From assembly GCA_965240325.2 (NCBI GenBank), contig OZ251225.1:3162001-3226000 (forward strand): a DNA stretch of 64,000 nt, written 5' to 3'. Shown one piece after another: positions 1 through 64,000 of the stretch. Made by a program: the position numbers and the translations under genes. Below the pieces are notes generated by a model that was given only the letters and a program-made list of their open reading frames with translations, was not told the origin of the DNA and did no database searches. How positions within the stretch are numbered: the stretch's first letter is position 1; each line of letters opens with the position of its first letter. The stretch is from Rebecca billardiae RCC1528 (Eukaryota > Protista > Haptophyta).

Positions 1-321
1 GCTTCGCAGGGGCCAAGCGCGACAGAACAACCAGTCCTGGAGCGAGCTTTTCCTCCACGAGCGGGGGCGGCGGCGGCGCCATCGTTCGTCACGTGTGATG
101 TGATAGGCTGATAGCCAGCAAGTTTTCATCAGCGCACGATGAGTCGATGACGAAATGAAAATGAATTTAATGATGTCGTGATGGTGAGCAGCCGCCCCGC
201 GGGCCCGGCCGGTGTGCAGCCTGCAGAGTGCAGGGCGCAGGCGGACCCGTCGCGGCTAAGTCTACTAGTAGCTAGAAGTGTTAGTGTCAAGATTAGCTCA
301 GTCGACAAATGGATCAGTCGC

Positions 322-2666
322 TCAACCCGCACCCTGAAATGACGCGAATTCATCCAACCTGATCGTCTGCGTCGGCGGCATGATCAAGTCCTCGTTCACC
401 TGCGCACCCGGCGGCGTGAAGGCGGCGGTGGTGGTGGTGCGGTCAGCCCGCGCACACGCGCGCCGCCGCAAGCGCGCTCCCCGCGTGCGAGCTCCGGCCC
501 GGGCCGCACGAGTGGCGCGGCGACGAGTGGCGCGGTGCGCCACGGCACGCACCTTCGCGGCGAGGTATTGGTTCAGCAGCGCTTTGAGCTCGTTGTTCTG
601 CGTGTTGAGCCCCGACACGTCCTGAATTTTGTGCGAGCGCGACAGCAGCAGCTCGTTGTACTTTTGCAGCGACTTCTCCAGCGCCTGCGGCGCGGCGCGC
701 AGGGGCACGCTCGGTATCCGGCGCCACGCGCGCAGGCACGCGGCGGTGGCGCCCCGCGCGCGCGCGCACCGTCCACACGCGCGCCGTCTTGTCCGAGATG
801 ATCCCGGCCATGCGGTTCCAAAACTCGACCTCCTCTCGGCTCGGGCCGGGCTGCTCGTCGGCCGCGTGCTTCTTGGCGGCGTGCTGCTTGCCGCGCGCCG
901 CGTCCGCGCGGCGCTGGTGGTCCTCAACGAACGCCTTGATCGCCTTGATCGCGTCGTTCGGGTGGATGAGCTCGGCGTTGTCCGCGTCGGCCAGGAAGTA
1001 GGAGAGCAGCTTCTCGACGTCGGCCGCGTTCTCGACGCCGAGCACCTTGAGGATCGAGTCGATCTTGAGCAGGTTCTGCTCGTCGAGCGGCAGCGGATCG
1101 AGCAGCTTCTGCACCTTGGCCTCGACGAGGAAGTTGGCCTCGTCGCACAGGAGCTCGAGCATGCGCTTGATCTGCTCGTTGTCCATCTGCGCGTGCGAGA
1201 GCGGGCCCTCCTCCTGGTCGGTCGGCGCGACGACGATCGCCGCCTGGTCCGCCTCGGCGCCGTCCTGGAAGATCTGCTCCGAGGGTGGGTACCAGTTGAG
1301 GCCGAGCTGCTGCTCGTGGATCACCTTGTCCGCCTGCAGCACCTTGCGCATCAGCTCGGTGATCTCCTGCTCGTGCATGTTCCACAGGTCGCGGTACCGC
1401 CGCGTGTCCGCCTGCTCGAAGTGGTGGAACTTGCCCTGCAGCTCTTTGAACTGCTCGGTCAGCCGCTTGAACTCGTCGGTGAGCTCGGCGTTCTCCGCCT
1501 TGAAGCGGCGGTCCTCCTTGGCGTACTTGGCCTTGAGCCCCGAGAGCACGTCCTGCGCGCCGCGGCCGGGGGCGGCGGGGGCACGCGGGTTCGGCCGGGC
1601 GGCGAGGCTCGGGCGCGGCTGAGCGGCCCGCCTCGCCGCTCGGCGCGGCTCGGCGCGGCTCGGCTCGGGCGCGCGCGCGCGCGCGTGCCTGCAGCCGGGC
1701 GATCTTGCGCTTCTGCTGCTGGATGGTGGTGGTGTTCTCCTGGTCGCGCTCCTGCAGCACGCGGTAGTTGTAGTCGAGCTTCTCCGAGTTGAGCTGGTAC
1801 GTCGCGCGCATCTCCTCGAGGTCCTGCTCCAGCGTCTGGATCTCGGTCTCCAGCCGGATCTTGAGGATCGCGTAGTCCTCCGCGTCCTGCACGCGCTGCT
1901 TGTCGAGCCGGCGCTGGTCCTCCTCCGCGCGCGCCTGCCTGTTCTCGAGGAAGCGCACCTCGAGGTTCTGCCGCTTCTCCATCAGCTTGGAGAGCTCGAG
2001 CGAGTTGGACTCGATCAGCTCCTGCCGCTCCTGCATGAACGCGTTCTCGATCTCCTCGAGCTCGTCCTCGTACGCCTTGCGCTGCGTGCGGAACTGCCGG
2101 CCCATCCGCTCGATCAGCGTGTCGACGTCCTCCGCCTGCCGCTTGAGCGCCTTCACGTACTCGTCGTCCTTCGCCTTGAGCTCGGCCTTGAACTCGCGGA
2201 TGAGGTGGTCCTTCGAGGCGATGATCCGCCCGCACGCGTCGCGCTGCAGCTCGATCTCGTGCAGCAGCTCCTGCGGGATCTCCTTGTCGAAGAGCGCCGA
2301 CCACTTCATCGCGACCGCGGCATTCTGCCGCGCGCTCGACTCGGCTTCGTACAGCAGCTTCTGGCGGCGCGACTGGCGGTTGAGCTCCTCGGTGATCCGG
2401 CGCTCGTTGTCGCGATGGTCACCCCGCGCGCGCACGTCCGTCACCTCCGAGCTCCCCACCGTGTTCACCTTGTCGAGCCGCGCGCGGCTCTCGTTCACCT
2501 GCTGGACCGAGCGCGACACGTTCGCCTTGTCCTCGTCATGGTCGAGCCTGCTCGCGAGGTCGCCAGTGGCCCCGCTCTTCTTCGCCTCGATGCGGGCCTC
2601 AATGCGCTGCCTGCGCAGCGCTATGCGCTGGTCCTTGTCGAGCACTTGCCCGTCGTCGCCCAGCAT
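322..2666 (-). CDS. DRC1: Dynein regulatory complex subunit 1 (DRC1/CCDC164); exons 2666-1689, 1552-770, 684-553, 399-322
   Basis: Long coiled coil with DRC1-like segments (KDHLIREFKAELKAKDDEYVKALKRQAEDVD; LEEMRATYQLNSEKLDYNYRVL; NNELKALLNQYL..VNEDLIMPPTQ). Introns 1553-1688 (GC-AG), 685-769 and 400-552 join three ORF pieces in frame. Confidence 0.9.
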
Positions 2667-2953
2667 CGCACCGGGGCGAACGCCTGATGCTGGCGCACGA
2701 TGGCTGCTCAAAAACGCTGTAACGGCGCGGATTTCCCCGCCATCATTTTTTTTCGGCCGCGGTCCGGTAGGTACCAGCCAACCGACGACGAAACCGGTTC
2801 GCGCGGAATGACCGGTTGCGTGCGCGCGCGGCCCCAGCGCCCGAACGCACTCGGGCGGCCCCTGGCCGCGAGCTTTTCCAATAACTAACGGCGTGCCCCT
2901 CGCGTGTCCACCGAACTCTCCGTGGCGTTGGCGTTGTCGTTCGTGAGCTTGCC

Positions 2954-3568
2954 ATGCCGAAGTGGGCAGACTCGCCGTCGTCCGATGCGCGGGGTGGCGA
3001 GCGCAGCGCGCCGGTGTACTCGAGGGGGCGAGCCGACATGTCCCCGTCGCAGATTCCCCCCATCCCGAAAGGCGAGCGCGAAACAGACGCGCACCGTCTC
3101 AGCCAACGGCTCAAGCAGCTCGAGAAGGGGTACAACACGCTCGGGTACGAGCGATACTTGCGCGCGCTGCCGAAGCAGAAGCGCTCGCGCGAGGACCCGA
3201 AGACCCCCGATCGCTTCAAGCTGATGAGCAAGCGTGCCTGGGACGGCCTCATCCGCAAGTGGCGCCGGAGGCTGCACGACTGGGACCCGCCGACGGCGGA
3301 TGGTGGCGCCAGCAAAGCGGACAGTACGGGCCCGACAGGCCCCGCGATGGAGGACGACGGCCTGGTGGCGTGTGCCCCGCCAGATGACGACGAGGACGAG
3401 GACGACATCGTCGCGATGACGCCGGAGGACCAGCCGATTCAGTCTGCGGCAGCAGACAAGCTCGACGCGTCGCGCGCGGTCACCAAGGCGGCTGTCGGCG
3501 CGAACGTCGGCGCCGAAGAGGATGAGGCGACCGCCGACTGCTTTGGCGACTTCGACACAGCGTACTGA
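2954..3568 (+). CDS. SLBP: Histone mRNA stem-loop binding protein (SLBP RNA-binding domain)
   Basis: ETDAHRLSQRLKQLEKGYNTLGYERY...PKTPD...SKRAWDGLIRKWRRRLHDWDP matches the SLBP RBD, followed by an acidic C-terminus. Confidence 0.9.
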   Translation: MPKWADSPSSDARGGERSAPVYSRGRADMSPSQIPPIPKGERETDAHRLSQRLKQLEKGYNTLGYERYLRALPKQKRSREDPKTPDRFKLMSKRAWDGLIRKWRRRLHDWDPPTADGGASKADSTGPTGPAMEDDGLVACAPPDDDEDEDDIVAMTPEDQPIQSAAADKLDASRAVTKAAVGANVGAEEDEATADCFGDFDTAY

Positions 3569-3851
3569 GTCCCGCCCGCACTACGCCTCGCACAGTGCTG
3601 AGGGCTGCTACGCCGGCGGGTTATCGCCAGTCTCAGCTAGCAGGCAGCACTATCGCCACTCGTGACCGTCGGGGCGGCGCGGCACTCGCGGGCCGCCGTC
3701 ACTCCGGACCGGGTGCCCCGGCGGTCGAGGCTGCGCCGATCCATAGTCTGGAGTCAACGACGCCCGGGTCAAGCTGCTAGAGTAATACTAGCTCAGAGGC
3801 TCGCGGACCGTTGACTTGGGAACGCTGCCTATATATCATATTAATAATATA

Positions 3852-3853
<2 letters not shown>

Positions 3854-3910
<57 letters not shown>
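3854..3910. repeat. (TA)n microsatellite
   Basis: Directly visible. Confidence 0.95.
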
Positions 3911-3913
<3 letters not shown>

Positions 3914-4259
3914 CAGTGTAAGTCACCTGACTCCTCGGCCAGTACTTGCAACTTGGCACTGGCAGTAGTCGGAGTCACGGATGTTGAGTAGCTACCTAAT
4001 AATCTTTGAATATCGCCGCCGCATTATGACGAATAATAGCAGTGATTGTCCGCGTACTCTACGGCCGACTGGCACTGCCACGCCCACTGCAGCACTTGAA
4101 TTTAAAAACGACTATCTACTATTAACTATTAAGTTAATAAGTACTATACTTTGACGACGTCGACGACTATCTAAATAGTAAATACCGATCACTCTAGCAG
4201 ACGACCGTATCAGACGACAGACCGAGGTCAGTCAGTAGTCGTCACGCGGATTCAGACTA

Positions 4260-5957
4260 GACAGGTTGCACGGGAAACTGACCTTGGTGTTACATTTCGG
4301 CCCTTGGCCTTTGTTTGGAGCATGGCTGCCCGCCCACGGTGCCCACGGGGTGCGGCCGTTGCTGCCGCGCCATGTACGACTCAATGAGTCTTGCGCACGG
4401 TTTAGGCCATGACTACTGACGCACATGTAGCAGACCGAGCCCTCCTCCCAAGCTCGCCAAGGGCCCGACCGCGTCATTTGAAGAGCAGCCGCCACGAGCG
4501 TCATCCGCTCGACTCGGTCGGCACCATGCGTGCGAGAGGTTGCGACGGCGCGCAACTCCTCGTCATCATCAGGAGTCAGCCAGCGAGCACCCTGCGGCCG
4601 CGCCTCGGCGACCTAGCACACGCAAGGCAGACTCGACCTTGGGCGAGCCTCGGCGACCTCCGCCTCGAGCTGGATGCCACGCGTAGCAGCTTGAGTCGAC
4701 GTCGTGGAAAGGCACGCGCACGCATAGCAGAGCATCAGACAGTGCGCCGCATCTGCCTGCCGGAGTGTACCGTACCATCACCGCGCCCGCGCGACCGGGT
4801 TGAAGAAGAAGTCGTCAACGATGAGCGAGCCGGCGTCCAGCGGAACGGGCGGTGCAGCCGGCGCCGCGCTGTGCGAACAGGGTGGAAGCCGACCGCTGCC
4901 GCGCGCGACGTGAGCGAGCTGGCGGGTGCACGCCAGTCAGCTGCAGATGATGCGGCGAAGAGGCGCGCTACCATCTACTCCACCTCGCGCGACTTAGTCT
5001 TGCTGACGTGATCACACACGCGCGCGATCAATGACATACTCAAAGTCGAGCGCCTGAGTGCTGTCTCGAAAGGGGCCTTCCCCCTCGCTCAGGGCGTGCC
5101 TGTCAGCGTGGTCGAGCGCCGCTCGTCGCCTCGGCCTGCTGAGCGTCAGCGAGGCGCTTGTCAAGGATCGCCTGCTTGCTGCGTCACAGCGCGCGAGCGC
5201 GCCACGCGCACGACCAAATGTGTGCGCTTCCGATACTTCTTGCCGGCGGCAAAGGCAGACTGCCCAGAGTTCGCCTGCTTGTCTGAGGACCCCGCGCCAG
5301 ACGCCTGCACGGCCGGAGCAGCGGCCCGAGCTGCAACAGCAGAGGCCGCGCGCGCCGTAGCAAGCTTCACCCTCGCGCGCTGGACGCGTTTGGCGAGCAT
5401 CTTCTCCTGCTTCCTTAGCGCGCTACGGTTGCCCGCCTTCTTCTACGAAGGCCTCGTGAGGCGAGCTTCACAAGCACTCGCGTGTGTGGTCCGAGCCTCC
5501 TGAGCGCGTGCGCACGGTTGCGCGCTCGTGCGTACGGTATGAGCAGCGCAGCAGGAGACCAGCACACGTTCGTGCAAGGGTGCACGCGCATACCGCAACC
5601 GGTGCATCTTGATCGTTCGCGACGGCAGCCTCCTTGAAGGCTCTATCTACCACCTGTATCCAGGTCACCTTGTGCTTCTTCCCGATGCGCTTCGGCTTCG
5701 CGCCACTGCCGACGCGGGAGTGAGAGGAACTGGGCACCAGACTGTGGTACCGATTGCGGGCGAACGGGGAGGCGGGCCCTGGCCGCGAAGGTCGGAAACG
5801 GACGACCTTCGTGTGCTCCTCCGTTTCCAAGCACTCGCGCCACGCGCCGGCCGCCATGGGACGGGCGCGATGTACCGAAAGACGGGTGGACAGGTCGCGT
5901 CCACTGTGAATGTAACACCTGTCAGTCGCGAGCGGTCATTTTTCCGTGCAACCTGTC
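4260..5957. mobile_element. Non-autonomous/degenerate TIR DNA transposon (~1.7 kb)
   Basis: Left GACAGGTTGCACGGGAAACTGACC (4260-4283) matches the reverse complement of 5934-5957 with 2 mismatches. An inner inverted pair GGTGTTACATT/AATGTAACACC is present, and ACTA flanks both ends. Confidence 0.7.
4400..5857 (-). pseudogene. Degenerate coding-like cargo within the TIR element
   Basis: ATG at 5857 (MAAGAWRECLE...), a plausible intron, then basic coding-like frames broken by in-frame TAG codons (RPS*KKAG; REVE*MVARL). Confidence 0.3.
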
Positions 5958-6314
5958 ACTAATACTGATCTACTACTATAGCTAATCGTATCGGCCGAGA
6001 ATAGTGAATTGATGATGACTAGCTAGCTACGGTGCCGAATAAATTATTCGCCCGAACTGGGCCGAAGGCGGCGAAGCCCGTGCCGAGAATGAGCCCGCGA
6101 GTGCAGCGCGCTGCGCGCGGCGCCGAGTCACTCTTTCGGACACTCCGCATTACTCGCCACTCGGCCCGGGGGCGCCGGCGGCCCGCGGCCGCGCGCGGCC
6201 TCGGCGCTGCGGCACGTAACGCGGCATGAGCATAGTCCGCGGTGCTAGGACCGAGCCCGAGGACACGAAGCTTGCGTAATCCGCCGTAATCACCAAAGTC
6301 GTGGGCGCCGCAGA

Positions 6315-7853
6315 TCACATCACCTCGCAGCACCCGTTGGCGCCTGGGCTCGACTCGTTGGCGAGCGCCCGGTCGCCCTTGCCGCTGCCCGCAGCATTGG
6401 CGGTGTCAGCGGCGTCCGCTGCGCCAGGTGCCGCTTCTGAATCCTCGACGCCCTCCTCGCCCTCCTCGCCCTCCTCGCCCTCCTCGCCTTCTTCGCCTTC
6501 TTCGCCTTCCTCGCCCTCCTCGCCCTCGGCTCCGTCCTCCTCCTCGTGCTCCTGGCCCCGGCCGAAGCGCTTGTACGGGAGCTTGTAAAGCCTCCACAGC
6601 TCGGACAGCATCTGCGCGCCGAGCAGGACGAAGCCCCCGAGCAGCGCGCCCTCCGCCGACCAGCCCTCTCGACGCTGCTTGCCTGAAAGCCGCTCGGTGT
6701 AGTTGGTGTAGACGGCGAGCATTGCGCACAGCGCAGACCACGCCGCGCCGGCGTGCGCGAACATGCGCAGCACGGCGAGAGACTTGACGTTGCACACGTC
6801 TCGCCGGTATGACAGCTTGCACGAGTCCAGCTTCAGCTTCATGCCGTGCGGGCGCAGCGGGTAGATCGCAAGCCCGCCGTTCAGCAGGAACACGCACAGC
6901 AGCGTCACGTACACGAAGCGGTCGAGCGTGATGGACACGCCGACGAGGATGCACTTGACGATCGAGTTGACGAGCACGTACGCCGGCTCCCACTTCACGT
7001 CGAGCGTCTGGTCGGCGTACAGCACCAGCGGCTCGTTCACCGCCGCCGTGGGGAAGTAGGCGCAGTAGAGGATGAAGACGAGCGCGAGCAGGACCTCATG
7101 GCCGGCGCGGTAGCACTCCATTGACTTGTGGCACGAGACGAGCACGAGGCTGTGCGCCTGCGCGCCCGGCGGCGGCAGAGCGTAGTCGCACATCGCATCC
7201 AGGTAGTGCCGCCCCGCCCACGGCGAGCAGTCGATGAGCTCGAAGAGCACGCGCATCGTCGGGATGAAGAGCACCGTCGTGCAGAAGCCAAAGACCATGG
7301 CGAGGCGCTTGGCGCGCACCTCGTTGCCCGCGCGCTCGTCGCGGGTGATGAGCGTGCGGAGCCACAGGGGCGTCGAGGCGACGATGAGCCCGAAGGTCGC
7401 GATCAGCCAAAAGAGCGCGGGGTCGTTTGCCGGTAGCCGCAGCGAGAAGACGCCGAGCGACAAAACGACCGGCTCAACGACCTTGTTCCATGGCAGGTGG
7501 CTGTTGGCCGAGAACGCCCACATCTGCACGAACTCGACGAGGATCCCACCGGCTGCGAGCGCGTTCGATGTCTTCATCCACTGCACGCGGCGCGTCTGGA
7601 AGACGAGCCGCCGGAACTCATTCTCGATCTTGCGGAAGCGAATGCGAGCGTACACAATCACCGCGAGGACGGAGATGACGATGAGCACCACTTGCAGCTC
7701 GCTGACGGAGCGGTTGTAGCTGACGTCGTCGTGGCTGCAGACGTAGTGCACGCATGGTTCGAAGATGTTCCCCGCCTCGGCGCACGTGCAGTACCCGTCG
7801 TGGCAGTCGCTGCACGCGAGGGGCAGCGGGACCAAGGAGGCTCCATCTGCCAT
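6315..7853 (-). CDS. Multipass membrane protein with Cys-rich N-terminus and acidic EEG-repeat tail
   Basis: 512-aa ATG ORF with about 9-10 hydrophobic helices, a Cys-containing loop (CSPW..YLDAMC..MECY) and (EEG)n encoded by a 9-bp repeat near 6450-6530. Confidence 0.75.
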   Translation of the reverse strand: MADGASLVPLPLACSDCHDGYCTCAEAGNIFEPCVHYVCSHDDVSYNRSVSELQVVLIVISVLAVIVYARIRFRKIENEFRRLVFQTRRVQWMKTSNALAAGGILVEFVQMWAFSANSHLPWNKVVEPVVLSLGVFSLRLPANDPALFWLIATFGLIVASTPLWLRTLITRDERAGNEVRAKRLAMVFGFCTTVLFIPTMRVLFELIDCSPWAGRHYLDAMCDYALPPPGAQAHSLVLVSCHKSMECYRAGHEVLLALVFILYCAYFPTAAVNEPLVLYADQTLDVKWEPAYVLVNSIVKCILVGVSITLDRFVYVTLLCVFLLNGGLAIYPLRPHGMKLKLDSCKLSYRRDVCNVKSLAVLRMFAHAGAAWSALCAMLAVYTNYTERLSGKQRREGWSAEGALLGGFVLLGAQMLSELWRLYKLPYKRFGRGQEHEEEDGAEGEEGEEGEEGEEGEEGEEGEEGEEGVEDSEAAPGAADAADTANAAGSGKGDRALANESSPGANGCCEVM

Positions 7854-7953
7854 GGCTGCAAGGCCGGGACGAAAGCCGCTCCCTTTTTCATTCGCGGCTT
7901 GATCGGTTCCGGCCTGGGTCGTCCGGACTCAGCTCCCGAACCCTCTCGGTAAG

Positions 7954-8616
7954 ATGGCGGCCCCGGCACCCACTCCATGGCCAGTGTCGTTCACGATGAA
8001 CGTGACCACGAACCTGTCGCTTGTGCTTGCCGCAGTCGTGCTGCCCGCAGATCAGCCCCAGTCTCCTGTCCGCGCGCAGCTCGCCTATGATTGGGGTCAG
8101 CACGCCCAACGGGTCGACCACGCCGCCGGCGCACTCGAGTGCCAACAGTTCTATGGCTGGCACGGCCCGTGCTCGCTGATCTTCCGCCCGGACGGCATGT
8201 ACCGGATCCTGCACGCGACAGCATCTGCTCGGCCTGCTGAGGGGTGCTGCCTCGACCTGCCCGGTATCGGAAGCGTGCCTCCCGACTGGGCATCGGGGGC
8301 GACATTTGCAGGATTCTGGCCTGTGCCACACACCGGAGGGGAGGCGCGTCTCTTCGAGTGGCCCGGCACCAGGGTGGGTGCAGACTGCCTACCCGGGCTT
8401 CGCATGGCCGGCTCGGTAGCTGGGCACACGTACTTTGAGTGGCCGGACGGCCAGCCGGCCCTGTTCACATTCCCTGCGAATCGCGGGCTGCAAGACTGGT
8501 ACTTTGACCGCGGGACAATGCGCACGGCCAAGCAGCTGCCGACCACACTCTTCGCGCTGCCACACGGGTGCGCGCGGCGGCGCTGCGAGCAGGGCACTCC
8601 TTTGATGGCAGCATGA
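7954..8616 (+). CDS. Ependymin-related/At4g14100-like (LolA-fold) protein
   Basis: WPxSF start, YDW, CC..PGIGSVPPDW..GATFAG and a terminal TLFALP.GC pattern typical of EPDR-like proteins. Confidence 0.55.
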   Translation: MAAPAPTPWPVSFTMNVTTNLSLVLAAVVLPADQPQSPVRAQLAYDWGQHAQRVDHAAGALECQQFYGWHGPCSLIFRPDGMYRILHATASARPAEGCCLDLPGIGSVPPDWASGATFAGFWPVPHTGGEARLFEWPGTRVGADCLPGLRMAGSVAGHTYFEWPDGQPALFTFPANRGLQDWYFDRGTMRTAKQLPTTLFALPHGCARRRCEQGTPLMAA

Positions 8617-8658
8617 TCTCGCGGCAGCATGTCACCATGTGCATGTCACCCTAGATGA

Positions 8659-10099
8659 CACAAAACACACTTCTACCTGATGCTCCCCCCCCGACTCCTC
8701 TACCGTATGGGCAAATAGGACAATGTTCGCGCGCGAGGCGTCCAATCTTCGTATGTGCGAAATCGTTTACTTTCATACAAACCGTCCTCCTAGGACAACC
8801 TACAAGAATGTGTGCAGAGGTACTCACTCGCATATGCCATTCGTGCTATCCTATGCCGTGCGGAACGCCTTGCCGTTTCGATAACCGACCACGAGCATCC
8901 GCGGTGTGCCGCCGTTCGAAGCGTGCATGCGGCCACACCTCCGAGTTTTTGCGGACGACGAGACGTGTGGCCCTCGCGGCCCTGGCCGGCGCAACGGCGG
9001 TGGCCGCGATGGCCGAAAAACCGCCGAAGCCGCCGAGCCCGGCCGCGCTTGTCCTCGAAGCTCTTTGCCGTACGTCGGCCTGCGTCCCAGAGTGGATGCA
9101 CGGCCCACGAGAGGAGGTCCAGCGTGCAATTCCGTTCGCACGTGGCGTGGTCCGGCGTGAATCGTCCGGGATGCCCACGGAGCCGCTCGCGACGCGCGGG
9201 CTGCACATGGCGGGCGTCGACCCCCTCGACGCGACGGAGACGCACATCGCCATGTTCACACGCGCGCTGCGCTGCACGCCCGCGCACATGCCCGACGCTC
9301 GTGCGTGCGTCTGGCGCGCGCTGCGCGAGGCGCAGGGCCGTCCCCGCCCGGTGCCCGCTAGGCGACAGCCGCGCGCGACGCGCGGGCTCGATTTGCCGGG
9401 TGTCGACGCCTCCGACGAGACGGGCACCCAGATTGCTGTGCTCGAGCGCGTCACACGCGCCGTGCCCGCGCACATGCATCACGTTCTCGCACGCGCGCAA
9501 CGCGCGCTGGACGTGGCACGCCGGCGTGCCGTTGCTGAGCAGCAACACGCGCTCACGGACGCGCGCACACGCGATCGGGCGCTGGCGACGGAGGCGCGCC
9601 TGGTGAGGCGACGCGCGCGCGGGGCACAAGCGCAGCGCGCACGTGAGCGCGTGCGCGCACGCGCCCGCCGAAGCGGAGCTGGCCGGCATGTGTTCGCGCA
9701 AGGGCGCCAGCGCATCTTTGGTGGCAGCGGCCGGGAGCGCACGCGCAGGCGGCGAGGCCGCAGCGGGTCTCAATCTCGGAGCCGGCCGTCACGCGCCTCG
9801 CCCAACGCACGCGCGGGCGAGCGTCCGGCCGCACCGCGCCAAGCCAACCTCAACAAGGCTTCTATCATGCGCAAGGCGACCGCCGAGCAGCGCCGCGCGC
9901 TCGACGGCGTGCGCGCAGCAGTGGAGTTCGCACACGGTGATGGGGCAGAAGGCGCACGACGCGAGGCGTGGGTCGCGAGCGTGCGCGCCGCGTCCCACGC
10001 CTCGCGTCGTGCGCCTTCTGCCCCATCACCGTCCGCGAACTCCACTGCTGCGCGCACGCCGTCGAGCGCGCGGCGCTGCTCGGCGGTCGCCTTGCGCAT
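8659..10099. mobile_element. 1.44-kb insert flanked by 10-bp direct repeat CCCTAGATGA and ending in a long hairpin
   Basis: CCCTAGATGA at 8649-8658 and 10100-10109. The right boundary coincides with the end of the inverted repeat. Confidence 0.5.
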
Positions 10100-10109
10100 C
10101 CCTAGATGA
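9009..10109 (+). CDS. Hypothetical protein with an internal ~47-aa duplication (possibly spliced or truncated)
   Basis: ATG at 9009. Two diverged copies (PLATRGLHMAGVDPLDATETHIAMFTRALRCTPAHM / PRATRGLDLPGVDASDETGTQIAVLERVTRAVPAHM) show conservative substitutions. Confidence 0.35.
   Translation: MAEKPPKPPSPAALVLEALCRTSACVPEWMHGPREEVQRAIPFARGVVRRESSGMPTEPLATRGLHMAGVDPLDATETHIAMFTRALRCTPAHMPDARACVWRALREAQGRPRPVPARRQPRATRGLDLPGVDASDETGTQIAVLERVTRAVPAHMHHVLARAQRALDVARRRAVAEQQHALTDARTRDRALATEARLVRRRARGAQAQRARERVRARARRSGAGRHVFAQGRQRIFGGSGRERTRRRRGRSGSQSRSRPSRASPNARAGERPAAPRQANLNKASIMRKATAEQRRALDGVRAAVEFAHGDGAEGARREAWVASVRAASHASRRAPSAPSPSANSTAARTPSSARRCSAVALRIPR
9867..10099. repeat. Near-perfect inverted repeat: 106-bp arms, 21-nt loop
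   Basis: 9867-9972 is the reverse complement of 9994-10099 apart from 2 adjacent mismatches. Confidence 0.95.
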
Positions 10110-10406
10110 GTACTGTAGCATTGTCATAGTAGTACGGTAGGTCTTTAGCTTCCCGTACGTCTTTACGTCAGTTTTCAGTTTGTAGCTACCGGCAGAATGA
10201 TCTCCAAGGGGACCAGGCTTGCGAGTTGCGACGTTACGGCGGCCATCTTGCTCGGTCGCGCCGCCACCGTCGGGCGGTCGCCCGCATCCGCGAACAGTGC
10301 CGCAGGTACGCAGCGCGCCGCGACCTTTTCCACGCGCGCCGTCACCACGTGACGCCCCTCGCCTGCGCGCCCCGCGGCGCAGGCCCTCGTCGCGCCTCGG
10401 GGAGCC

Positions 10407-12419
10407 ATGCGCGTCGTGTTTGTCGAGGGCCACGTGCACGTCGAGACACGCTTCAACGGTCGGCCGACGGCTGAGGTCGGCGGCGCGGTGCGGGCGCTGA
10501 TCGATGGGCTTGCGCCCACTCTTCTGGACAAGGGTGTCCTCTCGGCCAAGGCCAAATGGGTCATCTCAGGGCAGGCTGTGCAACCTGACGAGCCGACGAT
10601 CGTGCTGGGCCAGCTGCCCTCGCCCGAGCTCCTCGAGGTCGAGGGCCCGACGCTGGTGGCGGAGGCGCCGGAGGGGTACACGGCCCCGGTGTACGCGTTC
10701 GTGTTCCGACCCAAGGCCGTCGCCCTGCTCGAGATCAACGTCTCCGTCGGCGTGGGCAAGGAGGCGGCCACGCAGGCGATCGCGCTCAACACGGTCGGCG
10801 AGGGCGGTCTCAAGGAGCGGCCGCAGGAGATGCTCGAGCGGCTTGTGGACGCGCTCGACGTGGCCGGGCTGCGCGCGATGCTGCTGGGCGAGGCGCCCGC
10901 CGCCGCGGCCGCGGAGGAGGACGACGCCTCGGACGACGAGCAGCCCAACTCCCCCGCCGCCGAGGAGCAGCTCGACGTGTCCGAGCTGCAGTGGGAGCAC
11001 AGCCAGACGGGCGAGAGCCTCGTGCGCGCCGCGCTCTTGCGCGAGGGCGCGAGCGCGGAGGCGCGCCGGGCGGTCGCGGGCGTGCTGCTCGAGGCGGGGG
11101 CGAGGGTGTCCGCCGAGCACGCGGGCTCGAAGCCCGACTCGCCGCCCTCGCCGCTCCACCTCGCCGTCGCCCGCTCGGAGCGCGCGCTGGTCGAGCTGAT
11201 GCTCGCGCACGGCGTGGACTTCCCCGTCAACGCGACGTGCATCTGGGAAGGGCGGCGGTGCATCACGCCGCTGCACCTCGCGTGCGCGCGCGCGGACGCG
11301 GAGGCGGCGCTGCTGCTGCTCGACGCCAGGGCCAACGTGAACTGGTCGGGCGCCGACGGCCGTGCGGGCGGCGTCACGCCCCTCGCCCTCGCTATCCAGT
11401 CGGGAGATGTGCATCTCGTGCGCACGCTCGTCGAGGACAAGCAGGCAGACGTGCGGCTGGCGACCAACGACCCGGAGTGCGCGCGCCGCCCGCGCGCGCG
11501 CGCGCCCGTGGCCGAGGCGCTGGGCGCCGGTCGGCGTGCGCGCGGCCGGGGTGCGCGACACGGCGCGTCGTGCGCTGACGAGCCCTTCGCCCGCCCCCTC
11601 GCGCGCGCGCGAAGCTTCTCCGCCATCGGCATCGCCGGCCGCAGCTCGGGCGGCGCCCCGATGGTGGAGCTACTCACATCGTACCCGCGCGCGGTGAGCC
11701 AGCTGTGCTACTCGCGCACGCCTGCCAAGCCGCTCGACGAGGTGATGGTGACGGCGTGCGCGCGCGGCTGGGTGCTGGTCGTGCGAGAGCTCATGCGGCG
11801 CGGCGTCGACGTGCGCACATTCAAGCATCCGGTGCGTGCCCTGCGGCGCGCGCGCGTGCGCACTTCCTGCGTGCTGCACCGAGCGCCACGCGCGGGCGGT
11901 CCGCGGCGCGCGGCACCGGCCTGTGCCATCGCCCCCACTTCGCTCACCCGGGCTGCCCTGACGCGGCCGCCGGGCGTGCAGGACAAGCGCACGCTGCTGA
12001 TCGACGCGGTGCTCAACGGGCACGTGGAGACGGCGCGCGCACTCCTCGAGGCCGGCGTCAACCCGAACGACTCGGGGCCGGCGAGCAAGCTCACACCGAT
12101 CACGGCAGCCGCGTGCCTGGCTGACCCGGTGGCGAGCCGGCGGCTCGTGCACATGCTGCGTGCCGCAGGTGCGGACGCCGCGCGACACGACGGCAACAAC
12201 AGGCAAGCCCTCGAGTACGCCAAGCGCCTCGAGGGCCCCAACCGCGAGCGCTCCGAGCGCATCGTTGCCGACCTCGAAGGCGAGCTGCCGGAGCCGAAGC
12301 TCCCGCAGTTCTGGACCTCGGCCGTCGACCCTGACATCGGCAAGACCTACTACTACCACGTGCTCAGCAAGAAGGTGCAATGGGAGATGCCGACGGAGGA
12401 TCCATGGGAATTGCCATGA
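10407..12419 (+). CDS. Ankyrin-repeat protein with C-terminal WW domain; introns 11477-11614 and 11832-11981
   Basis: Ankyrin motifs SPLHLAV, TPLHLAC, TPLALAI, TLLIDAV; WW domain WTSAVDPDIGKTYYYHVLSKKVQWEMP; two in-frame GT-AG introns. Confidence 0.85.
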   Translation: MRVVFVEGHVHVETRFNGRPTAEVGGAVRALIDGLAPTLLDKGVLSAKAKWVISGQAVQPDEPTIVLGQLPSPELLEVEGPTLVAEAPEGYTAPVYAFVFRPKAVALLEINVSVGVGKEAATQAIALNTVGEGGLKERPQEMLERLVDALDVAGLRAMLLGEAPAAAAAEEDDASDDEQPNSPAAEEQLDVSELQWEHSQTGESLVRAALLREGASAEARRAVAGVLLEAGARVSAEHAGSKPDSPPSPLHLAVARSERALVELMLAHGVDFPVNATCIWEGRRCITPLHLACARADAEAALLLLDARANVNWSGADGRAGGVTPLALAIQSGDVHLVRTLVEDKQADVRLATNDPECARRPRARAPVAEALGAGRRARGRGARHGASCADEPFARPLARARSFSAIGIAGRSSGGAPMVELLTSYPRAVSQLCYSRTPAKPLDEVMVTACARGWVLVVRELMRRGVDVRTFKHPVRALRRARVRTSCVLHRAPRAGGPRRAAPACAIAPTSLTRAALTRPPGVQDKRTLLIDAVLNGHVETARALLEAGVNPNDSGPASKLTPITAAACLADPVASRRLVHMLRAAGADAARHDGNNRQALEYAKRLEGPNRERSERIVADLEGELPEPKLPQFWTSAVDPDIGKTYYYHVLSKKVQWEMPTEDPWELP

Positions 12420-13211
12420 GCAGTGAGCGCATGCCACCCGCCCCATAATTTCAGGCTGTGGCTGATGTGGCCTGTGCGCATGCTGACAACGAAGAAATGA
12501 TCATCATGATAGCTATACTGCTTATATTACTGCACGCTGCGCAGTGTCGTATTCGGACGATGCCAGTTTATTTCGATGATGATGATGACATCAGTCATCA
12601 ATTTATTGATGAGTGATCGAACTGATCGATCTTAATGCTACTAGCTGCTTATTTTATTTTCGGTCCGCGGCGTCTCTGCCCGACTCTGGCTCTCTCTCCG
12701 CTCAGGGCTAGACTCTCTATAGCCATAGTAGCTCTAGCAGCAGCGATGTGGCCCTAATATAACGGCTAGGCAGCTAGTAGCTAGCAGCAGCGACGTTACC
12801 ACTAGGCTACACTAGCTAGAGGCACTAGCTCAGGCAGCGGTCATCTAGCTCTCTCTCGCTCGCGGTCTCTCTAGCTACGTGTGTTCCAGAATCCAGTCGA
12901 GATCTCTCTCTCACGATTCTGATCTCTCACTGGCGGCGATCGTCTGACGTCTCGCGAAGGCGATCTCTCTCTCTGTCTAAGACTCTGACTCTCTCTCTCG
13001 CTAGTCGCTGAGATGGCTCTCGATCTCCGTCTCTCGGACTCTACTAGCTTACTCTGAGAGTAGCCTCTTAGTTAGTAGTCTCAGTGACTCTTTATTTGGA
13101 GTAGTCGGACTCTGCCTCTGGTCCTGGAGTCCGTCTGGTCTGGACCGTCTAGCTTATGTCTGAGTAGTATGACGAACTCGACAGTAGTCACGTATACAGT
13201 ATACGTAGCTG

Positions 13212-13723
13212 AGCTGGCTCTGGCTCCGGTTGACCCCTGCCAGTCCGGTCGTAGAAACCGGGCGTACCGAAAATGATCTTATTCGCATTCCTTCGGCCGA
13301 ATGAACGCCCGAAGTGTCCCACAGGGCCCCAAGTAGGGTTGCTATGAATGGCCAATAAGTGCCCAGGGTGTGAAACTCAGTTTGTGACTACTTCAGACTC
13401 TATTTTCATAGCCGTATTTACCCAGTCCGGTGAAATACTTCCAATAGCTACGGGTGCATCCGGATCGCTCCCGGATCGTGTTCTGACCAGAGTCTGAAAA
13501 TGGGTAGATACTAGATACATAGTAAAAATAGAGTCTGAACTATAGAGGAAGTGCTTGTTGGCCCAATATCGGATTATCGCTCTGAAGTCATCATCATCAT
13601 CTAGGCATCATCCAATATCCATTGAGGTCCTCCTGCGGTGCAGTTTTCGTCACGAGTGACTTCATGACGAAGGAGCTCACAGTGCCCGTCTCTGGCAGGG
13701 GTCAACCGAAGCCAGAGCCAGCT
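13212..13723. mobile_element. MITE-like element with ~31-bp TIRs
   Basis: AGCTGGCTCTGGCTCCGGTTGACCCCTGCCA matches the reverse complement of 13693-13723 with 1 mismatch. Inner inverted pair TTCAGACTCTATTTT/AAAATAGAGTCTGAA. No clear TSD. Confidence 0.7.
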
Positions 13724-14154
13724 GCGCTATCTATATATCCGCCAATCAGGCCGTGGCTCGTCTGACCGTCTCGCCACGGACTATCTGACGAGTGGCTGGG
13801 TCTAGCTCTGCTCTCTCGGGCACGGCTGAGTGACCCGAGCCGGCGACTTCGGACTTATTCGGCCGAGTCGTCGTATACTCGTATATATCACTATATATAT
13901 ATGTTTAAAAATCAATGCGGATGATGGCGATATGCGATTTTGCAATAACTAGTTATTCAACATAAGACCGCAATTTTTCAACTACGAATAAGTCGGACGG
14001 ACTCGCCATCCACTGCTGGCTGCTTGCCAGTCAGCAGCCTGGCAGTCGCCAGGGCTTCACGAGGCCCGCAGGGCGCCAAACAGTGGCCACCAGCCGCCAC
14101 GTGGGACCGCCCTGCCCACGGACGGCCAGGCGGCGGACGCAGCTCTGCTTGATC

Positions 14155-15036
14155 TCACAGCTCCTCCTTGCCCTTGCCCTTGCCCTTGCCCTTGCCCTTG
14201 CGCGAGCCCTTTCCCACCGCGCTGGTCTCGAGGAAATTGAGACCGATCTGCAATCCGAGCGCGTGGCGCGCAGCAAAGTCGCGAGCTTTGTAGTGCAGGC
14301 GCTCAGCCACAGCACGCCGCCCAATGTGCACGTCCTCCTCTTCCAGGCGAAGCGGGCCGTCAGGTTGTTCCCACAGGATGAAGGTGACGCGATGCTCCCC
14401 GAGACACAGCTCGTCGGCGTCGTCGCATGGCTGCGGCGCGGGCGGTGCGTACTCAACGAGCGTCTTGCCACGCGCAGTGGCGTTGGCAGGAATGTCGTGC
14501 ACAAGCCATAGGACGCTGTGGCGTCCACGAGCGCGATGCGCGGCGCGTGGGGATGCAACACCGGAATCAGCACAGCGGGTAGCGGTGCGATGGATCAGCG
14601 CAGGCGCGCGCGGTCGCCGATTGGGGTCGGCCACGCACCGTTCGCGGTCGGTTGGTCTGTCGCGAAAGGGCACGTCCGGATCAACCGCCATGAGCGTGTG
14701 CAGTGTGTGCTCGTCACGGTCGGGCTCAAGGTCGAATGCAACGGAAGGACTGCTGGTTAGCAGCGTCGGAGAGATGTGGGCGCCGTACTGCACTGCGTGC
14801 GTTCCCCCTGCGCCACCGTATTCGATACGCAACTCGGTCATGGCGACGTACGTTCCGATGACGTCAGGGATGACCTCCGAGTAGAGGAAGTGCGAGTACG
14901 GATAGTTGTAGTCGCGCGGGTCGTGATCGGGGTAGGCGCAGCAGGCGGGGTCGACTTTCGGATCCCATTTGGCGCTGCGCGCACAGCACGCCCACAGGAA
15001 GACCAATGCCACACGCATCGCGCGCGATGCCGCCAT
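14155..15036 (-). CDS. PEBP-family protein with signal peptide and C-terminal KEEL; intron 14516-14638
   Basis: TLMAVDPDVP...DRER|VLWLVHDIP, YAPPAP and GEHRVTFILWEQ are PEBP motifs; the N-terminus is a hydrophobic signal. Confidence 0.85.
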   Translation of the reverse strand: MAASRAMRVALVFLWACCARSAKWDPKVDPACCAYPDHDPRDYNYPYSHFLYSEVIPDVIGTYVAMTELRIEYGGAGGTHAVQYGAHISPTLLTSSPSVAFDLEPDRDEHTLHTLMAVDPDVPFRDRPTDRERCVADPNRRPRAPALIHRTATRCADSGVASPRAAHRARGRHSVLWLVHDIPANATARGKTLVEYAPPAPQPCDDADELCLGEHRVTFILWEQPDGPLRLEEEDVHIGRRAVAERLHYKARDFAARHALGLQIGLNFLETSAVGKGSRKGKGKGKGKGKEEL

Positions 15037-15162
15037 CCTGGCGCGCCCGAACCTGATTTACCTGATTTTCGCGACAATGGAATACTTTGCCCGCGCTCAA
15101 CGGTGCTCACGAACGCGGCACGCCACAGTGGGCCACACACGTGGGCCGCCGCCGCCATCATC

Positions 15163-15969
15163 ATGGATCGCGACTACGGCTCCAAGCCGGGGTCGGGTGG
15201 CGTCGTCTCGTCGCAGCAGGCGAGTGTCGACCGCAAGGAGCGCCTACGGCAGCTCGCCCTGCACACGCTTGATATCAGCAAAGACCCGTACCTGCTGAGA
15301 AATCACCTCGGCTCGTACGAGTGCAAGCTCTGCCTCACGCTGCACAACAATGAGGGCAACTACTTGGCACACACGCAGGGTAAGAGGCACCAAGAAAACG
15401 TCGCGCGAAGGCTCGCCCGTGAGGCTCGCGATAACCCCGTGCTGCCCCTCGCGAACAAGAAGAAGGTGGGCGTGAGGCGAACCGTGAAGATCGGCAGGCC
15501 TGGCTACCGCGTGACCAAGCAGATGGAGCCCGAGACGCGACAGCGCAGCTTGCTCTTCGAGGTGTGTGCGCACGCGCGCGGCCGGTAGTTGTGCCCGAGG
15601 GATGTCCGAGCCATCGCCCTCTTACTAAGAGCTGACGCGGCCCCCACCACGTGCGCCTTTCGCACACAGGTTGACTACCCCGAGATCGAGGAGGGCATGC
15701 AGCCGCGGCACCGCTTCATGTCCGCGTACGAACAAAAGGTGGAGGCGCCAGACAAGGACTTCCAGTACATTCTGTTCGCCGCCGAGCCTTACGAGACCAT
15801 CGCCTTCAAGGTGCCGAACCTCGAGCTCGACAAGTCAGAGGGCAAATTCTCGAGCACGTGGGATGAGGAGAAGAAGGTCTTTTCGGTGCAGATGTTCTTC
15901 AAGGACAAGGGGCAGGGGCACGGTGCTGGGCCAGCCGCCGCGGCGAAGGCTGCTCCCGCGCCACAGTGA
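15163..15969 (+). CDS. SF3A2: Splicing factor 3A subunit 2 (SF3a66/Prp11); intron 15562-15669
   Basis: RKERLRQLAL..DISKDPY..NHLGSYECKLCLTLHNNEGNYLAHTQGKRH; KIGRPGYRVTK; PRHRFMSAYEQKVE. Confidence 0.97.
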
Positions 15970-16297
15970 GTGCCGAGCGCCAAGCTCGGGCGCGCCTGGG
16001 CTGCGAGGCGAGTCGCGTGAGTCCCTTAACGAGTGTAAGACCAGTTGGGCCCCGCGAGTCCGGAGTCAGTGCCGTCCCGGAACCCCTACGGTCGCGGGGG
16101 ACGCGTCGTCGCGTCGGGCCTGCGGGGTCCCGGCCTCGCGGGCGGGCGGGCGGCGGCCCAGAGTCTCTTAGGAGAATATATATATTATTATAAGCAGCTA
16201 TATACGGTGGCCGCTGCTGGCGGCAGCGCAGTGTGTGCTACTAGCGTCGAGAAGGACATAGTAACAGTTCGCAGTGCCACAACGACGTCGGTTATTG

Positions 16298-17470
16298 TCA
16301 CCCAGTGCTGCTTGCACGGCTCGCAGACTGATCGGCAGCATTAGGCGGCTCCGGCACCGTCGTGCAGCACATCTCGTACGCAAGCGACGCACGAATCGAG
16401 AAGAGCTGGAACGTCGCACCATCCGCCCTCGACATGCCTCGGAACGGGTTGATCAGGTCCAGGATCACCGAGGCGATGCCTGCGAAGCAGCCCACCAGGC
16501 AGGTGAAGAGCACGCGCAGCTGCACGGAGTCCAGGAAGCGCAGCACCTCCTGGTCGCTCTCGATCAGGAAGAGCAGCACGATCGAGGTGGCGCAGAGCAC
16601 GAGCACGACCCAGTGCACCGTGGGAAACGTGCTCGCGAGCGCCGCGAGCCGGCGGGAGCGGTAGCCGTTGAGCGCGCGCACGCTCGCCGACTGCGCGTCG
16701 AGGATGTGCTGCGGCAGCTTGTGCCCCTCCGTCGCCTCGTACAGCGCCCCGAGCAGCCCGACGAGCTCGTTGTCGGCCACGCCGGCGCGCTCGACCGTTC
16801 GGATGCTGGTGTCCGCGCGCGACTCGGAGATGACGCGCGTGACATACCCGTGCACGTACCGGAGCAGCCGGGCGCGCAGGTCCTCGTCGATCCGCGCCTC
16901 GACCAGCTGCGCGCGCAGCACGTTGAGCTCGCACGACTCCAGGTTGATGCACTCACGCAGCTCGACCTGCCGCTGGCGGAGCTGGCCGATGGTGGTGGCG
17001 CAGAGCGTGCCCAGCACGAACGAGATGGAGGGTACCACGATCCCGTTGATCGTGGGGGTGAGGATCGCGATCTGATACGCGCCGCCGTCAACAGGGATCC
17101 ACGCCTGGTTGATCGATTCGGTCACCATGCGCGTCGCATGTGCAACGTCGTCCCAGAGGATGCCTGCACCCAAAGGGACTAGTAAGGGCGTGATGGCGAG
17201 CGCGGTGTCAAACGGCAGGGTCTTTCGCGCATTCTCGCCGGCGTCGTCCAGAATGTCATCCGAGTTCGGCAGCATACACATGTCCTCCGAGCGGTCGTCC
17301 GCGTCCGACGCGACGAGTGACGTGCGCGCAAGAGGCGCCAGCCGTCGCGACAGCATGGGATGGCGGCGCATGACTGCGGATCCAGCTAGGCTGGGCATGA
17401 CCCAGAGAAGCGCGCGCAGAGCGTCCCTGCTCGTGCGCCCGCTCGAAGCGTCCCGACGGCGACCCGGCAT
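16298..17470 (-). CDS. DUF4239/bestrophin-like membrane protein, probably plastid-targeted
   Basis: TM-helix pairs separated by a helical linker (LRQRQVELRECINLE..), C-terminal DLINPFRG, and a signal/transit-like N-terminus. The start codon is uncertain. Confidence 0.6.
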   Translation of the reverse strand: MPGRRRDASSGRTSRDALRALLWVMPSLAGSAVMRRHPMLSRRLAPLARTSLVASDADDRSEDMCMLPNSDDILDDAGENARKTLPFDTALAITPLLVPLGAGILWDDVAHATRMVTESINQAWIPVDGGAYQIAILTPTINGIVVPSISFVLGTLCATTIGQLRQRQVELRECINLESCELNVLRAQLVEARIDEDLRARLLRYVHGYVTRVISESRADTSIRTVERAGVADNELVGLLGALYEATEGHKLPQHILDAQSASVRALNGYRSRRLAALASTFPTVHWVVLVLCATSIVLLFLIESDQEVLRFLDSVQLRVLFTCLVGCFAGIASVILDLINPFRGMSRADGATFQLFSIRASLAYEMCCTTVPEPPNAADQSASRASSTG

Positions 17471-17545
17471 CACTCTCGATCGCGCCGATTCAAGCCCGCT
17501 CAGCGGGAGAACGCCAGCACCCGCGCGCGCGGTCCCGCCTGCCGG

Positions 17546-18274
17546 CTTGCAAACCAAGCCCCCCAAAGGCCTGGCTCAACGGTGACACAGGGGGTATACC
17601 CCCCTGTGTCATCCGGGAGCTTTTTGAATACAGGTTGCGCGTGCGCGGGCACTCCCGGACAGCCGCCGCCAAGAAGGCCAGCCTGCGCGCGCCCTCCTCG
17701 GTCGTCCCCCGCGGCGCGTGCGCGTCGAGGCGCATGACGGGCTTTACCGTGCACGTCGTGCCCGTGCTCGCGGCTCATGCACGCCTCACGACCGAGATGC
17801 ATGTCTTGCGCGCCCTCCTTTGGCTCGCACTGCGGTCTCCTCGCCGACAGCCTTGTGATCACGCGTGCCGCCATTTCAACCGGTTGCTGGCCTGCCAGCT
17901 GTCGAGCGTGTATTTGCAGTCTGATCGATGTGGGCATGGCTGCCGGCGAAGCAGTGATGTTGAGTACACCCCTACCCACCTCGCAGAAGCGAAAAAGCCG
18001 ACCTTTGAATGCCCCAGGGGCGCACGCGTGCCCATCACGCTCGTCGGACAGGCCTTCTCCAGAACTGCGCTTGCCATCCGGCAGGTCTCTGCGCGCGGAG
18101 AGGGCGGCGAGGGCGTCGACGAGGCGGCACGATTGCTGCCTACGGGTCTTCTAGCCCCCACAAAGTGTCCGCGCACGGCTGTCACGCCCGCATGCGGCCT
18201 TGGGAGCGCTGCGCACGCGGGCCCCCGCGTCGCCCAGTGCTCGCCATCCCGTTTTGGGGGGCTTGGTTTGCAAG
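17546..18274. mobile_element. 729-bp MITE with perfect 22-bp TIRs and 7-bp TSD
   Basis: CTTGCAAACCAAGCCCCCCAAA ... TTTGGGGGGCTTGGTTTGCAAG; CTGCCGG at 17539-17545 and 18275-18281. Confidence 0.8.
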
Positions 18275-18436
18275 CTGCCGGTGCGGCGCCGGCCAACTGG
18301 AATAAATTCGCGCAATAAAAGATGGCGGCCGTTCGATCCGTGCGTTCCCTCCATCCATATTTTTTTTACTCACGACCCGGTCGAGCCAGGTCGTCCAATC
18401 AACGACCGCGGTGGCTGGGCGGTGACGACGTCGGCA

Positions 18437-19924
18437 ATGCCGAAGGCACGCGCGCTCAGCGCGCCAGCGAAGGCGCTGCTCGGACGGCTGAGCTCCCCCG
18501 CGGCGGGGCGCGGCCTGTACGCCGTCGTTGATCCCGCGCGTCCGTTCGCCGAGCCGATCGCGCACGTGCGCGACTGCACGGAGGCGGACACGATCGCGGC
18601 TATCGACGCGGCGTCGGAGGCGCTGCCGGCGTGGAGCCGACGCACGGCGGGAGATCGGGCCAACATCCTGCACACGTGGTACGGACTGATCATGGACCGA
18701 TCGGAGGAGCTCGCCCAGTTGATGACCCTCGAGTCCGGCAAGGCGCTCTCCGAGGCGCGAAAGGAGGTCGCGTATGGCGCTGGCTTTGTGCGCTGGTTTG
18801 CCGAAGAGGCGCGGCGCGTGAAGGGCGAGATCCTCGCGGCGCCGACGCCGGACCGGCGGCTGCTCGTGCTGAGGCAGCCAGTCGGTGTCATCGGCGCGAT
18901 CACGCCGTGGAACTTTCCCAACGCGATGATTACGCGCAAGGTCGCGCCCGCGCTTGCGGCGGGCTGCACGGCGGTCGTCAAGCCGGCCGAGGCGACGCCG
19001 CTCTCGGCCCTCGCGCTCGCGGAGCTCGCGGCGGAGGCGGGGGTGCCGCCCGGCGTGATTGGCGTGGTGCCTTGCTCGCGCGACGGCGCGAAGGCCGTCG
19101 GCGGCGCGCTCTGCGCGGACTCGCGCGTGCGCCTCCTCTCGTTCACCGGCTCGACGGCCGTGGGCAAGCTGCTGCTCTCGCAGTGCGCGCCCACTGTGAA
19201 GAAGATGGGGCTCGAGCTGGGCGGGAACGCGCCATTTGTGATCTTCGACGACGCGGACTTGGACGTGGCAGTGCGCGCGCTCGTCGCCTCCAAGGTCCGC
19301 AACGCCGGCCAGGCGTGCGTCGCCACCAACCGCGTGCTCGTGCAGTCTGGCGTGTACGATGCACTCAGCGCGCGCGTCGCAGAGGCGCTCGCCGCCGAGC
19401 GTGTCGGGCACGGCCTCGACGAGGGCGTGACGATGGGCCCGCTGATCAATGTGGCCGGCCTTGACAAGTTCCACACGCACATCGACGACGCGCTCAGCCG
19501 CGGCGGCAAGCTCCGCTTCGGCGGCCCCGACCACGAGCCAGTCGCCGCGCTGCGATCGGACGGTGCGCCGTTTGCCGCGCCCACGCTGATTGAGAACACT
19601 GGCCCGGGCATGCGCTGCTGGGACGACGAGACGTTCGCGCCGCTCGTGGCGCTGACCAAGTTCGAGACGGAGGAGGAGGCGCTCGAGCTGGCGAACGACT
19701 CGGAGGTCGGCCTCGCCGGCTACTTCTGCACGCAGGACATGCGCCGCGCCTGGCGCTTCGCCGAGGCGCTCGAGGTCGGGATGATTGGCGTGAACGAGGG
19801 CATCATCTCGACCGAGGTCGCGCCGTTCGGCGGCATCAAGGAGTCGGGCCTCGGCCGCGAGGGCCACCAGGCGGGCATGGAGGAGTACCTCGAGATCAAG
19901 TACATCTGCATGGGCAACATGTAG
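18437..19924 (+). CDS. gabD: Succinate-semialdehyde dehydrogenase (ALDH5/GabD-like), intronless
   Basis: ITPWNFPNAMITRK, SFTGSTAVGK, LELGGNAPF, RNAGQACV (catalytic Cys), PFGGIKESGLGREG. Confidence 0.92.
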   Translation: MPKARALSAPAKALLGRLSSPAAGRGLYAVVDPARPFAEPIAHVRDCTEADTIAAIDAASEALPAWSRRTAGDRANILHTWYGLIMDRSEELAQLMTLESGKALSEARKEVAYGAGFVRWFAEEARRVKGEILAAPTPDRRLLVLRQPVGVIGAITPWNFPNAMITRKVAPALAAGCTAVVKPAEATPLSALALAELAAEAGVPPGVIGVVPCSRDGAKAVGGALCADSRVRLLSFTGSTAVGKLLLSQCAPTVKKMGLELGGNAPFVIFDDADLDVAVRALVASKVRNAGQACVATNRVLVQSGVYDALSARVAEALAAERVGHGLDEGVTMGPLINVAGLDKFHTHIDDALSRGGKLRFGGPDHEPVAALRSDGAPFAAPTLIENTGPGMRCWDDETFAPLVALTKFETEEEALELANDSEVGLAGYFCTQDMRRAWRFAEALEVGMIGVNEGIISTEVAPFGGIKESGLGREGHQAGMEEYLEIKYICMGNM

Positions 19925-20458
19925 CGTGGACGCCAAGCCAGCCGGCACGAGTGCCAGTCCACGTGCCACCGCCGGAGCCTCGCGCCAGTGCACGGCCACG
20001 TCATTCGTTGCCAACGACTCAACGAGTGTCGTGGTCTCGATGCTAACCTAAGCTAAGCTACCTGCGGGCTACTCATCAGACTCAGTGAGTAGTGCTGACT
20101 GATCATTCACATCATTGTCTGAGCGTCCGGTCGGACTCTGATGTGATACGTACTCATGTTACGAGACTCGTAGTCCGCCGTATTCCTGCGCTACTATTCC
20201 TGGACCTGAGTCCTGACTGGACCTGGCCCTGGGCCGTGGGCGGCGGCACGGGTCCGTGCTCGTGCGGGGCGGTGGGCCGGGTGAGCCCGCCGACGAAGCG
20301 ACTCGCTACGGGCGAATGGCCCGCGTGAGTCGCGAGCGCGAGCTCAGACTCACTCAGAGCCGCGGTGCTGATAGTTAGTTACTTAGTAGTTACCCGTACC
20401 GGCAGCTCAGCCTCCTAAGCAGTCTGAGGCTGCTCACTGCTAGACAGCCCCGAGCCTG

Positions 20459-21421
20459 TCAGATCGAGGAGAACGCGTCGGTGACGACGTCGTCCAGAGC
20501 GTGCGGCAGGACGCCAGTGAGCTGTCGCAGCGGAGTCGAGTCCATGCTGATGTCCGGCGGCGATGCAACCGCGAACTTGGACGGATCGCGTGCGGTCGCC
20601 CCGACGAGTTGGGCGTGCTCGGGTGCCACTCGCCTGGCGGCCGCGCGTGCGATGTCGACACGGGAGAGGCGGTCCGGTCCACCAAGATTGAAGACGCCCG
20701 ACCGGTCTGAGGGCCAGCCGCGCGTCACCAGAGCCTCGACGTTCGCGACAACATCTCGTACGCCTACGGCGCAGCGGAACTCGTTGTCGAATGCGTCGAA
20801 GTGCTCGCGAGCGTCGAGCTTGGCGCGCACAAACTGGAGGAAGGAGTTCTTCTTGCAGCTGCCGCGAGCCGCCGGCCCGAGGACGAGCGAGCAGCGCAGT
20901 GCGATCGCGCGGTCGGGCAGCCGGCGCAAAAGCTCGCGCTCGAAGACGAGCTTCGAGCGGCCGTATTCGTTCACGGGGTAAGGCTCGTCATCGGCTTTAT
21001 ACCAACGATCGCTCGTGGCCTTTCCCTCGTACACCTGGTCGGTCGAGAAGAAGATGACCCGGGCGGCAGGGGCGTGTGCGTCAAGCGCATCCAGCAGAGC
21101 GGTGGGCGCGTTGATGGCATTCGCCAGCTGCGGGTCCTGCTCGCACTGCGCTGGCGCCGACACAGCTGCGAGGTGCACGACGACGTCTGGGCGCGTGCGA
21201 TGCACCAGCTCGTGCACTGCGCTCGGGTCACGAAGGTCCACGGAGGAGACGCTCGCGCACTGCGGGCCAAACTCTGAGGAGAAGTGCGCGTCAGAGCCGA
21301 CGACGGCGTGAAGGACGAGACCACCGCCCGCCTCAACTGCCGCCAGGTGATCACACAGGAAGCGGCCGATGTACCCACTGGCACCAGTGACTAGCACCGC
21401 GGTGGCGGAGGCGCCGCCCAT
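20459..21421 (-). CDS. RmlD/MAT2B-like extended SDR (NAD(P)-dependent reductase)
   Basis: VLVTGASGYIG, PDVVVHLAA, FFSTDQVYEG, PVNEYGRSK. Confidence 0.85.
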   Translation of the reverse strand: MGGASATAVLVTGASGYIGRFLCDHLAAVEAGGGLVLHAVVGSDAHFSSEFGPQCASVSSVDLRDPSAVHELVHRTRPDVVVHLAAVSAPAQCEQDPQLANAINAPTALLDALDAHAPAARVIFFSTDQVYEGKATSDRWYKADDEPYPVNEYGRSKLVFERELLRRLPDRAIALRCSLVLGPAARGSCKKNSFLQFVRAKLDAREHFDAFDNEFRCAVGVRDVVANVEALVTRGWPSDRSGVFNLGGPDRLSRVDIARAAARRVAPEHAQLVGATARDPSKFAVASPPDISMDSTPLRQLTGVLPHALDDVVTDAFSSI

Positions 21422-21453
21422 CGTGCGGACAAAAGAGGGTCACACCGTTGTGG

Positions 21454-22575
21454 CAAGGGGAGTCAGGGTACAGCACGTCCAGTTGGGCTGCAGCTGGAGC
21501 TTGGGTCCAAAAGCTTCCCGCGGCGCAGCGGCACTCGCCGCCGCCGCCGCCGTCGAGGGGCGGTTGTGGCGCGCACGGCGTGAGCCACTGCGGGCGCTGA
21601 GGTGCGCGCGACGGCGGCGCGCCCGGCGGCGCTGCTGTAGGAGGCCTCTGCCCTCCTCTCTGCCCCGCGCGCTTCGCTCGTCGTCGCCGTCTCCGCGCCT
21701 GCGACTCAGCGCGCACGCGAGCGCCGCACCGCCCGGCCGCCGGGGCAATCTCAGCCGTGACTGCGCATGTGCGTCGCGACCTGGTCGGCCCAGCGCGCGA
21801 GGCGCGTGTGGGCGAGGTAGGGCCAGTGTGGCCGCGCGCCATGCCGCCTCAAGTAAGCCCATCAGAGCGTACAACAGGGAACTGAGCACATGTGTCTGGT
21901 TGCCCGCTTGGACTGTGGTGAGTGTTCAAGCAATGCACGGGCCATCGTCGAGGCGATCTCGAGGCACTCAGTCAAAACGTCAGTTCAGCGCGCAGACGAC
22001 CTGGGCGAGAGTCGCTGACAATGCATGACTCGCATGATCACAAAAGGCTCTGCAACTATCGCGTCTGTACGCCTACTGCCTCGATCGTGCACACTGACGT
22101 CTGCGCTTGCGTGCCGCATTGGTTGTCAACGTTGTCGACAGAGGTGCAAGGCCGGCGACATGCCCACCGGCGCAAGGTCGAGGCGGCATGGCGCGCGGCC
22201 ACACTGGCCCTGCCTCGCCCGCACGCGCCTCGCGCGCTGGGCCGACCAGGTCGCGACGCACATGCGCAGTCACGGCTGAGATTGCCCCGGCTGCCGGGCG
22301 GTGCGGCGATCGCGTGCGCGCTGGTCGCAGGCGCGGAGACGGCGACGACGAGCGAAGCGCGCGGGGCAGAGAGGAGGGCAGTGGTCTCCTACAGCAGCGC
22401 CGCCGGGCGCGCCGCCGTCGCGCGCACCTCAGCGCCCGCAGCGGCTCACGCCGTGCGCGCCACAACCGCCCATCGACGGCGGCGGCGGCGGCGAGTGCCG
22501 CTGCGCGGCGGGAAGCTTTTGGACCCAAGCTCCAGCTGCAGCCCAACTGGACGTGCTGTACCCTGACTCCCCTTG
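21454..22575. mobile_element. Foldback element with ~400-bp TIRs and 7-bp TSD (P/Galileo-like)
   Basis: 21454-21850 is a near-identical reverse complement of 22180-22575. Termini are CAAGGGG...CCCCTTG, with GTTGTGG at 21447-21453 and 22576-22582. Confidence 0.88.
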
Positions 22576-22642
22576 GTTGTGGCGTTGTCCGAGGACTGCT
22601 CCGAGCAAGCACTGGCCCGTACGCACGCCCACTGAATGTGAA

Positions 22643-23407
22643 ATGTCGTTACGAACTCGGCAAACCCGGGACTGGTCTCGATTCCGTTTTGCAGCTCGTC
22701 CAGGTCTCCAGGAGGCCGCGAGCGAGATGATCGCCGCCTCTTACGAGCCGCGGCAACAGAAGGAGTTCAAGCACTTCATCGACGAGCTGGACCCCGGTCA
22801 CTCGGCCGAGGTGCGGTACGCGGCGCTCTTTCAGGTCGCGCACAGCATCACAAAAGCCACCGAGGCCGGTGGAACCGGCAAGCACGCCGCAACCTTTGAG
22901 GCATGCGAGCAGCTGCCAGTCGTGCAGCTGCTGGTCGGTGTGTACGAGGACTATGCAGGGGATGAGCAGATCCCTCCGTTCATCCTGTCTACGCTGGTGA
23001 ACATCTCATGTATGAACCCGCAGCTGATCATCGATGGCGGGGGCTTTGAGCTCCTGCTGCACCACATCCACTTGCCAAAGCGCGCCCCGGAAGAGACCGA
23101 TGAGCGTGCAGTCGACGAAAAGAACCAGTACTACGCCCTTGCTGGGGTGTACAATCTCAGCGAGGACAAGGGATGTGCACAAGAGATCGTTGGCCGCGGT
23201 CTCGACAAGACGCTCGAGCAGCTCGCAAAATCGCCCGACGAGGAGACCTCTCGACACGCCACCTTCACACTGAAGAATCTCCAGCACGTGCGGGGAGCAG
23301 CCTCCCCGCCAGCCACGCGCTCGCCTGTCGGCCAGACGCAGGAATACGTCGAGGACCAGATGAGGAAGATCGCTGCGATGTTTCCTAAGCTCGCCACGGC
23401 GACATGA
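22643..23407 (+). CDS. Armadillo/HEAT-like repeat protein
   Basis: Helical repeats (ILSTLVNIS..IIDGGGFELLL; YALAGVYNLS..IVGRGLDKTLEQL; ATFTLKNL). Start is at 22643 or 22727. Confidence 0.65.
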   Translation: MSLRTRQTRDWSRFRFAARPGLQEAASEMIAASYEPRQQKEFKHFIDELDPGHSAEVRYAALFQVAHSITKATEAGGTGKHAATFEACEQLPVVQLLVGVYEDYAGDEQIPPFILSTLVNISCMNPQLIIDGGGFELLLHHIHLPKRAPEETDERAVDEKNQYYALAGVYNLSEDKGCAQEIVGRGLDKTLEQLAKSPDEETSRHATFTLKNLQHVRGAASPPATRSPVGQTQEYVEDQMRKIAAMFPKLATAT

Positions 23408-24135
23408 TGCTATGCAGCTCATGTTTAATTTTGATTTGGGGCCGCGCAAACTGTTCGCAGGTGCCCGGGAGCGACAAACAAGTCGAGTCAGCCGCGCATG
23501 ACTAGTATCAATGATCAATCACGTGCGGCAGCGGCTCGGCGGCTTAGCCGGCCGTCACTCATCACTACTCGACACCAGTGAGCATCCGAAGCCAGTCTCC
23601 GAACTCGGCGCCCCGTCGGAGTATAAACTACTACCTACTAACAGACAGTTACTAGATTGACTGCTGAAGTACGAGTAGCTGCCACTTTATAATCCGTGAC
23701 CGTATAATCCGTGACCGTATAAAGCCCGGTAAGTCCGAGAGTCAAGTTAATCGGACCGACCGGCGGACGGCGACTGGACCTGAGCTAGTACAGGTCCGCG
23801 TCACGGAACCGCCGCGTGGCTAGCGCCTAGCCTACTCCGCCCTAGCTGACGGGCCGTCACGGCCCGCAGCGGACGGTCCGGCCAGGCGGCTAGCCGCTAG
23901 GCGGACGTACAGCAGAATTTGAACTACGCGACACTCTGGCTCTGTCTCGTCAGTACGAGTACTACATGAGTACAAGTGCTCGGTCTGTACTAGTTACTCG
24001 TCTGCTGTAGCTTTAGCTTATGCGACGTGACCGTGACCGAATGTCTGTATTGTAACACTGTCTGTCGCCTCAAACTGGCACTGGTTAATAAATTGCGGCA
24101 TTCATCCGCAAATTATTCAAAGACGGGTACAAAGG

Positions 24136-24139
<4 letters not shown>

Positions 24140-24192
<53 letters not shown>

Positions 24193-24214
24193 AGAGAGAG
24201 AGAGAGAGAGAGAG
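24140..24214. repeat. (GA)n microsatellite
   Basis: Directly visible, with one interruption. Confidence 0.95.
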
Positions 24215-24624
24215 AATTTTGAATCATCCGCAGTTTACATGCGCCCGGGGGCACGCGCCCGCCGGCAGCGCTAAATCAGCCCGGGCTGATTTTAGCGCTG
24301 CCGCGCGCCCGCGGGGGCGCTGCACACGACGACTACTTCGGCGAGACGACGGCTCACGACGCGTGGCACCGCAACCACCGCGGTGGCGTGCGCGCGGCGA
24401 TGCCAGACGGTGCGTCGGGCTTCCGCTCGGCGATGGAGTGATGGGCGACTACGAGGGGGGAAAGGGGGGGGGACGACGGCGAGGAGCGCTGATCCTGGTG
24501 TTTGTCCCTGCTGCCCCGGATCTGCTGCTACAGCTTGCTGACTCTGACGCCAGTGCCCGTTGCATGCCACGTTGTTAAATATATTGTGCGTATCATGCTC
24601 GCTCTCGCTCGCTCTCGCTCGCTC

Positions 24625-24630
<6 letters not shown>

Positions 24631-24681
<51 letters not shown>
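24631..24681. repeat. (CT)n microsatellite
   Basis: Directly visible. Confidence 0.95.
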
Positions 24682-24683
<2 letters not shown>

Positions 24684-25182
24684 GCTACAGTTTCGCTCGC
24701 TCTCTAGCTATAGTCTCTCTCTCTCTCACAGTTTCGCTCTCTCTCTCTCTAGTCTCTCTCTCTCTACCATCTAGTATCTGTATCGATCTACATTTAAAGT
24801 TTACTATTCGTTGCCATCATGTTAGATGTTTTAACGTGCACACTTGGTTATAAGCCAGTCAAGGCACAGTCTGGATGGCCGATATTCTCTGAATATCAAT
24901 ATATCCGGCCATGCACGCTGCTGAATACGGTGATAATAATAATGGCCCGCGGTGCAGGGCGGAGCGCGCAGCGTGGAGCCCGCTCCGTGGGCCCTAACCA
25001 CGTTTCAAAAAGATCTTTGATCAAGAAAAAAGGGACGGGCCACGGGGGACGATTTTCAGGGCTGGAGGAGACCGAGTTTCGAATTTTGAGACCGCACTAG
25101 AGGTATCCATCCGGCGACAAAGGTCGCGCCCACGACAAGTTCATATTGGAGTGACGCCCGTCCAAAAAACTTCACGCCCTTT

Positions 25183-28100
25183 TTAGGATCCATAACGTAA
25201 CGAACCGTTACAAGCGATTTTTTCCGGCCAATGAGATTGCGCGACGGCGGATGGCCGTGTGACGGCGACGCGGCCCGGGTCGCCGACCGGCCGGCGCGCC
25301 ACCACACGCCCACCGGCGGCGCCGCCCGCGCCGCCCGCGTCGGCGCCGCGTTCGTTCAGGCGACGCTTGCGCGCTGGCGCCGCCTGTACGTGCCGCGCCA
25401 GCGAGGGCGCGCGCCTGTGGAGCGCGGCGGCGTACATCTTCGGCGCGTCCACGCCGCTGCTTTTGCCGGTGACTGGGTCCGCCGGGTGCGTCCAGAGCCG
25501 ATCCTGGCAGAACGGGACGATGTCAGCCCACACGCTGATGCACAAGGGGCGAAAGTCCACAATCGCACCCACGGGCGGCGCGGCAGGTGGCGTCCCGGCA
25601 GGCGGCGGGCGCGCCAGGGCGGCTGCCTTCACGGGGTCGCGCATGTGCGGGACGAAGAACAGCGTGCCGAAGTTGCCGGCGTCGTCGCCGGCCGCCGCGC
25701 GGCTGTGCGTTGACAGCGCCTCCGTGGACTTCCACGAGCGCGTCTTCGAAGGCACGTAGGTGAACTCGAGCACCTCGTCCCGGTGGAGTGCCCGCGAGCT
25801 CGTGTCGGCGTTGAGCACGCGGTCGTAAGCACCGGCGTTATCCTCGGAGACGGCGAGGAGCTCGAAGGTGAGCCGCTTCTTCCGCTCGGGCGCGACGAGC
25901 CGTGCGCTGACGATGCGCACCTTGGTGAGGTAGTCCGCCGCCTCGAAGGACGCACCATCGCCCACGCTGACGTCGGCGAGGGCGTCGTATCGCAGGTGTG
26001 CCGCCTTGACGCGCAGCACGAGCGCCGAGGCGCACGCGATGGCCGCCGCGACGCACGTGTGCTTCGAGGCGAGCATCAGCTCTTGTTCATGGACGGGCAG
26101 CTCGCCGACGACGCCTGCGACGCGCACGCGCGTCCCACCGCCCGGCCGGGGGAGAGGCCTGTCAAACGAGCGCTGCGGGCGGCCGGCGACCATGATCTGG
26201 TTGAGCGTGTGCAGCAGGTCCGCCGACGCCGCCGTGCCCCCAATCACGTCGTAGTTCGACTGCACGTACGTGAGCGCCGCCTCCGCGATGGCCGCGGCGT
26301 TCGCCATGAGCCCGGGCGGGTCGCCATCGGGCGCCCAATGGCATGGCCCGATGCCGAGCGCGCTGCACACCGCGGAGGCGCCCATGAGCACGTCCGTGGA
26401 CGTCGGGACCACGTCCCCGCGCGGGCGGGGCGGCAACGCGTCCGTCTCGTCCGGGCTGGGCGGCGGGTCGTGGAGCGCGGGGGCGGCGTGCTGGACGGGG
26501 GGCGCAATGGCCCGCGGCGCTGACTGCAGCTCGCACGCAGCAACCTCACGCCGGCTGACGGCGTCGGCGAAGGCTGCAACCGTGAGGTCCGTGCACGTCG
26601 CAGCCGTCATCGCGCCCGCCGCACCACTGGGCGGCCGCGTGGCGAAGGTGAGGAGGCGCCAGCCCTTCTCGAAGCGGATGGCGTACGCGTGCGCGCCGAC
26701 GACGGGCTCCGACTCGTCGGTGTCGTCGGTGTCCACGGACCGGTAGTCCACCACGGCCACGGCGGCGTGCAGCAAAGGCGACGTCCCCTGCTCAGCGGGC
26801 GCCCGCAGCGGCGTGGGCACAAGCGCGCACCAGGAGGGCGCCTGTGCAACCACGGCGGGGAGGCCGAACACCGCCTGTCCCGAGCGCCGCATCGAGGGCA
26901 ACGCAAGCGCCCGGTGAACCCAGGGCGCGTCGCCGCCTGCGACGCCATCGTCGTCGGCCTCAGCGTCCGCTAAGGCGACTCGCACGTCCGCGTCGAGGAC
27001 GTAGGGCAACGGGCCGTGCACACCGAAGTGCTCGCCTGCTGCGCGCAGGGCGAGCTCAGAGACAGAGCCGCCGACGCTCGCGGCGGCGCCGGCGTAGAAC
27101 TCGCGCACCGCATCGTCCACCTCGCTGCGCGTGTACAAGGCGCCCGAGGCGCACAGCTGGCGCACAGCGTCGGCATCCGTGAGCACGCCGAAGTGCTTGT
27201 TGTTCGTGGCATCGCACACCACGTTCACCACGCGGACCGTGCCGCCGCCGCCGCCGAGATGCCGTGACGCGAACGCGCGGTTGAACCTGAGGATGGCCGG
27301 CACCAATCGGCCGTTGTTCGGTTGCGGCCCGTGCTTCGTCGTCCGCTCGTCCGCATCCGCCACCGCGCTTGGGCGCACCAGCACGTGCGCGTGCGCCTGC
27401 GCCTGCGCGGCGGGCGTGTCTCCGCCGAACCTCCGGCGTTTCCCGAAGATGCCGCTGAAGAAATGATCCACGTGCTGCAAGACATCGCTCATCGCGAACA
27501 GCTCGCGTGAGCCGCCGTCGCCGCTGCCGTAGACGCCGCCGCCGTCGTCCGCGTGGCCGCCACCGCCGGGTTGCGCGGCGGCGGGCGCCTGCTGTGGTGC
27601 ATGGGAGTGCGACCCCGCTGCGCCAGCCGCCGCTCCACCCATCGACGCCGTCGCCGCCCGTGCCACCTCGCCCGAGGCAGCACCACCGGAGTCATCTGAG
27701 TTGACGCCCGCGGGGCCGTCGGCGGCCGCAGCCGGCGCCGGCGGCGGCGCCGGCGCCGCCGCGGTGACGCCGGTGGCAGCCGCCCGCGCCTCGGCGGGTG
27801 CGCGTGGCGGCTCGGCGCGTTCGGCGCGCGTCGCGGGGCCGCCGGCGGCCGCAGGCGGCGGCGCCGGCGCCGCCGCGGTGACGCCGGTGGCACCCGCCAG
27901 CGTTTCGACGGGTGCGCGTGGCGGCTCGGCGCGTTCGTCGCTTGTCGCGGGGCCGCCGGCGGCCGAAGGCGGCGCCGCCGGCGCCGCCGTGACGCCGGCG
28001 ACCGCCGTCGGCGCCGGCGGCGGCGCCGGCGCCGGCGCCAGCGTTGCGACGGGTGCGCGTGGCGGCTCGGCGCGTTCGTCGCTTGTCGCGGGGCCGCCGG

Positions 28101-28479
28101 CGGCCGCAGGCGGCGCCGCCGGCGCCGCCGTGACGCCTGCGACCGCCGTCGGCGCCGACGGCGGCGCCGGCGCCAGCGTTGCGACGGGTGCGCGTGGCGG
28201 CTCGGCGCGTTCGTCGCTTGTCGCGGGGCCGCCGGCGGCCGCAGGCGGCGCCGCCGGCGCCGCCGTGACGCCTGCGACCGCCGTCGGCGCCGACGGCGGC
28301 GCCGGCGGCGCCGAGGTGACGCCGGGCAGCGCTTCGGCGGGTGGCGCAAGTGGCGGCTGGCGGCGCATGGCCCGCGTCCGCACGCCGCCGCGCCCGTTGT
28401 GGTGAGCCGCCCCCTGCGCGCCGCGCTGCCCCGCAGCCTCCTGCTGGATGCCCTGGGCGGCGTAGCTGCCGCCGCCCAC
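25183..28479 (-). CDS. Large hypothetical protein: Ala/Pro-rich repeat N-terminus plus ~700-aa non-repetitive region of unknown family (true start upstream or uncertain)
   Basis: Open frame of 1098 aa with protein-like composition from about 27490 down. The frame continues upstream into AEQG repeats. Confidence 0.5.
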   Translation of the reverse strand: MGGGSYAAQGIQQEAAGQRGAQGAAHHNGRGGVRTRAMRRQPPLAPPAEALPGVTSAPPAPPSAPTAVAGVTAAPAAPPAAAGGPATSDERAEPPRAPVATLAPAPPSAPTAVAGVTAAPAAPPAAAGGPATSDERAEPPRAPVATLAPAPAPPPAPTAVAGVTAAPAAPPSAAGGPATSDERAEPPRAPVETLAGATGVTAAAPAPPPAAAGGPATRAERAEPPRAPAEARAAATGVTAAAPAPPPAPAAAADGPAGVNSDDSGGAASGEVARAATASMGGAAAGAAGSHSHAPQQAPAAAQPGGGGHADDGGGVYGSGDGGSRELFAMSDVLQHVDHFFSGIFGKRRRFGGDTPAAQAQAHAHVLVRPSAVADADERTTKHGPQPNNGRLVPAILRFNRAFASRHLGGGGGTVRVVNVVCDATNNKHFGVLTDADAVRQLCASGALYTRSEVDDAVREFYAGAAASVGGSVSELALRAAGEHFGVHGPLPYVLDADVRVALADAEADDDGVAGGDAPWVHRALALPSMRRSGQAVFGLPAVVAQAPSWCALVPTPLRAPAEQGTSPLLHAAVAVVDYRSVDTDDTDESEPVVGAHAYAIRFEKGWRLLTFATRPPSGAAGAMTAATCTDLTVAAFADAVSRREVAACELQSAPRAIAPPVQHAAPALHDPPPSPDETDALPPRPRGDVVPTSTDVLMGASAVCSALGIGPCHWAPDGDPPGLMANAAAIAEAALTYVQSNYDVIGGTAASADLLHTLNQIMVAGRPQRSFDRPLPRPGGGTRVRVAGVVGELPVHEQELMLASKHTCVAAAIACASALVLRVKAAHLRYDALADVSVGDGASFEAADYLTKVRIVSARLVAPERKKRLTFELLAVSEDNAGAYDRVLNADTSSRALHRDEVLEFTYVPSKTRSWKSTEALSTHSRAAAGDDAGNFGTLFFVPHMRDPVKAAALARPPPAGTPPAAPPVGAIVDFRPLCISVWADIVPFCQDRLWTHPADPVTGKSSGVDAPKMYAAALHRRAPSLARHVQAAPARKRRLNERGADAGGAGGAAGGRVVARRPVGDPGRVAVTRPSAVAQSHWPEKIACNGSLRYGS
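27720..28310. repeat. Coding minisatellite with ~120-140-bp unit (about 4 copies)
   Basis: Repeated APTAVAGVTAAPAAPPAAAGGPATSDERAEPPRAPVATL. Confidence 0.9.
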
Positions 28480-28512
28480 GCGCGTGCTGCCGTGGCGGGC
28501 CGGCCGGCCGTC

Positions 28513-29032
28513 GGCGCCCTGCTCGGCGCCCTGCTCGGCGCCCGGCTGGGCGCCCTGCTCGGCGCCCTGCTCGGCGCCCGGCTCGGTGCCCTGCTCGGCG
28601 GCCTGCTTGCCCTGCCCGGCGCCCGGCTGGGCGCCCTGCTTGGCGCCCTGCTCGGCGCCCTGCTCGGCGCCCGGCTCGGCGCCCTGCTCGGCTTGCCCTG
28701 CCCGGCGCCCTGCCCGGCGCCCGGCTGGGCGCCCTGCTCGGCGCCCTGCTCGGCGCCCGGCTCGGCGCCCGGCTCGGCGCCCTGCTCGGCGGCCTGCTTG
28801 CCCTGCTCGGCGCCCGGCTCGGCGCCCGGCCCGGCGCCCGGCTGGGCGCCCTGCTTGCCCTGCTCGGCGCCCGGCTCGGCGCCCGGCCCGGCGCCCGGCT
28901 TGGCGCCCTGCTCGGCGCCCTGCTCGGCGCCCGGCTCGGCGCCCTGCAGCCTGCTCGGCGGCCTGCTTGCCCTGCCCGGCGCCCTGCCCGGCGCCCGGCT
29001 GGGCGCCCTGCTCGGCGCCCTGCTCGGCGCCC
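28513..29032. repeat. 12-bp-unit minisatellite (GCCCTGCTCGGC variants)
   Basis: Directly visible; encodes AEQG/AEPG/AQPG on the minus strand. Confidence 0.92.
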
Positions 29033-29850
29033 GTCCAAGGAGCGATGACGTATCTAGATAGAGATTGCCGCGAACCGATGTGACCATGTACGTCCCTTGA
29101 ATCAGTTGAATCAACTATTCAATCGCGCCGTGTCTGTATCAGGAGCCGACGAGGCAAGGGTCAGTATAGCCGATGGGCCAACCTCGGTGAATCTCAATAC
29201 TATCTGACACCGGAAGCGGGAGCCGGGGCGCGCGGGCCCGCGTTTTGTACGCCACGGCTGCGGCGATCGAGCGAGACCGCGAGAGGAGGCGAGCTGACGA
29301 GCGACCGACGGGTGAGGACGGCGATGGGCAGGTGCGCGCGGCGAGTTGCGCCTGGAGCGCGCGGCTGCGGCGGGTCCCGACTGCCGTCGACATCGCGTTC
29401 GTGCCCCCGCTCACTCCGCGCGCCCCCGCCGCCCCGTGTCGATGCCTGCGCGCGGCCGCGCGCCGGTCGGCGCCGGGGCGCCCCGGCCGCGCCGCGGCAG
29501 CCGCCCTGTATTCGGGCTCTCGCAAGCTCGGGGGCAGCGGCGCCTGATGCCGGACTGATCGATCTCTGAGTCTTCGACTTCACCACGCGCCGCCCTTGCC
29601 ATGCCTTTCCGGGGAGCGCCGACGATCCGAGTCCATCGTCGACGGTCGACTCTGAGCGAGGGCTACGCCTCGGAACTGAACGGTACTCTACGAGGAGGAC
29701 GAGCTGCGCGGGCGACGGTGGTGCGTGAAGTCCCCAGAGCTGGCTGTGCCTCTGCAACGCGTGCCGAGCCTGATCGAGGTGTGTCAGCCCGTGCACGCGC
29801 GGCGTGCGCGAACGATCCGTGACTGGTGCCCAGTCGCACCTCCGACCTCG

Positions 29851-30158
29851 GCACCGTGCTCCCTCGGGCTGTCAGCTCCGCGTGGCCTGGCGTGCACGTA
29901 GAGTTGCGCTCATGCGTGGATCACGCCTCGCGCCCGCCTGTCGGCCGTCGCGCAGGCGCTGGTCGAACCCTACTCGGACCAGTGCAAATCATCTAACTAT
30001 CCTGGCGCTGCCGGTGCGCGGTGACCCGCGGCGGGACAGCGGTCAGTCAGCAGCAGCGGCCCGAACGAATCCGCGGCCCCGCACCGTGCTCCCTGGCTGT
30101 CAGCTTCGCGTGGCCTGGCGTGCACGTGGAGTCGCGCTCATGCGTCGATCACGCCTCG
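29851..30158. repeat. Pair of diverged ~80-bp direct repeats (29851-29930, 30081-30158)
   Basis: GCACCGTGCTCCCT..GCTGTCAGCT.CGCGTGGCCTGGCGTGCACGT..GATCACGCCTCG occurs twice. Confidence 0.85.
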
Positions 30159-31148
30159 TCGCATCCGCCTGTACACAATCGGCGCCGCGCCGGCGGCTGC
30201 GAAGTGCGCCGATGGGCCCGCGCCCCGGGCGCGGCGGGCGGCGGCGCGCCGCTGGAGTCTAGTTGTACGGGCATGCAACTCCGGGTCTGTCAATAGACGA
30301 CTGCGATGGAGGGTGCACCGCCACCGCGGGCCCTGAACTACGTTCGTTCTACGGAAAAGGACCGCGGAACGCGGTCATATAACTGGCGGAATTTATGGAT
30401 TAATAAGCACCAGTAGTGGATAGATATAGTCGTTATAAGTCTCCACGCACCCGCCTGGTTCGTGAGGCTGACTTCGGAGCACCGGCCCGCGCACTCAGAC
30501 TCAGTGGTGGCCGAGTCGGGCCGGGACTCACCGGACAGTCAGTGTCACTAGGCGTAGTGACTACTGACTAGCTAGCCGCTGCCGTTGGCCGATTCAGTCC
30601 TGACTCCTGTGCGTCGGAGTCCGCGCTGCGCGGCATCCGCCGTGATCAATGTTACCGGACTCGGGCAGTCCTGAGTCCGTGTCGACGCGCCGTGCATGAT
30701 GTAATTGTAAATACGTATTTTAACTGTCCGGCGCAACGACTGGCCGGCGGCCACCGGAGGCCGACTGCCACTCGGCACTCCGCACTGGCCGGACCGTCGG
30801 TCCGTGTACTGTGAGTCTGTACCGCTCCGGTCCGGACTCGTGTCTCGTGACGAGTTACGTGGCCCGTGTCATGCCGACTCACAGCCACAGGCTTTCTGCG
30901 CACGCAGACTTGGCAGGTCTCACCTCAGAATCCTGATGCGGGTGCAGTGTGACAGGCTTCGAGATCATCAGTATTCAGTGGACAGCTCCGTAACCTGTTC
31001 CGAGTGCTCGGTGCCGAATCCGCATCGTCCGTGTCGCGCGCGGCCGAAGGAATGGTACGCGTCGGTATGGCCCGTGATCTGCAGCGGCGGGCCGGGCCGC
31101 GGGCCGGGCCCAGAGCGTGTGTTGGCCGTTTTCCCTATTCTCGGCTCC

Positions 31149-32151
31149 TTAGCACGCGAGCGTCGCCGTCGTCGCCATGTGCTCGTCAGCGCGCAGGCGC
31201 CGGCGCAGCGCGGAGCCTGCGGACATCGCCAAGACGACCGTGCCCACGAGCGCCACCACCAACACCAGCGCGAGCATGCTCGCACTCGCCGCGTCGAGTT
31301 CGAGCGCCTCGTCCTGGGCGAGATGGCGAGACATGAAGCCGCATTGGCCGAGCACCTTGCAGCGCAAATTTGCAGCGATCTGCGCGAGTCGGGCAGCGGT
31401 CGGCAGCGGGTGGACGTGAGAAGAGGGGACGAGGTCCACGCGAGGGAGGGGGGGGGAGGGGGGGTCGGTGAGCTGTTGGGCAGCAGCAGAGTCCGGCCGC
31501 CACATAAGGCCGCTGGCGCGTGGATGGAGCTGGATGACCCAGACTCACCGTGAAGAAGCACGCGGCCCGGCACGCAGCTGACGGGGGAGGGGACGGAGCG
31601 GGCGGTGGGGTTGGAGGCGGGGGGGGCGGGGAAGAGGGCGGGGTTGAGGGCGAGGTTGAGGGCGAGGGCGAAGGGGGCGGGGCGGTGCAGTCGAGCACGT
31701 TAAAGCCAGAGCAGCCTGCTGTGTCGCATGTCCAGCCGGATTGGCCGCAGCTGAACTCGGCAAGAACTGAGCTTGGGCCCACCGTGGTGATCTGGCTGGG
31801 CGCAGTGCACGTGATGGTCGTAGAAGGAACAGGTGCGAGCTGACGGCCATGGACGCCGACTGAGGAGGTATGCGCCTCCTCCGCGTCCCCAAGCATACGT
31901 GCGCGGCGTCGGACGCACGTCGGTGTAAAGAAAAAGCTGCAAGCTTCCTGCAGATCTGATGAACTCCCAGCGTCGCACTTCATCCAGCAACCATTAGGAA
32001 CGCCCCCCGTCGTCAGTTCAAAGTAGATCGTCGGCGCAGAGGTGGCCGCCAGCACGCCGAAAATCAGCTCCTCTGCATCACACCCGGCCGCGCTGACGAA
32101 GGTCGACTGCTGTGACAGCAGCAGCAGCGCTGTGGCGAGCCACGAGCGCAT
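31149..32151 (-). CDS. Type-I membrane/surface protein: signal peptide, Cys-rich domain, Pro/Ser stalk, TM helix; intron 31380-31548
   Basis: MRSWLATALLLLSQQSTFVSA signal; PPPSPSPSTSP stalk; the GTGAGT...GCAG intron joins CFFT|IAANLRC to the TM segment MLALVLVVALVGTVVLAM. Confidence 0.75.
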
Positions 32152-33143
32152 CGTTGCGGCAGCGGCGGAACCTGAGCCGGTGAAGTGTGATGATGAGCGG
32201 TGAACCCGGCTTACTTTTTTTAAGCCAATTTGCACGCTGATGTCTGACGAAGCAATTCTCCTCCGCCCGGACTACCGTAATTCTATGATTTCTTTAAATA
32301 ATTGAAAAAAACTTGGTTCAGGCGTGCGGTCAACGTGCGTTACGTGCGGTGACGCCACCCGGAACACTCACAGTCACACTGCACAAAGACACCGCCACAA
32401 AACAGCAGACCAGCGGCAGCAGGTGAATGAAGGTGTGATGGAGGGTAGCTGGGTGCTCAGATCAGTCATCAGATCGTCAGCTACTGTGTCAGCGGGAGTA
32501 CTCATTCTATGAGTTAAGGACACAGGTAGGACGACGCGGGTCTCCTGATTCGTCGGCGGCAGTGCCCGATCGTCGACACGAAGTCAGCGTTGTTCGTCGG
32601 CGTTGGCGGTGGCAGAGCATAGCCTGCACCGCGATCGGATTGCTAGCGTGCTCTCGCGTCCGATGTCATGGGTTCAAACCAGCCGTTCACCAGGTCTCTC
32701 TTCCGATGCTAAGTCTCTTCGGAGAGCGTGCGGTGAATGATGGCGCGGCAACCTGCCACCGTGAGCCTACGCACAGTTAAAACAAATAAACTGTAGCTAG
32801 TGGCACCTCATCGAGGCTGCGGCCATTGCAGGTTTAAAACAGCAGCACGAACAGTTTACGACTATTCTATTTAACGTGCACAAGTACTTGGTTCAGGCGT
32901 GATTGACGCCATCCAACACTGCACAAAGACACCGTACGTCGTAGTAATAAATTACCCTTTTAAAATAATAATGGCGGGCTCCGGGTGATGGCACGGACAG
33001 CTGACCGGCTGACGGCCGAAGCCTGCTCCGTAGCCCTACCCGCTACCGCCTGGCCAGCCCCCAACGTCAGGCGGCGACAAGTGACCGCCTAGTCCGCATA
33101 ACTGCACGTCCATGACATCATCATTGTCAATACATTGTCATAA

Positions 33144-35776
33144 CACAGTGCCGGAAAACTGCTCAGGGTGACGTTTTAAGTTGTCCGCACCACTAGTCGA
33201 ATCATCGGACAATTCTGAAGCGGTGCGCATAAATTCGGCGCACCATAGGCGCGTCGAATCGTGGCACAGACCTTGGTAGCAGGCCACACCTGAGCGCGCT
33301 GCGCGCGCCGACGCGCGCTCGGCGCGGGCAAAAAATCATGCGCCGTTGGCATTACGCAGCCCCGCGCAGCGCTGTGCTCGAGCTCGGCGGCGGCGAAAGC
33401 GGGCGGGCGCACACGGCGGTGCCCGTGCGCGCTGCTCCGAGCGCAGCTGCGGCCACCCCGGCGGCATACCGCCGGTCGAGGGCACGAAAACCGATTTTTC
33501 GGGAAAATGCAGAGCAGCGGCGCCCGAGCGCGCCCGAGCTCGTCGCAGCACAGTCTCCTGGTGGCTGCGCCCCGTGAAGCCACGCCACGCGGGGCGCTGG
33601 CGTGCGCGTGGCCTGCGCCCACCGTGCGCTGCCCGATCATGGCCGTCGACCGCTCCGAGCGCCTCACCACGCGTGCTCGAGCCCACCGATACTGACGCCC
33701 GAGCACGGTGCCGGCAGCGCTCGCAGGTGGGCGTCGGAGAAAACACGCCGGCCGAACGAGCTTGAAGCGTCCGCCGCGATGCCAACGGCAGCGGACGACG
33801 TGCGCGCCACCTCGGCGCCAGTCGCCCAGCCCTTGCGCGGCGGTGCGGGCTCGCTCGTTCGCCGCCATCAGCTGCGCGCGCGCAGCCCGATCACTGCCCG
33901 CTGGTTCTGTTGTCGAGCAGCTGCGGCCTGCCACGCGCACTGCCGGACATTGAGCCACAGCGCGAGCACGCGCCTCGTCTGGCACGCGCGAGCACTCAGC
34001 ATCGTGCGTGGCCACCATGACGCGCCCATCTGCGCCAGCAGCGATGAGCACGCCGCCGTTCAGCTCGCATCGGGCTCGCTCGCGACGCAGCAACGCGCGG
34101 CCGTAGCGGCAGCAGCGGCGCCGTCGAGCACGCGCAGCAAACAAATATGCAGCGCGGGCGAGTCGACGGTCTGGAAAATGCGCGATCACGCCACAGCAGG
34201 CTGGCAGAGCCCGCCCGAGCTGCAGCATGCCGTAGGTGCTGCCCCAAGCTCTCGACTGCCCGTAAGCGGCGGCATGTGCGGCGGCGCCGGCGGCGGCCAT
34301 GCTGCCACGCCGTTGCGCGCCGCGGGGCGCCGTCGGCACCTCCGTGGTGAAGCGCACAGAGCTCGAGCCCACGGGGGCTGGCGACCGTCAAACCGACACC
34401 CCATGACGCGGGGCTGCGTGCGCCAGCTGCGCGCACTCCGTGGGCCCACCTAGCCCGCTCGAGCAGCTCGCCTTGGGTGCGCGCAGCGGCTCGAGCACAC
34501 TGGTATGGGACGCCTGCCTGCGGTGCCGCCGAGCACATGCGGCCGACGGTCACTCAGCACGGGCGACTCGACGGCGGCGAGCAGGCGCGACGGCCTCGCC
34601 GCGCCGCGGAAAAGCCTGCCCGGGCTGCAGCACGCCGTAGGAGCAGCCCAGCGCCCTCCTCCGCCCTCCAGCTTCGGCGCGCGCAGCAGGCCCGGCGGCG
34701 GCCATGCTGGCGTGCCCAAGCATGAAGATGGGCGCGGCCGGCCGCGCCGTCGCAAAGCGCGCAGAACTCGAGCTCGGGGGGGCGGACGGCCGCCAAACTG
34801 GCGCGGCAGGACGTGGCACTGCGTGCGCCAGCTGCGCGCACCCGCTGCGCCCGCGTGGCCCGTGCGAGCGCCGCGCCTCGAGCACACGCAGCTGCTCGAC
34901 ACAGCCACGGCAGTGTGGCTTGTGCGCGTGCACGTGATCAGTCTCAGCTCTGAGGCGCGCGCTCAGGAGGGCTGCGGCCGGGCCGAGCGCGATCTGCGCG
35001 GACGGTACAGCCTGGCGGCTCATGCCAGCCAGCCCAAAGCCCGCTCCGCCATCCGCGTCATGGCGCTCCAGCCTCTCGCGTGCTGCGCTGCAGCCGCGCT
35101 CGGCAAAGACGTCGCCCAGCCCGCCTTGCACGCGGCTGAGCAGTGGCAGCCAGGCGAAGCGTCGTCGCGGGCGAGGCTGCGCTGGGTGATGCGGCTCGGG
35201 TCGGTGGGCAAGTCGCACCCCGCCGTCGGTCGCCTCCACGCCTCAGGCTCGCTCGAGGTCAAAGACAACTGCGCGGCGCGGCGTTTGCGCGGGCGGGCCG
35301 CGGGCGTGGCGGGGTGTACGCGTGCAATGTCACAGCCTCCCACACAATTTCAGGAGGGTGAGACGCACCGCCAGCGGCACCCGCACACAATCCCACCCTG
35401 CGCGAGCCACCTGCCGTGTCGACTGAAGCATCAGGCTCGGGCGCAACCGCGGGCGGCGCATGCAAGAAGCTCGCGAAACGCACCGCGCGCGCCGTGAGGG
35501 CGAAAGGAGAGCACCCGTCAGGGCGGCGAGGAACTTGCCCAGCGCCACGCGGAAGACGACCCCAGCCCGCGTCGACGCATAGTCGGGCCCGCGAGCAGCC
35601 TCGTCGGTCTTCGCCGAGTAGATCGCGCCGCGAGCCGAGGCACCGCTCGTTTGAGGCTCCGTCCGCCGCGAAGTCGCGGCTTCCACCCGAGTTCCACTGT
35701 CCGGCCGAGACCGGATTCGCTGACTCGAGCTGCGGACCGTCCGAAGCGTCACGGAAAATTCCAATCCTGCACTGTG
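33144..35776. mobile_element. Possible degenerate element with CACAGTG...CACTGTG termini and an internal diverged duplication
   Basis: Imperfect 30-bp inverted ends (CACAGTGC.GGA...GTGACG) bound a GC-rich block without a clean gene. 34210-34440 and 34615-34845 are diverged direct copies. Confidence 0.3.
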
Positions 35777-35826
35777 AATGATCTAGATATTTGGATCATT
35801 GCCTGAAGCTACACTTTACGTTTACA

Positions 35827-36603
<777 letters not shown>

Positions 36604-36992
36604 GTGACTCGTGACTAGTGAGACTCGTCGTCTCTCAACTGTCTCAAGTCTGCTCAGACTCTCTCTCTCGTCTGTACTCTATCTCTAAGCTAGCCGCGCT
36701 CTCTGGGCTCTCTGCTATAGTCTCTCAGATTAGACAGCAGACTTACTCCCGTACTCGCGATCTCTCAAGGCTGTCTCGGATTCCGTGACCGTCTGCTCTC
36801 TCGACTCTCTGATGATCATGATGCCGATGAGTGAGGACTGAGGAGTGATGCGACTGCGAGGACAGAGTCAGAGACCGCCGCGAACAATCATCAATGTATA
36901 CACGGCGCAAGCTAGCTTATCTTATATATGTGTAGTAGCAGCCTAGCTTTCTGGTCAATGCAGACAACTTTGTCAGTCGACATACGCCGGGC

Positions 36993-39549
36993 TCATAGTA
37001 TACTGCGCCTTGTAGACTTGTGGTGGTGGCCGTGCGCCTGCGTGTCTACTTCTGCAGGCGAGAAGGCTGCGTTCCACGTCGGGTTACCTGCACGCGTGCG
37101 GACGAGGAGGGAGTCGCGGGTGAATACAGTGCGGAGTGGCGTTGGCGCGAGCAGGCGTCACCACTGCCCGCCCACGTAGCCATGCGCGCGCGCGGCGTGC
37201 ACGTACCCTTGAGCGGCCCGTGGTTGCCGGCTGGAGTCGCGTCCCACACGGTGCCGCCCGGCCCCTCGTTCAGCCGCCAGTAGCCGACCAGCCCCGGCTC
37301 GCTGCCGTTGAAGTGCTGCGGCACGAGTGCGTCGCGCGCGTGTCACATCGGCGCGCAGCGTGTGAGCACTCGCCACGGTGCCCCACGCGCGGGTGGGCGC
37401 AGCGCGTCAGACCCCGGCCCGACTCCGGCCCGCCCCCACGCGCGCGTGCGCGCACCTTCTTCATGTCCTCGCGGATGGTCTCCTGCGTGCGCACAGAGTT
37501 CCACACGCGCACTTCGGTGATCACGCCCTGGAAGAGGCCCATCGCGTCGCCCGTCTTGGACGCGATGAAGAAGCGGTCGAGCGAGGTGTTGAGCGGGCTG
37601 GTCAGCGGCATCTGCGGCACGTCGTCGTCCCAGCCGTCGATGTAGATCCCAAGGTCGCCGTCCGTCGCGGCGGTCGCCGCGACGTGCGTCCACTTGCCCG
37701 CCTTGATGAGCGTGTTCGACTCGGCCACCATCCGCTCGCCCGACTCGAGGTGGGTGACGTGCTGCAGCTTGCCGCGCTCGTTGAGTCGCAGCTGGTGCGA
37801 CCACACTGAGGTCGGGTACGACTCGTTCGAGCGCGCGATGATGTTCATCGGCACGTTCGCCTTCGCCGGGTAGATCCACGCCTCGATCGTGTACGCGCTG
37901 GGCAGCAGCGACGGCGGGTGCGGCACCATGACCTCGTCGTCCACGCCGTCGAACTCGAGCTGGAAGCCGCCCAGGTTGTACTGCAGCACGTCGTCGCACG
38001 CCAGCCCGTTCTCGATGCCGCCGAGGACGAGGACGCGGCCCTCGACCATGTGCAGCATCGGGCCGGCGCGCGCCGACGTCGCCTCCCACATCTCCCAACG
38101 CAGCGTCGACGTGTTCAGCAGCGCGAGCGTGTTCGACTCGCCGACCGAGTCGTAGCCGCCAAAGACGACGAGCGACTCGTTGAAGACAGAGCACGCGTGC
38201 ATCCAGCGCTCGCGCGGCACCTCGCCGGTGGGCACCTTGATGCTCCAGATGCCGCCGCCGCCGAAGGCGCTGGTGTCGAAGACGACGAGGTCGGAGAGCA
38301 CCGTCTCCATCCCGTCGACGTCCGCCCCGCGCCCGCCGTACACGTAGAGCTTCTCGCCGATCGTGACCATCGTGTGCCCCATGCGCGGCTTGGGCATCGG
38401 CGAGGCCGCGCTGATGTCCGCGGGCTCCCACGAGGGCACCGGCGCGTTGGTCTTGAGCTGGAAGAGCTCGTTGGTGACGCTGGTGCCGTTCCACCCGCCG
38501 AAGAGGTACAACGTGTTCCCCACCGCGCTCGCCGCCGCGAACGAGCGCGGGCCCGGGTGCATCCCGCCCGCGTCCAGCGGGCGCCACTCGCGCGTCGTGA
38601 TGTCGAGCGACCACAGCGTCGAGAGCGGCGCGGCCGACGGCTCGAAGCCGCCGCCCTCCTCGCCGCCGTACAGCAGCAGCCGCGTGCCGAGGATCGCGCT
38701 CGCCGCGGCGAAGAAGGGCGGCGGCGACACCGCGTCCGCCAGGGCCGCGTCCGACCACTTCATCCGGTCGGTGTGCAGCACGCGCAGGCTGTTGGTCGGC
38801 CGCTCGCCGCCCGCAGTGCCGCCAATCACCAGGATGTTCGAGCCGACCGCGAGGCTCACGGCGCATGCGACGGGCAGCGGCGGCTGGCCCGAGAGCGCGG
38901 GCGTGTTCCATTTGAGCCGCATGATCTCCAGCGGCCGCGTCGCGATCGTCTCGAACGGCGAGCCGTCGATGTGCAGCCCCTCGAGGTCAATGTGCATGGT
39001 GTAGCGGCCGGGCGAGAGGCACGAGTAGCTCACCAGGTACGAGCCGTCGCCGAGGTCGCGGATGGTGGCGTCGACGACGCCCGGGCCCTCGCCCCGCAGC
39101 GTGAAGTGGTCGCCCCCGTTCCGCGTCAGGTTGCCGTACGTGTCGCGCGCGATCACGAACAGGTTCGTGCGCTGCCCCGAAATGTTGTGCATGATGCCGC
39201 CGCCAGAGATTGTGCACTTGGCCGCGCTCGCGCCCTGCGAGACGAGGAAGGCCGAGGTACCAAGCGCCATGTGGGCGCCCTTCGGGCCGGCAGCAATCTT
39301 GTCGTCCTCCTGCACCCTGACGTACACGTCCGACATGTCCTCAAGCACACGGTTGATGATCTTGTTTGAAGGCAGCGTCTGGCCGTCGGCCGTGGAGAGG
39401 CCTGTCGCGACGTGCTTGTGCGACTGAACGCCGCCGATGTCCGTCTCGTACCGATGCAGAGAGGTCATCGCCAGCCATTTGATGCGCTGTTGACCCTCGC
39501 CACACTCCACGGTGAGCACCTGCTCGCGCACATGCACGCGTACCCGCAT
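36993..39549 (-). CDS. Multidomain protein: Par3/HAL-N-like + filamin Ig + Kelch propeller + LamG; introns 37316-37455 and 37088-37206
   Basis: N-terminal RVHVREQVLTVECGEGQQRIKWLA..RY; filamin ARDTYGN..GGDHF..DLGDGSYLVSY..PGRY..HIDGSPF; Kelch GG..W repeats; LamG YTIEAWI..WTHVAAT..FQGVITEVRVWN..GLVGYWRLNEG. Confidence 0.85.
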
Positions 39550-39805
39550 CGTCGGGCGACCAACGACGGTAGCGGAGGAGCGAGTTGAAACGCCGCCGCC
39601 ACCTTGCCGGAAACGGTGTCGAGCTTCTTAATTTTTCGGCCCGACGAATTGTTTTCTGTTGACGCAATTCCGCCGCCGCCGCGCATTTTTCGCCTCGCCA
39701 TGTTCTCCGTTCGTCCGAGCCCCCGGGCGGCGGGGCCGGGCGCGCGCGACCCGCCGCAGCCGCGCCGGCCTCCGTGGTGCGCTAGTAAAGGGTGATCCAC
39801 GGTGG

Positions 39806-40681
39806 TTACAATGAATGGGCGTCCACGCGGACACCATCGTCGCTATCGTCGGCATCCTCCAGCTCCTGCGCGCTGTCTCCCAGTCGCTGCAGGACGAAGA
39901 GTGTGCCGCGGCCGCCGCGCGCAACACGGAAGCGGCCGTCGCTGAAGGTCGAGGTGATCGTCCCACGTGGCCGCGGAAGGGGCACGGTGAGCGAAGCTCC
40001 AATGAATGGTGCGTCAATCTGCGACTCAGTGAACGTGATGACGAACGCGCAGCCGTCGTCGTCGGACGCCGCACCTGTGTCCGGCTCGACCAGCCCACGC
40101 ACTCGGAGCCGTACCGTGGCGCCGTTGCTCCTGCGCTCGGCCCCGGGGAGCGGGATGGAGACGTAGTTGTCGACGACGCCGCGTGCGACGTCCACTCGCT
40201 GCTCGTTCGATGCGCTGAGAAACGATGCATCCTGCCCTCCAGCGAGGGCTGGCGCGAACTTGAAGAAGACCTTGTACGCCGCCGCAATCGCTTCTTGGAG
40301 TGGGTCGGCAGCGGATGCGCGCATTGAGCTGCCCAGCGGGGGCGCATTCGTCGAGTAGATCAAAGACCAGCGGCCGTCGATCTTGTCGCGGGCGGATGGG
40401 ATCGCTTCGAGCGCGGCCAGCTTCCTCAGAAGCTCCGCCTTGCCCTCCTCGTAGTCGATCGGCGAGAGCCGCCTCAGACGCGCAATGGCCTCGAGCAGCT
40501 CCTTCTTCGCACTCTCTGCAGACGGCGCCCGGCTAGGGGCACACGCGGCGATCTGCGGGCGCTGGCGGAAGGTCTGCCGATGCTCGATCGGGTGGCGGCA
40601 CAATGCTCGCGACGAGGCTGCCACCTCACACGCGATCACCACAAGGAGCGCCACGCGAGCCGTGGTCGGCCCGCCCGCCAT
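39806..40681 (-). CDS. Plastid lipid-associated protein/fibrillin (PAP_fibrillin)
   Basis: AKKELLEAI..LEA..IDGRWSLIYSTN...TTFSD..RVARGGRGTLFVLQR, with a bipartite signal + transit N-terminus. Confidence 0.85.
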   Translation of the reverse strand: MAGGPTTARVALLVVIACEVAASSRALCRHPIEHRQTFRQRPQIAACAPSRAPSAESAKKELLEAIARLRRLSPIDYEEGKAELLRKLAALEAIPSARDKIDGRWSLIYSTNAPPLGSSMRASAADPLQEAIAAAYKVFFKFAPALAGGQDASFLSASNEQRVDVARGVVDNYVSIPLPGAERRSNGATVRLRVRGLVEPDTGAASDDDGCAFVITFTESQIDAPFIGASLTVPLPRPRGTITSTFSDGRFRVARGGRGTLFVLQRLGDSAQELEDADDSDDGVRVDAHSL

Positions 40682-40810
40682 TGGGCTGGCCCGGCCGGGG
40701 CGGCCCGCGGCCGGAAAATGATCCGGAGATAAAATAGCCACCGGGGAGTGACCGGACTTTTGAGGTCGGCTGGCGGCGTCACCCGCCGACGCGCCGGCCG
40801 AACAGTCGTC

Positions 40811-41533
40811 ATGATCGCTCGCTGCATCGCTCGCGGCGCGTCTGCGCATGCCGTGCGCCCGGCGGCGTTCGCGCAGCTGTCATCGCCGCTCATGACGGCG
40901 CGAGTGACGCCCTCGCACGTCCAGACGACGCTCCGCCGCGCGTACTGCGTCCCGGCTCGGCAGTCGACGTACCTGGGTGACTCTGCCGGCGTCACCGCCT
41001 ACTCGTCCCTCGCGAGCTGGTACCACTGGGGCATGGCCGCTGGCATCATGACAGTGATCGGCACCGTGAAGATCTCGCAGAACTCCACTGCCGAGCAGCG
41101 TAAGCGCTGGGGGGTGACCAAGGGCGGCCTCATGAATCTGCACAAGTCCGTCGCAGTTTTGATGGCGGTCGCCATCGTGCCGCGGCTCGCGATCCGCCTC
41201 ACGTCGATTCCGCCGCCGCTTCCAGTCGGTCCTGCGATTGAGCACGCGGCTGCGCACGCCTCGCACCTGTCCCTGTACTTCTTCATGGTCGTCATGCCTG
41301 CGAGCGGCATCGCGATGGGCTACTACTCCGGCAAGGGCGTTCCATTCTTTGGTGCGACCATCTTCAAGCCGCGCTCCGACGACAAGAAGGATGGCGCCAA
41401 GGCGAAGAAGTATTACGGGTTGCACAAGCGCATGGGCAAGCTGCTGACGATGCTCGTGCCTCTGCACATTGGCGCCACGGGCGTGCACCTCCTGAAGGAC
41501 CAGAACCTGTTCCTCCGCTTCCGCTGGTCTTGA
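40811..41533 (+). CDS. Prokaryotic-type cytochrome b561 (CybB/Ni_hydr_CYTB family) with putative mitochondrial presequence
   Basis: Four TM helices with heme His residues (YHW, LHKS, LHKRMG, LHIGA); PRL..R and HLSLY..MPASG motifs; Arg-rich acid-free N-terminus. Confidence 0.85.
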   Translation: MIARCIARGASAHAVRPAAFAQLSSPLMTARVTPSHVQTTLRRAYCVPARQSTYLGDSAGVTAYSSLASWYHWGMAAGIMTVIGTVKISQNSTAEQRKRWGVTKGGLMNLHKSVAVLMAVAIVPRLAIRLTSIPPPLPVGPAIEHAAAHASHLSLYFFMVVMPASGIAMGYYSGKGVPFFGATIFKPRSDDKKDGAKAKKYYGLHKRMGKLLTMLVPLHIGATGVHLLKDQNLFLRFRWS

Positions 41534-41979
41534 TCTGGCATCACGATGACCGTCATGACGCCGGGCGTCGGATTTCCGAGGGCGATGGCTTCTGCTAGGA
41601 TGTCGGGCCTGCCGCCCGCCGCCACGGCTGTGGCAGTGCCGTGACAGCAACAGGGAGAGTCAGGGGCTCGGAGCCCACTGCTGCCCGCCACACCATGCAG
41701 CGGACTCGGCCCTGCGCCGCTGAGCGCTGAGTGAGGCGCCGCAGAGCAGTCGGCAGAGCCACAGAGCTCAGTGAGCTCACCGAGACGGGTGATCCGCCCG
41801 GTGATCTGTCAGGCCGCCGCCGGCTCGGGGCTGTCGTCGTCGCTGTTGCGACGGCGAGATCGTGCCCGTGAACCGGATGACTATAGACGAGCGCTATATA
41901 TCTGCTAGACGATGTCGATGATGATCGAGTCGTCGAGCATGCACCGGTCCTTGACTCCTCGGTTACAAGCTCCTGCTCA

Positions 41980-43671
41980 TCATAGTCTGTAGATCCCATC
42001 GAGGAAGTGCTGCTGCCGTGGACGCGCCGTTCCGCCTGACGACGTACCAGTGAGCTCAGCCGATGACGCGCGCTCGGCATCGACCGAATCCCCGTGCCCA
42101 CGGCCCAGTCCTGACAGCTCGCGGTCCAGACTGGCGCGCAGGCTTGTTTGTTGCCGCACGAGCGAGAGCCGCGGCCCACAGTCGACGCGCACTCGATTCC
42201 CGCGGAATGCCGCCTGGATGAGCGTCGCCGCCCACGTCTCGTGCACGCGTCGCCTCGCGCGCCAGTCCGCGCGCTCGACCAGATCGAGGACTGGCCACAC
42301 CATGCTCTGGAACATCGTGGGCTTCCCGCTGCGCCGTCGGCGGCGGTGTTCATCGTGGAAGCGGCGGTAGCCTTCGCTGTGCGAGGTGGAGACGAACGCG
42401 CGGTGCATCATGTTGGCGAGCACGTTCGTCTTGTGCCGCAGCTCCTTCTCGCGCACGAGCGAGACGAGCTCGGTCTGCTCGTAGATGTACCGGAAGTACC
42501 GCTTGCGCTCGGGCAGCACGTAGATGGCGAGCAGGTCGACGGTGAGCTTGGCGGTGCGGATGATCACCAGCCCGGACGCGATGTTGAGCAGCAGCGCCTG
42601 CAGCGAGAAGAAGCCGACGCGCCCCTTCTGGTACGCGACGACGCGCACGCCCTGGCGGTGGCGCAGCAGGCGCGCGTTGTCGAAGCCCATGTACGTCACC
42701 TCGTTCACCGTGAACTCGTGGTTGGGCAGCTGGAACACCTCGATCCGGTAGCGGGGCATCCGCGCGGGCCGCAGCGTCTGGTACGTGTTCGAGTAGTCAA
42801 TCACAATCACCAGCACCACGCCGAGGTCGCGGTTGGTCACGGTGCGCGGGTCGTGGCGGCCGGCGTGCGTGAGGGCGGACCTGGCGACGTCGTCAGTGAA
42901 CACGGGCCGCTCGTCGAGCGACACGTTCGCCGCGGCGAGCAGCGCGCTGAGCGCGATCGTGCTGTGCTGGCCGCGCGGCACGTGCGCAAACACCTCGCCG
43001 CGGTGGTTCACAAACACGCCGTCCATCTCGGCGGACGAGCCGTGGAAGAAGCCGACGGACTCGGGCAGGTAGAGCGAGTGCTCGATCGTCACGTTGTACT
43101 CCTCGATCCCGACCACGTAGTTGGTGCGGCTCGCCTCGGTGTGCCAGAGCTTGGAGTCGCACCGCTTGGCGCCCGGCGGGTACATCCTCATCTGCCGCTT
43201 CTCGGTGAGCCGAGTCGTGGCGAACATGGCGCCCTCCTCGTGCGGCGGGAAGACGAGGTCGTGGTCATCCATAAAGATGCACCCGATCCCAAGGTCGACG
43301 GGGTCGCCGTCGGAGTCCACCTCGTCCAGATGCCCGGTGATGTTGCTCGAGTATGTCGCCTTGACGGCGGCCGAGTTGTCGTGCGGGCAGTACTTGTAGT
43401 CGTCTGTCGAGAGCAGGTTGGAGGCGTGGCCGACGAGATCGATGCGGACGGAGCCGATGATCGGCGTGAACTGCATGTACCCCTGGTCCGCGAAGATGGA
43501 GTACGCCAGGTACAAGATGCACAGGAAGCATGCAGAATAGAAGATCAGACCCAGCCGGAAATCGCGCACCACGACCATCTTGGCCGTGTAATACGCGAAC
43601 AGCCCGTCAACCGACTGGTTGCTCAGGCCCGCCGCAGCGCCGAGCCTGCCGATCGTCGCTCGCATCCCCAT
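41980..43671 (-). CDS. P2X receptor-like cation channel with C-terminal IQ motif
   Basis: FAYYTAKMVVVRDFRLG (YxTxK), TM1, GSVR, GVVLVIVIDYSN, RLLRHRQGVRV..G.VG.FS, TM2 with conserved D (TVDLL); IQAAFRGNRVR. Confidence 0.88.
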   Translation of the reverse strand: MGMRATIGRLGAAAGLSNQSVDGLFAYYTAKMVVVRDFRLGLIFYSACFLCILYLAYSIFADQGYMQFTPIIGSVRIDLVGHASNLLSTDDYKYCPHDNSAAVKATYSSNITGHLDEVDSDGDPVDLGIGCIFMDDHDLVFPPHEEGAMFATTRLTEKRQMRMYPPGAKRCDSKLWHTEASRTNYVVGIEEYNVTIEHSLYLPESVGFFHGSSAEMDGVFVNHRGEVFAHVPRGQHSTIALSALLAAANVSLDERPVFTDDVARSALTHAGRHDPRTVTNRDLGVVLVIVIDYSNTYQTLRPARMPRYRIEVFQLPNHEFTVNEVTYMGFDNARLLRHRQGVRVVAYQKGRVGFFSLQALLLNIASGLVIIRTAKLTVDLLAIYVLPERKRYFRYIYEQTELVSLVREKELRHKTNVLANMMHRAFVSTSHSEGYRRFHDEHRRRRRSGKPTMFQSMVWPVLDLVERADWRARRRVHETWAATLIQAAFRGNRVRVDCGPRLSLVRQQTSLRASLDRELSGLGRGHGDSVDAERASSAELTGTSSGGTARPRQQHFLDGIYRL

Positions 43672-43915
43672 CGGCAGTCCAGTCCAGCGGTGCAGCCTCC
43701 GGCGCGGGCTGGGGCCGCCAGTCCGCGGTGGCACCGCTTGCTTGAGCTGCAGTCCAGCACGACGTCGCGCGATGAACAGTTTCAAGTGCGGCGCTGACCA
43801 GAACCAGCATGGCTGCCCGCTGCCGCGGCGGCCTACTTTGGGCACAGTGGGCACTGGGCAGCGTCATCACTCCCCAGTGGCACCATACATGCGCAGCGTG
43901 CAGCCGCACGCGCAG

Positions 43916-46360
43916 CTACCGGGGCGACGATGGGTCTCCGTCGCGCACGCGCGCGCTCCACACAGCGAATCGGCCGTCACTCGAGTACACCGCGCGCACG
44001 TGAGTGTACGCGCGTGTCCCGTCGAGCAGCGCGCCGACTGGCACGTACTCCTGCGCGACGAGGTGCAGCTCGCCCCCGCGCGCGTGCGGGCCGCTGCCAC
44101 GCGCGCGGCGCAGCCAGGCGGGCGCCTGCGTGCACAGCCGCTCGAGCACGCCAAAGTCCTGCTCGACGCCGTTGCACGCGTGCACGGGCGGGTTCGACAC
44201 GATCCAGTCGAAGCTGCCCGCCGCGCGCGCAGGCAGCGCGCAGAAGCCGTCTGACACGAGGCACGTGTGCGCGCGCACGTTGCGCCGCGCGGCCGCGATG
44301 GCGAGCGCGTCCGCGTCGAGCAGCGTGAGCTCGACAGAGGCGGTGCGCGCGAGCAGCGCGCGCGCGAGCGCGCCCGAGCCGCAGCCAAAGTCCAGCACGC
44401 GCGCACGCGCGCGCGGCGCCGGGAGCGCGCGCAGCAGCAGCGCGCTCATCACGTCCAGCCCACCGCCGCTGAAGAGACCGGGCAGAACGGACCAGCGCGC
44501 CGGCGCGCCGAGCAGCGCCGCCGCGCCCGCCGCGCCGGCGGGCGTCGGCTCTGTGGTGCGCCAGGCGGCCGTGCGCGCGTGCGCAGGCTCGCGTGTGCGC
44601 CGCGCGCACAGCAGCGCACAGCCCGCGTCCGCGCGCACGACGCGCGCCCTCTCGAAGAGCAGCACGCGCGCGGCCTCGGCGGGACGACCGGCGGCTGCGC
44701 CAGCGCTGGCGGGCGCGTGGGCGCGTGGCGCGGGCGGCACGCCCTCCTGCAGGGCGCGCATGCCGTGCCCGAGCACGCCGTCGGCGACGGGCGCGTACAG
44801 CCACAGCGCCGCGCCCTCGCGCATCTGCGCCGCCGCGCCGTGCAGGGCGAGTGTGAGCGAGTCGGCCAGAGCAGGCATGCGCATCGCGCATGCATCAAAC
44901 GTGCCAGCGGCCGTGCGCGCGCGCGGCGGCCAGGCGCGGCCGCGCGTCTTGCCGCGGGCGAAGCGGCGCCAGCGGCGCGTGGCGCACGCATGCTCGTTCT
45001 TGAGCAGGCGCAGGGCCCGCGCATCGTCGAAGACGAGCACACTTGGCCGCGCGCCCGCCGTCTCGCTGCTGGCGCCGCAGCCGCCACCGCCGCCGCCGCC
45101 CGGTGGTAGCGCGGCCGGCAGCGGCGTGCGCTTGCGCTTGGCGCGCGAGTGCGCACCAAGCCCAGGCTGGCCGAGGTCCACGAGCAGCGCGGCAGCTTCG
45201 GCGGCGAAGAGCGCCGAGGCGGCGCGGCGCCGCGCGGGCGCGCCGTCGGGTGCCTCCCGGACGGCGCTCAGTGCCGCGCGCGCGCGCGCGTGCACCGTGC
45301 GCAGCGCGTCGCCGGCCGCGGCCGCGCGCGCGCTGCTACCACCAGAGCCGCCCCCGGCGCTCACGTCGGCGCCATCCGTACCGCTCGGCCGCGGCGAGCC
45401 GCTCGAGATGTCGACGCCGTGGTGCGAGGCGGAGCGAGCCATGAAGTCGACGTGCGCAGCCGCTTGCCAGTCCAAGCTGGCCGCCAGCTCGACCGCGCGC
45501 GCCGCCACCCGCGCTGCCGCTTGTGCCAGCTGGACGGCCGCTGCGGAGTCTGCGACCCGTGATGCGTCAGCGGCAGGCGTGGTGGCCTCCCGCCCGCTGC
45601 CGATCGAGGCGGCGGCCGGCTCCGCCCAGACCGGCGCGAGCCAGCCGAGCGCCCAAGCGAAGTCGCCCACACCATCTGCGCTCAGCTGGCCCACTAGCCT
45701 CGACGACGCTTCCGGCGCGCCAAGCACGCGCGCGGCGAGGCGGCAGGCGGAGGCCGCGTCGGCGGCCGCGCCATCCTTGTCCCTCCCCTCAGCACGCGCG
45801 CACAGCCAGCGCAGCGGTCGAGCGCGCGACTTGAAGAAGGTGGCGACGTCGAGGGCGTTGAGCTCCGAGGCGCGGCGCGCGACGGCCTCCGCGAGCACGC
45901 CCGCAAGCGGCGCGTCGTCCACGGCCGGGTCGGCCAGCGCCATCGCGTACGCGAGGTTGGAACACGCCTGCGCGTCCAGCTCGTGTCCGATGACGCGGAT
46001 GCGAGCACGCAGCGCGCAGAGGACGGCCTGCACCGTGGGTGAGCTGGACAGATCGAGGTGACGGCTGAGTTTACTCAGGCTCCAGTACATCTTGCTCACG
46101 TGCTTCGCCCCCATGCGCCCGACGAGCTGCTGCCTCTGGATGAGCGCGAGCAGCTCGTCGCACGCGCGCTCGGACGCATCGCCGGCGCGCCCGCCCGCCT
46201 CGGTGACGACGATCGCGTGGAGCCGGTGCAGGGCGTGGGCAGCATTGTACCCATTCAATGGGCATCCGGATCGCGCCGCCGCGAGCAGCGTCTGAGCGTC
46301 CCGCGCGGAGGTGAGCTCTTTGCTAGTACGCTCATTGCGCGTGGCCATGGGCGCCGCCAT
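43916..46360 (-). CDS. RsmC-like methyltransferase (MTS domain) fused to N-terminal OPR/RAP-like helical repeats
   Basis: LPGLFSGGGLD..SALLL, VLDFGCGSG, DWIVSNPPVH; N-terminal NAAHALHRL, HVSKMYWSLSKL, QACSNLAYAMA. Confidence 0.75.
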   Translation of the reverse strand: MAAPMATRNERTSKELTSARDAQTLLAAARSGCPLNGYNAAHALHRLHAIVVTEAGGRAGDASERACDELLALIQRQQLVGRMGAKHVSKMYWSLSKLSRHLDLSSSPTVQAVLCALRARIRVIGHELDAQACSNLAYAMALADPAVDDAPLAGVLAEAVARRASELNALDVATFFKSRARPLRWLCARAEGRDKDGAAADAASACRLAARVLGAPEASSRLVGQLSADGVGDFAWALGWLAPVWAEPAAASIGSGREATTPAADASRVADSAAAVQLAQAAARVAARAVELAASLDWQAAAHVDFMARSASHHGVDISSGSPRPSGTDGADVSAGGGSGGSSARAAAAGDALRTVHARARAALSAVREAPDGAPARRRAASALFAAEAAALLVDLGQPGLGAHSRAKRKRTPLPAALPPGGGGGGGCGASSETAGARPSVLVFDDARALRLLKNEHACATRRWRRFARGKTRGRAWPPRARTAAGTFDACAMRMPALADSLTLALHGAAAQMREGAALWLYAPVADGVLGHGMRALQEGVPPAPRAHAPASAGAAAGRPAEAARVLLFERARVVRADAGCALLCARRTREPAHARTAAWRTTEPTPAGAAGAAALLGAPARWSVLPGLFSGGGLDVMSALLLRALPAPRARARVLDFGCGSGALARALLARTASVELTLLDADALAIAAARRNVRAHTCLVSDGFCALPARAAGSFDWIVSNPPVHACNGVEQDFGVLERLCTQAPAWLRRARGSGPHARGGELHLVAQEYVPVGALLDGTRAYTHVRAVYSSDGRFAVWSARVRDGDPSSPR

Positions 46361-46390
46361 CGTTGGCGGCCGAACGAGCCGTTCGCCCGC

Positions 46391-47221
46391 ATGATGTCGG
46401 GCGGGCCGGGGCAGCCCGCCGCCGCTCGGGATGAACGCGTGCAAGACGGCGGCAGCACGTCGGAGCGGCCTTACGCCGCGGACGATGTGAGCGGGTGGTT
46501 GGCGAAGCTCGTCTACTCGGTCGTGTGGCCGGACACCGTGCGTCAGGACGTGGATGACGCCCTGCGAGGCGCGAACCTCTCCTCGGGCGTGCCGACCAGG
46601 CAAGCCGCTGCGCTCTTCTCGCAGAGCCAGTCGTGGGAGCAGACAATTCGCCTGGGCATGTGCCAGCCCATCTACGTGCTGAACGCGGCTAACTCACAGC
46701 TCAACAACCTCACCGTCACGACGGTGCTGCTCGCTGGCTTTGCCCTTTCCTTTGTCGTCGGCGTCCCCGAGTTCACAGACGAGCATGGGGAGGTCGTGCC
46801 AAAGGACGATCCGTGGTTCCAGGCGTATGGCGCGAGCATGGCCCTCAGCGGCCTCGCGTGCCTCATCTCGACCCTCGTAACGAGCACGGCGCTGGGCGTG
46901 ATGAACAACGTGCTCCCCACACGGTCGGCCATGATCTTCCTGTCCGGCTTTGTCTTCAAGACCGCTCGCGCCATCGCAGAGGTTTGCATCATCGCCAGCA
47001 TCGGCTTCCTGCTGGTCGGCCTCGCCGCTGCACTTCGGCTCAACTTCGGGCCGGCGGCCGGCGCGATCGCAGTCACCGCCTCGCTCGTCGCGTTCGGCCT
47101 GTTCCTCGTGTGCTTCGTCTCGTTCCAGATCTTCATGTTTGCGGCGGACCAGCTCGTTGCCGCAGACATCGCCACCGCGGCGGCCACCGAGACGCCGGTC
47201 GTTGCGGGGCTGGCCTACTGA
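46391..47221 (+). CDS. Four-TM Orai/PGG-like membrane protein
   Basis: TM1 TTVLLAGFALSFVVG resembles Orai TSALLSGFAMVAMVE; TM2 LACLISTL, TM3 ..LRLNF and TM4 have similar spacing. Confidence 0.55.
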   Translation: MMSGGPGQPAAARDERVQDGGSTSERPYAADDVSGWLAKLVYSVVWPDTVRQDVDDALRGANLSSGVPTRQAAALFSQSQSWEQTIRLGMCQPIYVLNAANSQLNNLTVTTVLLAGFALSFVVGVPEFTDEHGEVVPKDDPWFQAYGASMALSGLACLISTLVTSTALGVMNNVLPTRSAMIFLSGFVFKTARAIAEVCIIASIGFLLVGLAAALRLNFGPAAGAIAVTASLVAFGLFLVCFVSFQIFMFAADQLVAADIATAAATETPVVAGLAY

Positions 47222-47804
47222 CTTTTCGCGCCGGTAGGCTGTCGGCAAGCAGGCGCGTGGGGCGATGCCGTGCGCGGCCGGTACAGTATTGTATCTCTTG
47301 GACCACGTTGGCGTTGGGAGCCGTGCTGCCAGGCTGCGCGTTACGACAGTCGGTGTCTCGGATACGGGCCGGCACGGACGGCTGACCGGGGGTGCCCGTT
47401 GGCGGCTGCATTCGACGTATGGTAACCTGAGCGGTGCATAGTACTTCACTTCACGCAGGGCTGCTGGCGCTCGCATTGCCGTGAGCGCTATGAAACGTGA
47501 CGCGCTAAGGAACACCGCCTCCGATGAGAGACTGTGCGGTGTGCGGCGCTTCTTGGTCTTGGACTGATGACCTGATTTCTGAAAACAAAAGACAATCAAA
47601 ACCAGGCGCTCGCGACCGAGCGACCGAGCGACCGTTGGAGTGAAGTGACCACATACCTGGACGAGGTTGATGGAGTCTTCCTTCCCGCGATTCCGGAATG
47701 GCCGTTGGCGCGGAATCATACTTTTCAGCGGCCTTTCAGCGCCGGGACTGACGAAAACCCAGCGGGACCGGCGCGAGCGTGTTGCGAATCCGCGCGACGA
47801 CGTA

Positions 47805-49790
47805 ATGGGACGCACGTCGACCTCGGCGCCGCTCGCAGCAGCTTCCACGGGCAACCCGATCCTCGGCACGGCTCCCATCAAGCGCGCTCTCCTGCAGTAT
47901 GCCTTCGTCGCCCTCCTCGTCACGGCTGTGTGGCACAATGTGCTCCCCCACCTGTCCGTCAAGGCGCTCATTCCCGCGGTCGTGCTCGAGTCGCACGCGG
48001 CGCGCCTTGGCCTGCAGGCCATGATGGTCTCCTTCGCGCTGTGCCTTGCGCTGCTCCCTTTTCTGATGTGCCCTCGTCTGCCGCCCAAGCCCACCGAAGG
48101 CACGGCGTGGACCAACGACCCCGCCTTCCTCGCGCGCATCGGCGTGGTGATCCCCTGCCACAAATCGGCCGACGAGATCGGCGACGTGCTCAAGCAGGCG
48201 CTCAAGTACTTCAAGCCGGAGCACATCGTCGTCGCGGACAATGCAAATGCCCCTTTGCCCCCCGACAAGACGGCCGCCGTCGTCGCCGGCACGAACAAGC
48301 TCATCAAGTACCTGTACATCCCGCACGGCCACAAGACGCGCGCGCTCGTGCACGGCTCGCTCGAGCTGCCGGCGGAGTGCGAGTTTGTGCTGCACCTCGA
48401 CGACGACACGATGCTGTCGGACTCAATGGTCTTCGACGAGACCAAGTTCTCCGACGACCCGGCCGTCTCGGGTGTCACGTTTGGCATCCGCATGGCGGGT
48501 GACTCTCTCGTGAGCCGGTGCGTTCGCCGTGCGCAGCCCGCCGCGCGCACCCGCGCACACTCGTGTCTTACCCGCACCAAACTGCGTGCGTTCGCTACGC
48601 AGCTGCGTGGACTGGGAGTTCATCCTGTTCTCCATCTACCGCACCTTCATGGCCGAGCGCTCGACGGCGTTCTTCTGCCACGGCATCATCGGGCTGGTGA
48701 GCGCACCCATCGCGCAACGCGGCTGCCAGCTGCGCATCTCTGCCACGTCCCGCCTCTGCCGCCGCACGCAGCGCCGGACTCACCCTGCTGCCCATGCACC
48801 CGCCCGTCCCGACGTGCGCCCCGGTGCGACCTGCAGTGGCGGCGTGAGCGCTGGATGCGCATCCTCGAGACGCACGCCGCGATGCCGTACGGCGAGGACG
48901 CGTGGGTCGGGAGCGACGCCATCTCCAACGACGAGCGCATCGCCGCGGAGCTGCGCTGCTGGGTGCGCACGTACGCGCCATCGCGGCTGCTGCCCGTGAT
49001 CGGCTGCTGCGGCACGGGCGCGCGCGAGCAGGGCTACGGCGCCTCGTCCATCTGGAAGCAGCGTGCGCAGCGCTGGTACACGAACGCACCGCGCCGGCTG
49101 CTGCTCCGCCTCTCGCAGTTTGTGCACTACCAGGCGGGCGGACTGTCGCGCAACCTCTGGTTCCGCGCCTTCATGCTCTTCCACATGGTGCAGGTGGCAA
49201 ACAACGTGCTCGCGCCCGTCTACATCGCGCACACCGCGCTGGGCTCGCCCACGGCAGCGCTGCAGACGGTGCGCTACCTTGTGCTCGTCCTCGGCGCGTT
49301 CCGCTACTTCAAGTCGTGCGTCGTCGCCGCGTTCGTGTCGTGGCGCGACCCGGCGCTCCGCGCGAGCGCGCTCACGCTCGTCGCCTACCCGTTCTACTTG
49401 CTCTTCCTCGACGTGTGCTTCGTGTACGGTCATTGGTACTCGCTGCTGTACTACACGCCTTTCTTCCCGCTGCGCCGCCACGCGCCGCGTGAGTGGATCC
49501 GCGCGCACGCGGACGTGGCGGCTGGCGTGCACGCCTCCGCGCTCGAGGACGGCTCGTCTGCGCACAGCTCGTCGTCGCGCTCCAGCCTGTCCGAGCTCAG
49601 CTTCCACCCGCCCAACAAGCCGATGGGCAAGCTGCGCGCGCCGCGGCCGTCGGCTGAGGCGCCCACGCTCAGTGCACCGGCGCCTACGGACGCGACGCTC
49701 GAGCTCAAGGCCGCGCCCGCGAACGACAAGGAGAACAGCACGGCCTTCAAGGGCATCACCGTGGAGCGCACGCCCTCCGCGGCGGCTTGA
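47805..49790 (+). CDS. Processive GT2 glycosyltransferase (glycan synthase-like); introns 48518-48602 and 48697-48836
   Basis: VVIPCHKS, ADN, LDDDT, GED, KQRAQRW; TM helices at both ends. Splicing restores CVDWEFILFSIYR..FCHGIIGL|WRR. Confidence 0.85.
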   Translation: MGRTSTSAPLAAASTGNPILGTAPIKRALLQYAFVALLVTAVWHNVLPHLSVKALIPAVVLESHAARLGLQAMMVSFALCLALLPFLMCPRLPPKPTEGTAWTNDPAFLARIGVVIPCHKSADEIGDVLKQALKYFKPEHIVVADNANAPLPPDKTAAVVAGTNKLIKYLYIPHGHKTRALVHGSLELPAECEFVLHLDDDTMLSDSMVFDETKFSDDPAVSGVTFGIRMAGDSLVSRCVRRAQPAARTRAHSCLTRTKLRAFATQLRGLGVHPVLHLPHLHGRALDGVLLPRHHRAGERTHRATRLPAAHLCHVPPLPPHAAPDSPCCPCTRPSRRAPRCDLQWRRERWMRILETHAAMPYGEDAWVGSDAISNDERIAAELRCWVRTYAPSRLLPVIGCCGTGAREQGYGASSIWKQRAQRWYTNAPRRLLLRLSQFVHYQAGGLSRNLWFRAFMLFHMVQVANNVLAPVYIAHTALGSPTAALQTVRYLVLVLGAFRYFKSCVVAAFVSWRDPALRASALTLVAYPFYLLFLDVCFVYGHWYSLLYYTPFFPLRRHAPREWIRAHADVAAGVHASALEDGSSAHSSSSRSSLSELSFHPPNKPMGKLRAPRPSAEAPTLSAPAPTDATLELKAAPANDKENSTAFKGITVERTPSAAA

Positions 49791-50198
49791 ACGTCTGGGC
49801 CTGCTGCAGATGGACATCATCGCATCCGCGGCACAAGGCGAGCGCGCTTCAACTCCCGGCTTCGAACGACGCTGCTCTACCTGTACGAACGAGCTCATTG
49901 CCATGCGTGCTCTCGTGCCCGCCTCGTCCTGCTAGCTACTTCACAATTGGCATCATGGAGCAGCAGCAGCACCGCGAGACTCTGCGGAGTGATGCTGTTG
50001 GGTGTTGCGGCGTGCTCGGAGCTGCCCACGTGAAGAATGTGCGCAGCCGCCTGCCCCGCCGCCCTAACCATATGGGGTTATTGATGGTACATCAATGTAT
50101 TAAGTCTGGTATCTCGCCGCATGGCAGCTCCGCCCTGCCCGGCGGGTGTCTCGCCTCCTCGCTGCATCTGGATGGCGCAGGCGCTTCGAGGACGGCTA

Positions 50199-50264
50199 GA
50201 CACACACACACATGTAACACACTCACACACACACACACGTACTGACGATACATTATAGTAGACG

Positions 50265-50313
<49 letters not shown>

Positions 50314-50513
50314 ACGACATATATCGTCAGTAGCATACTTCTGAATCAAGCATGATGACACTTGTTGTGATTCTGGCGGCGACGATTCTTCACACGTGAC
50401 ATCACGTCGTCACGACTAGACCGATGAACGAACAACCGTTAATACAATACATGCTGACGACGGCGATAGTATATATGGAGAGAGAGAGAGACAATACATG
50501 CTGACGACGGCGA

Positions 50514-50592
<79 letters not shown>
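50199..50592. repeat. (CA)n/(TA)n/(GA)n microsatellites with a 28-bp duplication (50444-50471, 50491-50518)
   Basis: Directly visible. Confidence 0.9.
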
Positions 50593-50595
<3 letters not shown>

Positions 50596-50826
50596 AGAGT
50601 GAGAGTGAGAGAGAGCTAGAGAGACTTGTTAATGTAGTTATTATAAACTACTCGTCGTAGTCTCGGTCAAGTCCGGGCGTCCAATGATATTATAAGCTAC
50701 TGCGCTATAGTTCAGATTGTGCGCGCTGCAGTACAGATAGAATATGCATGCGACGACGATGGTTCGTCTGCCAACTACTACAATAGTGCTGCCGTGTAGT
50801 CGTACGCACAGCTAATAGCTACTGTA

Positions 50827-51738
50827 GGCCTGTTTTATTTCTACCAGATTCCATTTACTATGTCACGGCGACAAACCCGTGCTCGCCAGTGGGAATCGGT
50901 GTCACGCTCCGTTGGGTGTACCTCTCACGGCCGATGGCGGCCCCCACGTGCGCAAGGAATGCGATTCGTGCACTCCTCGGTGACCGGTGAGTGCACGAAT
51001 CCAGTTGCGGCGCTCGTCCGCCTCGTCGTTGTCGCACACGAGGTACACCCAACACCATGGGTCGGATCCCAGAACTCTCCGCGCGCTCGCGCCTGCGCGG
51101 CACTGGCAGGCTTGTTCTCATCATCTTGGCCAAGACTGCAGCCTGAAAGATGCGCGAGGACGCGTGTGCACGCCTTTCCGCGCGTCATGGGTGCGCGTGG
51201 CACGCACCTTGTAATATTATACGCCGAGGAGGCCTGAGCATCCGGCCTACTAACCTTCCGCGATCACGTTCAAATGCAGGCAGCAAGCTGCAAGCAAGCG
51301 CACGCCGAACGGAAGCATCTCAAGCTCGACAAGGTAGTGGCGGCGGAGCGTTTAGAGCTGGTGGCGATTGCAGTCCATCTGGCTGTGAACTGGTCGCTAA
51401 CTGACACGGGTGCGACGCAGCAGCCAAGGCAGAGTGCTTGCAGCTTGCAGAGGGCCTCCAGCTGCAGCGCCGGTTTGCCGCCGCTCGCCGCCGCTGCATC
51501 GTGCACACTGCCGTGCACCGCGAGTGACCCCTGTGTCAAGGCGAAGCACCACGGCAAGGCGAATCAGCATGTCTGACAACATCCTTCGCCACAGCGCAGC
51601 GCCTCAACACGAGAATGCGCGAATGACGTGCCATCACTTCTCCGGACTAGCTCCGGGGCCCGCACCAGCGGGCAAGCCGCCATTGTACCGCGTTTTGGCG
51701 AATGTCGCCTTTGGGCTCTCGTAGAAATAAAACAGGCC
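50827..51738. mobile_element. ~0.9-kb non-autonomous TIR element
   Basis: GGCCTGTTTTATTTCTAC ... GTAGAAATAAAACAGGCC is a perfect 18-bp TIR flanked by TGTA (or by CTGTAG if the ends are shifted 1 bp inward). Confidence 0.75.
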
Positions 51739-51877
51739 TGTAGTGCAGGGCCTCTAACTAAGCGGCGCGCGGCGCGATTCGCGAACGGAATAATCACGAT
51801 TATTTTATAATTAGCTAGCAGGAAGCGAGTAGCCGAGTAGCGCGTCATCGAAAGCCATTGGCATCATTGGCAAGCAG

Positions 51878-54800
51878 CTACAAGATGGAGCTGCGCAGCT
51901 CCTCGAGCTTCTTCACGATTTCGCTGGGCGAGCGGTCAAGCTCGTCGGAGATGGCGCGCTGCGCGTTTGTTGGCAGCGCGCTGAACTGCTCACACAGGTC
52001 GCCGTCCGTCACGTCCTGCGCGTGCCGCCCGGCGCGGGCGCGCGGGGTGCCAGCTCGCATCAGCAGCGGCCTCGCGCGCACGCCTCGCGCGTGCGCGCCG
52101 CCCTCGCGCTGCGTGCGCGCCGCCTCGCGCGCACCTTGACGGGGAAGAAGCTCGAGCGGAAGACCATGTGGTCGCGGCCGCACAGCGGCGGCGCCTCCTG
52201 CCGCAGGTGCATTTCGAGATGCTTGAGGAACTCGATGTCGTCCTTGGAGCGCACGGGCAGCAGCGCGCCCACGCCGCCCATGTTGGTCGCGTACACCACC
52301 ACCTCGTGCGCCGAGGGCGAGAGCCGCTCCTTGTGCAGCGAGATCACAATCTCGCCCACGTGGAACTGCACGACCTCCTCCGCCTGCGGCGCGAGAGGCG
52401 CGCGCGCGGGTGGGCACGGGCGAGGGGGCGTTTGGCCGCGTGGCGAGCGTTGCCGCCGTGCCGGGCGCACGGGTACGAAGTGCGCACGGCACCGCGCGTG
52501 CGCGGCGCAGCGAGGCGAACGTGCGGTGCGGTGCGGTGCGGTGCGGTGCTGTACGGGAAGACGAGTGCACACTGCCAAACGGGCGGCGCGAGGCCGGCCG
52601 CCGGGACAACACATCCCGCTGAAGGCGCTACTTTTGCACATGTAGTGACAGCGTCGAATCGACGCCGGCCACAGAGGGGCCGACGGATCGCGCGGAGTGT
52701 GCGTCGCTCGCGGCAGGGCGCGCGCGCGGCGCCCATCCCGCCCATCTACCGCGGCGCGTCGCGCGCGTCGCGCGCGCACCTTGTTGGCCGCGCCGCCGAG
52801 GAAACCGTCGGAGGCGGCGCCGACGTCGTCGCCTTCGCCGTCGGCCTCGGGCGGCAGCCGGCTCACAAAGATGTTGCCAAACTTGTCGGCGCCCGCGAGC
52901 GTCCTCGCGTCCAGCTGGCAGCTCGCCGTGAGCCAGCGCGGCGCGCTCGTGTCGGCGAAGACGGCCAGCGAGTTGTCGCGCTGCCGGTACCGCACCCAGT
53001 GGAAGGACTCTGCGAGGTCGCCGACGACGAGCAGCTCGGGCGAGACGACGTGGATGGCCTGCACCATCACGGGCAGCGCGCGCAGCTCGCACCGCCTCAG
53101 CAGCTTCTTCTTCCCCAGCTCGTACAGGCGCAGCACCTTGCCCACGCCCGCGAGCAGCCGCCCGCCGAACGAGGCGAGCGCGTACGGCACGTCCTCGAGC
53201 GCGGTCTCGTGCAGCAGCTCGAGCCGCCGCCCGTTCTCGAGCAGCCGGTACACTCGGAGGAAGGCGGCGCCGAGCGCGCGCGGGTGGAGCTGCAGGTCGC
53301 GCACCGAGCCGACGACCACGGCGTACTCGCCGCCGAGCTCGCGGAACGGCAGCGCGCACACGCTGAACGCCGCCTCGTTGTCGGGCAGCTCGAGGACGCA
53401 CAGCGTCTGCCGCGCGGCAGCGTTCACCACGCGCACGCAGCTCGCCCACCTGCCGCTCGGCGCGCGCGGCACGCCGACAGTGGCCTCCATCAGCGGCGCG
53501 GCGTCGTCCTCGCCCGCGTCGTCCTCGGGCAGCTCCGCGTCCGCCGGCAGCAGCGCGCTGCCGTCCACCTGCGCCTGCCGGTACACCTCCGCCTTGAGGC
53601 CCTCGCCGTACGCGTGGTGGTCGCTCTCCGCGAGCACCAGCAGCCCGGACGGAGGGTGCAGCGCCATGCGCCGGGGTGTGTACCGCGTGGGAACGACGGC
53701 GGAGTTGAAGGTCTCGCCCAGCCGCTCGGCCGCGATGATGCGCAGCGTGTTCCCCGCCACCGCGACGATCCCCTCGGGGCACTGCTCCGAGCTGAACGCG
53801 CTCGCGTGCTCGAGCGCATCGTACGAGAGCGGCGTGAACAGATAACGGCCGTGGTGCGCGTAAGCCGCCCACGCGCGCGACGAGAGCGCGAGCAGCGCGC
53901 GGCGCTCGCCGATGACCACCTTGGCCATGCGCACGGCGCGCTTGCCGCAGAACACGCTCGTCGTGTCCGCGTGCAGCTCGCCCGACCCCCCGTCGAGCGA
54001 GCAGCGCATGAAGACGCCGTTGCTCAGCCCGATCGCGAGCATGTGCCCCGAGCCGCCCAGCCCGGCCGAGTGCGCGTCGAGGAGCGCGCATGACTCAATG
54101 GGCGAGGGCAGGCCCTGCGCGCGCGGAGGCGAGGCGGTGAGCGCGCGGGCGCGGCGCGCGCGCGGGGAGGGGAGCGCGCGCGTGAGCCCGCCGCGCGCGC
54201 GCGCGCCCGCCCGCCCGCGCGAGCCTCGGCGGCGGCGCGCCCGCCGGCCGGCCCGCGAGCGCCAGTTGGGTCGGACTCTGCTAGAACGTCGGGTGCACCC
54301 AGCGCGGCCGGCTGGCGGCGCGCGTCGTCCCGGATGGTGTGGGTCGTCATCCCCGCGGCGCGCGGCGGTGCGTGTCGCGCGCACCTTGATCGCGATGACC
54401 TGCATGCAGTCGTCCGGGTCGAGCGAGAGGATGCGCACGTAGTTGTCCCACGAGCCGACACACAGGAAGCGGCAGCGCTGCCGGCCGGAGGGCACCGCGC
54501 CGATGTCGAGGCAGGCAATCTCCTGGCCGAGGTCCTTCTTGCTCGTCTCGACGATGTTGTTGAGCGCGTCGAGCTCGAAGTAGATGAGCTCGCCGCCCGA
54601 GAGCGCCACCACCATCTGCCGCGCGTTCGCCGCCGCCTTGGTGATCGGCCGCTTGTTGGGCGTGCGAGTCTCTGCAGGAGGCCGCCCTGTGCGGATGTGC
54701 CGCACTCCGCCCGGGTGGATCTGGCACAGCGAGTCGTCGGCGAGCAGCTGGACGGCGAGCGTGGGCGCCGTGCCGAGGAGGCCCGAGTCGGTCACCTCCT

Positions 54801-56405
54801 CCACCGTCTCCCCGATCGAGAGCACCAGCGTCGCGTTGACGAACGAGACGATGATGTACGAGTCGTGCGCGGCGCTGCCGCTCGTGCGCACCGTCCAGAC
54901 CGCGTTGGGCGTGCCCGGCAGCTCAGACACGGCCATCTCCGCGACGGCGAAGCCGTGGCGGAGCACGCGCAGCGTGCTGCGCGGGCCGCGGCCGCAGAGG
55001 GTGAGCAGCTGCATCGCGCCCTCGCGCGCCACGTCGGCCACGCGGCACTCCGTCATCGGCGCGAGCGACTCGAGCTCGTCGACGAGCAGCAGGTTCTTGA
55101 GCGGCCGCGGCTCGACCAGCACCACCGCGTCGTCGCCCGCCTCGAGCTGCGCGGACGAGGCGGTGGGCGCGTCGTCGTCGTCGCCGATGCCCTGGAACTG
55201 GAAGAGCGCGTGGTTGCCCGCCTCCGACGCCGAGAAGAGGAAGCCCGTGCGCAGGATCACCAGCGCCACCGCCGTCGGGATCGAGTCGAGGTAGCGCACC
55301 GCCACCTCGGACACGGCCTCGCCCGCGTACTGCAGCGTCACCTTGTACACGTCGCCCAGCTCCGTCTGGAGGAGCACGAAGAAGAGGCCGGTCTGGCGGT
55401 GCACGGCGTGCGCGACGACGAGCAGCCCGTGCTCCGCCGGCAGGTCCTTGCGCCGCGGCAGCACGCACCGCCGCTCCGCCTGGCCCGGCGCGCGGAACGC
55501 GACGAGGTTCTCAGCGCACACGAGCACGCCGCCCGGGCCGTCCTCGCCGCCCGGGATCGGCACGAGCAGGTTGGAGGAGGGGTCGACGGGGTCGGACCAC
55601 TTGCGCGTGACGTGGTTGAGGCCGAGGTCGAACTCGTAGTACGTGAGCACCTTCGTGTACGACGCCTCCCCCGCCGCGCCCTCCTCGCCCGGCGCGTTCT
55701 CCACGTCCTCGTAGTCGACCTCGAGCGCCGCAAACACCGGGTTGTCAAACCCGACGTCCACGCCGCACAGGTCGAAGCAGAGGGTGTGCGACTTGTGCGC
55801 CTCGAGCGGGGACGAGATGGTCAGGTTCGCCGCCGAGTCGCGGTTCATCGTGTACACCAGCTTCTGCTTCTCGCACGCGCCGATCATGATCGCGCGCCCG
55901 CGCGGGTCGACGGCGACGTACTGGCCGGGCACGATGCGCCGGCAGCCCGACTTGCCAAACGTCTCGGAGTGCACGCGCACGAACGCGCCCCGCTCCGCGG
56001 AGAACTCGAGGACGGTGATCTTGCCCGAGTCACTCCCCACCACGATGTAGTCGCGGTTGCCGCCTGCGCGCCGAGCGCGCGCAGCGCGACACCGCGCGAG
56101 CGCGCGGCGACATTCAGCGCCACGCGCAGGGGGTGCGTGCGTGCTGCCGGCTCGCCGCTCGCTCGCGCGAGGCGCGAGGAGCGCGGGCGCGCACCGAGTA
56201 GGCGGAACGGCTGGATCGCGCGCACGATCCCAAACACCTCCGTCGCGTGCACCGACTGCAGCTTGCCGTTCTCGTCCGGCCGCAGCAGCTCGAGCAGCTT
56301 GCCGCGCGCGACAACAATCTCCTGCTGCTTGGGCGCAGAGAAGTTGCCATGGATGGCGGAGGTGATCGCCGTGGCCCGCTGCAGCGTGAGCGAGTACAGG
56401 TGCAT
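51878..56405 (-). CDS. SF3B3: Splicing factor 3B subunit 3 (SAP130/Rse1); introns 56064-56194, 54115-54384, 52384-52779, 52016-52134
   Basis: MHLYSLTLQRATAI..GNFS..KQQEI; ETFGKSGCRRIVPGQY; LTISSPLEAHK; YEFDLGLNHV; LCGRDH..FRS..FPVKDV.DGDLCEQF. Confidence 0.97.
52547..52702 (-). ncRNA. Candidate intronic H/ACA snoRNA
   Basis: Hairpin (GCACA..GCGTCGA/TCGACGC..TGTGC), H box AAAGTA, second hairpin (CGGGA..TCCCG), then ACA, in the longest intron of SF3B3. Confidence 0.5.
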
Positions 56406-56705
56406 CGCAGCCCCTGCAGCCGCCCCCGCCGCCGCCGCAAGCCGCTGACCTGCACGCCTTCAGGTCCGCCGAGCGATGGCCGACGACGGCGACGACACGC
56501 GCGCCCAAGTGCCCACACCTCATTCCGGGGCTGGGCGACCTGTCGGGAAGTCCGGGGGGTGGGGAAGGGGAGTGGGGGCGCATACACGGCAAGCCCGTCG
56601 TGGCGACGCCATTGCTGCGTCGCGCGTGCCCTCCCGGGCGGCGGGCTCTGGCCGCCGGGCGGGCTCATCATACGCGCGCCGCACGGCTGCTCTTGAGTGG
56701 TGACG

Positions 56706-58016
56706 ATGGGTGCCGGCACGATCCTCGAGCGCATCAAGGAGATCGAGAACGAGATCGCGCGCACGCAGAAGAACAAGGCAACGACGACGCACTTGGGCTC
56801 CCTGCGTGCAAAGCTGTGCAAGCTGCGGCGCGAGCTGCAGGAGCCCGCGGGTGGCGACAAGGGCGGCGCCAGTGACGGCTTCGAGGTGAGCAAGTCGGGC
56901 GACGCGCGCGTCGCGCTGATCGGCTTCCCGTCCGTGGGAAAGTCGACCATCCTCTCCGAGATGACCTCGACCAAGTCGGAGACGGCCGCGTACGAGTTCA
57001 CGACGCTCACGTGCATCCCCGGCGTGCTTCACCACAAGGGCTGCCGCATCCAGGTGCTCGACCTCCCAGGGATCATCGAGGGCGCGTCTGAGGGCAAGGG
57101 GCGGGGACGGCAGGTCATTGCCGTCGCCAAGTCCGCCGACATGGTGCTGATGGTGCTCGACGCCGCGTCGGGCCACTCGGAGCACCAGCGGATGCTGCTC
57201 GAGCGCGAGCTGGAGAACTGCGGGCTGCGGCTGAACAAGCGACCGCCCAACATCTACTTCAAGCGGAAGGCCACCGGCGGCGTCTCGGTCAACTTCACGT
57301 GCAAGGCGCCCTCGATCACCGAGAAGGACATCAACGACGTGCTGTACGAGTACCGCATCCACAACGCAGAGATCCTCGTGCGCGAGGACCTCACCGTCGA
57401 CGACTTCTGCGACGTGATCGAAGGGAACCGGCACTACGTCAAGTGCCTCTACGTGTACAACAAGATCGTGCGCGCCCACGCGCGCGCGCCCTCCCGCGCG
57501 CTCCGCTTGCCGCGCCCCCAACACGGCCCTCGCACGCGCCCGGCGGCCGGCACGCAGGACATGACGTGCATCGAGGAGGTGGAGCGCATCTGCTCGCAGC
57601 CGCACTGCACGGTGCTCTCCACGCTGCTCAAGCTCAACTACGACATGTTCATGGACAAGATCTGGGAGTACCTCGAGCTCGTGCGCGTGTACACGAAGAA
57701 GCGCGGCCAGCCGCCAGACCTGAGCGACCCTCTCGTGCTCACGCGCGGCCGGCACGGGATCACGGTGGAGGCGGCGTGCATGCAGCTGCACAAGTCGCTC
57801 GTGGAGAACCACGACTACACGTTCGTGTGGGGGCGATCGGTGAAGCACTCGCCCCAGCGCTGCGGGCTCATCCACACCCTCTCGGACGAGGACGTCGTGC
57901 AGATCATGCAGAAGCGCGTGCAGTCCAAGGACACCGATCCGTTCAACAAGTCGCAGGCGACGGGCTCGCAGTCCAAGCAGCAGCTGAAAAAGGCGAAAAA
58001 GCCGCTCAAGACATGA
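56706..58016 (+). CDS. DRG2: Developmentally regulated GTP-binding protein (DRG2-like); intron 57468-57557
   Basis: EIARTQKNKAT, GFEVSKSGDARVALIGFPSVGKS, YEFTTLT, DLPGIIEGA, YNKI|D and a TGS domain. Confidence 0.93.
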   Translation: MGAGTILERIKEIENEIARTQKNKATTTHLGSLRAKLCKLRRELQEPAGGDKGGASDGFEVSKSGDARVALIGFPSVGKSTILSEMTSTKSETAAYEFTTLTCIPGVLHHKGCRIQVLDLPGIIEGASEGKGRGRQVIAVAKSADMVLMVLDAASGHSEHQRMLLERELENCGLRLNKRPPNIYFKRKATGGVSVNFTCKAPSITEKDINDVLYEYRIHNAEILVREDLTVDDFCDVIEGNRHYVKCLYVYNKIVRAHARAPSRALRLPRPQHGPRTRPAAGTQDMTCIEEVERICSQPHCTVLSTLLKLNYDMFMDKIWEYLELVRVYTKKRGQPPDLSDPLVLTRGRHGITVEAACMQLHKSLVENHDYTFVWGRSVKHSPQRCGLIHTLSDEDVVQIMQKRVQSKDTDPFNKSQATGSQSKQQLKKAKKPLKT

Positions 58017-58537
58017 GGCTCCAGGTACAGTATGACATGCTGGGCTACCTGTCCGAGGACCGTCCGTCATCTCCGGGTCGGAATGCCACGGCGGCGCCAC
58101 CCGGCTCGGGCGCTGGCTGACGGCCCTGAGTCCTGACGCCGCCTGCCGACTCAGGTGCCCAGCCGTCCGATCTCAGACGACGTAGCGTGAACGCCGTACG
58201 GCACGATTTCGTCGGGGAGGCTTGTCATGAATGAAATTTGCGGCGAACGTTGATGCGCACGTCTAGCTCCATGGACCATGGTCGTCCATGGGCCGAACGC
58301 ACGCAGGATGTCCGCCGTGCGGCCATGCTGATCGGGCTTTCGAGGCGGCCATTGTGAAGCAGCAAGAACGGCCGCGCCGGGCGGCCGCCCCGCGCTCAAA
58401 ACAGCGGGGGCCTAGCGGCCTTTTCCCGGTGGGGCTGGTCGAACACAGCGCGTCTAGGACGCGACGGAGAAGCTTGCCAGGGCCGGCAGACCCGACGACG
58501 ATGGGACGAGTTGGCCGTTCAGCGCTGACTAACGGTA

Positions 58538-59443
58538 TCATCCGGGCTGCCGCGCCTTCGCGCGTCGCGCGTGCGATTTAGCCATTAGCCAGGCGCGGCA
58601 GCGCGGCACTCTTCTGCAAGGCCCACCGAGGCGCCAGCGAGGCGCGCCGGCGAGTGAGGCGCGCGTCGATGCAGTCGTCGCTGCGCACGGCCGCTCGGGC
58701 ACGGCGGCACGGCAACGGCACGCACCGATCACGCCGTGCGTGCGCGCGCCGGCCATCGACGCGTGGTAGTCGTGCAGTAACTGCAGCTCCGTGGGGTTTT
58801 CCGCACGTCGTGCGCGCTGCTGCCGCCGGACGCCCAGATGGCGCGCGACCGCGTCGGTCGCGGCGGCCTCGCGCGCCGCGCGCGGGGCGGCTCGACGCGC
58901 GGCGTGACCCTCGCGGCGCTCCGCGTTGCGCGCCTCGTCCACGCCGTTCAGCGTGCTCGCCAGCCGCGCGCGCAGCTGCGCGAGGCACGCGTCGAGCGCT
59001 GCCGGCGTCTCGCAGTTTGGGTGCGAGGCCGCGGGCGCGCGCGCGCCGGGGCGCGTGGCCTCGTGCGGGTGCACGGCGAGGCGCGCCAGGTCCACAAACG
59101 GCTCGTCGCGCAGTTCCAGCGCACGCAGCCCGGCGACGCGCGCGTCCCAGCGCGCGACGTGTTTGGACAGCGCGTCGTTGGCGAATTGCGCGCACGCCGC
59201 CGCGCTCCGCCTCCCCACAAACGGCTCGTCGCGCAGTTCCAGCGCACGCAGCCCGGCGACGCGCGCGTCCCAGCGCGCGACGTGTTTGGACAGCGCGTCG
59301 TTGGCGAATTGCGCGCACGCCGCCGCGCTCCGCCTCCGCATCTGCACGCCACACGCCGCGTAGACCACGAACGAATCTATCCAGCTCGTGCACGACATCG
59401 TCAGCCGACGTGGCCATGTCGGGCCGACGGCGGCCAAAGTCAC
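58538..59443 (-). other. Uncharacterised coding-like segment with a perfect in-frame 123-bp tandem duplication (59092-59214, 59215-59337)
   Basis: The 41-aa duplication is visible in the ORF. No recognisable domain. Upstream ~45-bp direct repeats lie at 59523-59617. Confidence 0.35.
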
Positions 59444-59835
59444 GACTCACGATGTGCCCCTCCCGACCGGGGACCATCGCCGCCAGATTTGTGGGAATCG
59501 CAACCACATCTCTATGCGGCGCGCGCAGAATTAACCACATGCGCTTCGATTCCCGAGGCGTGCCTTTAATTGGCGCAAAAATTAACCAAGTGCGTTCTCG
59601 ATTCCCGAGGCGTGCCTAATCAAAAAACGTTTGAGGCCCCATTGTTCGTATTCCTACTCCGGTATTACTTGGGACAGCAGTACGTCACACCCAATTAAAG
59701 GGGGTCGGAGCTGGGTCTCCCAGGGCTTTCTCACGAATTAAAATTGTTTAAAGCTGTGTTCACCAGAATAGTTCGGCTTGGTCAATATTATTGATCGCAC
59801 TGGTCGCAGCCGCCGCCATTCACCAAGGGCGCGAG

Positions 59836-60932
59836 AGGGGGTCGCTCGCTAAGCCCCACCCGCTCCGGCCAGCATGGCTGCCTGGCCGGCGGCGGCGTGT
59901 TCAAGCGAGCCGTAGGCCGGGAATCCACGCGCTGGCGGTGCGGTTTTGGCGGCGCAGGGGGCCTCACAGGTCATCTGCAGGTATGCTCAGAGCCTTAGGA
60001 CAGCTTGGTGGCCCGCAATCCCGGCTCCTTGTCGCTGCTTGCCGACTGCAAGCGATCACGCGTCGACCGTGCGGTCCCGCGTTGCACGCGGCCCAACGTA
60101 GGGTGCTGCACATGCCAGCAGATGGTGAAGGGGGGTCGCCCGCCACGCAGACGTCCTCGGAGAGGACGTCGACCCCCGTACGTCGCCTTGATTGGCGTTG
60201 TCCCGCAAGGAGTCGCTAAAGGCCTGCTGCCCAGGGAGACACGGACAATGTGAAGTTCTGGCGCTACCATCGGCGACGGCTTCATGGGCGGTGACAGTTG
60301 GCGGGCGTCAATCTCGCCTGCCTGAGCTGTGTGCGTCTCTTATTCTTAGTAAACTGTAATCTCGCCTGCCTGAGCTGTGTGCGTCTCTTATTCTTAGTAA
60401 ACTGTAGGCCAAAAGTCGAGATAACATTTTGAAATGCCTATGGTTGTTCGTATGTCATTGCATTAGGAAGCACGCAAGCCTGGGCTGGAGAGGTCGGGAT
60501 CGAGACGACGCACGGGGGTCGACGTCCTCTCCGAGGACGTCTGCGTGGCGGGCGACCCCCCTTCACCATCTGCTAGCATGTGCAGCACCCTACGTTGGGC
60601 CGCGTGCACGCGGGATTGCACGGTCGACGCGTGATCGCTTGCAGTCGGCAAGCAGCGACAAGGAGCCTGGGGTTGCGGGCCACCAAGCTGTCCTAAGGCT
60701 CTGAGCATACCTGCAGGCGACCCGCGAGGCCACCTGCGCCGCCAAAACCGCACCGCCAGCGCGTGGATTCCCGGCTTACGGCTCGCTTGAGCACGCCGCC
60801 GCCGGCCAGGCAGCCATGCTGGCCGGAGCGGGTGGGGCTTACCGGCTTATGGTGACAGTTGGCGGGCGTCAATCTCGCCTGCCTGAGCTGTGTGCGTCTC
60901 TTATTCTTAGTAAACTGTAGCGAGCGACCCCT
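59836..60932. repeat. Foldback-like ~1.1-kb structure: inverted arms 59836-60192 / 60499-60932 with nested direct repeats
   Basis: The arms are diverged reverse complements. A 48-bp unit is tandem at 60310-60405 and is copied again, with extra flank, inside the right arm (60851-60919). Confidence 0.85.
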
Positions 60933-60977
60933 GGTTCCAACGAGCGCTCCATACCAGTACTCGTACTGGTAGTAGCC

Positions 60978-62921
60978 ATGGCAGTTGTGGGCGCTTGGGT
61001 GCAGTTGCCCAGCTGGGCGCGCGCAGCGCCGAGTGACGCGGAGGTCGGAGCTCGCCGGCGCGTGCACGCGGCCTTCGCGTCGGCTGCGGACGCTAAGCGC
61101 CTCTCGCTTGCCCGCCTCGACCTGACCGAGATCCCCGAGTCAGCGGCTGCCGCGCTCGAGCGCGCAGCTCTGAGCGGCCGCGCCGTGCGCGAGCTCGACC
61201 TGGCGTGCAACACCCTCGGCCACGACGCACCGCTCATGCTCACGGGGGTAGCGTATGCGAAGCTGACCGCGCTCATCCTCGCGGGCAATGGGCTCTCGGC
61301 GCGCGCGCTCAACCGATGCCAGCTTCCTGCAGGCTTGCTGGTGCTCGATATCTCGGCGAATCAGATCGAAGCGCTGCCGCCCTCAGTCGTGCGGCTGGGC
61401 GGGCTCGTGCGGCTCAGCGTCGCGCGCAACCGGCTCCGTGCGCTCCCACTGTCGCTCGGCGCGCTCCTGCCCGCGCTCGCCGAGCTCGACCTGAGCCACA
61501 ACGACCTGCGCGCCGCGTCGGCCGATCGATTCGGCAGGGCGCCGCTGCCGTCTCTGCAGCTGCTCCGCATGCGCGCGTGCGGGCTCGAGGCGTGGGAGCT
61601 CGACGCGCAGATGCTGCCGGCGGTGCGCACGCTCGATCTCTCGGACAACGCGCTCTCCGAGCCCTCGGCCGCGCTCTGCTCGCTGCTCTCGCTGCGCGTG
61701 CTGCGGCTCGCGCACAACGCGCTCACGTCGCTTCTGGCGCCGCTCGTGGCCTCGCACCGGCGTGCGTGGGTGCCGCGCGGGCTGCACGAGCTCGAGGGGC
61801 TGCGCGAGCTGTCGATCGCGCAGAATCGGGTGCGCGAGCTGCCGCCGCCGTTCGTCGCGGGCCTCGCGCCGCTGCTGCGCGACCTCGACGTGCGCTGCAA
61901 CCCGCTCTGCGCCGACGCGCAGCACGCCCTTGCTCGGCTGATGCACGCGCGCCCACCGGCTGCGGCCGAGGGCGCGGCCGAGGCAGCGCTGGCGCCGCGC
62001 GTGCGCATGAGTGCCGTGCGGCGCGTGGCGCCGCGGCTGCTGGTGGGCGACCCGTCCGTCGCGTGGGACGAGCGCACGCTCAAGGCCCTCGGCGTCACCC
62101 ACATTGTCACCGTCGGCGAGCCATCCGAGCTGGGCGCACTCACGACGCACGCGCGGCCGGTGCGGGCGGGCGACCCGCGCGTCGCGCCCGCCCTCGCCGT
62201 GCTCGGCCTCGGCGGCCTCGCGCCCGACGAGACGGTGGACGCGGCCGCCGCACGCGCCGCGTACCTCCGCGCGGCTCGCGAGCTGCACCCCGACGCACTG
62301 CCCGCCGGCGCGCCCGACGAGACGCGCCGCCGCGCCGAGGAGCGCTTCTCGCACGCGCGCGAGGCGTATGCGCAGCTGTGCGACGCAGGCCGCGCGGAGG
62401 CGGTGGAGCTGCCGCGCTTCGGTGAGTTTGCGTACCACGTGTGCCCGCTCGGCGCCGGGGCGGGCGAGGAGAGCGCGGTGGGCGGCGACGAGGGCGGCGC
62501 GCGCGCGCTCACGGTCCGCGCGCTCGGCGAGGCCAGCGCCTTTATCCACGCGGCGCGCACCGCGCCCCTCGCCACTGTTGTGCTCGTGCACGCGGCGGCG
62601 GGCTGGGGCCGCGCCGCAGCCGTCGCCGCCGCGTACGCGCTCACGGCGCTGGGTCGGCCGTTGGGGGAGGCGCTTGCGCTCTGCGCGCCGCCAGCCACGG
62701 CCAATGTCGTCAGCGCGGGCTCGGAGGACGACGGCCCGGTGGCTCTCCCGCCCCGCGTGCGCGCCGCCCTTGTCGAGCTCGAGCGCGCCGTGAAGCAGCA
62801 CAGCCGACGCGTGCACGTGCACGTGGAGCCCGGCGCGCGCGTCGCCGACACCGCAGACTCCCGCTCGGCGTCGGGCTCGACGCAGGCAGGCGAGGAGGGG
62901 GTCACGTTCGGCCTCAACTGA
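60978..62921 (+). CDS. LRR protein with C-terminal dual-specificity pseudophosphatase containing an inserted J-domain
   Basis: LxxLxLxxN repeats; DSP N-part (VAPRLLVGD..LKALGVTHIVTV); J-domain (AYLRAARELHPD..AEERF..AREAYAQLCD); DSP C-part with VLVHAAAGWGRA. Confidence 0.85.
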   Translation: MAVVGAWVQLPSWARAAPSDAEVGARRRVHAAFASAADAKRLSLARLDLTEIPESAAAALERAALSGRAVRELDLACNTLGHDAPLMLTGVAYAKLTALILAGNGLSARALNRCQLPAGLLVLDISANQIEALPPSVVRLGGLVRLSVARNRLRALPLSLGALLPALAELDLSHNDLRAASADRFGRAPLPSLQLLRMRACGLEAWELDAQMLPAVRTLDLSDNALSEPSAALCSLLSLRVLRLAHNALTSLLAPLVASHRRAWVPRGLHELEGLRELSIAQNRVRELPPPFVAGLAPLLRDLDVRCNPLCADAQHALARLMHARPPAAAEGAAEAALAPRVRMSAVRRVAPRLLVGDPSVAWDERTLKALGVTHIVTVGEPSELGALTTHARPVRAGDPRVAPALAVLGLGGLAPDETVDAAAARAAYLRAARELHPDALPAGAPDETRRRAEERFSHAREAYAQLCDAGRAEAVELPRFGEFAYHVCPLGAGAGEESAVGGDEGGARALTVRALGEASAFIHAARTAPLATVVLVHAAAGWGRAAAVAAAYALTALGRPLGEALALCAPPATANVVSAGSEDDGPVALPPRVRAALVELERAVKQHSRRVHVHVEPGARVADTADSRSASGSTQAGEEGVTFGLN

Positions 62922-64000
62922 TTCCTCAGACGATGCGGCGTAGCTTGCTGCTGAGCATGCGCGACCGACGAGTAGCACCGCGTCGTCGTCGGAGGCGCCG
63001 ATCTCGGATCGGATCGTCTGTCAACGAGGCCCACGGCCGGGTTCTGCGAGACCGGCGGCGAGCAATAAATGATGACAGAAATGTGTCGTCTGCTGAGTGA
63101 TGAAAGTCTGCACGACGAGTGAATCATAAGTGTATTGAGTGTACTTCGCCCATCTGGCATCAACGTCGCCGGTGTCGGTGAGTAAGTATTATATAATAAT
63201 AAGCAGAATAATAATAGCTAATAATAATACAAGCTATATATATACATATACATACATACATACATACTACAGTGGGCTGGTCCCACTGGCGGAGCAGAAA
63301 TTCAAAACTATCTGACGATCGGCGCGGTCTCAGCGACTCGGAACAAACGGGGTGCGACAGACTAGCGCCGGCGGGGTATGCGCCGGCGTCTGAGCTCACC
63401 AGCGCGACTTCAGCAAAGCGCGCGGACGAAAATCAGCTCTCCGGGAGGGCCCCTGGCCTGCGCGGGGTCGCGGTCGCGGCGCCGGGCGCGGGGATGCTGT
63501 CAGCTTCCGAGCCCGTACAGCTCGTCGCGCGCGCTCGGGGTGCGCGAGGCGACGCGGTACGACGGTGGCGTGGACCACCACCTCACGCCTCGCTGCGTCG
63601 TCAGCGTGTACAGCCCACCGCTGCCACTAGCGCCAATGTGAATGGCACTGCTCGGAACACAGCTCGATGCGTCGCGCGTTGTCGTTTGCGTCGACTCGTC
63701 GCTCGGCCGGAGGTGCAGCTGACGCGCTTGCCGAAGCAGCACCGCAGACCCCGCTCGATGGTGTGCGCGGCGTGAAGTTCGCACCGAACGTCTTCTTGTG
63801 GCGAGATGCGCACCGCCCGCCGCAGCGCCCGCCGCTGCCGAGCCGGCCGCCGCTGCGGCCGCCGCGCCGGCTGCCGCCGCCGCGACCGCCGTCGCTGCGC
63901 CATCAGCCGGCCCGGTGCTGCCGCACTCGCCGGGCGACCCCTCGAAGATGCGCGCAGCGTGACGTGCGCGGCGAGTAACTCCTCGTCGCGAGATGCGCTC

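Follow-up and report, generated by a model that had tools for sequence, protein, structure and literature searches.

A J-domain nested within a cysteine-less dual-specificity phosphatase fold behind an LRR array in a haptophyte protein family

The stretch of Rebecca billardiae DNA analyzed here (64,000 nucleotides, hereinafter the window) encodes, at positions 60978-62921 of the forward strand, a protein in which a J-domain sits inside a complete dual-specificity phosphatase (DSP) fold, occupying the loop between the strand with the sequence GVTHIVTV and the next strand of that fold. An LRR array precedes this composite module, and fifteen relatives display the same order of parts, giving a family of 16 members with the window protein included. 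Pairings of LRRs with a DSP, STYX-like domains and combinations of a dead protein tyrosine phosphatase (PTP) domain with a J-domain were each already known separately; what is new here is the nesting of a J-domain in a Cys-less DSP behind an LRR array.

On the window protein alone both the inserted and the host domain score beneath their Pfam cut-offs (DnaJ, 22.5 bits for the protein and 27.3 for its J segment in isolation against 27.8; DSPc, 20.6 bits against 33.5), and the demonstration that these matches are more than chance therefore comes from phmmer searches of the PDB, family profiles and an AF2 model. Searching the PDB with the C-terminal part by phmmer recovered DUSP26 and DUSP3 as split matches (residues 9-53 and 179-223), with the J-domain of E. 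coli DnaJ placed between the two parts at 78-156. A profile built from the C-terminal parts of seven members recovered DUSP26 (E 7e-14) and DUSP19 (E 2e-12), the DSP stretches lying at 9-43 and 192-285 and J-domains (E 5e-6) between them at 80-133. Furthermore, when the family was aligned jointly with canonical DSPs and J proteins retrieved by phmmer, the gap in the DSPs coincided exactly with the J segment and closed at the strand that follows it, and the J proteins matched the insert alone. The insertion starts right after the residues aligned to VHR/DUSP3 64-74, at a segment which we take to be the “variable insert” of VHR that adjoins or lines its substrate groove.

The sequence-only reading of this locus had suggested that an AlphaFold model be built. 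The resulting AF2 model of the C-terminal module has a pLDDT of 82.5 and a pTM of 0.68, and it was computed from an alignment of the family to which canonical DSPs and J proteins had been added as seeds, so that it may be biased toward those folds, a caveat from which the profile results are free. A model from the single sequence was poor (pLDDT 42). The seeded model superimposes on DUSP14 with a Z score of 17.8 and an rmsd of 2.3 Å over 142 residues falling within model positions 7-270, the insert being skipped. As compared by VIA it matches DUSP14, DUSP28 (Z 17.8), MKP-2, STYX (2r0b, Z 16.8) and the Entamoeba phosphatase 3emu (Z 16.8) with Z scores in the range of 16.8-17.8; VH1-type DSPs are thus the best matches at a Z of about 17, with PTEN at 13.5, and Foldseek gives TM scores, normalized to the target, of about 0.8. 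That the DSP fold is split after GVTHIVTV by a complete, HPD-bearing J-domain, as had been claimed from the letters of the DNA, is hence borne out by two-piece DSP matches that flank the J match and by the conservation of this arrangement in the relatives.

The first half of the host fold (aa 345-387; 62010-62138, plus strand) comprises strands β1-β3, including the GVTHIVTV strand (aa 374-381), and aligns to residues 24-58 of DUSP26 and 30-74 of DUSP3; its residues D358, S360 and W363 are invariant across the 16 members, and its strands are modeled at positions 9-13, 16-19 and 35-41. Directly after GVTHIVTV comes the insert of about 100 residues that contains the J-domain, and the host fold is then resumed by a return strand (aa 479-490; 62412-62447, plus strand; modeled at 146-151) that aligns to the Y-x-x-hydrophobic strand of canonical DSPs, is the counterpart of the strand before the general-acid Asp in active DSPs and retains P479 and Y486 throughout the family. 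At the general-acid site, where canonical DSPs have D or DD in the joint alignment, the family has a variable loop rich in Gly, Ala and acidic residues (aa 491-512; 62448-62513, plus strand), which is about 10 residues long at the shortest and about 100 at the longest in the relatives, contains no conserved Asp and has a mean identity of 0.28; its GC3 of 0.946 is consistent with coding sequence. The second half of the fold (aa 513-612; 62514-62813, plus strand) holds the P-loop and the helices that follow it, and here the family profile aligns to DUSP26 92-180 with 35.8 bits.

The P-loop itself is degenerate. In the window protein it reads HAAAGWGR (aa 538-545; 62589-62612, plus strand), with Ala539, encoded by GCG, in place of the nucleophilic Cys and with Arg545 retained, precisely the substitution that the sequence-only reading had pointed out. 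The Cys is missing from all 16 members, and the P-loop Arg survives in only five of these, namely the four pavlovophyte-type proteins and one Prymnesium protein, having been lost from the other 11; the remaining prymnesiophyte P-loops contain insertions and no conserved polar residue. Within the pavlovophytes, by comparison, conservation peaks at the P-loop segment, with a mean pairwise identity of 0.72, and the four pavlovophyte-type members are also the only ones of the 16 that are matched by Pfam DSPc. We also considered, and rejected, catalysis through a non-canonical nucleophile, since the family lacks both the Cys and the general acid and most members lack the Arg as well. The protein is accordingly best read, as far as its residues allow a judgment, as one without phosphatase activity.

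The inserted J-domain (aa 396-478; 62163-62411, plus strand), which the family profile, hhalign and the model recognize and Pfam DnaJ matches just beneath its cut-off, comprises helix I, helix II, the HPD loop and helices III and IV. Its HPD tripeptide (aa 437-439; 62286-62294, plus strand; codons CAC CCC GAC) is invariant in the 16 members, and invariant along with it are R426, A428, A433, F457, A463 and Y464, which occupy canonical positions of helices II and III. Three ortholog J segments exceed the Pfam DnaJ cut-off (31.2, 30.0 and 28.8 bits), and 13 of the 16 members match that family at E ≤ 0.01. When a profile of the J segments of six members was run against the PDB, it retrieved a DNAJB protein (E 9.4e-7) and E. 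coli DnaJ (2e-6), and almost all of the 60 matches listed are J-domains; by hhalign the segment pairs with a J protein (P0021) at a probability of 95.8%. The AF2 model places J helices at 65-70, 84-98 and 109-138, with pLDDT values of 92-97, and the HPD between the latter two.

N-terminal to the composite module lies an LRR array of the SHOC2/LRRD1 type (about aa 40-316; 61095-61925, plus strand), which had likewise been anticipated from the sequence and is solidly detected on the single protein by Pfam LRR_8 (61.8 bits), with LRR_4 at 60.6 bits; its PDB matches include LRRD1 (3.6e-24) and SHOC2 (3e-22). Many of its positions are invariant across the 16 members, among them an R-x-W-V-P island, and the array closes with an LD-x-RCNPL cap. 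The array is preceded by an N-terminal region (aa 1-45; 60978-61112, plus strand) with a W-x-x-L-P-x-W-A motif, which alignments show to be conserved among the pavlovophyte orthologs with a mean identity of 0.60 within that group. By inspection of the sequence, a signal or transit peptide is not indicated, the N-terminus being this conserved motif without a hydrophobic stretch. At the other end, the tail (aa 613-647; 62814-62918, plus strand) finishes in F-G-L-N, where the pavlovophyte orthologs finish in F-S-L-N; its final residues are modeled by AF2 as a strand of low confidence.

On the strength of its sequence features the ORF is a real gene, complete and apparently intronless, with 647 codons and a stop on the plus strand. 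Its frame is open throughout, and in alignments its product is colinear with orthologs of 700-747 aa from Met1 to the last residue. The length of the ORF is by itself no evidence, because this genome yields many long spurious ORFs in several frames. The region has a GC content of 72-79%; GC3 in the plus frame of the gene is 0.88-0.95 in every segment, with GC2 at 0.53-0.64, and reaches 0.945 in the J segment, where the signal is strongest. In the J segment this pattern is seen in the plus frame only, and total GC falls to 0.52-0.62 in the flanks. The exon structure that we assign to the gene rests on conservation and codon bias. As regards the surroundings, two ORFs on the opposite strand (600 and 531 aa) overlap the gene, and the adjacent DRG ORF apparently has an in-frame intron-like insert.

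It might be argued that the ORF arose by chance from the GC-rich composition, or that the J segment is an in-frame intron, given the wealth of spurious ORFs in this genome, the antisense ORFs that cover the gene and the insert apparent in its DRG neighbor. We consider such an artefact extremely improbable, however, in light of the end-to-end alignment with orthologs at 30-50% identity, in which the J segment is in frame and conserved, the high GC3 of that segment in the coding frame alone, and our reading of the variable loop, which offers no plausible GT..AG pair of more than 15 nt. The codons of the J-domain and the P-loop are identical in a separately assembled Logan contig (L005, from ERR14847152). 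We considered this contig as a potential transcript and rejected it, as it proved to be chimeric, joining contig C14 to this gene; it confirms the sequence only and is uninformative about transcript ends.

The gene is single-copy: a search for paralogs in its own genome (72 Mb in 41 contigs) found none. A motif scan of seven long ORFs at other DSP loci detected active HCx5R sites and, within the limits of a crude and non-exhaustive scan, no LRR-DSP or HPD-bearing paralog among them. The relatives come from pavlovophyte and prymnesiophyte haptophytes, as judged by the five with organism names, and include proteins from Diacronema lutheri (KAG8459093.1), Pavlovales sp. CCMP2436 (KAJ1616227.1) and Prymnesium parvum (KAL1520384.1), as well as an MMETSP transcript fragment; the nested architecture, for which a search of algal proteomes had been advised by the sequence-only reading, is therefore a recurrent one. 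A word search with the C-terminal part found only the protein itself, an exhaustive phmmer search recovered full-length relatives (P0002 and P0003) about 50% identical over the whole of that part, together with the more distant P0010 and some fragments, and two further word searches added eleven more members. In genomic contigs of other species the orthologs are uninterrupted ORFs. Database names for the orthologs are only “J domain-containing protein”, which UniProt uses for KAG8459093.1 and KAL1520384.1, or “hypothetical”, and none is called a phosphatase; the DSP fold has been missed because its scores lie below the family cut-offs. The gene family has so far been found only in haptophytes.

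Since the J-domain is a constrained element throughout the family and the phosphatase chemistry is gone, we read these proteins as probable class C (type III) J-domain co-chaperones without phosphatase activity, in which the LRRs and the pseudophosphatase choose the site of action or the client. Under this proposal the solenoid of LRRs and the inactive phosphatase body would together act as a targeting or client-binding module, and the HPD loop and the basic helix II of the J-domain would dock the ATP state of a cytosolic Hsp70 and trigger ATP hydrolysis. Hsp70 would then be loaded onto whatever the LRR and pseudo-DSP portions hold, leading to the remodeling or disassembly of that complex, and the protein would dephosphorylate nothing. 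In the pavlovophyte clade, including the copy described here, the strongly conserved Cys-less P-loop with its Arg545 may still accommodate a ligand that bears phosphate or is otherwise anionic, a property that would not be family-wide.

The predicted complex of the C-terminal module with the organism's own cytosolic, EEVD-ending Hsp70 (ORF L021:1468-3435) and ATP is consistent with this proposal. Three runs gave ipSAE values of 0.52, 0.47 and 0.52, with the best control at 0.02 and a verdict of “weak support”; agreement in contacts between the runs is 38% or more, and the pLDDT of the partner is at least 71. Of 78 solved complexes, 51 reach the mark used for this verdict, as do two of 108 mismatched pairs, and scores of 0.60 or less were obtained by only five of those 78 complexes and by all four of the mismatches that pass (of 180 when harder ones are counted). 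Furthermore, such a pass may reflect likeness rather than binding, because a J-domain/Hsp70 complex has already been solved.

An alternative is that the insert is inactive on Hsp70 and is kept as a helical hairpin, serving as a structural or protein-binding element of an LRR-pseudophosphatase scaffold. Consistent with such a role, the J segment of the window protein falls slightly under the Pfam cut-off, helices III and IV are modeled as a single long helix, and the predicted Hsp70 complex earned the verdict given above. Nevertheless, degenerate J-like domains usually lose the HPD, whereas here the HPD, the helix II Arg, the helix III Phe and the Ala-Tyr pair are unchanged in every member, with both pavlovophyte-type and prymnesiophyte-type clades sampled, and we regard an inactive insert as quite unlikely. 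Where the sequence-only reading had proposed a phospho-sensing recruiter of Hsp70, recruitment emerges as the best-supported function, with the invariant HPD and helix II/III residues on its side and the predicted docking giving it weak support.

The phospho-sensing half of that proposal fares differently. If the P-loop were to bind a phosphorylated protein or lipid head group in the manner of STYX, the J-domain might recruit Hsp70 to a phospho-client, and several features of the window protein would fit: it retains His538, Gly542 and Arg545 of the HCx5R cradle, the P-loop is the segment under strongest conservation in pavlovophytes, the AF2 model matches STYX, and the J insert stands at a site, aligned to VHR 64-74 and beyond, that presumably lines the substrate groove. 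Yet Ala here takes the place of the Ser/Thr found after the Arg in the P-loops of active enzymes and of STYX, and the prymnesiophyte P-loops have degenerated in proteins that still conserve the J-domain and the LRRs. With the Arg present in only the five members noted, these prymnesiophyte P-loops degenerate and the general-acid site variable, phospho-sensing cannot account for the family as a whole; as an account of these proteins we hold it to be unlikely, and judging by its residues it may be possible for the pavlovophyte clade only. A further variant, in which a phosphoprotein or other anionic ligand in the dead pocket reorients or unmasks the HPD face, so that Hsp70 would be delivered only to a bound, for example phosphorylated, client held by the LRRs, strikes us as an outside chance; were it true, it would provide a direct allosteric link from a phospho-signal to chaperone loading.

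Several known systems share parts of this architecture. The Dictyostelium protein MPL1 is an LRR-DSP phosphatase. Kinetoplastid LRR-DSPs have been described, with the authors likening their LRRs to those of SHOC2 (PMC2175518). Like the proteins described here, the LRR-DSP phosphatases of kinetoplastids and Entamoeba histolytica (3emu, a solved structure that superimposes on the AF2 model with an rmsd of 2.3 Å over 142 aa) combine N-terminal SHOC2-like LRRs with a VH1-type DSP; unlike them, they keep HCx5R and have no J-domain, whereas the haptophyte family has neither the Cys nor the general acid and contains a J-domain inside the fold. STYX and MK-STYX share with the window protein a DSP fold in which the nucleophilic Cys is replaced and the P-loop Arg kept, a combination that extends to four other members of the family and not to the remaining 11. 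STYX, however, is a single domain with neither LRRs nor a J-domain, and most relatives of the window protein have lost the Arg too.

A functional parallel might be sought in auxilin/GAK (DNAJC6/DNAJC26), to which the sequence-only reading had drawn attention and in which an inactive domain of the PTP superfamily is paired with a J-domain through which Hsp70 is brought to one particular assembly; the auxilin J-domain is also a weak match of our J profile (E 0.08-0.09). Auxilin, however, is a tandem of a PTEN-like domain with C2, a clathrin-binding region and a C-terminal J-domain, in contrast to the VH1-type host, nested J-domain and LRRs found here. The comparison is apt as an analogy only and carries no sign of common descent; the haptophyte family appears to have an independent origin. 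More generally, as in other class C J-domain proteins, the resemblance to DnaJ is confined to the J-domain, with no G/F region and no zinc finger, and other domains give specificity. To our knowledge, J-domains are otherwise terminal or positioned between domains or transmembrane segments, as in Sec63 and RME-8. A literature search found no report of a J-domain within another globular fold, of one in a DSP fold or of this family, and a search of the ESM Atlas by features and shape returned plain DSP clusters only, none of which covers both domains.

J-domain proteins decide where Hsp70 acts, and pseudophosphatases and LRR scaffolds organize signaling complexes. The family described here unites all three elements in one chain, and does so via domain insertion, not tandem fusion. 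Practical consequences are limited until a partner is found, because haptophytes are as yet the only organisms known to have the family; these are, however, ecologically important algae that include Prymnesium. The family provides a natural setting in which to ask whether a J-domain can function inside another fold, and whether the pocket of a dead phosphatase can direct or gate the recruitment of a chaperone.

Upstream of the gene encoding the LRR/J/pseudo-DSP protein (window 60978-62921, forward strand) lies a foldback element at 59847-60844, the inverted arms of which (59847-60192 and 60499-60844) each span about 350 nt and are complementary to each other at 95-96%. The element, a member of a multi-copy family with numerous copies of 95-98% identity on at least seven other contigs, ends ~60-130 bp before the ATG of the gene. 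An element of the same kind is also carried in the window at 21447-22582. In the centre of the upstream foldback element and at its right edge (60290-60406 and 60851-60919, respectively) we observed a short repeat of ~70 nt, which starts with GGTGACAGTTGG and ends with TAAACTGTA. As copies of near-100% identity occur at more than 15 other loci, this repeat has the appearance of a small mobile element of very young age.

Further upstream, a 123-nt unit occurs as two perfect tandem copies (59092-59337) in a stretch of 75-78% GC, between the foldback element and an ORF on the forward strand coding for a protein resembling the developmentally regulated GTP-binding proteins (DRG; 56697-58016). Midway along the product of this ORF, an Arg/Pro-rich stretch resembles an in-frame intron that has been read through, a judgement made by eye with the translation as its sole basis. 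On the other side, an AT-rich microsatellite block of AATA and ATAC repeats (63200-63270), set in surroundings of 70% GC, adjoins the likely 3' end of the LRR/J/pseudo-DSP gene on its downstream side.

Comparison of the window with an overlapping, separately assembled Logan contig (L005, from ERR14847152) revealed two differences, namely an in-frame 6-nt insertion in the latter, GAGGCG, after 61979 and a single substitution at 61992, both falling in the Ala-rich linker that joins the LRR part to the DSP part. This Logan contig is a chimera with a segment of contig C14 (C14:2311994-2312427).

Across the family, the prymnesiophyte members (P0026-P0034) possess in their last ~60 residues an additional conserved C-terminal module with the pattern G-W-x-V-D ... 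V-L-x-x-P ... E-G-A-R, and terminate in F-V/A-G, whereas the pavlovophyte members, including the window protein, terminate in F-S/G-L-N; neither type of C-terminal end matched a Pfam family. The J inserts of the pavlovophyte members share with the stand-alone J proteins P0007, P0013, P0017 and P0021, one of which contains a DUF4168, an extended loop after the HPD motif, comprising L-P-x-G-x-P followed by a basic/acidic helix start; this loop is four residues shorter in the prymnesiophyte members. The shared extended loop is possibly a clue to the type of donor from which the inserted J-domain was derived.
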